From Eledone cirrhosa (taxonomy: Eukaryota): DNA of 64,000 nucleotides. Below are positions 1-64,000 of this stretch, piece after piece; within the stretch, counting starts at the first letter, position 1; every line of letters starts with the position of its first letter. Under the pieces are notes generated by a model that did not search any database, had not been told where the DNA came from, and saw only the letters and a program-made list of their open reading frames with translations. Both the position numbers and the translations under genes were made by a program. The stretch spans positions 153,822,001-153,886,000 of the forward strand of contig OZ024741.1 of NCBI GenBank assembly GCA_964016885.1. The letters are read 5' to 3'.

Positions 1-430
1 AACTGTATGTTGAAAGTAAAACAATTACATTGTGGAAGAGTCATCTTAGCCACAGTTGTACTTGTATAGCAAGTGACTTGATTTGAAACAATGTGTGTTG
101 AAACTAAAGCAATCATAGCATAGTAAAGTCATTTTAACCACTGTGACTTGATCTGTGACTGTTGAAAATAAAGCAGTTATATTGTGAAAGAGTCATTTTA
201 TCCACAGTTATACTTGTCTCGCAAGTGACTTGACCTGAGACCATGTATTGAAACTAAAACAATTACTTCATGAAAGAGTCAATTTAGCTATTCAGAAAAT
301 CCACTAAGCTATTATATTCACTTTTCATTTATTTTATAGTAAAGAATGTGATGAAAATGCAATAAATAAAAAATGTAAAGAGAACTTAATGCTTTTTGAA
401 TGGCTAAAATAACTCTTCCACAATGTAATA
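1..430. repeat. Degenerate ~75-85 bp tandem units with an inverted partial copy (MITE-like relic)
   Basis: The motif gttgaaa.taaa.caatta...gaaagagtcatttta.ccacagtt recurs about 4 times in 1-300. Positions 393-429 are the reverse complement of its end (attacattgtggaagagttattttagccattc). Confidence 0.5.
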
Positions 431-1896
431 ACAAATAAATATAGTTTGGATTATATCAGTGTTCCAAAATTCTCAAACCTTGAAAGCTGTTATTATATGT
501 TTTTAACAATCTTAAGCTTTTCAAACCCATGCAAACTATAAATAATTTTAAAACCTACACCTTACTTTGTAAATATTTCCCTGTAGAGACAGACAAGTGG
601 GAACAAGGTAGGTTTTGGAATTATCCCAAAATAATTGTTGCTAGATCCTTGATGTATATCCTGCAAACCCCACACCTCTACACCTAAATTGTCTGCCTTA
701 TATCTCCTTTTGTTGCTTTATATTCCAACTAACAACAAATTATATGGAATTCACATTTACAAAATATTTCAATGGATATTTTTTTATTAAATGGTTTGTT
801 TTTTTACTCTGAAAATCGTCCTACTTAATATAAAAATATTATAAAACTAATAAACTATCATCAGTATCATTGATATCTAGTTATCTTTGCTGGCATGGGT
901 TGAATGTGTCTGCCATTCAGTATATATCCAATTGTCACATTCTTTTACCATCTTTTCTGTGATAACCATCATCCTGAATTATTACTTTACTACTACTTCC
1001 TTCATGTTTTGTCTCTAATGGCACCTTCCTTGGTATTTTGTCATGGTATCTTTAATATTAGTATTTTCCAATGGCATCTCTTATGGTATTTACAGTGGTA
1101 TCTTCCAATGGTAATCCTTGTGATATCTTACAATACCTTCAATTGTATCATCCATGGTATCTCCAATAGTATCTTCCACTTCTAGTGTAGAGTGTTTGTT
1201 CAGTTCACAACCATTGTCCACTTGTATCATATATCCAGGCAATTCAATATTTTCTTTCTTGCACTTTGGTTCATGTTATAATAACCAGCCTTTCTGCCAT
1301 CTCACTTGTACTCTTGCCTTTCAGGAACTTTAACATTACACATTTAATAGATCAACTTCAAGCTTATCTCATTTCTCTTTAAACGTTCTAATTTAGTGCA
1401 CATATTTCACTACTAAATATCACACAGCTTACACATACTTCATACAATCTACATTTCACATAAAGACAGAAGCCCTTTCTGTTGTTGCTGTTTAGTCCCA
1501 GACCAAGCCTGTCCCAAATTACAGTTATATATTTTTCTACATATTCCTAACTAGAGACTTAACATTCTTTGAAATCTATGGTGTTCTCTGTTATCTTGGT
1601 GCAAATATTCAGATCAGTGTAGGTACATAGATATATATAATTCAAAATATCTTTTGAGGGTTTTTCTTTCTCAAGCAAATTAATATTACTTGCACAGTAG
1701 CTTTGCACTTCTCCAATAATATTACCATATTTTTAATATCATCCTTAAATATATTTTCTCACATTTATTGCGCATCATTTCTTTCGATCTATCACTAAAT
1801 CACTGCAGTTCAGCTTCCCCCTTTTTTCTGCCCTGACCCCCACCCCAACACAACTTTGCTAACTCTATCTTGCATTGCTATCTCCTGTGCTTATAG

Positions 1897-1980
1897 ACAA
1901 TCCATGTGAAGAAAGTATGGTCCCCAACTCCTATGTCTCCTACAAGTCTGGAGAATGGGACTAATCAGCTTGATGCTGAG
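1897..1980 (+). CDS. Penultimate coding exon of a coronin-like gene (unique region)
   Basis: Acceptor tctcctgtgcttatAG and donor GAG|GTGAGT bound an 84-nt, phase 0-0, open exon: TIHVKKVWSPTPMSPTSLENGTNQLDAE. It splices in frame to the exon at 3932. Confidence 0.7.
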
Positions 1981-2396
1981 GTGAGTAAATAATAGCTCTT
2001 CCCTTGCACTGGAAGCACACCCCTTTCTTACTGTCACTCACTAACCTATATAAACTATTTTTTCACCTCTAGTTGTGGCATTATGTATTCACAAGAGTGG
2101 CAAGTTGCCAGATATTAAATGAAACTGAGCAAATCTCTTCTTTGTGAATATACATTTAGACATTTTAGCACAGATGTTGAGCTCCTAAACATGATTAAAA
2201 CTTCCAGTTAAAAGGTAATGCATCTGATCATTTGGTTTAAGGATCCACACATAACATTGTTCTGTTTTGTATACTCTTCATAATTAACTTAGTCTAGAAC
2301 AACCTAAAAAGAAAAAAAATCTATGAGCACACGTTTTCCTTTAAGACTAACCAATAAAAGAAAAATCATTGGCCCATTTGTTAGAAAATAGCGTTT

Positions 2397-2606
2397 TTAC
2401 CACCCCTGTTCTATGACAGAGTTGTTTATTTGAAAGTATATATATGTATCTAAATGCCTTCAATCATAATTTTATGTACAAAACTTTGTTCCAAATGCCA
2501 GTTTGATAATGAGAAAGTCTACTAAATCCTTCCAAATGCTTATTTTAAAAATTATTTGAAAATTATAACCAGTCTTTCATTAGCAATGTCGTAATGAAAT
2601 GGTTAA
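2397..2606 (+). mobile_element. Partial piggyBac-type MITE copy
   Basis: Collinear similarity to 2771-3003 (catcataattttatgta...gtctttcattag...gaaatggttaa). Confidence 0.45.
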
Positions 2607-2770
2607 GCAACAAATAAATCTATTCTTGTGTAATATATTTTATAATATAACACTTTTAACCATTAAAATAACTTCTTACATTTTGTATCGAATTAAAATA
2701 CTTTTTTTTTTTTCATTTCTTCACCCAAATATGAATTTGCTATTGTGAAATACGTTGGTATTTTGTTTAA

Positions 2771-3003
2771 CCCTTTTGATATTAGTCTACTCCTGGTTCT
2801 ATGATACAAGTTGTCTATTTTTAAATGTTTATCTAAAAACCTTTCATCATAATTTTATGTAAGAATCTTTAAGTTACATTTCAAACAGCGGCTTAATTAT
2901 GAGGGAGTTAATTATATGAAATCCCTCCAAATTTTTTATTATTTTCAAAATGATTTGAACATTTTAAACAGTGTCTTTCATTAGAAACATGGTAGCGAAA
3001 GGG
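2771..3003. mobile_element. piggyBac-type MITE
   Basis: TTAA-CCCTTT ... AAAGGG-TTAA termini, i.e. TTAA target duplication with CCC/GGG ends. Confidence 0.65.
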
Positions 3004-3671
3004 TTAAGAGATGAAATAGGATAAATAAAAGTGAATTATTTCATTAGAAGCTATGAATTGACTTACACCTCCATCTCAGTTTCATTTTGTATTTGGTATT
3101 TGTTCAGATTTAAGAAACTTGATTATTTTTCATATAAGAAAAAAACATGCAGATGTTTCATAGTCCCTTAGACAGGATGTCTAAGGAGATGTATTGAAGG
3201 AGCCAATCCAGTTTGAGGAGCTACATCTTGATCAAACTAAATAGGGAGCTGGTTTGGGGACCTAGGGTACCAGATGTTTCCATCATTATAGGTTCAACAA
3301 AAAACTTTATCAGTTTGTGATTTTCAGCTTATCAGAAAATGAAGCCTGGGCATGACACCAATTTCACCAGGTTCTCTCTGGAGAAAGTATTGCTGCAAAT
3401 CACATTCCAGATTAAGGATTTACCACCTTGGAACGAAGAGATAGTGATGCTGTCCAAGTCTTTTGTCATTCCCTAGCTTCAGCTACAATGGGAAAGTTGC
3501 TCTATCCAAAATATATTTTTACATTAAAACACAAACAGGTAGTGATGCAATAACATATTTATTCTTCAGTAACTTTTCACCATAGACTTATACCAATAGG
3601 TTTGATGGTTTAGGCAGCGCTAATTTTCTTGAAGTTTGTTAATTGTTTAATTATTATTTTTTTTTCTATAA

Positions 3672-3887
3672 GGGCAGTTGATTGTTAGAATTGATAGAGT
3701 ATTAGACAAATGCTTAGTATTTGTTCTGAGTTTAAATCCCGCTGAAGTCAACTTTGCCTTTTATCCTGAGGTCGATAAAATAAAGTGTCAGTAAAATACC
3801 TGGATTGATATAATCAGATTTCCCATCACCCCCCCCCCCCCCCCCAAAAAAAAATGCTGGCCTTGTGCCTGAATTAAAAACCATTAT
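3672..3887 (+). mobile_element. tRNA-derived SINE (family A)
   Basis: B-box-like gagtttaaatccc, core ctttgccttttatcct..ggtcgataaaataaagt, tail gctggccttgtgcc. At least seven copies occur in the window. Confidence 0.7.
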
Positions 3888-3931
3888 TTATTCTCTTTTT
3901 ATTTCTTTTTTTTTCTTCTTGTTTTTTTCAG

Positions 3932-4084
3932 CTACGTAAAGCCTATTTCCAGCAAGTGGAGGAGATCAAAAATCTGAAGGAACAAATGTCGTTGAAGGAC
4001 AAACGTATTCGGCAACTGGAGGAAGAAATTAGCAGTATAAGGCAACACGGGGTTAAAAGTGGTGAAAGTGAGAGTAACTGCTGA
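3932..4084 (+). CDS. Terminal coding exon of a coronin-like gene (coronin-2-type C-terminal coiled coil)
   Basis: Long polypyrimidine tract + CAG at 3929-3931. Translation LRKAYFQQVEEIKNLKEQMSLKDKRIRQLEEEISSIRQHGVKSGESESNC*. It resembles, from memory, the coronin-2 C-terminus (ELLRMFFRQQDEIRRLKEELAQKDIRIRQL...NC). Confidence 0.72.
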   Translation, partial: LRKAYFQQVEEIKNLKEQMSLKDKRIRQLEEEISSIRQHGVKSGESESNC

Positions 4085-4371
4085 ATAAGTACAGCTTCCT
4101 TATAAATGTCATGTAGCACACACACACATACACACATACACCACACACACATACACACACACTGGTTGATTAACTAGTACTGATAGCCATGATTAGGACA
4201 ATGATGTTGATTGGAATCTCTAGAAGGGGAGCTAACTACAGCAATGGGTTTACTCCTACTAATGATGCACATAACAAAATCCTGATTTTTAAACTATATT
4301 ATTGATTTATGGAAATATTTTAAACCATTAGCCATCATCATCATCATTATTATTATTATTATTATTATTAT

Positions 4372-4805
4372 GTCAGTTGATTGGTAGAATCGTTAGAATG
4401 CTGGATAAATTCTTTACAGTATTTTTCCCAACTCTTTAAATTCTGCAATCAAATCCTGGCGAGGTTAGCTTTGCCCTTCATCCTTACAGGGTCGATAAAA
4501 TAAAGTACCAGTAACGCACTGGGGTCGATTTAATCGACTTCCCCCTCCAAAAAAATTGTTGGCCTTGTGCCTAAATCATAAATTATTATTATTAGTAGTA
4601 GATAGCGCATCGGACAACATGCTTTGTGGCATAAAGTTACGGTCCATTACGTTCTGAGTTCAAATCCCGCCAAAGTTAACTTTGTCTTTCATCCTTACAG
4701 GATTGATAAAATAAAGCACCAGTAATGTGCTCAGGTCGATTTAATCGACTTTCCCCCCTCCCCTTCAAATTACTGGCCTTGTGCCTAAAGTAGAAACAAT
4801 TATTA
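4372..4805 (+). mobile_element. Two tandem family-A SINE copies
   Basis: Two copies (~4372-4585 and ~4596-4805) of gttcaaatcccgc...catccttacagg.tcgataaaataaagtaccag...ggccttgtgcctaaa, each followed by (ATT)n. Confidence 0.8.
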
Positions 4806-5109
4806 TTAACAGATATGATAGATATATCCATTAAGAACGCTCTGTACTGCAACTACGACTGTATTACTATTTATCTATTTAGCTGTATTGTAAATTTTAT
4901 GGTAGTTAGGTATTTGTAAGTAATAAACATAGCAAGTGTCACGGTGATGTACAAGTGGAGTCTTGTAGTCTATGGTTGATAACATCAATCTTGAGAAGTA
5001 GAAATAATATTAATAAGTAATGAATATCTAAATATGTAATAAACAAAAATGAAATGACTGCAAATTAAAGAAAGAAATGTATGACCTTATGACAATGATG
5101 ATAACTTTT

Positions 5110-5915
5110 TTTGTAAGGTTTCTCTAGCAATCGGTTGCTAGGTGAGTGTGTTAATTAGCCTCAGATCTCAGAGGCTCAATATATCGCGTAAGATTCTTGC
5201 AGTACTAGTTATGAAGTCGGGGATCCCAAGGCTTTTGATGAAAGATGGTGATTAGTTCTAATAGCACCTGCAAGGTCCTCATAATTATTGATCTTTTCCA
5301 TTTCCTTTTTAGCCACATTGTGATCTTGAGAGACCACAATATCAATTAGAGTCCATTTTGGGAGGATTGTTTGTTTTTCCAACAATATCAGGGCAATTGT
5401 GTTGGATTTTGTGGTCTTGATCTCAAGATCCCGAAATAATTCTACTCTCCCTTGACAGGCAGAATTCAAGGGGAGTATGTTCGAACCATTGACATCGCAT
5501 TTCAATCGTGTATTTTTTGCACAACTCCCAATGGACTCTTTTTACTATAAGATCATGCTGAATTTTATAACATTTTTTGCTAATTGCTCACATCCACTAG
5601 TAATATGTGCCACAGATTCGTCTTCTTTATGTCATACTCTGCAAAGTGGAGAGCAATTTTGTCCATCAATATTAGCTTTCACCCAAATGGTTCTGTGTGC
5701 CTGGTCTTGTGTGGCAGTAATAATAACCTCAGTGTTCTTTTTAACCCAACCTGACTTAAGCCAAACCGAAGACCTAGGGTAAGCAATGTCTTTAATGGCA
5801 GCTGGAAATTTGCCATGGAGAGCCTTTTCTTTCCAAGCCTGTTCTTGTTTCTAAAGGCTTTGTTGAATACTTTCTTACCTTGACTTCTGTTTTAAAGCCT
5901 TCTTTTAGAACTTTT
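5110..5915 (-). mobile_element. 3' fragment of a restriction-like-endonuclease LINE (R4/Dong/NeSL type), decayed
   Basis: Minus strand reads LHGKF...WLKSG...TEVIITATQDQA...SPLCRV*HKEDESVAHITSGC (CCHC knuckle), then QHDLIVKRVHWELC and the RLE-type motif TLIDIVV.QDHN...KEMEKINNYEDLA. Stops and frameshifts are present. Confidence 0.8.
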
Positions 5916-5954
5916 ACAAAAAATAGGATAATAACAGTAATTCTTTTTACAAAA

Positions 5955-6085
5955 ATATAATAATAATTTCTTTTATTGGACACAAGAACCCAAGACATTT
6001 GGGACAATACAAGGACAAAAACAACACTGTGGTGTATTTATATTAAGTAAAGGAAAAGGGGACATCACCAAAGGGAACACTAGGA
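5955..6085 (-). mobile_element. 3' end of a Tx1/L1-like LINE
   Basis: Reverse complement gtccttgtattgtccc...tgtccaataaaagaaattattattat matches the 3' end of the element at 24520-24580. Confidence 0.45.
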
Positions 6086-6461
6086 ATAATAAATATTATT
6101 TTTACAGAAATATAATAGTAATGATGATGATAATAGAAGTAAAGATTTATTAGTTTTATCTGTCAGTTGACCTACATTCCACTAAGAAAGAATCGGTGGT
6201 TTATCATTTAGTTTATCATTAGGAAGATGAGGTATAAAGAGTTAGACGTGTTAATAACTGAATCTCACCAAATAATAGGAATTACACACACATATAGACA
6301 CATACACAACACACACACATACAACATATATTCTTTTTTTCAATTTCTATTTATTTTTTTTCTTTTCATATTTGGAAAAAAATTGTACAAAATATTTCGC
6401 TGAAATGTGTGAAAATGTCTGCCAGTTTGTCTGTCTGTCTGCCTGTCTGTCACTCTCTTAT

Positions 6462-6501
6462 ACACACACACACACACACTTATACTCACTCACACAAACG
6501 T

Positions 6502-6574
<73 letters not shown>
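6462..6574. repeat. (CA)n/(TA)n microsatellite
   Basis: Read directly from the sequence. Confidence 0.95.
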
Positions 6575-6577
<3 letters not shown>

Positions 6578-6884
6578 GAATGTATATATTGGCACATAGA
6601 GTAACAGAGTTCTTCTTAATCATAATAATGACTTGATGCATCTAGCTTCATACGCATTCAGTTGAGAACTACACCTCTGTGTGCAGCCGTATAGTTGCAA
6701 TGTGCACACACACAACCATGTACTGCACATAGCTGTATTGATATTTGTTTTTAAATGTGATTGTCAGAATAAACTGAAATATTTATCCTTTATCATGTTC
6801 TGCTTTACTTTATCTCAAATATTTTGGTCACATTGATGTAACTGAAGAGACCTCCTTAACTATTTTTGGTATGGCTTCTAGTGC

Positions 6885-7270
6885 TGATGCTATGATAAAA
6901 TGCACCTACTATCCTCTGTAAAGTGGTCATGTGGTGCCACAGAAAAGTACACTCTGTAAGGTGGTTGGTATTAGGAATGACATCCAGCCATAGAAGCCAT
7001 ACCAAAAATAGATAAGGAGGACTCTTCAGTTACATCAAGAAACCCCCTAATACTGGTATCAATAAAATGCACCCAGGACACCATGTAAAGTGACGGGGAA
7101 TAAACAGTGCACCCAACTTCAGAAACCATGCCATAACTAGAACATATTGAGTGAGATGTGGTCTTCTGACTCCACTAGGAGAACAATAGCTCCCATTAAA
7201 TACTCATTTAGTCTGTAACAACCCAGCCAATCCATGCCAGCATGGAAAAACAAACATAACATGATGATTA
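6885..7270 (+). mobile_element. Decayed RTE 3' UTR or RTE-tailed SINE
   Basis: gtaaggtggttggtattaggaatgacatccagccatagaa and ccatgccagcatggaaaa...atgatgat match the 3' UTR of the RTE at 17230-17410. Confidence 0.55.
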
Positions 7271-7559
7271 TGAATCATTGTAAGATAGAATTAAAATAGT
7301 TTTAGAAGAGCCAGTAAAATACAAGTTAGAAATAGAGAAATGAAAACTGTAATCTAAAACAAAACAAAAGTTGACAGTTTAACCTTATATTTTGATATTT
7401 TTGGGGTTAAAATCCATTTTTCAAGACAATGGACTATGGTGGTGGTGAGCTGGTCACAAAAATGTAAAAAGTTTAAATTCTTTTTTTGTTTTACTTTGAT
7501 TTTCTTTTAACTAATTTATTTAAAACTTGCATTACATTACAATGTGTGGCTTAGTGAAT

Positions 7560-8100
7560 AGGGTGAGTATAGAAGTGAGATATTGGTGGAGGTTAGTATG
7601 GGTGTGGGAGAATATATAAAAGTGAAACATTGGTAGTGGTAGGCAGGGTGGGGAGAATATATATAGAAGTGAGACATTGGTGGTGGTTGGGTGTTGGAGA
7701 ATGTATATCAGAGAGATATTGATGGTGGTTGGGGTGGGTGTTGGAGAATGTATATGAGATATTGATGGTGGTTAGGTTGGGTGTGGGAGAATGTATATAA
7801 GATATTGATGGTGGTTAGGTTGGGTGTAGGAGAATGTATATAAGATATTGATGGTGGTTAGGTTGGGTGTGGGAGAATGTATATAAGATATTGATGGTGG
7901 TTAGGTTGGGTGTAGGAGAATGTATATAAGATATTGATGGTGGTTAGGTTGGGTGTGGGAGAATGTATATAAGATATTGATGGTGGTTAGGTTGGGTGTG
8001 GGAGAATGTATATAAGATATTGATGGTGGTTAGGTTGGGTGTAGGAGAATGTATATAAGATATTGATGGTGGTTAGGTTGGGTGTGGGAGAATGTATATA
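7560..8100 (+). repeat. 43-bp G-rich minisatellite
   Basis: Unit ggtggttaggttgggtgt(g/a)ggagaatgtatataagatattgat. About 8 near-identical copies at ~7755-8100 are preceded by diverged copies. Confidence 0.9.
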
Positions 8101-9535
8101 AGAGAGCACTCGTGGACATGTGTTGCACGACAACACTAGTGACCACGGAGGTGGTTAAAAAGTGGAGTGGGATGAGCTGTATGAGGGCAGTCGACGGCAG
8201 GGAGATTAGATGCAGAGGTAGCAGCGAGGTGTCGATGGGGGTATGGGGAAGAAAAATTAGGCTTCGGGCGATCGTGATTGACCAGGTGATGGACGGAATT
8301 GATGTAGTAATGGGCATGGATGTGATTGGCTGCCTTGGAGTGAAGTTGGGGTAACGTTTGGTAGTGAGAAGACATCATGTGCAGGGAGATCCACAAAGAA
8401 AATACCATACAGGACATGGATTTCAGGCGGTGTTCGATGGGCAGCGGTGGGTAGTTGAAGGGAGATCCACCAATGCTGAAGAATAGAGTGGGCTGCTATC
8501 AGCACACCCTGAAAGGAAATGCCAGAGCGAGTTTGAGGGAGAGGTACAGAAATGGATCGAGGAGGGTATACTGATTCCCTGGAAGGAGGAGGTAAAGTGT
8601 GGAGTGTTGCCATTAATGGCAGCAGTGCAGCCCATGAAGAACAAGGTTAGGCCGGTGTTGAACTTTCATGAGCTGAACGAACACGTGTCATGCCACACAG
8701 GTGGTGAGGTCATGGATGTTTGCAGGGAAACCTTGTGAGAGTGGAGACGAATGACGGAGTCCTCCACGATTGTCGACTTAAAGTTGGCATATCTGCATAT
8801 TAAAGTCGGCATATCTGCAGTTACACATGGATGAGAAGCTGTGGAAATATCAGCTGGTCAGATATAAGGGCCAGACATACTGCCTGACCAGGCTTGGCTT
8901 CGTCTTAAACTTTGCACCAAAAATCATGACCACGGTCCTCAAGGCCATTCTGGGAAAAGCAGACAAGGTGAGGAGGGCGACCAACTCCTAGATTGACGAC
9001 ATCTTGGTGGACTAGACGGTGGTGTCAGCAGCAGAGGTCTCAGGCCACTTGGGAAGGTTCGGGCCGGAGGTGATGGAAGGAGGAGTCGCGCTAGGACTCC
9101 AGCTGCAAAGAGATAAGACGGGCACACTGGTGTTTCGGAGCGCTAACGAAGTCCCGGAACTGGGCTCCGATATGAATAGACGGGAACTCTTCTCAATGTG
9201 TGGTAAATTGGTGGGCCACTATCCGATCGCTGGGTGGCTGCGGACGGCATGCAGCTATGTCAAGAGACAAGCAGTCTGGGCGAGCTGGGGTGACAGGGCT
9301 GGAGAGAGGACAGTGGCCATGAGGCAGGAGATCGTGGAGAGGGTAAAGGCGTATGACCCAGTGAGAGGACGCTGGTATGTCCCCAAATCGGAGAGCAGGA
9401 CCGTATGGTGTGATGGCAGCAGCATAGCACTAGGGGTCACTCTGGAGATAGGGGGCGTCTAGATCGAGGACGCAGCCTGGCTCAGGAAGGAGGACTGCAA
9501 CCACATCAACGTGGCCAAACTGGATGCTGTGGACA
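8101..9535 (+). mobile_element. Decayed LTR-retrotransposon pol (protease-RT-RNase H), probably Ty3/Gypsy-related
   Basis: Protease ALVD(M)CCTTTLV...VVMGMDVI; RT motifs KVRPVLNFHELN, IVDLK.AYL, TRLGF.LNFAPKIM, S*IDDILV; RNase H WCDGSSIALGV and HINVAKLDAV. Many stops and frameshifts. Confidence 0.85.
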
Positions 9536-9548
9536 GCCCTCTCTTCGC

Positions 9549-9770
9549 TGTTGGTTCTGCAATAAGACGGGTGTGTGAAGACAGACGCTAGTGGAAGTAC
9601 CCCACGTGGACGGTGGAACCAGTGAGATAAGTCCGAATGCTCCGACCACAATATCTTTCTCTCTCCCTATCTCACAATAAAAAGCGTTTTCAATTTCTAA
9701 GAAACTTAAAATTAACACAACGATAGCGGTCCATTCGGAATATTTGGTGTTCAAAATATGTTCTCCGACA
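9549..9770 (+). mobile_element. Possible 3' LTR of the adjacent retrotransposon
   Basis: Begins TGTTGG and ends CCGACA (imperfect inverted ends), contains AATAAA, and directly follows the truncated pol. Confidence 0.35.
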
Positions 9771-10374
9771 CATTTTATCATATATTCGCGAGTAGTGTTT
9801 CTGTATGGTTACTTTTTCAGTGATAGACTTAATCCATCAACCAATTTAACACCACTATCCAGTTCTGAGTTACCTTCCTCGCTCCCTCCCACCAGTCTTG
9901 TTGGCCTCAAAAAGAGTCACGTAGACTGTCCTTCCCTCTCTGAAGATGTTTAACTCCAGATCAATTCTGATCGAGCAAATCTATAATAAGATGCATTCCA
10001 GCCATGATTATACTATCTTTTGATGACTAATATGTCCTTCCTTATATAATACGGTGAAATGTGGTTTGAGGAAAATTTGGCTTATTTTTAAAAGACGCTC
10101 ATTTGTGTAGAGACTTCCACGGTGATTTCTTTCGTTAAGAATGATTATACTCTTTCAAGGAAGGCAATTTTGTCTTCGATATTCAAGAATTACCTCCCCT
10201 GAAACTATAAAATATTTCCTTTGTTTTCTCTGTCTATGGTTTCACCTCGTCTTAACCCTACAAAACATCAAGCTCAACTGCAACAGATATTAGTTGATAA
10301 TATTAACCATAGTGCTTGACCCAGTTTTGGTACAATAAAAAGACACCCCCACCGATTTCAGTGGGAAATAATTT

Positions 10375-10902
10375 TTTTCGTGTGCTGTCAATTAAGCTTA
10401 CCCGCTAATATAGTCCTAAGGACCTTTCCCTCCTCAAAAAAAAAGAAGGGGAGACAGGGTGGGTCCCTCGAATTCCCCCCCCCCCCCCCCTAGTTTACTT
10501 TATCACTTTTTTTCTTTTTTGTTTTGTTTTTTTTCTTGGTGCTACCAACTAATCTTACCTCCAAACATGATGCAAAAGATTTTCCTCCTGAAAACGGAGG
10601 GGGGAGGGGACCCTCATTATTTTCACCCTCTCACTGGGGGTTGGGATTGGGGTTAAGGAATAAAGAACATTCCGGGAGTGGGGCATGTCTGAGGGTTCCC
10701 CATTTCCTCTCTCCATTTCTTGTGGGAAAAATCCTTTGCAGCATGTCTGGAGGTAAGATTAGTTGGTAGCACATGAAAAAAAAAAACTCGGTGTAGTGGG
10801 AGGGCTGAAAAGTCTGAGGGTCCCTTTTACTCCCTCCCCTTTTCTGGGAAAAAGTCTTTAGGACCATATTGGAAGGTAAGTTTAATTGATAGTACATAAA
10901 AA
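10375..10902. mobile_element. Foldback/MITE-like element with two sub-repeats in each inverted arm
   Basis: gtgctaccaactaatcttacctccaaacatg (10539) is inverted at catgtctggaggtaagattagttggtagcac (10742). The outer pair gtgctgtcaattaagcttacc (10383) / ggtaagtttaattgatagtac (10875) is also inverted. Confidence 0.65.
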
Positions 10903-11024
10903 CATAGAAATTTACTGGTATTAATTTTCAATCTCTATTTCTTGAAATAAACGAACATAAAAATAAATGAACACTAAACTTGTGAACCAGTGTAAACATG
11001 AACACTTAGTCACACATACAAACA

Positions 11025-11385
11025 TGCAGGCATGGTTATCGGGTTAAGAAGGTTGCTTTGAAATCAGTATCAGGTTTAATCCTTTAGTATTTACATTATT
11101 CTATATTTACTATTGTATTTCGACTGTAACGGCTTTATCTTACATAATTATCAAATCTATGCAATTTTGATATTATTCATTTTGAGAACAATACCTTAAT
11201 GTCAGTATGAGTGGCTGGTTATGGCTGGTTTGAACAGAAAGAGGTGAGAGAATTCTGGCTGGATATGGCTGGCTTAAATGCTAAAGATTTAATCCCACCG
11301 TGTGGCACATTATGTAAATAACTTCTTCTATAGCCTCAGGTTGACTAAAGCTTTGTGAGATGGAAACTATATGGAAGCCCCTTGT
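11025..11385 (+). mobile_element. tRNA-derived SINE (family B) interrupted by a piggyBac MITE
   Basis: Head catggttatcgggttaagaag, split B-box caggt[TTAA]tcccac, body tatagcctcaggttgactaaagctttgtgag...ggaaact. Confidence 0.55.
11080..11288 (+). mobile_element. piggyBac-type MITE
   Basis: TTAA-tcctttagtattt ... aaatgctaaagat-TTAA. The internal sequence is very similar to 17420-17603. Confidence 0.7.
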
Positions 11386-11489
11386 GTGTGTCTATATTTA
11401 CATCAGTTTGCTTATATGTCCTGTAACTTAGCAACTTAGCAAAAAGAAATCCATAAAATAATTTAAAAAAAAGTGTAAAGTCTATCTCA

Positions 11490-11730
11490 AGCCTGGAGGC
11501 TCATTAGGCCAGTGCTTAACCTGGCTTCCATGGTGTTAAATGCAAGACAGGACAGGACACTAGTCCATCGCAGGATTAAACCCCCAGCTATTGCTGGTAC
11601 TCATTTTCAGCTGAGTATACTGGAATAACATGAAATGAAGTGTTTTACTCAAGAACACAACACAAAACCCAATCCAGGAATCGAACCCGTAACATTGTGA
11701 TTGTATGTCCAACACTCTTACCACTGGAGT
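11490..11730 (-). mobile_element. tRNA-derived SINE (family C)
   Basis: Minus strand has A box gtggtaagagtg and B box gggttcgattcc, then core ctcagctgaaaatgagtaccagc. A second copy lies at ~30955-31200. Confidence 0.7.
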
Positions 11731-11999
11731 TGATATGATTGAATAAAAACTCTTCAAGTCAGTGTCCAAGCATACCATCTGTGAAATGACTAAAACTATG
11801 AACAGAAAACTTATGAATGATCAACATATATTAGTTATGCATCAGCTGTGCTTGTATTTATTTTTACACGCACACATATGCAGACATAAACACATACACA
11901 CGTATGTGCACATATTCACACATACACACATTCATACATACACACATGCACACACACACATGCACACATACATAAATGCACACACAACTAATAGTTTCT

Positions 12000-12172
12000 T
12001 ATTTTGGCACAAGGCCAGCAATTACACCAGTGCATTACTGGTACTTTATTTTATCAACCCATAAGGATGAAAGGAAAAGTAAACCTCGGTGGGATTTGAA
12101 CTCAGAATGTAAAGGGCCCCAACTCTATGCTGGAAAGCATGGTGTCTGACGCTCTGCTGATACTGCCAATAT
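12000..12172 (-). mobile_element. tRNA-derived SINE (family A)
   Basis: Reverse complement of the family-A consensus (ctggtactttattttatc...ggatttgaactcagaa). Confidence 0.75.
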
Positions 12173-12884
12173 GAGGTTGTGTAAGCCCCAAGTAATAGTT
12201 GTAAAACCTTCCTCCGGAAAGTTACATTGAATAATGTGATTCTCTAGAAAATAAGACAGGATGGTTATGGCTGAATTAAAAAACAACAATAATAATGTCA
12301 GCAAAAGCAATAACACAAACAAATATCACCTCCACCATCTCTAACAACATAAAAAACAATAATAATAACAACTAGCCATCAGCTGTAAGTAAATTATTGT
12401 TAAAAACTAAATTTTTTCATAAGTATAAACAAATAACTTATTACATACACACACACACTTGTACATACACTCCTGTAAAACATTTAGTTGTATTACACAT
12501 TTAACACAACAAGAATTGCCAGATGTTATCACACTAGGCTTGGAAGTTAAAACAATTATGAATAAATGTATGAGAGGAAAGCAGTGAGGTTTATATGAGT
12601 TAGCCCTGGTCACCATCCTTACTACTAACTAAATTCAAAGTATTTGACCTTTCTATAATGCTTATTGTTAATAAATCTTGATGCTTCAAATAGCCTGCTC
12701 TTATGGAAGAAAGCAACAAAATTAAAATTTTGGATGAAATCTAAGTATTCATTACATCTCAACACTATTATTGCATTTAAAAAATGTTAATATCTGGAAG
12801 TAGATGAAACTAAGAGGCTCTACAAGAATGTGTAAAGTTAGTAGGAATGAATGTTGAAGCATGGATGAATAAAATAAAAGAATA

Positions 12885-13446
12885 ATCAAATGTAGTGTGC
12901 AAGAAAGAATATGTGCTGGTACAAACGTGATGTGTATAGATGATGATCATTGGGTGAAGAAGTGCCACGAGTTACCGGTGGAAGAAAGATGTGGTAGAGG
13001 AAAAATTGGACAGATGTGGTGAGAACTGATCTCAAAACACTGACCCTCACAGAGTATATGATGAAGGAATGCAATAGGTGGAGGGATGCTGTGGAAGAGT
13101 AAGACTGAGGAAGACATGGACAAATTGAGGAAGAGCTGATCTCAAAACACTGATTCTCATAGAGGAGATGACAAAGAAATGTGGCAAGTTGGGGGAAGCT
13201 GCAGAAGAGGAAGAACTGGGCAGAAATGGTGAAGATGGATCTCAAAACACTGAACCTCACACATGAGAAAGGAACACAGAGGTAAGGAAGTTGTGCTGGA
13301 GTGGAAGACAAAGAAAAACCTGAACAACCATAGTGAAAGTTAGTCTCATAACACTGAAGAAATGACAAGTGGAGGGAAGCTGTGGTGGAGACAATCATCT
13401 AACTCATGTAAGTATGGAAAAAGAAACATAAAATGATGATGATGAT
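12885..13446 (+). mobile_element. Old RTE 3' end with a tandemly repeated ~100-bp coding segment
   Basis: CWYKRDV-like segment, then 3-4 repeats of KTW.DVVRTDLKTLTLTE (gatctcaaaacactga at ~13028, ~13138, ~13238), ending in (GAT)n. Confidence 0.65.
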
Positions 13447-14454
13447 TACAGCCATCTCTAAAAATTGAGGACAGCTTGGTAACATGCACCATGTTTTGCT
13501 ATGGTTTTAGATGTCCCTGTAGATGTCAGCAAACACAGACATCATCTTATTCCACTTCCCACTCATCCAGTATAACAGCTAGGATACAACAGCTAGAGTG
13601 AAGTGTAATGGAGACTGTCAACAGTTACAGCAGATATCTTCTTATTAGCTACTATGTCTAAGGTTAATCAACAAGCAGTTATCCAGTTTCATACAAAATT
13701 CACTAGATACACTTGTTGAGGTCTGATACCGACAACTAACCAGAGCCTTTGATACAAGTTTTACAATGCAGAACAAAGCTGCTTTTTGGTAATAAGAGCA
13801 AGGGAGAGCTCTTCTGAAAATTTAAGGGCGTTTAGATTTATTTTTTAATTTTTTAGATGGTGGTGCGTGTCAAATATTCTTGATCCTTTCTCTTCTCTCC
13901 CAAGGCCCCAAGCTGATATTACTGGCTGGAAAACCCTGGCTCTGTCCCTTCTTCTTTTTAGATCCTTATCCAATGTTACTGGCTTAAAAACCTTCTCTTT
14001 CTCTTCCTCTAGGCCCTTAATTTATGTTACCATTTCCCCCTCCCTCCCTCATATAGGCTTTGCATTTAACAGCTGTTTTATAATCAGTAAGTAACTACCT
14101 TGGACAAAAATGAAACTAAATATGAATTCACTTTGTAGAAACAACAATTTGTATTTGTAATCTTGTGAAAATAAGACTGTTACTAGGCTTTCTGGAATGT
14201 GTAAGAGCTATTATTACAGGGGTGGGTGGAGGAAGAAAATATTACTGTATAAGCCAGAGACTTAATGGCTCATTTTTCTCTATGGCCCACTCCCATGTAT
14301 ATTGTATCTTATCATATATATAAACATTTGAAAAGGTACAAGACCTACAGTGAGCACTTTTACAGTCCATCCCGTACCCACCCTAGTATGATAGTAGTTA
14401 TTTATTAAAGACAATTTACATGATATGTGTATTAGTTGTGGTTATTGTCATTTA

Positions 14455-14785
14455 ATGCTGCATAGTTGAATGGTTATGAAGTTCACTTTGCAATCATGAG
14501 GTTTCAGGTTTGATCCCACTATGCGATGTCTTGAGCAAGTTTTTTTTTTCCATAGTGTTGAGTCAATGCAACTTTGTAAAGGAAATTGGGTAAACACAAA
14601 CTGTGTCAAATGGACTGTACCTGTAATTTAAAGGCTAATCTTGTTACACACTGTCATGCTGATTCTGCCCAAGGATTACATTCCGGGTACACATGTCTGT
14701 AGAATACTCTATCAGTTAATTCAATGAACAGGTAGTTCAGTTGATCAGACAAACTGAATACTCCTCATTGAAACTGACAGAGATC
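14455..14785 (+). mobile_element. Old tRNA-derived SINE
   Basis: tggttatgaag...caggtttgatcccac...cttgagcaagt. A related minus-strand copy lies at ~33640-33930. Confidence 0.45.
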
Positions 14786-15222
14786 CTTTTACTTAATTTA
14801 ATGTCTTTAACAGTGACACAGGTATGATAAATTCTCTTTGTCATTTCTCCTATGACTATAATCCCTTCTACTGATGTAAGAAATCATTTGACATCAATAT
14901 CAGACAACAATTTCAAAACCTGTTAAAACATGAATATACCACCTGAATGTTAGACTAATTCATATATGATACAGAATAAGATTCTAAATTATTACAGAAT
15001 TATTTTCAGTTTAGTTAGGGAGAAACGAGCATTGTGCATGACTTTTTTCAGGGCCTCCATGACTGGTGGGAGGGAGAGAGGAAGGTACCTTCAAACCAGA
15101 GACCTGATCCAAATGCTGACCACAGAGTGTACTCTGCTAAAAGCACCCAAGGGCCAGGTAATGGTAGTGGTGCTAAACCAAGCAATAGATTAACGCTTTA
15201 ACATTTACATTATATATACTAT

Positions 15223-15410
15223 TGGTGGTGGATTGGCAGTATCGGTAGAGGGTCGGACGCCATGCTTTCCAGCATAGTTACGTCCCTTTACGATCTGAGT
15301 TCAAATCCCGCCGAGGTTGACTTTGCCGTTCATCCTTACGGGGTCGATAAAATAAAGTACCAGTAATGCACTGGGTAATTGCTGGCCTTGTGCCTAAAGT
15401 AGAAACAATT
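15223..15410 (+). mobile_element. Family-A SINE with 14-bp target-site duplication
   Basis: A box tggcagtatcgg and B box gagttcaaatcc. Flanked by attatatatactat at 15209-15222 and 15408-15421. Confidence 0.85.
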
Positions 15411-15421
15411 ATATATACTAT

Positions 15422-17411
15422 AGAGGGACCAGCAGTACAAGTCAGCGGCAGCGCAGTAAGTAAGGCAATCAGAGATATGAAGATGGGGAAGGCAACCGGT
15501 CCATCGGGTATAGCTGCCAAGATGCTGAAGGCATCTGGGTCTGTAGGTCACACTATAACCACACGTATCGTTAACCAGGTAATACTAGAAGGGGCCATAC
15601 CAAAAGATTGGTGCAGTAGCATCATTGTCAACTGCTACAAAGGTAAAGGCGATGCACTAGATAGAGGAAACTATAGAGGTATAAAGTTGATGGACCAGGT
15701 CATGAAAGTAACAGAAAGAGTTATAGCACAGCTGATTAGGGACCGGGTGAAAATAGACGAGATGCAATTTGGGTTTGTACCAGGAAGAGGCACCACTGAT
15801 GCCCTCTTCCTTGTGAGGCAATTACAGGAAAAGTACCTAGCTAAAAGTAAGCCACTCTACTTGGCATTTGTCGACCTTGAGAAAGCCTTTGACAGAGTTC
15901 CACATGCTGTAATCTGGTGGGCTCTTAGAAAACTAGGAGTAGATGAATGGCTTGTGAAAGCGGTACAAGCCATGTATAGGGGAGCAGTCAGCAAAGTTAG
16001 GATTAGCAATGAGTATAGCGAGGAATTTAGCGTACAGGTTGGGGTCCACCAGGGCTCTGTTCTTAGCCCTCTCCTGTTCATCATAGTCCTGCAGGCAATA
16101 ACGGAGGAGTTTAAGACCGGATGCCCATGGGAACTCCTGTATGCTGATGACCTCGCACTCATAGCTGAATCTATGGTAGAACTAGAGAATAAATTCCAAA
16201 CCTGGAAGCAGGGACTAGAAAGAAAGGGTCTCAAAGTCAACATGACAAAGACTAAGGTCCTTGTAAGTAGATGAGAAAACAGAACCCAGATCCCCTCAGG
16301 AAAATGGCCTTGCTCAGTATGTAGGAAAGGTGTAGGTAGGAACTCCATTCTCTGCCCCAAATGCAAACAATGGGTACACAAGAGATGTAGCGGGATATCA
16401 GGAAGCTTAATTAAGAATGTTGGATTCACATGCAGCAGCTGTGCTGAGACAGCAAACAGCAAACAGCCACAGGAAACAAGTACCACCAATCTCTGGGAGG
16501 GCCCTGTAGAAACAGTTGACAGCTTCTGCTACCTAGGTGACCGAATTAGCAACGGAGGTGGGTGTTCAGAAAGTGCAATAACTAGGGTAAGAACGGGATG
16601 GAAGAAGTTTAGGGAACTACTACCACTGCTAGCTGCAAAAGGCTTCTCCCTCAGAATGAAAGGCAGACTGTATGATGCGTGTATCCGAACAGCGATGTTG
16701 CATGGTAGCGAGACCTGGGCGCTGAAGGTGGAAGACTTACGTAGATTAGAGAGAAACGAAGCCTGCATGCTCCAATGGATGTGTAACAATAATATACGTG
16801 AACGACAAAGCATAAATGAATTGAGAGAGAGACTGAGCATAAGAGGAATCAAATGCTGTGTGCAGGAGAGGTGGTTGCGCTGGTATGGACATGTGATGCG
16901 TATGAAGGATGATAGCTGCATAAAAAGGTGCAGAGCACTAGAAGTTGATGGAAGCCGCGGAGTGGGGAGACCCAAGATGACCTGGGATGAGGTGATAAAA
17001 GCCGACCTTACCCAATTACACCTCTCAAAGACAATGACACACGACCGTGACTTCTGGCGTCACGCAGTAATACAGAGTACCCGACCTCCCATGGGTACAA
17101 GCTGAAGCATATAGACAATATGCCCCCACACCCCCCACCGCAAGGTGGTCGTGGAGGTGCCACGGAAAAAAAGCACCCAGCCCACACTGTAAAGTGGACG
17201 TGTAGGCGCCACGGAAAAAAAGTACCCAGCACTCACTGTAAATGAGGTTGGTGTTAGGAAGGGCATCCAGCTGTAGAAATCAAGCCAAATCAGTTCCTGT
17301 ATGAGCAAGGCATGGTCAGCCGACCAGACACTGCCCACAACAGGACAACCCGTCTAACCCATGCTAGCGTGGAAGAACGGACGTAAAACGGTGATGGTGA
17401 TGATGATGATG
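15422..17411 (+). mobile_element. 5'-truncated RTE-clade LINE (RT + PHD finger) with a single nonsense mutation
   Basis: RT motifs [29 protein letters not shown]. After TGA at 16272-16274 the same frame continues to 17105. The 3' UTR ends in (GAT)n. Confidence 0.95.
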
Positions 17412-17603
17412 ATTGGATTTTCACAGTAAAGGCTTTAACTCACATAATATCTCATATAATATCGAATCTATGAAATTTTGATATTATTTGTTTTGAGAAC
17501 AATACCTTAACATCAGTAAGAGTGGCCAGTTACGGCTGGTTTGAACAAAAAGAGGTGAGAGAATTCTGGCTGGATACAGCTGGTTTAAATGCTAAAGGGT
17601 TAA
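17412..17603 (+). mobile_element. Right part of a piggyBac-type MITE (left part at ~15190-15222)
   Basis: Matches the MITE at 11080-11288 and ends gctaaaGGG-TTAA. Confidence 0.7.
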
Positions 17604-18334
17604 ATCTCCTACACAAAGGCCAGGTGGTGATGTTAAACCAAATGACAGATTAAGTCACCTACCCAAGTAGGTCACATTGGGATTTTAACCCAGAACACAA
17701 AAAGACACAACAAATACCACAAGGTATCTCCTCCCAGGCTCTAACAATTATGATAATCTGCTGCCCTGGACTGGTGCTTTATTTTATTGACTCTAGAAGG
17801 GTGAAAGATGCAATTAACTGCTGCAGAATTTTGACTTAGAACACAAAGAGACAAAATAAATACCACGAGGCATTTTGTTGCACTCTCACAACTCTGTCAA
17901 ATCACTGCCTATATTAATAGTCTAATTATATCAAATTACCCTCATAAAAACTCAAGTGATTTATAGTAAGACAATATATTAATCTGTTAATTTTATTATG
18001 CTGGCATTATTTAGAAATGTTTTCAGATTCCAACATTTTTGATGTAGTTTGATTAGAGTTGGTCAGCCAGCTGTGACCAATGACCAATTGATCACAGTTG
18101 ACTGACCAGAGTTAATCAGTTGGTTAGTTTGACACATATTCACTATAATAGATAAAGGTCAGTTGTATTTACAATTCCACTTAATATGTATATTTAGTCC
18201 TCCATTTTCTGTTGATCATTAATTCTTAACATCCTGTACCACATAAAACCACATTAATAAGAGACTCTTGAAAATTATGAGTGCATCAAATTAAGAATTG
18301 TCATTACTCTAATATGGTACATACACACAAACAT

Positions 18335-21300
18335 ATCATCATCATCATCATCATCAACGTTTAACGTCCGTGTTCCACGCTTGCATGGGTTTGGACGGGG
18401 GTAGTCCCACTTGAGGCAAGAGTGATTGTCTTGCTCGCATAGGACTGTCTGGCAGGTTTTCTACAGTTGGATGCCCTTCCTAACACCAACCACATTTACA
18501 GTGTGGGTCTGGGAGGTTTTTACCGTGTTGCCTACACGGCCACATTACAGCGTGGACTGTGTGTTTTTTTGTCGTGACACCTACACGATCTCATTTGTTT
18601 CGGCCTGGATGGCGCGGCACCAACATAACTTTACATAGAACGGGGTGGTGTGGATGGGGTGGGGGTGGCGGCGGGAGGGATGTATTTTGTTAGATATGCC
18701 TACTGGCAAGGCGGGTCTTCTCTGTTACTGAGTACCGCCAAAGGTCACGGTCCAGTGACATTGTCTTGGAGAGGTGTAAGTGTGTGAGGTCGGAGTTTAT
18801 CAGCTCATCCCATGTTTTTCTAGGTCTGCCTATTCCGTGGCTACCGTCTATCTTTATTGCCCTGCACTTTGTAATACAGCTATCGACTTTCATGCGCATC
18901 ACGTGTCCATACCAACGCAGCCTTCTCTCGAGTAAACAACATCTGATCCCTCTTATCTCTAATTTTTTCCTTAGTTCGTTTATGCTTTGCCGTTCACGTA
19001 TATTACTGTTACACATCCAGCGGAGCATGCAAGCTTCGTTCCTCTCTAGTCTGCGTATATCCTCTGCACACAATGCCCAGGTCTCACTACCATGCAACAT
19101 TGCTGTTCGTATGCAGGCATCGTACAACCTGCCTTTCATTTTTAGGGAGAACCCTTTAGCAGCTAATAGTGGTATAAGCTCTCTGAACTTTTTCCAACCA
19201 GTTCTGACTCTAGCTACAGTACTTTCAGAGCACCCTCCCCCACTGCTGATTTTATCGCCCAGGTAACGGAAGCTGTCCACTATTTCTATAGAACCCTCTG
19301 CGCAATTGAAAGAGCTAGTATTTTGTGGGCACTTGCTGCTACTTATTGCACCAGAACACCGGCCACATGTAAAGTCTATGTTCTTAGTTAGCTTACCTGT
19401 GATCCCACTACATCTTTTATGCACCCATACTTTGCATTTAGGACATAAGATGGAGTTTCTACCTACGCCTTTCCTACATACCGAGCACGACCATTTCCCA
19501 GAAGGGACCGCCGCCTTGTTTTCTTTCCTACAAACTAGAACTTTGGTCTTAGCCAGGTTAATTTTAAGTCCTTTTGACTCTAGGCCGTGCTTCCATGTTT
19601 GGAATTTCTTCTCTAGCTCGGCCATTGATTCCGCTATGAGTGTCAGGTCGTCTGCGTATAGGAGTTCCCATGGGCAGCCTGTCTTGAACTCCTCTGTTAT
19701 AGCCTGAAGGGCAATAATAAATAGTAGGGGGCTGAGAACAGAGCCCTGATGGACGCCAACTTTTACGCTAAACTCTTCACTATATTCGTTGTTAATTCTA
19801 ACCTTGCTGACTGTTTCTTTATACATGGCTTGTATAGCCCTCACAAGCCATTCGTCAACGCCTAGTTTTCTAAGAGCCCACCAGATAATGGAGCGGGGGA
19901 CTCTGTCGAAGGCTTTCTCCAGGTCGACAAAAGCTAAGTAGAGGGGTTTACCTTTAGCTAGGTACTTCTCCTGTAGTTGTCGTACTATGAAAAGAGCGTC
20001 TGTGGTGCTTTTGCCTGACACAAACCCGAACTGCATTTCATCTAGATCAATTCTCTCTCTGATTAGTTGCGCTATTACTTTTTCCGTGACCTTCATGACC
20101 TGGTCGATTAATTTAATGCCTCTATAGTTACTCCTATCTAGGGCGTCTCCTTTACCCTTATAACAGTTAACGATGATGCTGCTATGCCAGTCCTTCGGAA
20201 CAACCCCATTCTGTACGACTTGGTTAACTATGCGGGTGACCATGTTGTGTCCCACCGTGCCAGATGCCTTCAGCATCTCAGCAACTATTTCCGAAGGCCC
20301 AGCCGCCTTACCCGTCTTCATATCCTTGATTGCCTTACTTATTATACTCCCCTCGACTAACACTGCTGGTCCCTCTATCGGGTCGATAAGGGGGAGACTG
20401 TCTTTCTCCCATTTATTCTCCTCATTTAGTAGCCTTTCATAGTGACACTTCCAAGCTACCTTCTTATCAGTGTCGGTGATGGCAAGTATGCCATCATCGT
20501 TAAGTACACACTTCTCCCCGACAATATCACGGTTTTCCTTGACGCATTGCCTGGCAATCCTGAACACCTCACGTTTTTGGTCATCGCGTTGTAGAACATG
20601 CTTGAACTTTCTTTCCTCAGCTTCCCTTCTTGCTAAGTACACTTCTCTCCTAGCTTCCCTCCTGGCCACTTGATAGTCTACTCTACTTCCCCCATCCCGC
20701 CATACTTTCCAAGCCTGCTTTTTGGCCTTAATTGACCCCTCCACCCTATTGTTCCACCACCATGTTACTCTCCTCCTGCCTACAGGCCTGCTCCAGCCAC
20801 AGACTTCGTCTGTCGCCAACAGCAGGTTTGCTTTCAGAAATTTCCACTGTCCCTCTATATTGTCCGATTCTAGATGCTCTTCCTTACTGTCGAAAGCATC
20901 AAGTAATATGCTTTGAAATTTATTTCTGGCTGTGGGGTCCTTTAGTTTCCATATTTTCCTCCTGAGGATAGTCCTCTTCTGCTGTCGGGTGCGTCTCGTC
21001 CTGACTATGAGGTCGCTAATTATCAGTCTATGTTGGGAGGTGCATTCTTCATGGGGGAGGGATTTAGTGTTTACAACAGACACTCTGTCACGTCTTCTGG
21101 TAAGGATATAATCTACCTGGCTTGTGTGTTCCCCGGATCTATAGGTAATCAGGTGATTGTCACGTTTTTTGAAGTTAGTGTTACAGATAGTTAGGTTATT
21201 TGCATCACAGTATTCCAGAATTCTGGAGCCTTCCTCATTTCTAGTACCAAACCCATAGCCTCCATGGATTTCGTCATAGCCGTCACAATGTTGTCCAACG

Positions 21301-21680
21301 TGACCATTTAGGTCGCCTGCAATAATTATATAGTCACTGTCAGATATTTGGGAGGTAGTTAGCAACAGTGTCTCATAGAATCTGTCTTTTATAGTGCCGG
21401 GCAGTCCGGATTGGGGTGCGTACGCAGATATTACTGTCACCGTAGTTCTATTGAGGACAAGTCTTATTTTAATTATTCTGTCGTTCACTCTATTTACGTC
21501 TATTATCTTATCTGCCCACTTTTCTGCTACCATGATTCCTACTCCACCCAGCCCATCGTCGTTTCCCACCCAGAAAAGCTTATAACATCGTTTTTTACCC
21601 TCAATGAATCTAGCAGACCCACCCCTCCACCTGGTCTCTTGAATACAACAAACATCGACCTCCTTACGTTCAAGCATTTC
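18335..21680 (-). mobile_element. Near-full-length RTE-clade LINE
   Basis: (GAT)n tail at 18335, 3' UTR shared with other copies, one uninterrupted ORF. The 5' end is truncated at a (TA)n tract. Confidence 0.97.
18690..21680 (-). CDS. RTE ORF: AP endonuclease + reverse transcriptase + PHD finger (N-terminus slightly truncated)
   Basis: APE motifs CIQETR, SAYAPQ, GDLNGH, VDYIL, SQHRL; [25 protein letters not shown]; a C4HC3 motif. The YI-repeat N-terminus in the ORF track is microsatellite read-through. Confidence 0.93.
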
Positions 21681-21724
21681 TATATATATATATATATATA
21701 TGTGTATATATATATATATGTATG

Positions 21725-21805
<81 letters not shown>
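21681..21805. repeat. (TA)n microsatellite
   Basis: Read directly from the sequence. Confidence 0.95.
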
Positions 21806-21809
<4 letters not shown>

Positions 21810-22451
21810 CTGTATATGAAAACATATAAACATACTATATGTTTATATACAATAGACATATGGGTAGCCTCACTAACAAAGAAAAAAATCTATATAGACT
21901 AGAGTCTATATAGAATTTTGCATGTAGAAGAGGATAACTGAGGAAAACCTAGGTGGAGGTGGTAAGAATTAATCTCCAAACTCTGAAACTAACAGAAAAA
22001 ATGATGAGGGTATGTGACAAGTTGGGGAAAAACTGTACTGGAGAAATCTCATTTAGAGATTTATTTATTTATTACAGGAAATTACTATATATATAAATTA
22101 ATTATACAAATTTATGTAAAACTGTGCTCCTTTAAGGTTCAGTAATGCATGAATCTAAGGTGCCTTAGGCAGCAATCAAATTGGCTTTAATGGTATCGCC
22201 AGCTCTGCCCTTAGTAGATGTGACAGTCTTTAAATAACTTACCTTACTGGTAATGCTGGCTGTTGTTGCATAATAGCACTCATTATAATTACATCTGACA
22301 GTCTTCTTCTCATACCTTAACTCTCTGCTGCAGTAGACAGTTCTTCATTGAACACCAATCCAAAATAGATTCCACTAATAATATGACATATATAATGAGA
22401 TATGAAATGGATTTCTTCAGAGATCACAGTAATGGTGTGTCTGTATGTAAA

Positions 22452-22501
22452 TACACACACACACACACACATACACACACACATATACATATATATATAT
22501 A

Positions 22502-22559
<58 letters not shown>

Positions 22560-22708
22560 TGTATGTATGTATGTATGTATATCATCATCATCATCATCAT
22601 CGTCATCGTTTAACGTCCATTTTCCACACTAGCATGGGTTATATACATATATATATGTAAGATAAAATGAAAATGATCACATCTAGAACTTATTATCTCT
22701 TACCCTCT

Positions 22709-22765
<57 letters not shown>

Positions 22766-22766
22766 T
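22452..22766. repeat. Compound microsatellite (CA/TA/TATG/CAT) enclosing a ~60-bp RTE 3' tip
   Basis: atcatc...gtttaacgtccattttccacactagcatgggtt (22581-22640) equals the extreme 3' end of the RTEs on the minus strand. Confidence 0.8.
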
Positions 22767-23679
22767 TTGTAAGAGTGTGTATTGATTTGGAAAAGATAAA
22801 ATGAAAATGGCCATATCTAAAATACATTCAAGACACAATCTATAGACTGTCGACATATAATGATGATTTCATACAAATGAAACAGTTCTAGTCCTGTAAA
22901 ATCATTTCTATATAAAATAAATATGCTTATTCTCTTCTAACTTTGAGTACCTTATTAAACTGTGGATATTTCCTGATCCTCTTTGGGATACCATCAGACA
23001 GACAAATCAGGAGAAGAAAAGTGCATCCTATCAGCAACAAGTTGCCACTAGAAAGGACAACAAAAGCCCTGATCTGTCTGTCTATCAGCCTGTTCTGTTT
23101 GTTTTATTGCGCAGACATCAAACCAACAAAAATATTTATTTTTGCTGCATGAACTGGCAATTTTATGTGGTACTCACAATTAAAATTGTGCGAAATCCCG
23201 GCTGGTATGAGAGCTGATGAGGTAAAAAGATTTGTGTGATCATATCTCGTTCATTATCCTTGTTATTTCTTTCTTCCTATCATGTCTGCAGGCACTTATA
23301 CTTATGCATACTTAGGCACTATTGTAATAGCAGATGGACTACTCTATAACTGACAAACATTACAGACATCAACCACAGACAGAAATACCACAGATGACAT
23401 GAACATAGGTATAAACAATCCATGTAGCAACAATATAGAACCTCTCAACAAGCAGTGTGGGTGGGATAGAGTATAATAACAGTAATAGACCCTGTGATCA
23501 ACACACTACAATTATACGTGTACCTTTTAACATTGATCAGTATTACAGCACATAATTTCAAAGTAAATCATGCAACCAATAAAAACATACATATATATAT
23601 AACATTTGTACATTATTCTATGTACTATACATGCACCTTTGATGAGTTGTAGTGCACCTGAGCACTGTACACAATAATT

Positions 23680-23712
<33 letters not shown>

Positions 23713-24000
23713 GAGGTGTCTTGATCATTTGTAAATCGCATACTCATGTGATTGGGGAAAATTTTATTCTCCATGGCATTATCAAATCACCACAACAAGC
23801 AAATACAGCCTCTACTGATTTCCTTGACCATGGCGAGACTTCACAGCAACAATTTTCTCACCTCACTGAGACACACATTTCACTCACTTGCCATGGACTC
23901 GACCAACAAAACACTCATTCAACTGCTTCAACAACTTCATCTCATAACTCATACTACCATCCAACAAATGAACTAAACAGATAAACAAACAATAATATTT

Positions 24001-24582
24001 ATGCAGAACAACTGCTGTCGCGTATGGGACAAATACAGTTGACTGCCGAATCCATAGTAAGGATCAAACCGCCAGACTCTTTCAAAAACGAAAGAGAGGC
24101 GGTTTTCCTCTGTACGGTGGCTATGGTGAAAGAAGTTATATGGTGGACGAGGTTGAGAGGACTGAGGACAGATGCCTTTCTCTCCGGACAACAATTGATT
24201 CCATTCTTTAAGTATCACTTTAGAAGGAGAATCAGGGTGGAGAGAGAGGCACTGCACCCCAGTAAATTTACTGAAAGGTGGGTGAATGAAGCGAAAATGG
24301 CCCGAGTGATTGGGCCTTCTCTGTTTATAAGCCTGTAGGTTGAGGAAGAGAGCAAAAGGAGGAAAGGAGCACTTGCACAACACGCTCCTTGAGTTGAGGG
24401 TTGTTCTATCGACGGGGTATTAAACAACCCATTTGTGGCGCCTCCCCCCTATTGGGGATTTCGATTGTTGAAATTGTTTGTTTTTATATTTTTTACACGA
24501 CTGCATGTAAAATCCCCGGCATGTCTTTGTATTGTCCCCTTTCTTGTTGCGCCCTTGTGGCTAATAAAGAAATCAATAATAT
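24001..24582 (+). mobile_element. 3' fragment of a Tx1/L1-like LINE
   Basis: ORF 24024-24338 has the ORF2 C-terminal pattern KEVIWWTR...F.ERW. It is followed by a 3' UTR ending ctaataaagaaatcaataat. Confidence 0.6.
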
Positions 24583-24662
24583 TTACCTCACTAAATAAAT
24601 AAATAAATAAATAAATATATATATATATATATATATGTGAGTATGTGGTTGATGGCTGAGAG

Positions 24663-25246
24663 AAAGGAGTACTCAATACCAAAGTAGAGTTTTAAGGTTC
24701 ATTATTATTAAAGCTAAGGGCAGTGGATTGGCAGTATCGGTAAAGGGTCGGACGCCATGCTTTGAGTTATGGCCCTTGCCATTCTGAGTTCAAATCCCGC
24801 CGAGGTTAACTTTGCGTTTCATCCTTACGGAGTCGATAAAATAAAGTACCAGTAATACACTGGGGTAATAGCTGGCCTTGTGCCAAAAGTAGAAACAATT
24901 ATTATTAAAGCTAAAAAGTGAGTCTTGTTACTCTGGAGTTTTGCCTGTTTAGGTTTAGATGAAACTCCAGAGTAACAAGACTCACTTTTTAGCTTTAATA
25001 TTAATTGTTTCTACTTTTGGCACAACGCCAGCAATTACCCAGTACATTACTGGTACTTTATTTTATCGACCCCGTAAGGATGAAAGGCAAAGTTAACCTC
25101 GGCGCGATTTGAACTCAGAATGGCAAGGGGCATAACTCTATGCATCGAAGCATAGTGTCCGACCCTCTACCGACACTGCCAATCCACCTTTTCAGCTTTA
25201 ATAATAATGAACATTAAAAGTCTATTTTGGTATTGAGTACTCCTTT
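24663..25246. repeat. ~580-bp palindrome with a family-A SINE in each arm
   Basis: Arms 24663-24941 and 24962-25246 are reverse complements separated by a 20-nt spacer. Confidence 0.9.
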
Positions 25247-25286
25247 ATATATATATATATACACACACACAGAGATATTTATATAT

Positions 25287-25831
25287 ATCATCATCATCGT
25301 TTAACGTCCATCTTCCACGCTTGCATGGGTTTGGACGGGAGTTTTCCCACCTGAGGCAAGAGTGGTTGTCTTGCTCGCATAGGATTCTCTGGCGGGTTTT
25401 CTATGGCTGGATGCCCTTCCTAACACCAACCATGTTTACAGTGTGGACTGGGAGGTTTTTACCATGTTGCCTACACGGCCACATTACAGCGTGGACTGTG
25501 TTTTTTTGTCATGACACCTACACGACCTCATTTGTTTCGGACTGGATGTTGTGGTACCAACATAACTTTACATTGAAAGGGGTGGTGTGGTTGGGGTGGG
25601 GGTAGTGGGACGGGGGTGTATTTTTGTTAGAGGAGCCTACTGACTGTGGTAGGTTTCACTTTGTACTTAGGTAAGGCGGGTCTTCTGTATTACTGTGTAG
25701 CGCCAACGATCTCGGTCCAGTGACATTGTCTTGGAGAGGTGTAAGTGTGTGAGGTCGGAATTTATCAAGTCGTCCCAGGTTTTTCTGGGTCTGCCTACTC
25801 CGTGGCTACTGTCTATTTTTATTGCCCTGCA
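25287..25831 (-). mobile_element. 3' fragment of the same RTE family as 18335-21680
   Basis: High similarity to 18345-18866; reads [27 protein letters not shown]. Confidence 0.92.
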
Positions 25832-25859
25832 TATATATATATATATATATATATACACA

Positions 25860-25944
<85 letters not shown>

Positions 25945-25984
25945 TATATATATACACACATGCACACGCATATATATATATATA

Positions 25985-28162
25985 TAGTGGCGTAGCTAGG
26001 GTGTGGCAAGCAGGGCACATGCCACGGGCGCCATATTTAGGGGGGAGGGGCGCAATTTTGACCTAGATCGATTTACATCCATGTCGTTTTTATCATTTTT
26101 AAAAATATAAGCCAAAAATGAAGCATGTGATTTCTTGATAGCCGACTTCCACGCCATGGTTTAGTGCACTAGACAGAGCAGATGTCTGATTTGACTTCAC
26201 AAAAACGCCCCCTCCTCCACACTGACAGCAGGGTGGGTTGCAATTATGCGGGCGCTATTTTTAGCTATACATTGCAAAACAGCGGATACCTCAATTGACC
26301 TCACAAAACCTCCCGGCCCCCACTGACTGAAGGGACGTAGTTTTGGACGGGCAACTGGTGGACACGCAGGCACTATTTTTAGCAATGCATTGCAATGACC
26401 AATACAATATAATTATAATTATGAAGCTGGTTTACAAAGCAGAGTAGTTTGTCTTTTACAACTGGTACATAAGACGTATAGAAAAGATATCATAATCCAA
26501 ATGGCCAGATAGGATCGGATAGCTTCTATTAGGAATTCAATTTGACTCCAGTTTAGATGGTTCAATGTTTTCTTCTATAATACAGTTCATCAGAATTTAC
26601 TAAATCGTATCCAAAAAGCAAGATACTATGGTCTGCTGATTGATTCGACCCCTGACCAGGCGAGAACAACTGTCAAAAGTTGTGCGATATGTCGATGTTG
26701 ATTTCAATATGAAGACGGTCATTGTGAGGGAATCTTTTCTTGGATTCATTCAAGTAATCAAAAAAGATGTCGCAAGCCTTGTTGAAACAATCGTGAAAGA
26801 GCTAGAAAAAGATGACCTACCACTGCAGAACTGTCGATCGCAGTGCTACGACAATGCTGCCATAATGGCTGGGCACCGCAGTGGGGTTTAGCAGAGAATG
26901 AGAGAGAAGAATAATTTGATTCACTTCATTAATTGCGATAACCATTCACTTAATCTGGTTGGTCTTCATGCAGCCAAAAACGATTCTGCTATGATGAACT
27001 TTTTCAGTTGCATTGACTCGTTATACAACTTTTTTTCTCATTCAACACGACGATGGGAAGCCCTTAAAGAAGTTGCTCCAGTGGTTGTTAAATATCCTTC
27101 CGACACGCGGTGGAGTGCTAGATGTACCGCAGTCAGACCGGTGGCGAATTATTTGACGCTGATTGTTCAAGTTCTCAAAAAAATTAGTGATGATGAAACA
27201 GAGACATGCGAGAGTAGAAGTGATGCCAATAATCTCCATAATCGGATACTGAGTTATGAATTCCTGAACTTGATTGGATTCTGGAACACGATTCTCTCAC
27301 GAATTGACCGGGTTCAAAAGAGACTTCAAGATCCAAGAATGAATTTTCACGATGCTGCCCTTCAACTTTATTTTAAAGAAGAAGGAACATCCTTAATCCA
27401 CGAGTCTCTTGAAATGGGCTTCGACCTCTGCCAGAAATGGAATGTCGATTTTCCGAGGAGGCGAGGAAGACGACAAACCAATACCGAAATTACTGAGGGC
27501 GTCGAGGTGGCTGCCAGAAAAGAGATAGAGAGAGCAATGCAAAGTTCACTCAATCGTCTTCAAACAGAAATGGAAGAACGGTTTATTCGACTTAAGGAAA
27601 CCGACTCAAGTTTTGGCTTTCTTCTTGATGTCAACTATCTGTTTTATTTGGCTGCTCCTGATAACCTTGTCCTTAAACAAAGGTGCAACAGTCTTGCAGA
27701 ACTATACAACTCCGACATCAAAGGAGAGCAATTGTATGAGGAAATCTTGGACTGCCGAGGCACTTCTCCAATTCATCATACAATACGGCGATGAATGTGT
27801 TTTTCCCAATTTGCGAATCAGCATTCAAATAATGTTGACGATTTCTATTTCAATTGCCAGTTACGAGAGGTCGTTCAGCAAGCTGAAGCTAATACATTCG
27901 TATTTGCGAACCTCAATGGGCCAACAACGGCTGACTGACCTCGCCCTTTTGAGTGTAGAAATCGAAGAGTTTGAACGAACTGATTTCGAGGAAATTATCA
28001 ACCAGTTTGCATCATTTAAAGCCTGAAAAATCAAGTTGTAACCGTTTTTTGTTTTTTTATTATAAATTCTACCGCAATTTCGTCTTTGTGGATCTTTACT
28101 TTTTGATGGGGGGGGGGGGGGGATGCTTGCCCTGGGCGCCGTTTACCCTAGCTACGCCACTG
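25985..28162 (+). mobile_element. hAT-superfamily DNA transposon (ZMYM1/DUF4371-type), internally deleted
   Basis: 18-bp TIRs tagtggcgtagctagggt / accctagctacgccactg, with tatatata on both flanks (consistent with an 8-bp TSD). Confidence 0.92.
26500..28026 (+). pseudogene. hAT transposase pseudogene
   Basis: LIDSTPD, EQLSKVVRYV, ESFLGF, QCYDNAAIMAG, CDNHSLNL, TRW, and the dimerisation motif FPNL...ERSFSKLKLIHSYLRTSMGQQRL. Broken by a stop and frameshifts. Confidence 0.9.
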
Positions 28163-28465
28163 TATATATATATATATATATATGTGTGAGAGTGTGTGTA
28201 TGTGTTTACTATTTCGTACGTATGTATATGTGCTTTTGTGTGTATTACTTACCACGCGTGTCTGTCCTGTTAGCTGGGGCATGTATCGCTGTCAAAAATT
28301 TGTTAATATATATTTATATATTTTTTTCTTATATTTATTTGCGTGTGTTAATATGTAGTGGAGTGCATTCATGTATGTGTATGTATGTACGTTGTATGTT
28401 TGTGTGAATGTATGTATGTGTGTGTATATATATATGTGTGTGTGTATGTGTATGCTTGTACACAC

Positions 28466-28559
<94 letters not shown>

Positions 28560-28592
28560 ATATGTACATGTGTATATATATGTGTGTGTGTA

Positions 28593-28670
<78 letters not shown>

Positions 28671-28845
28671 AATATATGTATGTGTGTATATATGTGTATG
28701 TGTGTGTAGGTGTACGCTCTTTATATATATATATATATATATATGTGTATATGTATATGTGTATGCGTGCATTTATATATATGTGTATATATGTATGTGT
28801 GTGTAAGTATGCTTTTGTGTTTTTTTGTGTGTGTTTGCATGTGTA
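28163..28845. repeat. Long compound (TG)n/(TA)n microsatellite
   Basis: Read directly from the sequence; explains the low-complexity ORFs here. Confidence 0.93.
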
Positions 28846-29106
28846 GTTTTATTTTATTTTTCCTTTCCTTCTCCCTTTTCCAGCCTCACTTTCATATAGA
28901 TTGCATTTTTGTTTTTAGAATCCATATTCAATAAACAAACCAGGATTTTTCATTCTGAGGATTGAAAGCAAAACCTTTTGCTTTTAAGAAACCACTGGTA
29001 AATGGAATAATTGCCTTATGTTGTTTATTACATAATAATAATAATTAAGCTCTGTTGCATACATAGAGGACTCTTTTTTCCTGGACTTTTCCGATGGAAT
29101 TACTTC

Positions 29107-29146
<40 letters not shown>

Positions 29147-29444
29147 TATATATATATGTATATGTATATGTGTGTGTGTGTGTGTAAAGTTTGTATATAG
29201 AATAATATACGATATGTTTATGAATAAACATTTGAAAGCCTTTAGCTATATATATATAAAATTGACAATATATGCCTAGGTAGTTTCCTTAGGCTATACA
29301 TGTACAGTTATCATGTATAAGTTATTTATATCTGTATCATTTGCCACATACATACCTAATTAACATTGAATGGCTATGCACACACACACACACACACATA
29401 TATATGTGTGTGTGTGTTTGTGTATATACATATATATACATATA

Positions 29445-30320
29445 TCATCATTATCATTCTTTAATGTCTTTTTTTCCATACTTGCACGGGTTAGACGGGT
29501 TGTCACGTTATGAGACAAGTCAGGTCCAGAAACTATGACATGCTTGTATGGACTTGTATTCAGGTTTTGTTTCTACAACGGGATGCCCTTCCTAATGCCA
29601 ACCATGTTGTTGTGTGGACTGGGTGTTTTTTATTGTGGTGATGAAATTACCACCTTATAGGGTAGGTTAGGTGCTTTTTGTCATGTCACCAGCATGATCA
29701 CCTTGCAGGATGGACTGATTGCTTTTGTTGTTACAGCACTGGATCATTATACAGGGTGGTTTAGTGCTTTTTGTCATGGCAACAGAGTAGATGTAAAGTG
29801 CATTCAGCTTTCATGCTGGTATGCATGGGTTGAGCAGGCAAGGTGTATCAGAGGTAAGGGATTGGAGAGGGGTGGGGACAAATAAGCAAGTTTGACAACG
29901 ACGAGGTGCTTGGGATATTTAACTGGTGAGAGCAGGGTATTAAGACTGGGGAAGGGTGAAGAGAAGATTGGTGCAGACTAGTGTGTTCTCTACCTGTTTG
30001 TTTCATTTCATTTTGTGCACATGGGAAGGTGGGTCTTCTGTAGATCTCGATCCTGTGTCATCCCCTTTGTGGGGTTTAATTGGACAATTTTCCTAGGTCT
30101 TCCACTTCTGACTTTGAATGCCCTGCACCTTTATATACAGCTGTCATCCTCCATATGCATCTCATGTCCAAACCATCACATTCTTCTCTCCCATACACTG
30201 TATCTGACCCCTCTTATACCTAGTTTATCTCTCAGTTCATTGATACTTTGTCATTCACATACACTAGTATTATACATCGATGGGAGCATGCATTTCTTTC
30301 CAATTTCTCATTTCTTTCCA
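29445..30320 (-). mobile_element. Old RTE 3' fragment
   Basis: RTE 3' UTR motifs (ggatgcccttcctaatgccaacc) and decayed C-terminal coding sequence (WFGHEMHMEDDSCI). Confidence 0.7.
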
Positions 30321-30581
30321 ATTTTTGTAGGTCCTGAGGATACTGAGATAATGTAACTACATACAAGAAACAAAACAACAAAAAAGCTTTGATTGAAACA
30401 AATACAAGAAAAACTGAGTGCTACACAGTTGTACATATAAGTAATGCTGTGGAGAAAGGAAACAATGATTGCCATTTGAAGATGGTCCTTGAACTGAAAG
30501 ACTATAGATTGGAGAGAGAGAGAGCACATGTGGCTGAGTCAAGAAAAAATATCTCTCCATTATTTCTATTTATGTAATATT

Positions 30582-30624
30582 ATGATGATGATGATAATGG
30601 TGATGGTGCAGATGATGGTGGTGG

Positions 30625-30668
<44 letters not shown>
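30582..30668. repeat. (GAT)n/(GGT)n microsatellite
   Basis: Read directly from the sequence. Confidence 0.9.
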
Positions 30669-30954
30669 TTAAGAGTGTTGGTGTAATAGTGAACGATAAA
30701 TCACTGAAACAGATAAATAATTTAAGGTATCACAGTTCAGAGTTCAGATACTGTCTTAATCTTTCCACTTTAACTAAATTGATAAAGTAAATCTATTTTC
30801 TATCCTTGATATTAATTTGTTAATGGAGATTGATTAAAATTCACAGTTCCTGTGTCAGAGAAATATGTGTTTTTTTATTCTGTGATGCAGCATTTGAACT
30901 CAAAGCATTTCCCCTACTCTCTAATGGTCTGCCAAATATATAGAGTTTAAGCAT

Positions 30955-31200
30955 AACTGTTCCAAGCCCAGAGATGCATCAGGCCTGTTTCATTGGCTTT
31001 AAGCATCTAGGAGTACAAGGCTTCTCTCTAGACAGGATGCCAGTCAATTGTAGAATTAACACCCAGTTACTACTAGCATTCATTTCCAGCTGAATGACCT
31101 GGGGAATGTTTTGCTTAAGGACATGGTGAAACACATGATCCAAGAATCAAACTCACAACATTACAATTGTAAGTCCAAGACCCTAACCACTAGGCCACAT
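30955..31200 (-). mobile_element. tRNA-derived SINE (family C)
   Basis: Collinear with 11490-11730; head gtggcctagtggttaggg on the minus strand. Confidence 0.65.
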
Positions 31201-31537
31201 GCATAACAGACCAATAAGTTATAAGCAGAAAACAGCTTGTCTTCCCTTGCAAACACTAGAAATCTAAATCAGATCAATATAACTATCTACTACAATTAAA
31301 GCTAAAGTTAACATATTTAACATAAGTTTAACATAAATATTTAACATAAGTTAACATATTTAACTTAAGCCAAAATCTCGATTGGAGAGAATTTAAGCTA
31401 GACAAACTAAAATAAGTCAGTTTCACTCATATAAGGTCCCCGACTGCAGTTTCTAGAATTAAGAAACAACATCAATTATCTCACTATATTTGTTAATCCT
31501 TAATTGTTAAGTTTATTTTTTTATACTTTTAAAGATA

Positions 31538-31630
31538 CCCTCTGATGAAAGAATTGTCTTCCAATATTGCTTGTGTTAATTTATTAAGATGGTCAATATT
31601 GTTTCTTTATTCCAGAAACTGCAGTTAGGG
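31538..31630 (+). ncRNA. Type I hammerhead ribozyme motif (probably decayed)
   Basis: ccct-CTGATGA-[aagaat...attcca]-GAAAC-tgca-GTT-aggg: stem I ccct/aggg and palindromic stem III loop TGCA. The base of stem II is mismatched. Confidence 0.6.
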
Positions 31631-32080
31631 ATTAGATGCGAGTGAAGCTCTCTTGGATTAGTTAGCTTTACTAGTACTCTACCTGATAGAGACTTAGCAT
31701 AAGTTATTCTATGTTTATATATATATAAACATAGAATAACTTATATAATGATAAAGAATAAGGCAGTATTCTGGAATCTTACATAATTTTATTAATTACA
31801 TTATTGTTGTTATACTTATTTCAATACCATCAATTAAGTAATTGATATGGCCTCATCAGACAGGTAGTATGTTATTTTTTATACTGAAAAACCTCTGTCC
31901 TAATTAAACCTGTATGATTACATCACAGACTAGAAAATATAGTACGTTGAGTGCTAAAATCTGCTTACACAATTATTAGTTGATCAATACATATAACTGA
32001 AAAACAATCACACATTGACGAACATGAATGGACCAAATATCCAAATAAATATATAAATAAACAAATATATATATATATAT

Positions 32081-32415
32081 ATATAACATAATAAATGGAG
32101 AATCAGTGGTGCGAAGAATAAGATTTATTAGACATATTACAATCGTTTCTCTGGTGACCAGCTCGAGGCACGATCGATGTAATGATCGAACCTGACTCTG
32201 AAATCGCAAGATCCTCATATATGTCTCGATTCTACGAAATGTCTTGATTCTATGAAGCTTCGTAGAGTCGAGACATATCTGAGGATCTTGTGATTTCAGA
32301 GTCAGGTTTGATTATTGCATCGATCATGTCTCGAGCTGATCGCCAGAGAAACGATTGTAATATGTCTAATAAATCTTATTCGTCGCACCACTGATTCTCC
32401 GTTTCTTATGTGATA
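32081..32415. repeat. ~335-bp palindrome carrying two head-to-head hammerhead motifs
   Basis: The arms are reverse complements around aagctt (32255-32260). There is an 18-bp tandem duplication at 32221-32256. Confidence 0.9.
32272..32366 (+). ncRNA. Type I hammerhead ribozyme
   Basis: gacatat-CTGAGGA-tct...aga-GAAAC-gatt-GTA-atatgtc: perfect 7-bp stem I, intact core, long stem II, minimal stem III, GUA cleavage triplet. Confidence 0.75.
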
Positions 32416-33126
32416 TTATACTCTGCTCTGTAAGAGCCTCGCGTGCTCAAACGGCATACCGCTTACGGACGCTTTAAGCATCCCACACCAATTATATATA
32501 TATATATATCAAGATAAATTAACGGAGCCATAGACTCTCGTTATTCCCTGTAAATTATGTGCTCAAGGGAAAATGAATCCTGAGCTTGCTTCCATTTCAG
32601 TTAATAATTTCTTGGCGAAACAGATCTCTTTGGATATGTACGTGTGTGTTATATAGTTATAGCGGTGCGTATGCGTATTTTAATTTATATTTTTAATTAT
32701 TGTGTGTCTACCCTGCCTTCCATAGGTTATAGATTCCATACACTGGTGGTTTCCCTGTTTTATTGATGGCACACAATCTATCTCTCTCTCTTTAATGTGT
32801 TACCCTTTCTACATATTGTATATATATATATATATATATAGTAATAATAATAAATTTGAAGACTAAAATCTAAAGAGGGCTCGATAAGGATAAATATATA
32901 TCAGATATATAAGAACCATAGAGCAAATATTTATAAAAGTAACAGATTAAAGTTTAAGCAAAGAATCGCTGCTTTCACCCTTAGCGGGATCTTCTGAAAC
33001 TAAAAAAGTCAATCTGTGAACGCAGAAGTAAATATTTCAAAAAACGTTGCAACTGAAGGAAGACAGGAAGACGATACTTTGGTTTGTGGAAACGTTCCCT
33101 TGCAAAGAGCGGAAAAAAACGAAGAT

Positions 33127-33190
<64 letters not shown>

Positions 33191-33497
33191 TTATATATAT
33201 ATATATGTAATGTGAAAGGTCAGAATCTTTTCTCTACTGAATTCTACTTCTGGAAGATAAGCATCAGCAAATGTCTTTTGAGAGTTCTACACAAGTCTTG
33301 GCAGAGAGATACATTAATGTGTTAACAGGAAAAACAACACCTGGTCCTTTACGAAGAACTGGAACAGTGACTTGGTTCTTGGGCATATGGATGTTTGTAA
33401 GTATGTAGGTGTGTTTGTGTGTGTGTTTCTGTGTATGCAGGGAAACATTAAATTATTATACACCTCTCTCTCTCTACACACACACACAAATATATAC

Positions 33498-33533
<36 letters not shown>

Positions 33534-34364
33534 TGTGTGTGTGCATGTGTGTTTTATATATATATGCATATACAAAATCATATATAATGGAATTTTCCAC
33601 CAAGAATAATATATAAGCATCTATTTCTTTGATCAACTGTACGACCTACTTATTGAAGTAACATGCAAAGTAGTTGAGTATTCCACAGACATATGCACCC
33701 TCAGTGTAATTCTTATGCAGAATCAGCTTTACAATATGTGACAAAGCTGCATCTTTGAATTACAGATACAATCTATCTTGCAAGATTCCACATTTCTTCT
33801 ATCTACCCAGTTGCTCTTACAAGGTTGGGTTAACCTGAGAGTATAGTGAAAGACATTTGCCCTGCTGTGGTCCTAAACCCAGGGCCTTATGATTGTGGCA
33901 CAAACAATTGAACCACTTGGTTGATGCCTCTGTATATACACACTCATGCATACATACACATGCCTGCATACACATACATACATATACATTCAGGTATATA
34001 TAAATCATCTATATCTAGTTTTCTTAGCGCCAAGACAACAATTGCTAGGTTTACTCTTAGGTAAGAATTTCTGCAGTAGTCTCACTAAAAAGAGGACATT
34101 AGTGATACCTTGCTCAGGTACAAACCTGAATTGCATTTCAACTTAGTTAAATTTCTTTCTAATTAGTTGTACTATGACATTGTCTATCACCTTCATAACT
34201 TGGTTTATCAATTTAATGTCTCTATAGTTGCTTCTTATTTTCTTTTTTTTTTACTGAAAACATATACTTTATTTTATATACACATATATACCCCAGGTCT
34301 GAACACAAAAGAACCAAAGTCCCACTGTCACCACCTCCATCTCTCCCACTCTCCACATCTCTTA

Positions 34365-34492
34365 CTATTGTGAGCAAATGGGGGCCCACATTCTGGTCGT
34401 CCCGCAGCCCCGGAGGACAGAATGGAAAAGGCGTTTCTCCGGAGGATGGTGAGGGAGACGCGCTGGAAGAACCATCTGCGGCTTCTTTCTAG
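34365..34492 (-). mobile_element. 3' tip of a CRE-like (RLE) non-LTR element
   Basis: FFQRVSLTILRRNA matches the CRE-type C-terminal motif FQRxSxxxxRGNA. The segment is a GC-rich island. Confidence 0.5.
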
Positions 34493-34990
34493 ACCATCTC
34501 CTTTGCCCTTGCAGTAGTTAATAATAATGATGATGATGATGATGCTATACCAATAATTGAAATAACACCTCCCTGCACTACTTGATTGATTATGGGAGTG
34601 ACTAGCATGCATGTCCTCTGCTGAATATTTTCAGCATCTCTGCAATTATCATTGATAGTCCAGCTGCTTTCTCTTCATTTCATATTAATTCCAATTTTAA
34701 ACATATAGCTGTAAACTTCAATATCTGATCCCTCTGTTACACCTACCTGGAGTAGTTCTTTCTCCTATGCATTCACTATATTCTGCTATATCTGTCTCAT
34801 AATAACATTTCATACCCATTCATCTTGATACAAGTAATAGTAAGTGTTTCTCTGTCATTCTGTACACACTTTTCAACACCAAGGTCCTTCCTTGTATTAA
34901 CACTGTTTTACAATCTGGATCTCATTATATCCCTTGCTAAAAAGTCTTGACAGACCTTCAGCACTTTTTCTGCCCAAGGCAGATAGCTTG
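34493..34990 (-). mobile_element. Decayed RTE internal fragment abutting the satellite
   Basis: With frameshifts it reads QIVKQC..DLGVEKCVQND...KCYYE...EKAAGLSMIIAEMLK...IINQVVQGG...NYCKGKGDGLER, collinear with the intact RTE ORF. Confidence 0.8.
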
Positions 34991-37900
34991 TCTTCTTTCT
35001 AATCCTAATACTAACCTGCTATTACACCTTGATCCTCCCACTTCTGGCTGAGTATACCTGATATCTAGCTTTTCTTCTATTTACCTGCTATTATACCTTG
35101 ATCTTCCCACTTCGGCTGAGTATACCTGATATCTAGCTTGTCTTCAATTTACCTGGTATTATACCTTGATCTTCCCACTTCTGGCTGAGTATAACTGATA
35201 TCTAGCTTTTCTTCTATTTACCTGCTATTATACCTTGATCTTCCCACTTCTGGCAGAGTATACCTGATATCTAGCTTGTCTTCAATTTACCTGGTATTAT
35301 ACTTTGATCTTCCCACTTCTGGCAGAGTATACCTGATATCTAGCTTGTCTTCTATTTACCTGCTATTATACCTTGATCTTCCCACTTCTGGCAGAGTATA
35401 CCTGATATCTAGCTCGTCTTCAATTTACCTGCTATTATACCTTGATCTTCCCACTTCTGGCAGAGTATACCTGATATCTAGCTTTTCTTCTATTTACCTG
35501 CTATTATACCTTGATCTTCCCACTTCTGGCTGAGTATATCTGATATCTAGCTTGTCTTCTATTTACCTGGTATTATACCTTGATCTTCCCACTTCTGGCT
35601 GAGTATATCTGATATCTAGCTTGTCTTCTATTTACCTGGTATTATACCCTGATCTTCCCACTTCTGGCTGAGTATACCTGATATCTAGCTTATCTTCTAT
35701 TTACCTGGTATCATACCTTGATCCTCCGACTTCTGGCTGAGTATTCCTGATATAGAGCTTGTCTTCTATTTACCTTGTATTATACCTTGATCCTCCCACT
35801 TCTGGCTGAGTATACCTGATATTATACCTTGACTTCTATTTAGCCGCTATTACGCCTCGATCTTCCCACTTCTGGCTGAATATACCTAAATCTAGCTTAT
35901 CTTCTATTTATCTGGTATTAAATCTTGATCTTGCCACTTCTGGCTGAGTATACCTGATATCTAGCTTGTATTCTATTTAACAGCTATTATACCTTGATCT
36001 TCCCACTTCTGGCTGAGTATACCTAAATCTAGCTTGTCTTCTATTTACCTTGTATTATGCCTTGATCTTCCCACTTCTGGCTGAGTATACCTGATATCTA
36101 GCTTATCTTCTATTAACCTGCTATTATACCTTGATCTTCCCACTTCTGGCTGAGTATATCTGATATCTAGCTTGTCTTCTATTTACCTGGTATTATACCT
36201 TGATCTTCCCACTTCTGGCTGAGTATACCTGATATCTAGCTTGTCTTCTATTTACCTTGAATTATACCTTGATCCTCCCACTTCTGGCTGAGTATACCTG
36301 ATATCTAGCTTATCTTCTATTAACCTGCTATTATACCTTGATCTTCCCACTTCTGGCTGAGTATACCTGATATCTAGCTTGTCTTCCATTTACCTGCTAT
36401 TATACCCTGATCCTCCCACTTCTGGTTGAGTATACCTGATATCTAGCTTGTCTTCTATTTACCTGCTATTATACCTTGATCTTCCCACTTCTGGCTGAGT
36501 ATATCTGATATCTAGCTTGTCTTTTATTTACCTGGTATTATACCTTGATCTTCCCACTTCTGGCTGAGTATACCTGATATCTAGCTTGTCTTATATTTAC
36601 CTGCTATTATACCTTCATCTTCCCACTTCTGGCTGAGTATATCTGATATCTAGCTTGTCTTCTATTTACCTGGTATTATACCTTGATCTTCCCACTTCTG
36701 GCTGAGCATACCTGATATCTAGCTTGTCTTCTATTTATCTGGTATTATACCTTGATCTTCCCACTTCTGGCTGAATATTCCTGATATCTAGCTTGTCTTC
36801 TATTTACCCGGCATTATACCTTGATCCTCCCACTTCTGGCTGAGTATACCTGATATCTAGCTTGTCTTATATTTAACTGCTATTATACCTTGATCTTCCC
36901 ACTTCCGGCCGAGTATACCTGATATCTAGCTTGTCTTCTATTTACCTGCTATTATCCCTTGATCTTCCCACTTCTGGTTGAGTATACATGATATCTAGCT
37001 TGTCATCTATTTACCTGCTATTATACCTTGAACCTCCCACATCTGGCTGAGTAAACCTTATATGTAGCTTGTATTCTATTTACCTTGTTTTATATCTTTA
37101 TCTTCCAACTTCTGGCAGAGTATAGCTGATATCTAGCTTGTCTTCTATTTAACAGCTATTATATCTTGATCTTCTCACATCTGGCTGAGTATACCTGATA
37201 TCTAGCTTGTCTTCAATTTACCTGCTAGTATACTTTGACCCTCCCACTTCTGGCTGAGTATACCTGATATCTAGCTTGTCTTCTATTTACCTTGTATTAT
37301 ACCTTGATCCTCCCTCTTCTGGCTGAGTATACCTGATATCTAGCTTGTCTTCTATTTACCTGGTATTATACCTTGATCTTCCCACTTCTGGCTGAGTATA
37401 CCTGATATCTAGCTTGTCTTCTATTTACCTGCTATTATACCTTGATCTTCCCACTTCTGGCTGAGTATACCTGATATCTAGCTTGTCTTCTATTTACCTG
37501 CTATTATACCTTGATCCTCCCACTTCTGGCTGAGTATACCTGATATCTAGCTTGTCTTCTATTAACCTGCTATTATACCTTGATCTTCCCACTTCTGGCT
37601 GAGTATACCTGATATCTAGCTTGTCTTCTATTTACCTGCTATTATAACTTGATCTTCCCACTTCTGGCTGAGTATACCTGATATCTAGCTTGTCTTCTAT
37701 TTACCTGCTATTATACCTTGATCTTCCCACTTCTGGCTGAGTATACCTAAATCTAGCATGTCTTCTAGTTACCTGCTATTATACCTTGATCTTCCCAATT
37801 CTGGCTGAGTATACCTGATATCTAGCTTGTCTTCTATTTACCTGCTATTATACCTTGATCTTCCCACTTCTGGCTGAGTATACCTGATATCTAGCTTGTC

Positions 37901-40900
37901 TTCTATTTACCTTGTATTATACCTTGATCCTCCCACTTCTGGCTGAGTATACCTGATATCTAGCTTATCTTCTATTAACCTGCTATTATACCTTGATCTT
38001 CCCACTTCTGGCTGAGTATACCTGATATCTAGCTTGTCTTCCATTTACCTGCTATTATACCTTGATCTTCCCACTTCTGGCTGAGTATAGCTGATATCTA
38101 GCTTGTCTTCTATTTACCTGGTATTATACCTTGATCTTCCCACTTCTGGCTGAGTATACCTGATATTTAGCTTGTCTTCTATTTACCTGCTATTATACCT
38201 TCATCTTCCCACTTCTGGCTGAGTATACCTGATATCTAGCTTGTCTTCTATTTACCTGCTATTATACCTTGATCTTCCCACTTCTGGCTGAGAATACCTG
38301 ATATCTAGCTTGTCTTCTATTTACCTGCTATTATACCTTGATCTTCCCACTTCTGGCTGAGTATATCTGATATCTAGCTTGTATTCTATTTAACAGCTAT
38401 TATAACTTGATCTTCCCACTTCTGGCTGAGTATACCTGATATCTAGCTTGTCTTCTATTTACCTGCTATTATACCTTCATCTTCCCACTTCTGGCTGAGT
38501 ATATCTGATATCTAGCTTGTCTTCTATTTACCTGGTATTATACCTTGATCTTCCCACTTCTGGCTGAGTATAACTGATATCTAGCTTGTCTTCTATTTAC
38601 CTGCTATTATACCTTCATCTTCCCACTTCTGGCTGAGTATATCTGATATCTAGCTTGTCTTCTATTTACCTGCTATTATACCTTCATCTTCCCACTTCTG
38701 GCTGAGTATACCTGATATCTAGCTTGTATTCTATTTAACAGCTATTATACCTTGATCTCCCCACTTCTGGCTGAGTATACCTAAGTCTAGCTTGTCTTCT
38801 ATTTACCTTGTATTATGCCTTGATCTTCCCACTTCTGGCTGAGTATACCTGATATCTAGCTTATCTTCTATTAACCTGCTATTATACCTTGATCTTCCCA
38901 CTTCTGGCTGAGTATATCTGATATCTAGCTTGTCTTCTATTTACCTGGTATTATACCTTGATCTTCCCACTTCTGGCTGAGTATACCTGATATCTAGCTT
39001 GTCTTCTATTTACCTGGTATTATACCTTGATCCTCCCACTTCTGGCTGAGTATACCTGATATCTAGCTTATCTTCTATTAACCTGCTATTATACCTTGAT
39101 CTTCCCACTTCTGGCTGAGTATACCTGATATCTAGCTTGTCTTCCATTTACCTGCTATTATACCCTGATCCTCCCACTTCTGGCTGAGTATACCTGATAT
39201 CTAGCTTGTGTTCTATTTACCTGCTATTATACCTTGATCTTCCCACTTCTGGCTGAGTATATCTGATATCTAGCTTGTCTTCTATTTACCTGGTATTATA
39301 CCTTGATCTTCCCACTTCTGGCTGAGTATACCTGATATCTAGCTTGTCTTCTATTTATCTGGTATTATACCTTGATCTTCCCACTTCTGGCTGAATATTC
39401 CTGATATCTAGCTTGTCTTCTATTTACCCGGCATTATACCTTGATCCTCCCACTTCTGGCTGAGTATACCTGATATCTAGCTTGTCTTATATTTACCTTC
39501 TATTATACCTTGATCTTCCCACTTCCGGCCGAGTATACCTGATATCTAGCTTGTCTTGTATTTACCTGCTATTATACCTTGATCTTCCAACTTCTGGCTG
39601 AGTATAGCTGATAACTAGCTTGTCTTGTATTTACCTGCTATTATACCTTGAACCTCCCACTTCTGGCTGAGTATACCTGATATCTAGCTTGTCATCTATT
39701 TACCTGCTATTATACCTTGATCTTCCAACTTCTGGCTGAGTATAGCTGATATCTAGCTTGTCTTGTATTTACCTGCTATTATACCTTGAACCTCCCACTT
39801 CTGGCTGAGTATACATGATATCTAGCTTGTCATCTATTTACCTGCTATTATACCTTGATCTTCCCACTTCTGGCTGAGTATATCTGATATCTAGCTTGTA
39901 TTCTATTTAACAGCAATTATACCTTGATCTTCCCACTTCTGGCTGAGTATACCTGATATCTAGCTTGTCTTCTATTTACCTGCTATTATACCTTGATCTT
40001 CCCACTTCTGGCTGAGTATATCTGATATCTAGCTTGTCTTCTATTTACCTGGTATTATACCTTGATCTTCCCACTTCTGGCTGAGTATACCTGATATCTA
40101 GCTTGTCTTCTATTTACCTGCTATTATACCTTCATCTTCCCACTTCTGGCTGAGTATATCTGATATCTAGCTTGTCTTCTATTTACCTGCTATTATACCT
40201 TCATCTTCCCACTTCTGGCTGAGTATACCTGATATCTAGCTTGTCTTCTATTTACCTGCTATTATACCTTCATCTTCCCACTTCTGGCTGAGTATATCTG
40301 ATATCTAGCTTGTCTTCTATTTACCTGGTATTATACCTTGATCTTCCCACTTCTGGCTGAGTATACCTGATATCTAGCTTGTCTTCTATTTATCTGGTAT
40401 TATACCTTGATCTTCCCACTTCTGGCTGAATATTCCTGATATCTAGCTTGTCTTCTATTTACCCGGCATTACACCTTGATCCTCCCACTTCTGGCTGAGT
40501 ATACCTGATATCTAGCTTGTCTTATATTTACCTGCTATTATACCTTGATCTTCCCACTTCCGGCCGAGTATACCTGATATCTAGCTTGTCTTGTATTTAC
40601 CTGCTATTATACCTTGATCTTCCAAATTCTGGCTGAGTATAGCTGATATCTAGCTTGTCTTGTATTTACCTGCTATTATACCTTGAACCTCCCACTTCTG
40701 GCTGAGTATACATGATATCTAGCTTGTCATCTATTTACCTGCTATTATACCTTGATCTTCCAACTTCTGGCTGAGTATAGCTGATATCTAGCTTGTCTTG
40801 TATTTACCTGCTATTATACCTTGAACCTCCCACTTCTGGCTGAGTATACATGATATCTAGCTTGTCATCTATTTACCTGCTATTATACCTTGATCTTCCA

Positions 40901-43900
40901 ACTTCTGGCTGAGTATAGCTGATATCTAGCTTGTCTTGTATTTACCTGCTATTATACCTTGAACCTCCCACTTCTGGCTGAGTATACATGATATCTAGCT
41001 TGTCATCTATTTACCTGCTATTATACCTTGATCTTCCCACTTCTGGCTGAGTATATCTGATATCTAGCTTGTATTCTATTTAACAGCTATTATACCTTGA
41101 TCTTCCCACTTCTGGCTGAGTATACCTGATATCTAGCTTGTCATCTATTTACCTGCTATTATACCTTGATCTTCCAACTTCTGGCTGAGTATAGCTGATA
41201 TCTAGCTTGTCTTGTATTTACCTGCTATTATACCTTGAACCTCCCACTTCTGGCTGTGTATACATGATATCTAGCTTGTCATCTATTTACCTGCTATTAT
41301 ACCTTGATCTTCCAACTTCTGGCTGAGTATAGCTGATATCTAGCTTGTCTTGTATTTACCTGCTATTATACCTTGAACCTCCCACTTCTGGCTGAGTATA
41401 CATGATATCTAGCTTGTCATCTATTTACCTGCTATTATACCTTGATCTTCCCACTTCTGGCTGAGTATATCTGATATCTAGCTTGTATTCTATTTAACAG
41501 CAATTATACCTTGATCTTCCCACTTCTGGCTGAGTATACCTGATATCTAGCTTGTCTTCTATTTACCTGCTATTATACCTTGATCTTCCCACTTCTGGCT
41601 GAGTATACCTGATATCTAGCTTGTATTCTATTTAACAGCTATTATACCTTGATCTCCCCACTTCTGGCTGAGTATACCTAAATCTAGCTTGTCTTCTATT
41701 TACCTTGTATTATGCCTTGATCTTCCCACTTCTGGCTGAGTATACCTGATATCTAGCTTATCTTCTATTAACTTGCTATTATACCCTGATCTTCCCACTT
41801 CTGGCTGAGTATATCTGATATCTAGCTTGTCTTCTATTTACCTGCTATTATATCTTGATCTTCCCACTTCTGGCTGAGTATACCTGATATCTAGCTTGTC
41901 TTCTATTTACCTGTTATTATACCTTGATCCTCCCACTTCTGGCTGAGTATACCTGATATCTAGCTTATCTTCTATTAACCTGCTATTATACCTTGATCTT
42001 CCCACTTCTGGCTGAGTATACCTGATATCTAGCTTGTCTTCCATTTACCTGCTATTATACCCTGATCCTCCCACTTCTGGCTGAGTATACCTGATATCTA
42101 GCTTGTGTTCTATTTACCTGCTATTATACCTTGATCTTCCCACTTGTGGCTCAGTATATCTGATATCTAGCTTGTCTTTTATTTACCTGGTATTATACCT
42201 TGATCTTCCCACTTCTGGCTGAGTATACCTGATATCTAGCTTGTCTTCTATTTACCTGCTATTATACCTTCACCTTCCCACTTCTGGCTGAGTATATCTG
42301 ATATCAAGCTTGTCTTCTATTTACCTGGTATTATACCTTGATCTTCCCACTTCTGGCTGAGTATACCTGATATCTAGCTTGTCTTCTATTTATCTGGTAT
42401 TATACCTTGATCTTCCCACTTCTGGCTGAATATTCCTGATATCTAGCTTGTCTTCTATTTACCCGGCATTACACCTTGATCCTCCCACTTCTGGCTGAGT
42501 ATACCTGATATCTAGCTTGTCTTATATTTACCTGCTATTATACCTTGATCTTCCCACTTCCGGCCGAGTATACCTGATATCTAGCTTGTCTTGTATTTAC
42601 CTGCTATTATACCTTGATCTTCCAACTTCTGGCTGAGTATAGCTGATATCTAGCTTGTCTTGTATTTACCTGCTATTATACCTTGAACCTCCCACTTCTG
42701 GCTGAGTATACATGATATCTAGCTTGTCATCTATTTACCTGCTATTATACCTTGATCTTCCAACTTCTGGCTGAGTATAGCTGATATCTAGCTTGTCTTG
42801 TATTTACCTGCTATTATACCTTGAACCTCCCACTTCTGGCTGAGTATACATGATATCTAGCTTGTCATCTATTTACCTGCTATTATACCTTGATCTTCCA
42901 ACTTCTGGCTGAGTATAGCTGATATCTAGCTTGTCTTGTATTTACCTGCTATTATACCTTGAACCTCCCACTTCTGGCTGAGTATACATGATATCTAGCT
43001 TGTCATCTATTTACCTGCTATTATACCTTGATCTTCCAACTTCTGGCTGAGTATAGCTGATATCTAGCTTGTCTTGTATTTACCTGCTATTAAACCTTGA
43101 ACCTCCCACTTCTGGCTGAGTATACATGATATCTAGCTTGTCATCTATTTACCTGCTATTATACCTTGATCTTCCCACTTCTGGCTGAGTATATCTGATA
43201 TCTAGCTTGTATTCTATTTAACAGCTATTATACCTTGATCTTCCCACTTCTGGCTGAGTATACCTGATATCTAGCTTGTCTTCTATTTACCTGGTATTAT
43301 ACCTTGATCTTCCCACTTCTGGCTGAGTATATCTGATATCTAGCTTGTCTTCTATTTACCTGGTATTATACCTTGATCTTCCCACTTCTGGCTGAGTATA
43401 CCTGATATCTAGCTTGTCTTCTATTTACCTTCTATTATACCTTCATCTTCCCACTTCTGGCTGAGTATATCTGATATCTAGCTTGTCTTCTATTTACCTG
43501 CTATTATACCTTCATCTTCCCACTTCTGGCTGAGTATACCTGATATCTAGCTTGTATTCTATTTAACAGCTATTATACCTTGATCTCCCCACTTCTGGCT
43601 GAGTATACCTAAATCTAGCTTGTCTTCTATTTACCTTGTATTATGCCTTGATCTTCCCACTTCTGGCTGAGTATACCTGATATCTAGCTTATCTTCTATT
43701 AACTTGCTATTATACCTTGATCTTCCCACTTCTGGCTGAGTATATCTGATATCTAGCTTGTCTTCTATTTACCTGGTATTATACCTTGATCTTCCCACTT
43801 CGGGCTGAGTATACCTGATATCTTGCTTGTCTTCTATTTACCTGGTATTATACCTTGATCCTCCCACTTCTGGCTGAGTATACCTGATATCTAGCTTATC

Positions 43901-46900
43901 TTCTATTAACCTGCTATTATACCTTGATCTTCCCACTTCTGGCTGAGTATACCTGATATCTAGCTTGTCTTCCATTTACCTGCTATTATACCCTGATCCT
44001 CCCACTTCTGGCTGAGTATACCTGATATCTAGCTTGTGTTCTACTTACCTGGTATTATACCTTGATCTTCCCACTTGTGGCTGAGTATATCTGATATCTA
44101 GCTTGTCTTTTATTTACCTGGTATTATACCTTGATCTTCCCACTTCTGGCTGAGTATACCTGATATCTAGCTTGTCTTCTATTTACCTGCTATTATATTT
44201 TCATCTTCCCACTTCTGGCTGAGTATATCTGATATCTAGCTTGTCTTCTATTTACCTGGTATTATACCTTGATCTTCCCACTTCTGGCTGAGTATACCTG
44301 ATATCTAGCTTGTCTTCTATTTATCTGGTATTATACCTTGATCTTCCCACTTCTGGCAGAATATTCCTGATATCTAGCTTGTCTTCTATTTACCCGGCAT
44401 TATACCTTGATCCTCCCACTTCTGGCTGAGTATACCTGATATCTAGCTTGTCCTCTATTTACCTGCTATTATACCTTGATCCTCCCACTTCTGGCTGAGT
44501 ATACCTGATATCTAGCTTGTCTTCTATTTACCTTGTATTATACCTTGATCCTCCCACTTCTGGCTGAGTATACCTGATATCTAGCTTATCTTCTATTAAC
44601 CTGCTATTATACCTTGATCTTCCCACTTCTGGCTGAGTATACCTGATATCTAGCTTGTCTTCCATTTACCTGCTATTATACCTTGATCTTCCCACTTCTG
44701 GCTGAGTATAGCTGATATCTAGCTTGTCTTCTATTTACCTGGTATTATACCTTGATCTTCCCAGTTCTGGCTGAGTATACCTGATATCTAGCTTGTCTTC
44801 TATTTACCTGCTATTATACCTTCATCTTCCCACTTCTGGCTGAGTATACCTGCTATCTAGCTTGTCTTCTATTTACCTGCTATTATACCTTGATCTTCCC
44901 ACTTCTGGCTGAGAATACCTGATATCTAGCTTGTCTTCTATTTACCTGCTATTATACCTTGATCTTCCCACTTCTGGCTGAGTATATCTGATATCTAGCT
45001 TGTATTCTATTTAACAGCTATTATACCTTGATCTTCCCACTTCTGGCTGAGTATACCTGATATCTAGCTTGTCTTCTATTTATCTGCTATTATACCTTCA
45101 TCTTCCCACTTCTGGCTGAGTATATCTGATATCTAGGTTGTCTTCTATTTACCTGGTATTATACCTTGATCTTCCCACTTCTGGCTGAGTATACCTGATA
45201 TCTAGCTTGTCTTCTATTTACCTGCTATTATACCTTCATCTTCCCACTTCTGGCTGAGTATATCTGATATCTAGCTTGTCTTCTATTTACCTGCTATTAT
45301 ACCTTCATCTTCCCACTTCTGGCTGAGTATACCTGATATCTAGCTTGTATTCTATTTAACAGCTATTATACCTTGATCTCCCCACTTCTGGCTGAGTATA
45401 CCTAAATCTAGCTTGTCTTCTATTTACCTTGTATTATGCCTTGATCTTCCCACTTCTGGCTGAGTATACCTGATATCTAGCTTATCTTCTATTAACCTGC
45501 TATTATACCTTGATCTTCCCACTTCTGGCTGAGTATATCTGATATCTAGCTTGTCTTCTATTTACCTGGTATTATACCTTGATCTTCCCACTTCTGGCTG
45601 AGTATACCTGATATCTAGCTTGTCTTCTATTTACCTGGTATTATACCTTGATCCTCCCACTTCTGGCTGAGTATACCTGATATCTAGCTTATCTTCTATT
45701 AACCTGCTATTATACCTTGATCTTCCCACTTCTGGCTGAGTATACCTGATATCTAGCTTGTCTTCCATTTACCTGCTATTATACCCTGATCCTCCCACTT
45801 CTGGCTGAGTATACCTGATATCTAGCTTGTGTTCTATTTACCTGCTATTATACCTTGATCTTCCCACTTCTGGCTGAGTATATCTGATATCTAGCTTGTC
45901 TTTTATTTACCTGGTATTATACCTTGATCTTCCCACTTCTGGCTGAGTATACCTGATATCTAGCTTGTCTTCTATTTACCTGCTATTATACCTTCATCTT
46001 CCCACTTCTGGCTGAGTATATCTGATATCTAGCTTGTCTTCTATTTACCTGGTATTATACCTTGATCTTCCCACTTCTGGCTGAGTATACCTGATATCTA
46101 GCTTGTCTTCTATTTATCTGGTATTATACCTTGATCTTCCCACTTCTGGCTGAATATTCCTGATATCTAGCTTGTCTTCTATTTACCTGGTATTATACCT
46201 TGATCTTCCCACTTCTGGCTGAGTATACCTGATATCTAGCTTGTCTTCTATTTACCTGGTATTATACCTTGATCCTCCCACTTCTGGCTGAGTATACCTG
46301 ATATCTAGCTTATCTTCTATTAACCTGCTATTATACCTTGATCTTCCCACTTCTGGCTGAGTATATCTGATATCTAGCTTGTCTTCTATTTACCTGGTAT
46401 TATACCTTGATCTTCCCACTTCTGGCTGAGTATACCTGATATCTAGCTTGTCTTCTATTTACCTGCTATTATACCTTCATCTTCCCACTTCTGGCTGAGT
46501 ATATCTGATATCTAGCTTGTCTTTTATTTACCTGCTATTATACCTTCATCTTCCCACTTCTGGCTGAGTATACCTGATATCTAGCTTGTATTCTATTTAA
46601 CAGCTATTATACCTTGATCTCCCCACTTCTGGCTGAGTATACCTAAATCTAGCTTGTCTTCTATTTACCTTGTATTATGCCTTGATCTTCCCACTTCTGG
46701 CTGAGTATACCTGATATCTAGCTTATCTTCTATTAACTTGCTATTATACCCTGATCTTCCCACTTCTGGCTGAGTATATCTGATATCTAGCTTGTCTTCT
46801 ATTTACCTGGTATTATACCTTGATCTTCCCACTTCTGGCTGAGTATACCTGATATCTAGCTTGTCTTCTATTTACCTGGTATTATACCTTGATCCTCCCA

Positions 46901-49900
46901 CTTCTGGCTGAGTATACCTGATATCTAGCTTATCTTCTATTAACCTGCTATTATACCTTGATCTTCCCACTTCTGGCTGAGTATACCTGATATCTAGCTT
47001 GTCTTCCATTTACCTGCTATTATACCCTGATCCTCCCACTTCTGGCTGAGTATACCTGATATCTAGCTTGTGTTCTATTTACCTGCTATTATACCTTGAT
47101 CTTCCCACTTGTGGCTGAGTATATCTGATATCTTGCTTGTCTTCTATTTACCTGCTATTATACCTTCATCTTCCCACTTCTGGCTGAGTATATCTGATAT
47201 CTAGCTTGTCTTCTATTTACCTGGTATTATACCTTGATCTTCCCACTTCTGGCTGAGTATACCTGATATCTAGCTTGTCTTCTATTTATCTGGTATTATA
47301 CCTTGATCTTCCCACTTCTGGCTGAATATTCCTGATATCTAGCTTGTCTTCTATTTACCCGGCATTACACCTTGATCCTCCCACTTCTGGCTGAGTATAC
47401 CTGATATCTAGCTTGTCTTATATTTACCTGCTATTATACCTTGATCTTCCCACTTCCGGCCGAGTATACCTGATATCTAGCTTGTCTTGTATTTACCTGC
47501 TATTATACCTTGATCTTCCAACTTCTGGCTGAGTATAGCTGATATCTAGCTTGTCTTGTATTTACCTGCTATTATACCTTGAACCTCCCACTTCTGGCTG
47601 AGTATACATGATATCTAGCTTGTCATCTATTTACCTGCTATTAAACCTTGATCTTCCAACTTCTGGCTGAGTATAGCTGATATCTAGCTTGTCTTGTATT
47701 TACCTGCTATTATACCTTGAACCTCCCACTTCTGGCTGAGTATACATGATATCTAGCTTCTCATCTATTTACCTGCTATTATACCTTGATCTTCCAACTT
47801 CTGGCTGAGTATAGCTGATATCTAGCTTGTCTTGTATTTACCTGCTATTATACCTTGAACCTCCCACTTCTGGCTGAGTATACATGATATCTAGCTTGTC
47901 ATCTATTTACCTGCTATTATACCTTGATCTTCCAACTTCTGGCTGAGTATAGCTGATATCTAGCTTGTCTTGTATTTACCTGCTATTATACCTTGAACCT
48001 CCCACTTCTGGCTGAGTATAGCTGATATCTAGCTTGTCTTCTATTTACCTGGTATTATACCTTGATCTTCCCAGTTCTGGCTGAGTATACCTGATATCTA
48101 GCTTGTCTTCTATTTACCTGCTATTATACCTTCATCTTCCCACTTCTGGCTGAGTATACCTGATATCTAGCTTGTCTTCTATTTACCTGCTATTATACCT
48201 TGATCTTCCCACTTCTGGCTGAGAATACCTGATATCTAGCTTGTCTTCTATTTACCTGGTATTATACCTTGATCTTCCCACTTCTGGCTGAGTATATCTG
48301 ATATCTAGCTTGTATTCTATTTAACAGCTATTATACCTTGATCTTCCCACTTCTGGCTGAGTATACCTGATATCTAGCTTGTCTTCTATTTATCTGCTAT
48401 TATACCTTCATCTTCCCACTTCTGGCTGAGTATATCTGATATCTAGGTTGTCTTCTATTTACCTGGTATTATACCTTGATCTTCCCACTTCTGGCTGAGT
48501 ATACCTGATATCTAGCTTGTCTTCTATTTACCTGCTATTATACCTTCATCTTCCCACTTCTGGCTGAGTATATCTGATATCTAGCTTGTCTTCTATTTAC
48601 CTGCTATTATACCTTCATCTTCCCACTTCTGGCTGAGTATACCTGATATCTAGCTTGTATTCTATTTAACAGCTATTATACCTTGATCTCCCCACTTCTG
48701 GCTGAGTATACCTAAATCTAGCTTGTCTTCTATTTACCTTGTATTATGCCTTGATCTTCCCACTTCTGGCTGAGTATACCTGATATCTAGCTTATCTTCT
48801 ATTAACCTGCTATTATAACTTGATCTTCCCACTTCTGGCTGAGTATATCTGATATCTAGCTTGTCTTCTATTTACCTGGTATTATACCTTGATCTTCCCA
48901 CTTCTGGCTGAGTATACCTGATATCTAGCTTGTCTTCTATTTACCTGGTATTATACCTTGATCCTCCCACTTCTGGCTGAGTATACCTGATATCTAGCTT
49001 ATCTTCTATTAACCTGCTATTATACCTTGATCTTCCCACTTCTGGCTGAGTATACCTGATATCTAGCTTGTCTTCCATTTACCTGCTATTATACCCTGAT
49101 CCTCCCACTTCTGGCTGAGTATACCTGATATCTAGCTTGTGTTCTATTTACCTGCTATTATACCTTGATCTTCCCACTTCTGGCTGAGTATATCTGATAT
49201 CTAGCTTGTCTTTTATTTACCTGGTATTATACCTTGATCTTCCCACTTCTGGCTGAGTATACCTGATATCTAGCTTGTCTTCTATTTACCTGCTATTATA
49301 CCTTCATCTTCCCACTTCTGGCTGAGTATATCTGATATCTAGCTTGTCTTCTATTTACCTGGTATTATACCTTGATCTTCCCACTTCTGGCTGAGTATAC
49401 CTGATATCTAGCTTGTCTTCTATTTATCTGGTATTATACCTTGATCTTCCCACTTCTGGCTGAATATTCCTGATATCTAGCTTGTCTTCTATTTACCTGG
49501 TATTATACCTTGATCTTCCCACTTCTGGCTGAGTATACCTGATATCTAGCTTGTCTTCTATTTACCTGGTATTATACCTTGATCCTCCCACTTCTGGCTG
49601 AGTATACCTGATATCTAGCTTATCTTCTATTAACCTGCTATTATACCTTGATCTTCCCACTTCTGGCTGAGTATATCTGATATCTAGCTTGTCTTCTATT
49701 TACCTGGTATTATACCTTGATCTTCCCACTTCTGGCTGAGTATACCTGATATCTAGCTTGTCTTCTATTTACCTGCTATTATACCTTCATCTTCCCACTT
49801 CTGGCTGAGTATATCTGATATCTAGCTTGTCTTCTATTTACCTGCTATTATACCTTCATCTTCCCACTTCTGGCTGAGTATACCTGATATCTAGCTTGTA

Positions 49901-52900
49901 TTCTATTTAACAGCTATTATACCTTGATCTCCCCACTTCTGGCTGAGTATACCTAAATCTAGCTTGTCTTCTATTTACCTTGTATTATGCCTTGATCTTC
50001 CCACTTCTGGCTGAGTATACCTGATATCTAGCTTATCTTCTATTAACTTGCTATTATACCCTGATCTTCCCACTTCTGGCTGAGTATATCTGATATCTAG
50101 CTTGTCTTCTATTTACCTGGTATTATACCTTGATCTTCCCACTTCTGGCTGAGTATACCTGATATCTAGCTTGTCTTCTATTTACCTGGTATTATACCTT
50201 GATCCTCCCACTTCTAGCTGAGTATACCTGATATCTAGCTTATCTTCTATTAACCTGCTATTATACCTTGATCTTCCCACTTCTGGCTGAGTATACCTGA
50301 TATCTAGCTTGTCTTCCATTTACCTGCTATTATACCCTGATCCTCCCACTTCTGGCTGAGTATACCTGATATCTAGCTTGTGTTCTATTTACCTGCTATT
50401 ATACCTTGATCTTCCCACTTGTGGCTGAGTATATCTGATATCTTGCTTGTCTTCTATTTACCTGCTATTATACCTTCATCTTCCCACTTCTGGCTGAGTA
50501 TATCTGATATCTAGCTTGTCTTCTATTTACCTGGTATTATACCTTGATCTTCCCACTTCTGGCTGAGTATACCTGATATCTAGCTTGTCTTCTATTTATC
50601 TGGTATTATACCTTGATCTTCCCACTTCTGGCTGAATATTCCTGATATCTAGCTTGTCTTCTATTTACCCGGCATTACACCTTGATCCTCCCACTTCTGG
50701 CTGAGTATACCTGATATCTAGCTTGTCTTATATTTACCTGCTATTATACCTTGATCTTCCCACTTCCGGCCGAGTATACCTGATATCTAGCTTGTCTTGT
50801 ATTTACCTGCTATTATACCTTGATCTTCCAACTTCTGGCTGAGTATAGCTGATATCTAGCTTGTCTTGTATTTACCTGCTATTATACCTTGAACCTCCCA
50901 CTTCTAGCTGAGTATACATGATATCTAGCTTGTCATCTATTTACCTGCTATTAAACCTTGATCTTCCAACTTCTGGCTGAGTATAGCTGATATCTAGCTT
51001 GTCTTGTATTTACCTGCTATTATACCTTGAACCTCCCACTTCTGGCTGAGTATACATGATATCTAGCTTCTCATCTATTTACCTGCTATTATACCTTGAT
51101 CTTCCAACTTCTGGCTGAGTATAGCTGATATCTAGCTTGTCTTGTATTTACCTGCTATTATACCTTGAACCTCCCACTTCTGGCTGAGTATACATGATAT
51201 CTAGCTTGTCATCTATTTACCTGCTATTATACCTTGATCTTCCAACTTCTGGCTGAGTATAGCTGATATCTAGCTTGTCTTGTATTTACCTGCTATTATA
51301 CCTTGAACCTCCCACTTCTGGCTGAGTATACATGATATCTAGCTTGTCATCTATTTACCTGCTATTATACCTTGATCTTCCCACTTCTGGCTGAGTATAT
51401 CTGATATCTAGCTTGTATTCTATTTAACAGCTATTATACCTTGATCTTCCCACTTCTGGCTGAGTATACCTGATATCTAGCTTGTCATCTATTTACCTGC
51501 TATTATACCTTGATCTTCCAACTTCTGGCTGAGTATAGCTGATATCTAGCTTGTCTTGTATTTACCTGCTATTATACCTTGAACCTCCCACTTCTGGCTG
51601 AGTATACATGATATCTAGCTTGTCATCTATTTACCTGCTATTATACCTTGATCTTCCCACTTCTGGCTGAGTATATCTGATATCTAGCTTGTATTCTATT
51701 TAACAGCAATTATACCTTGATCTTCCCACTTCTGGCTGAGTATACCTGATATCTAGCTTGTCTTCTATTTACCTGCTATTATACCTTGATCTTCCCACTT
51801 CTGGCTGAGTATATCTGATATCTAGCTTGTCTTCTATTTACCTGGTATTATACCTTGATCTTCCCACTTCTGGCTGAGTATACCTGATATCTAGCTTGTC
51901 TTCTATTTACCTGCTATTATACCTTCATCTTCCCACTTCTGGCTGAGTATATCTGATATCTAGCTTGTCTTCTATTTACCTGCTATTATACCTTCATCTT
52001 CCCACTTCTGGCTGAGTATACCTGATATCTAGCTTGTATTCTATTTAACAGCTATTATACCTTGATCTCCCCACTTCTGGCTGAGTATACCTAAATCTAG
52101 CTTGTCTTCTATTTACCTTGTATTATGCCTTGATCTTCCCACTTCTGGCTGAGTATACCTGATATCTAGCTTATCTTCTATTAACTTGCTATTATACCCT
52201 GATCTTCCCACTTCTGGCTGAGTATATCTGATATCTAGCTTGTCTTCTATTTACCTGGTATTATACCTTGATCTTCCCACTTCTGGCTGAGTATACCTGA
52301 TATCTAGCTTGTCTTCTATTTACCTGGTATTATACCTTGATCCTCCCACTTCTGGCTGAGTATACCTGATATCTAGCTTATCTTCTATTAACCTGCTATT
52401 ATACCTTGATCTTCCCACTTCTGGCTGAGTATACCTGATATCTACCTTGTCTTCCATTTACCTGCTATTATACCCTGATCCTCCCACTTCTGGCTGAGTA
52501 TACCTGATATCTAGCTTGTGTTCTATTTACCTGCTATTATACCTTGATCTTCCCACTTGTGGCTGAGTATATCTGATATCTAGCTTGTCTTTTATTTACC
52601 TGGTATTATACCTTGATCTTCCCACTTCTGGCTGAGTATACCTGATATCTAGCTTGTCTTCTATTTACCTGCTATTATACCTTCATCTTCCCACTTCTGG
52701 CTGAGTATATCTGATATCTAGCTTGTCTTCTATTTACCTGGTATTATACCTTGATCTTCCCACTTCTGGCTGAGTATACCTGATATCTAGCTTGTCTTCT
52801 ATTTATCTGGTATTATACCTTGATCTTCCCACTTCTGGCTGAATATTCCTGATATCTAGCTTGTCTTCTATTTACCCGGCATTACACCTTGATCCTCCCA

Positions 52901-55900
52901 CTTCTGGCTGAGTATACCTGATATCTAGCTTGTCTTATATTTACCTGCTATTATACCTTGATCTTCCCACTTCCGGCCGAGTATACCTGATATCTAGCTT
53001 GTTTTGTATTTACCTGCTATTATACCTTGATCTTCCAACTTCTGGCTGAGTATAGCTGATATCTAGCTTGTCTTGTATTTACCTGCTATTATACCTTGAA
53101 CCTCCCACTTCTGGCTGAGTATACATGATATCTAGCTTGTCATCTATTTACCTGCTATTATACCTTGATCTTCCAACTTCTGGCTGAGTATAGCTGATAT
53201 CTAGCTTGTCTTGTATTTACCTGCTATTATACCTTGAACTTCCCACTTCTGGCTGAGTATACATGATATCTAGCTTGTCATCTATTTACCTGCTATTATA
53301 CCTTGATCTTCCAACTTCTGGCTGAGTATAGCTGATATCTAGCTTGTCTTGTATTTACCTGCTATTATACCTTGAACCTCCCACTTCTGGCTGAGTATAC
53401 CTGATATCTAGCTTATCTTCTATTAACCTGCTATTATACCTTGATCTTCCCACTTCTGGCTGAGTATACCTGATATCTAGCTTGTCTTCCATTTACCTGC
53501 TATTATACCTTGATCTTCCCACTTCTGGCTGAGTATAGATGATATCTAGCTTGTCTTCTATTTACCTGGTATTATACCTTGATCTTCCCAGTTCTGGCTG
53601 AGTATACCTGATATCTAGCTTGTCTTCTATTTACCTGCTATTATACCTTCATCTTCCCACTTCTGGCTGAGTATACCTGATATCTAGATTGTCTTCTATT
53701 TACCTGCTATTATACCTTGATCTTCCCACTTCTGGCTGAGAATACCTGATATCTAGCTTGTCTTCTATTTACCTGCTATTATACCTTGATCTTCCCACTT
53801 CTGGCTGAGTATATCTGATATCTAGCTTGTATTCTATTTAACAGCTATTATACCTTGATCTTCCCACTTCTGGCTGAGTATACATGATATCTAGCTTGTC
53901 TTCTATTTATCTGCTATTATACCTTCATCTTCCCACTTCTGGCTGAGTATATCTGATATCTAGCTTGTCTTCTATTTACCTGGTATTATACCTTGATCTT
54001 CCCACTTCTGGCTGAGTATACCTGATATCTAGCTTGTCTTCTATTTACCTGCTATTATACCTTCATCTTCCCACTTCTGGCTGAGTATATCTGATATCTA
54101 GCTGGTCTTCTATTTACCTGCTATTATACCTTCATCTTCCCACATCTGGCTGAGTATACCTGATATCTAGCTTGTATTCTATTTAACAGCTATTATACCT
54201 TGATCTCCCCACTTCTGGCTGAGTATACCTAAATCTAGCTTGTCTTCTATTTACCTTGTATTATGCCTTGATCTTCCCACTTCTGGCTGAGTATACCTGA
54301 TATCTAGCTTATCTTCTATTAACCTGCTATTATACCTTGATCTTCCCACTTCTGGCTGAGTATATCTGATATCTAGCTTGTCTTCTATTTACCTGGTATT
54401 ATACCTTGATCTTCCCACTTCTGGCTGAGTATACCTGATATCTAGCTTGTCTTCTATTTACCTGGTATTATACCTTGATCCTCCCACTTCTGGCTGAGTA
54501 TACCTGATATCTAGCTTATCTTCTATTAACCTGCTATTATACCTTGATCTTCCCACTTCTGGCTGAGTATACCTGATATCTAGCTTGTATTCTATTTAAC
54601 AGCTATTATACCTTGATCTCCCCACTTCTGGCTGAGTATACCTAAATCTAGCTTGTCTTCTATTTACCTTGTATTATGCCTTGATCTTCCCACTTCTGGC
54701 TGAGTATACCTGATATCTAGCTTATCTTCTATTAACTTGCTATTATACCTTGATCTTCCCACTTCTGGCTGAGTATATCTGATATCTAGCTTGTCTTCTA
54801 TTTACCTGGTATTATACCTTGATCTTCCCACTTCTGGCTGACTATACCTGATATCTTGTTTGTCTTCTATTTACCTGGTATTATACCTTGATCCTCCCAC
54901 TTCTGGCTGAGTATACCTGATATCTAGCTTATCTTCTATTAACCTGCTATTATACCTTGATCTTCCCACTTCTGGCTGAGTATACCTGATATCTAGCTTG
55001 TCTTCCATTTACCTGCTATTATACCCTGATCCTCCCACTTCTGGCTGAGTATACCTGATATCTAGCTTGTGTTCTATTTACCTGCTATTATACCTTGATC
55101 TTCCCACTTCTGGCTGAGTATACCTAAATCTAGCTTGTCTTCTATTTACCTTGTATTATGCCTTGATCTTCCCACTTCTGGCTGAGTATACCTGATATCT
55201 AGCTTATCTTCTATTAACTTGCTATTATACCTTGATCTTCCCACTTCTGGCTGAGTATATCTGATATCTAGCTTGTCTTCTATTTACCTGGTATTATACC
55301 TTGATCTTCCCACTTCTGGCTGAGTATACCTGATATCTAGCTTGTCTTCTATTTACCTGGTATTATACCTTGATCCTCCCACTTCTGGCTGAGTATACCT
55401 GATATCTAGCTTATCTTCTATTAACCTGCTATTATACCTTGATCTTCCCACTTCTGGCTGAGTATACCTGATATCTAGCTTGTCTTCCATTTGCCTGCTA
55501 TTATACCCTGATCCTCCCACTTCTGGCTGAGTATACCTGATATCTAGCTTGTGTTCTATTTACCTGCTATTATACCTTGATCTTCCCACTTGTGGCTGAG
55601 TATATCTGATATCTAGCTTGTCTTTTATTTACCTGGTATTATACCTTGATCTTCCCACTTCTGGCTGAGTATACCTGATATCTAGCTTGTCTTCTATTTA
55701 CCTGCTATTATACCTTCATCTTCCCACTTCTGGCTGAGTATATCTGATATCTAGCTTGTCTTCTATTTACCTGCTATTATACCTTGATCTTCCCACTTCT
55801 GGCTGAGTATACCTGATATCTAGCTTGTATTCTATTTAACAGCTATTATACCTTGATCTCCCCACTTCTGGCTGAGTATACCTAAATCTAGCTTGTCTTC

Positions 55901-58900
55901 TATTTACCTAGCATTATGCCTTGATCTTCCCACTTCTGGCTGAGTATACCTGATATCTAGCTTATCTTCTATTAACTTGCTATTATACCTTGATCTTCCC
56001 ACTTCTGGCTGAGTATATCTGATATCTAGCTTGTCTTCTATTTACCTGGTATTATACCTTGATCCTCCCACTTCTGGCTGAGTATACCTGATATCTAGCT
56101 TATCTTCTATTAACCTGCTATTATACCTTGATCTTCCCACTTCTGGCTGAGTATACCTGATATCTAGCTTGTCTTCCATTTACCTGCTATTATACCCTGA
56201 TCCTCCCACTTCTGGCTGAGTATACCTGATATCTAGCTTGTGTTATATTTACCTGCTATTATACCTTGATCTTCCCACTTGTGGCTGAGTATATCTGATA
56301 TCTAGCTTGTCTTTTATTTACCTGGTATTATACCTTGATCTTCCCACTTCTGGCTGAGTATACCTGATATCTAGCTTGTCTTCTATTTACCTGCTATTAT
56401 ACCTTCATCTTCCCACTTCTGGCTGAGTATATCTGATATCTAGCTTGTCTTCTATTTACCTGCTATTATACCTTGATCTTCCCACTTCTGGCTGAGTATA
56501 CCTGATATCTAGCTTGTATTCTATTTAACAGCTATTATACCTTGATCTCCCCACTTCTGGCTGAGTATACCTAAATCTAGCTTGTCTTCTATTTACCTTG
56601 TATTATGCCTTGATCTTCCCACTTCTGGCTGAGTATACCTGATATCTAGCTTATCTTCTATTAACTTGCTATTATACCTTGATCTTCCCACTTCTGGCTG
56701 AGTATACCTGATATCTAGCTTGTCTTCTATTTATCTGGTATTATACCTTGATCTTCCCACTTCTGGCTGAATATTCCTGATATCTAGCTTGTCTTCTATT
56801 TACCCGGCATTACACCTTGATCCTCCCACTTCTGGCTCAGTATACCTGATATCTAGCTTGTCTTATATTTACCTGCTATTATACCTTGATCTTCCCACTT
56901 CCGGCCGAGTATACCTGATATCTAGCTTGTCTTGTATTTACCTGCTATTATACCTTGATCTTCCAACTTCTGGCTGAGTATAGCTGATATCTAGCTTGTC
57001 TTGTATTTACCTGCTATTATACCTTGAACCTCCCACTTCTGGCTGAGTATACATGATATCTAGCTTGTCATCTATTTACCTGCTATTATACCTTGATCTT
57101 CCAACTTCTGGCTGAGTATAGCTGATATCTAGCTTGTCTTGTATTTACCTGCTATTATACCTTGAACTTCCCACTTCTGGCTGAGTATACATGATATCTA
57201 GCTTGTCATCTATTTACCTGCTATTATACCTTGATCTTCCAACTTCTGGCTGAGTATAGCTGATATCTAGCTTGTCTTGTATTTACCTGCTATTATACTT
57301 TGAACCTCCCACTTCTGGCTGAGTATACCTGATATCTAGCTTATCTTCTATTAACCTGCTATTATACCTTGATCTTCCCACTTCTGGCTGAGTATACCTG
57401 ATATCTAGCTTGTCTTCCATTTACCTGCTATTATACCTTGATCTTCCCACTTCTGGCTGAGTATAGCTGATATCTAGCTTGTCTTCTATTTACCTGGTAT
57501 TATACCTTGATCTTCCCAGTTCTGGCTGAGTATACCTGATATCTAGCTTGTCTTCTATTTACCTGCTATTATACCTTCATCTTCCCACTTCTGGCTGAGT
57601 ATACCTGATATCTAGATTGTCTTCTATTTACCTGCTATTATACCTTGATCTTCCCACTTCTGGCTGAGAATACCTGATATCTAGCTTGTCTTCTATTTAC
57701 CTGCTATTATACCTTGATCTTCCCACTTCTGGCTGAGTATATCTGATATCTAGCTTGTATTCTATTTAACAGCTATTATACCTTGATCTTCCCACTTCTG
57801 GCTGAGTATACATGATATCTAGCTTGTCTTCTATTTATCTGCTATTATACCTTCATCTTCCCACTTCTGGCTGAGTATATCTGATATCTAGCTTGTCTTC
57901 TATTTACCTGGTATTATACCTTGATCTTCCCACTTCTGGCTGAGTATACCTGATATCTAGCTTGTCTTCTATTTACCTGCTATTATACCTTCATCTTCCC
58001 ACTTCTGGCTGAGTATATCTGATATCTAGCTTGTCTTCTATTTACCTGCTATTATACCTTCATCTTCCCACATCTGGCTGAGTATACCTGATATCTAGCT
58101 TGTATTCTATTTAACAGCTATTATACCTTGATCTCCCCACTTCTGGCTGAGTATACCTAAATCTAGCTTGTCTTCTATTTACCTTGTATTATGCCTTGAT
58201 CTTCCCACTTCTGGCTGAGTATACCTGATATCTAGCTTATCTTCTATTAACCTGCTATTATACCTTGATCTTCCCACTTCTGGCTGAGTATATCTGATAT
58301 CTAGCTTGTCTTCTATTTACCTGGTATTATACCTTGATCTTCCCACTTCTGGCTGAGTATACCTGATATCTAGCTTGTCTTCTATTTACCTGGTATTATA
58401 CCTTGATCCTCCCACTTCTGGCTGAGTATACCTGATATCTAGCTTATCTTCTATTAACCTGCTATTATACCTTGATCTTCCCACTTCTGGCTGAGTATAC
58501 CTGATATCTAGCTTGTATTCTATTTAACAGCTATTATACCTTGATCTCCCCACTTCTGGCTGAGTATACCTAAATCTAGCTTGTCTTCTATTTACCTTGT
58601 ATTATGCCTTGATCTTCCCACTTCTGGCTGAGTATACCTGATATCTAGCTTGTCTTCTATTTACCTTGTATTATGCCTTGATCTTCCCACTTCTGGCTGA
58701 GTATACCTGATATCTAGCTTATCTTCGATTAACTTGCTATTATACCTTGATCTTCCCACTTCTGGCTGAGTATATCTGATATCTAGCTTGTCTTCTATTT
58801 ACCTGGTATTATACCTTGATCTTCCCACTTCTGGCTGAGTATACCTGATATCTAGCTTGTCTTCTATTTACCTGGTATTATACCTTGATCCTCCCACTTC

Positions 58901-61900
58901 TGGCTGAGTATACCTGATATCTAGCTTATCTTCTATTAACCTGCTATTATACCTTGATCTTCCCACTTCTGGCTGAGTATACCTGATATCTAGCTTGTCT
59001 TCCATTTGCCTGCTATTATACCCTGATCCTCCCACTTCTGGCTGAGTATACCTGATATCTAGCTTGTGTTCTATTTACCTGCTATTATACCTTGATCTTC
59101 CCACTTGTGGCTGAGTATATCTGATATCTAGCTTGTCTTTTATTTACCTGGTATTATACCTTGATCTTCCCACTTCTGGCTGAGTATACCTGATATCTAG
59201 CTTGTCTTCTATTTACCTGCTATTATACCTTCATCTTCCCACTTCTGGCTGAGTATATCTGATATCTAGCTTGTCTTCTATTTACCTGCTATTATACCTT
59301 GATCTTCCCACTTCTGGCTGAGTATACCTGATATCTAGCTTGTATTCTATTTAACAGCTATTATACCTTGATCTCCCCACTTCTGGCTGAGTATACCTAA
59401 ATCTAGCTTGTCTTCTATTTACCTTGTATTATGCCTCGATCTTCCCACTTCTGGCTGAGTATACCTGATATCTAGCTTATCTTCTATTAACTTGCTATTA
59501 TACCTTGATCTTCCCACTTCTGGCTGAGTATATCTGATATCTAGCTTGTCTTCTATTTACCTGGTATTATACCTTGATCCTCCCACTTCTGGCTGAGTAT
59601 ACCTGATATCTAGCTTATCTTCTATTAACCTGCTATTATACCTTGATCTTCCCACTTCTGGCTGAGTATACCTGATATCTAGCTTGTCTTCCATTTACCT
59701 GCTATTATACCCTGATCCTCCCACTTCTGGCTGAGTATACCTGATATCTAGCTTGTGTTATATTTACCTGCTATTATACCTTGATCTTCCCACTTGTGGC
59801 TGAGTATATCTGATATCTAGCTTGTCTTTTATTTACCTGGTATTATACCTTGATCTTCCCACTTCTGGCTGAGTATACCTGATATCTAGCTTGTCTTCTA
59901 TTTACCTGCTATTATACCTTCATCTTCCCACTTCTGGCTGAGTATATCTGATATCTAGCTTGTCTTCTATTTACCTGGTATTATACCTTGACCTTCCCAC
60001 TTCTGGCTGAGTATACCTGATATCTAGCTTGTCTTCTATTTATCTGGTATTATACCTTGATCTTGCCACTTCTGGCTGAATATTCCTGATATCTAGCTTG
60101 TCTTCTATTTACCCGGCATTATACCTTGATCCTCCCACTTCTGGCTGAGTATACCTGATATCTAGCTTGTCTTATATTTACCTGCTATTATACCTTGATC
60201 TTCCAACTTCTGGCTGAGTATAGCTGATATCTAGCTTGTCTTGTATTTACCTGCTATTATAACTTGAACCTCCCACTTCTGGCTGAGTATACATGATATC
60301 TAGCTTGTCATCTATTTACTTGGTATTATACCTTGATCTTCCAACTTCTGGCTGAGTATATCTGATATCTAGCTTGTCTTGTATTTACCTGCTATTATAC
60401 CTTGAACCTCCCACTTCTGGCTGAGTATACATGATATCTAGCTTGTCATCTATTTACCTGCTATTATACCTTGATCTTCCAACTTCTGGCTGAGTATAGC
60501 TGATATCTAGCTTGTCTTGTATTTACCTGCTATTATACCTTGAACCTCCCACTTCTGGCTGAGTATACATGATATCTAGCTTGTCATCTATTTACCTGCT
60601 ATTATACCTTGATCTTCCAACTTCTGTCTGAGTATAGCTGATATCTAGCTTGTCTTGTATTTACCTGCTATTATACCTTGAACCTCCCACTTCTGGCTGA
60701 GTATACATGCTATCTAGCTTGTCATCTATTAACCTGCTATTATACCTTGATCTTCCCACTTCTGGCTGAGTATATCTGATATCTAGCTTGTATTCTATTT
60801 AACAGCTATTATACCTTGATCTTCCCACTTCTGGCTGAGTATACCTGATATCTAGCTTGTCTTCTATTTACCTGCTATTATACCTTGATCCTCCCACTTC
60901 TGGCTGAGTATATCTGATATCTAGCTTGTCTTCTATTTACCTGGTATTATACCTTGATCTTCCCACTTCTGGCTGAGTATACCTGATATCTAGCTTGTAT
61001 TCTATTTAACAGCTATTATACCTTGATCTCCCCACTTCTGGCTGAGTATACCTAAATCTAGCTTGTCTTCTATTTACCTTGTATTATGCCTTGATCTTCC
61101 CACTTCTGGCTGAGTATACCTGATATCTAGCTTATCTTCTATTAACTTGCTATTATACCTTGATCTTCCCACTTCTGGCTGAGTATATCTGATATCTAGC
61201 TTGTCTTCTATTTACCTGGTATTATACCTTGATCTTCCCACTTCTGGCTGAGTATACCTGATATCTAGCTTGTCTTCCATTTACCTGCTATTATACCCTG
61301 ATCCTTCCACTTCTGGCTGAGTATACCTGATATCTAGCTTGTGTTCTATTTACCTGCTATTATACCTTGATCTTCCCACTTCTGGCTGAGTATACCTGAT
61401 ATCTAGCTTGTCTTCCATTTACCTGCTATTATACCCTGATCCTTCCACTTCTGGCTGAGTATACCTGATATCTAGCTTGTCTTCTATTTACCTGCTATTA
61501 TACCTTCATCTTCCCACTTCTGGCTGAGTATATCTGATATCTAGCTTGTCTTCTATTTACCTGCTATTATACCTTCATCTTCCCACTTCTGGCTGAGTAT
61601 ACCTGATATCTAGCTTGTATTCTATTTAACAGCTATTATACCTTGATCTCCCCACTTCTGGCTGAGTATACCTAAATCTAGCTTGTCTTCTATTTACCTT
61701 GTATTATGCCTTGATCTTCCCACTTCTGGCTGAGTATACCTGATATCTAGCTTATCTTCTATCAACTTGCTATTATACCTTGATCTTCCCACTTCTGGCT
61801 GAGTATATCTGATATCTAGCTTGTCTTCTATTTACCTGGTATTATACCTTGATCTTCCCACTTCTGGCTGAGTATATATGATATCTAGCTTGTCTTCTAT

Positions 61901-64000
61901 TTACCTGGTATTATACCTTGATCCTCCCACTTCTGGCTGAGTATACCTGATATCTAGCTTATCTTCTATTAACCTGCTATTATACCTTGATCTTCCCACT
62001 TCTGGCTGAGTATACCTGATATCTAGCTTGTCTTCCATTTACCTGCTATTATACCCTGATCCTCCCACTTCTGGCTGAGTATACCTGATATCTAGCTTGT
62101 GTTCTATTTACCTGCAATTATACCTTGATCTTCCCACTTGTGGCTGAGTATATCTGATATCTAGCTTGTCTTTTCTTTACCTGGTATTATACCTTGATCT
62201 TCCCACTTCTGGCTGAGTATACCTGATATCTAGCTTGTCTTCTATTTACCTGCTATTATACCTTCATCTTCCCACTTCTGGCTGAGTATATCTGATATCT
62301 AGCTTGTCTTCTATTTACCTGGTATTATACCTTGATCTTCCCACTTCTGGCTGAGTATACCTGATATCTAGCTTGTCTTCTATTTATCTGGTATTATACC
62401 TTGATCTTCCCACTTCTGGCTGAATATTCCTGATATCTAGCTTGTCTTCTATTTACCCGGCATTATACCTTGATCCTCCCACTTCTGGCTGAGTATACCT
62501 GATATCTAGCTTGTCTTATATTTACCTGCTATTATACCTTGATCTTCCCACTTCCGGCCGAGTATACCTGATATCTAGCTTGTCTTGTATTTACCTGCTA
62601 TTATACCTTGATCTTCCAACTTCTGGCTGAGTATAGCTGATATCTAGCTTGTCTTGTATTTACCTGCTATTATACCTTGAACCTCCCACTTCTGGCTGAG
62701 TATACATGATATCTAGCTTGTCATCTATTTACCTGCTATTATACCTTGATCTTCCCACTTCTGGCTGAGTATATCTGATATCTAGCTTGTATTCTATTTA
62801 ACAGCTATTATACCTTGATCTTCCCACTTCTGGCTGAGTATACCTGATATCTAGCTTGTCTTCTATTTACCTGCTATTATACCTTCATCTTCCCACTTCT
62901 GGCTGAGTATATCTGATATCTAGCTTGTCTTCTATTTACCTGGTATTATACCTTGATCTTCCCACTTCTGGCTGAGTATACCTGATATCTAGCTTGTCTT
63001 CTATTTACCTGCTATTATACCTTCATCTTCCCACTTCTGGCTGAGTATACCTGATATCTAGCTTGTATTCTATTTAACAGCTATTATACCTTGATCTCCC
63101 CACTTCTGGCTGAGTATACCTAAATCTAGCTTGTCTTCTATTTACCTTGTATTATGCCTTGATCTTCCCACTTCTGGCTGAGTATACCTGATATCTAGCT
63201 TATCTTCTATTAACTTGCTATTATACCTTGATCTTCCCACTTCTGGCTGAGTATATCTGATATCTAGCTTGTCTTCTATTTACCTGGTATTATACCTTGA
63301 TCTTCCCACTTCTGGCTGAGTATACCTGATATCTTGCTTGTCTTCTATTTACCTGGTATTATACCTTGATCCTCCCACTTCTGGCTGAGTATACCTGATA
63401 TCTAGCTTATCTTCTATTAACCTGCTATTATACCTTGATCTTCCCACTTCTGGCTGAGTATACCTGATATCTAGCTTGTCTTCCATTTACCTGCTATTAT
63501 ACCCTGATCCTCCCACTTCTGGCTGAGTATACCTGATATCTAGCTTGTGTTCTATTTACCTGCTATTATACCTTGATCTTCCCACTTGTGGCTGAGTATA
63601 TCTGATATCTAGCTTGTCTTTTATTTACCTGGTATTATACCTTGATCTTCCCACTTCTGGCTGAGTATACCTGATATCTAGCTTGTCTTCTATTTACCTG
63701 CTATTATACCTTCATCTTCCCACTTCTGGCTGAGTATATCTGATATCTAGCTTGTCTTCTATTTACCTGCTATTATACCTTGATCTTCCCACTTCTGGCT
63801 GAGTATACCTGATATCTAGCTTGTATTCTATTTAACAGCTATTATACCTTGATCTCCCCACTTCTGGCTGAGTATACCTAAATCTAGCTTGTCTTCTATT
63901 TACCTTGTATTATGCCTTGATCTTCCCACTTCTGGCTGAGTATACCTGATATCTAGCTTATCTTCTATTAACTTGCTATTATACCTTGATCTTCCCACTT
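34985..64000. repeat. 69-bp satellite array (~420 monomers, runs off the window) with higher-order repeats
   Basis: Consensus ctagcttgtcttctatttacctgctattataccttgatcttcccacttctggctgagtatacctgatat. Head-to-tail with no spacers; variants recur in a fixed order. Confidence 0.99.

What the first reader, a model, noticed from the sequence alone, without database searches (positions are those of the whole stretch)
32081..32415. Palindromic element carrying head-to-head hammerhead ribozymes
Seen: the right arm holds a complete type I hammerhead on + (stem I gacatat/atatgtc, CUGAGGA 32279-85, long stem II tct.gtgat/atcgc.aga, GAAAC-gatt-GUA, predicted cleavage after 32359). The left arm holds the mirror copy on - (32131-32225) with the core changed to AUGAGGA. 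The element abuts a (TA)n tract. Known: minimal type I hammerheads with a tiny, often palindromic stem III are typical of Penelope-like element repeats and non-autonomous retrozymes and can cleave as dimers. Inference: this is a non-coding, ribozyme-bearing mobile RNA family that would be mis-annotated as a MITE. A read-through transcript would fold into dsRNA and mask the ribozyme.
Basis: partly seen in the sequence, partly recalled or inferred. Interest (0 to 1): 0.72.

Follow-up and report, generated by a model that had tools for sequence, protein, structure and literature searches.

The report
Head-to-head Penelope retroelement stump
This mirror-image DNA is two short, decaying copies of the hammerhead-bearing end of a Penelope-type jumping gene joined head to head, a known insertion pattern rather than a new mobile RNA family, and its many sister copies suggest that both halves were likely copied from one uncut RNA.

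Summary
The palindrome and both type I hammerhead motifs are there as described. The element is 76 nt longer than reported: a one-sided tail runs to 32492, with (TA)n on both sides. It is not an independent ribozyme family or a MITE. Longer copies lead into a ~4.8-kb Penelope-like element (pLTR with hammerhead, RT + C-terminal GIY-YIG ORF with Hydra-clade motifs, 3' UTR, pLTR). An inverted 5'-truncated copy with a tail at one end is the published PLE insertion pattern, and opposite-strand hammerhead pairs were reported in 2014. Three other hammerhead families here show it too. The left-core change is private decay, and copies decay evenly across the core. Counts that bear on mechanism: 46 of 48 palindromes pair a tailed with an untailed end; arms share subfamily letters (93% against 60%); 5' ends pile up about 115 nt upstream of the predicted cut (31 of 92), not at it (4 of 92). 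This fits double priming on one uncleaved RNA with run-off at its start (inferred). Cleavage is untested. The scan noted the same architecture before on other DNA (495 notes, at least 45 genomes).

The parts
32065..32085 (.). (TA)n target tract, left side; merges with the untailed end of the left arm
   Evidence: 140 of 150 classed 3' ends in 100 loci abut (TA)n
32081..32258 (-). left arm: inverted, 5'-truncated pLTR copy with the untailed 3' end at 32081
32131..32225 (-). type I hammerhead motif, decayed copy (C3 to A at 32218)
32221..32256 (.). 18-nt tandem duplication next to the inversion junction
32254..32261 (.). fold-back centre where the two arms meet (2-nt self-complementary overlap at 32257-58), about 13 nt short of the family's 5'-end hotspot
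   Evidence: read from the sequence against the family unit
32257..32416 (+). right arm: 5'-truncated pLTR copy in sense orientation
32271..32367 (+). type I hammerhead motif with intact core, 62-nt stem II region and self-complementary helix III; predicted cut after 32359
32417..32492 (+). 76-nt one-sided tail; in full-length elements this sequence continues into the 5' UTR and the ORF start
32493..32509 (.). (TA)n target tract, right side

Best explanation
This is a decaying head-to-head insertion, in a (TA)n tract, of two short copies of the hammerhead-bearing pLTR of a Hydra-type Penelope-like retrotransposon, likely made when both cut target strands primed reverse transcription on the same uncleaved element RNA. 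Shown: the parent element, the one-tail/no-tail geometry, the shared subfamily letters, the 5'-end hotspot and the even decay. Inferred: the RT-GIY-YIG protein cuts both strands of (TA)n. One strand primes at the end of the tail, the other 76 nt further upstream. Both start sites lie downstream of the ribozyme cut, so the template must have been uncut. When priming is in the 5' pLTR, the cDNAs stop at or before the RNA start about 115 nt upstream of the cut site, and their ends are joined with short overlaps or inserts. The hammerhead belongs to the parent RNA (likely weak, needing a dimer or protein help). In this copy it is a passenger, and any read-through transcript is predicted to fold as a long hairpin.
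For: Parent: L083 and L087 carry the hammerhead unit twice in direct orientation, 4880 and 4804 bp apart, with the ORF start about 170 nt after the first predicted cut. [quoted passage not shown] The RT stretch has 2395 relatives at E<=0.001; of the 26 of 680 aa or more among the best 150, 13 show CxCx5C and 17 the C-terminal CxH. Geometry: 58 of 100 position-ordered loci hold an adjacent head-to-head pair; of 59 pairs, 48 had both 3' ends classed, and 46 of these are tailed + untailed (p=8e-12 against 0.5; tailed and untailed ends are 73 and 77 overall). Arms agree at 289 of 310 subfamily-site comparisons against 60% when shuffled. In 28 of 46 pairs the untailed arm reaches further 5', so neither arm contains the other, and in 13 of these 28 it ends at the hotspot. 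5' ends: 31 of 92 in the 13-nt hotspot, 4 of 92 in the 13 nt around the cut, 6.9 expected. PMC11167929: a PLE protein cuts and extends both strands, starts at two internal RNA sites that bound the tail, and uses uncleaved RNA.
Against: No intact ORF was seen among the copies translated, and no RNA or cleavage data exist here. Arm concordance could also come from gene conversion, or from two RNAs of one source locus. The window's own arms differ at 2 of the 9 subfamily sites both cover. 11 of 59 pairs had a 3' end that could not be classed and were left out. 42 of 100 loci show no adjacent partner, though 3-kb windows miss distant ones. That the hotspot is the RNA start rests on one full-length copy starting there (L087; L083 extends further upstream). 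Ends are BLAST ends, good to a few nt. The sample comes from one chromosome and from copies with an exact 28-29-mer. Clade placement rests on motifs and by-eye comparison, not on a tree.
Confidence: 0.8

Rival explanations
1. Same PLE origin, but the mirror half arises by self-priming (fold-back) on an antisense RNA or on the first cDNA, as proposed for Adineta Penelopes.
For: PMC3846280 discussion proposes it for head-to-head repeats (passages). The window copy has a perfect fold-back tip. It explains arm concordance. 18 of 46 pairs have the tailed arm equal or longer, which fits.
Against: In 28 of 46 pairs each arm holds sequence that the other lacks. In 13 of these the untailed arm ends at the 5' hotspot while the tailed arm is 30-200 nt shorter, which a later central deletion would not easily leave. 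It does not explain why the second arm stops at one fixed site.
Confidence: 0.12
2. An independent non-autonomous, ribozyme-bearing mobile RNA (retrozyme-like) that moves as the palindrome or as a circular RNA.
For: Short pLTR-only copies dominate the sample; 917 exact matches of a 29-mer; 5' ends are sharp at one place. Animal retrozymes are proposed to derive from pLTRs (bioRxiv 10.64898/2026.07.22.740005, part 1 of 5).
Against: The tandem-repeat scan shows no array of this unit in the window, and the sampled loci show head-to-head pairs rather than arrays. Centres differ among copies. The sequence is collinear with the coding element. The core decays like its neighbours (5.2% against 5.5% in 40 copies). 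A short pLTR transcript carried in trans by the parent's protein cannot be excluded.
Confidence: 0.06
3. A MITE (DNA transposon derivative with long terminal inverted repeats) whose hammerhead likeness is incidental.
For: A 336-bp near-perfect palindrome in TA context, at high copy number.
Against: One-sided tail in 16 of 17 other top copies, variable 5' truncation, continuity with an RT-GIY-YIG ORF, and a descriptor null of 1 in 300.
Confidence: 0.01

Closest known systems
Insertion architecture of EN+ Penelope-like elements (Craig et al. 2021, PMC8557442 fig. 2 legend; Pen2a_Av, PMC3846280)
   Same: Inverted 5'-truncated copy next to the 5' end, a tail at one end only, a hammerhead in the pLTR, and a microsatellite target.
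   Different: The tail is 76 nt rather than 30-40. Here both halves are pLTR stubs with no ORF between them. The TSD is hidden by (TA)n.
Hydra clade of C-terminal EN+ PLEs (PMC8557442 section 11, supplementary files S1, S2 and protein FASTA, seen as excerpts)
   Same: RW[KR], DKT, CxCx5C, CxxC, CxH, (TA)n target; canonical type I hammerhead with a 4-bp self-complementary helix III; tolerance of a non-G-C pair at 10.1-11.1 (T.T in 3 of the 6 Hydra rows seen).
   Different: About 4.8 kb against generally under 3 kb, with a low-complexity stretch between RT and EN and a 3' UTR of about 1.7 kb. The stem II region is 62 nt against about 12-25 nt in the 6 rows seen. The hammerhead sequence differs from Hydra-1_oBim, so it is another family.
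PLE hammerheads and opposite-strand pairs (Cervera and de la Pena 2014, PMC4209133)
   Same: Type I motif in pLTRs, palindromic helix III/loop 3, dual motifs 100-700 bp apart on opposite strands already reported, low activity expected.
   Different: No G10.1-C11.1 pair, a much longer helix II, and a 7-8 bp helix I.
PAc Poseidon element mechanism (Frangieh et al. 2024, PMC11167929)
   Same: Two internal RT start sites bounding the tail, AT-rich targets, both strands cut and extended, uncleaved RNA as template.
   Different: In PAc the hammerhead overlaps the ORF start; here the cut lies about 170 nt upstream of it. The parts read (1-2 of 4) do not treat head-to-head products.
Non-LTR retrozymes (PMC7229834, listing only; bioRxiv 2026.07.22.740005, part 1)
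   Same: Type I hammerhead with a short helix III, PLE-related.
   Different: Retrozymes are head-to-tail tandem monomers; this is a head-to-head stub of a coding element.

Membership tests
EN+ Penelope-like element | Single ORF with PLE-type RT and GIY-YIG endonuclease | tested here: met
   Pfam scores are below cutoff (GIY-YIG E=0.0025; none for the 811-aa read-through); the copies translated are broken by stops or frameshifts.
EN+ Penelope-like element | pLTRs in direct orientation around the ORF, with a hammerhead | tested here: met
   L083 and L087, 4880 and 4804 bp apart
EN+ Penelope-like element | 5' truncation, inverted 5' copy, tail at one end | tested here: met
   58 of 100 loci have a pair; 46 of 48 classed pairs are tailed + untailed
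EN+ Penelope-like element | Target-site duplication | tested here: inconclusive
   Hidden by (TA)n on both sides
Hydra clade | RWK-like, DKT, CxCx5C linker, CxxC and CxH motifs; no internal CCHH | tested here: met
   Motifs read against PMC8557442 section 11; absence of CCHH judged by eye against excerpts
Hydra clade | Insertion into (TA)n | tested here: met
   140 of 150 classed 3' ends
Hydra clade | Phylogenetic placement with published Hydra RTs | not tested
   The published sequences were seen only as supplement excerpts; no tree was built
Type I hammerhead ribozyme | CUGANGA, GAAA, NUH core closed by three helices | tested here: met
   core intact in 98 of 154 copies. Monomer helix III is only 2 bp; a dimer gives 8 bp at -5.8 kcal/mol.
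Type I hammerhead ribozyme | G10.1-C11.1 pair | tested here: not met
   U-A in 76 and C.A in 68 of 153 copies. Published Hydra motifs also often lack it, and the sister family has it.
Type I hammerhead ribozyme | Covariation in stems | tested here: inconclusive
   No common double change within the family. Two subfamily changes keep pairing on one side (A-U/G-U in stem I, C-G/U-G in distal stem II) and one breaks a pair. A sister PLE family of unrelated pLTR sequence has the same type I fold with a U3-A8 core and variable N7.
Type I hammerhead ribozyme | Self-cleavage | not testable with these tools
   Needs an assay. The hammerhead fold lies 4-5 kcal/mol above the best fold in this copy and a median 3.4 above in 55 copies.
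Non-LTR retrozyme | Head-to-tail tandem monomers, each with a hammerhead | tested here: not met
MITE | Symmetric fixed termini, constant structure, no retro parent | tested here: not met

The most novel reading that the evidence does not exclude
The palindromes of this family are a fossil record of the PLE reaction: one protein complex primes both target strands at two fixed RNA sites 76 nt apart on a single uncleaved sense RNA, with the untailed copy leading, and runs off the RNA start. This would overturn the published antisense self-priming idea and show that the hammerhead does not set the ends of inserted copies in this family.
Probability: 0.5. Interest if true: 0.5.

Novelty: new member of a known kind. 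Interest (0 to 1): 0.25.

Why it matters
As an object it is ordinary: a known footprint of a known retroelement clade, seen in at least four hammerhead families of this genome. Its use is in numbers. How PLEs form inverted ends, and what their hammerheads do in cells, are stated open questions (PMC8557442 discussion passages). This family gives countable predictions: strict tailed/untailed pairing, a 5'-end hotspot, and no pile-up at the cut. It also extends Hydra-type hammerheads to a form with a very long stem II that Rfam misses, and it warns that such palindromes should be annotated as PLE stubs, not as MITEs or miRNA hairpins.

Tried and rejected
Rfam at E<=10 gave 29 matches (27 of them miRNA hairpin models), all below gathering score, and no hammerhead. 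The sequencing-run search listed no RNA holder; this is no evidence either way, and no reads were laid. The search for homologous proteins with the 145-aa EN piece (longer proteins only) found none among 326 candidates; the whole-library search with the RT stretch succeeded. Pfam found nothing on the 811-aa read-through. Selection on inserted ribozymes was rejected: core 29/560 against stem II/loop 115/2080 mismatches; core 4.2% against 3.5% downstream, where the downstream figure is biased low because many loci were picked on that stretch. A pile-up of 5' ends at the cut, reported in earlier scan notes for other families, was not seen here. In one search a wrong anchor shifted printed coordinates by a constant; the windows are off by 1 nt, which does not change the counts, and one search uses the corrected offset. 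A scrambled-order hammerhead using the GAAAC near the unit's 5' end was checked by eye on the unit: a 6-bp helix III is possible, but helices I and II fail, so it was rejected. A common leader or splice upstream of the 5' hotspot was not seen: flanks differ. The strict scan missed the sister family's hammerhead because of its U3-A8 core; it was found by eye and folded. Paper search 'Penelope' + 'twin priming' gave 3 papers, none on PLE mechanism by title or abstract start (listing only). 'hammerhead ribozyme' + 'octopus' + 'Penelope' gave only PMC8557442. Subscription papers are not covered.

Full report
Observation. The inverted repeat is real: 32081-32238 and 32259-32416, 91% complementary, with 14 mismatches. 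The right arm holds a type I hammerhead motif with an 8-bp stem I, CUGAGGA, a 62-nt stem II region, GAAAC, a 4-nt loop and GUA, with the predicted cut after 32359. The left arm holds the mirror copy with C3 changed to A. My descriptor found 2 hits in window 1-35000 and 1 hit in 300 shuffles. Rfam did not detect it.

True limits. A search of the own genome (3.0 Gb) scored 40 of 3172 candidates, all matching nearly the full length at 85% identity or more. In the 17 other top copies fetched, a 76-nt extension lies on one side only in 16 and partly on both in 1, the flanks are mostly (TA)n, and the centre differs from copy to copy. In the window this tail is 32417-32492. Exact 29-mer and 28-mer patterns match 917 and 943 times, with controls at 0; these are lower bounds.

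Parent element. Walking upstream from longer copies led through about 1.7 kb of non-coding 3' sequence into a GIY-YIG endonuclease (E=0.0025, below cutoff) and an RT. Of 20 further loci, L083 and L087 hold the whole hammerhead unit twice in direct orientation, 4880 and 4804 bp apart. There the tail continues into the 5' UTR, and the ORF starts about 170 nt after the predicted cut. The ORF shows RMRWR, DKTG, CxCx5C, CxxC and CxH, which PMC8557442 section 11 gives as Hydra-clade marks, with (TA)n targeting and canonical hammerheads. By eye the RT and EN match the Hydra excerpts in its supplement. The RT stretch has 2395 relatives in the representative library. Among the best 150, 26 are 680 aa or longer, and 12, 15, 13 and 17 of these show the four motifs tested. 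The copies translated are all broken. No tree was built.

Architecture in an ordered sample. I fetched 100 loci in chromosome order: the first 40 places, and the first 60 places not already held. 58 hold an adjacent head-to-head pair, 59 pairs in all. 11 pairs had an unclassifiable 3' end. Of the other 48, 46 join a tailed to an untailed end, 1 has two tails and 1 has none, although the two end types are equally common overall (73 and 77). 140 of 150 classed ends abut (TA)n. Over 74 pairs from all loci then held, arms agree at 289 of 310 comparisons at 10 subfamily sites, against 60% (maximum 74%) when shuffled; the window's own arms differ at 2 of 9 sites. In 28 of 46 pairs the untailed arm reaches further 5', in 12 the tailed arm does, and 6 are equal. 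13 of the 28 end at the hotspot. Junctions overlap in 21, are blunt in 6 and carry inserts in 19. Of 117 segments with an intact 3' end in downstream-anchored loci, 92 begin in the 174-nt range examined: 31 in a 13-nt hotspot about 115 nt upstream of the cut, and 4 in the 13 nt around the cut, with 6.9 expected. Flanks upstream of the hotspot are unrelated.

The ribozyme. The core is intact in 98 of 154 unique copies, and C3 is kept in 147. It decays like neighbouring positions, so inserted copies show no sign of selection. In the window each arm carries about six private changes (read). Subfamily changes avoid the core: two keep pairing through G-U, two lie in the terminal loop, and one turns U-A into C.A at 10.1-11.1. 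With so few changes this is weak support. Better support comes from a sister PLE family (RT 41% identical), whose unrelated pLTR folds into the same type I shape with a long stem II, a U3-A8 core, variable N7 and a stable helix III. The U3-A8 swap is described in PMC4209133. In the window copy the hammerhead fold lies 4-5 kcal/mol above a rival fold that pairs the core, and the median gap in 55 copies is 3.4. Helix III is self-complementary over 8 bp, which 36 of 256 loops would be by chance. The whole insert folds as one hairpin of -269 kcal/mol with hammerhead helices at probability 0. Because the two motifs are on opposite strands, no single transcript carries a dimer.

Mechanism. Shown: parent, geometry, shared letters, hotspot, even decay. 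From the literature: PAc protein cuts and extends both strands at AT-rich DNA, starts at two internal RNA sites that bound the tail, uses uncleaved RNA, and its hammerhead needs the protein (PMC11167929, parts 1-2 of 4). Inferred: each strand of one cut primes at a different site on the same uncleaved RNA. Priming in the 5' pLTR gives short cDNAs that stop at or before the RNA start, and their ends are joined. The term twin priming is recalled from L1 work, and the wording 'run-off' follows earlier scan notes; the counts were made before that look-up. The fold-back model of PMC3846280 (passages) predicts nested arms, which 28 of 46 pairs do not show unless later deletions intervened.

What is known. 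Inverted 5'-truncated copies and a one-sided tail are described for PLEs (PMC8557442 passages; PMC3846280 passages), including a Hydra family (Penelope-13_HM). Hammerhead pairs 100-700 bp apart on opposite strands were reported in 2014 (PMC4209133, parts 1-2 of 4). Other hammerhead families in this genome show the same head-to-head form: L168, L169 and the family at window 28955 (1685 exact matches, with several close opposite-strand pairs among the 100 listed). Earlier scan notes report this architecture 495 times in at least 45 genomes; they are unchecked and not counted as support. Supplements of the bioRxiv paper were not seen, and only excerpts of the PMC8557442 supplement were.

Verdict. 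A new family of a known PLE clade, seen through a known insertion footprint. Interest is low, raised a little by the clean counts that bear on PLE mechanism.

Noticed in passing
window 28948-29007 (+): A second type I hammerhead motif (7-bp stem I, 12-bp stem II, 3-bp helix III, GUA) of another family; a 20-mer has 1685 exact matches, often as close opposite-strand pairs. Parent not sought.
   Followed up: partly
L159-L173 (sister PLE family, about 3.2 kb): Hydra-like RT family whose pLTR has a type I hammerhead with a U3-A8 core, a long stem II and a stable 5-bp helix III, so it may cut as a monomer.
   Followed up: partly
L046 (G000:C1 about 124.53 Mb): The tail of this family runs straight into the RT of the sister family: a possible template switch or nested insertion.
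   Followed up: partly
L168 2650-3250; L169 7880-8190: Two more hammerhead families in head-to-head palindromes within microsatellite tracts, both with perfectly palindromic helix III.
   Followed up: partly
L030 (G000:C1 68.64 Mb): Two palindromes in a row that look like a duplication of one insert, sharing the same centre junction.
   Followed up: no
parent ORF, e.g. L079 between RT and EN: A long hydrophilic, low-complexity stretch between RT and endonuclease, like the N-rich inserts in Adineta Penelopes.
   Followed up: no
window 35014-64000: 69-bp satellite array, 420 copies, 92% matches, with strong strand skew, running off the window end.
   Followed up: no
window 15351-17105 (+) and about 18690-21700 (-): LINE ORFs with RT motifs that look RTE-like by eye; the second is long and open, with an endonuclease-like N-terminal part.
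   Followed up: no
window 26892-28026 (+): Transposase fragments that look hAT-like by eye.
   Followed up: no
window about 31699-31745: Short AT-rich near-perfect palindrome centred on a (TA)n run.
   Followed up: no
L040, L042: Fragments of other PLE-like RT and GIY-YIG ORFs near this family's copies; clade not determined.
   Followed up: no
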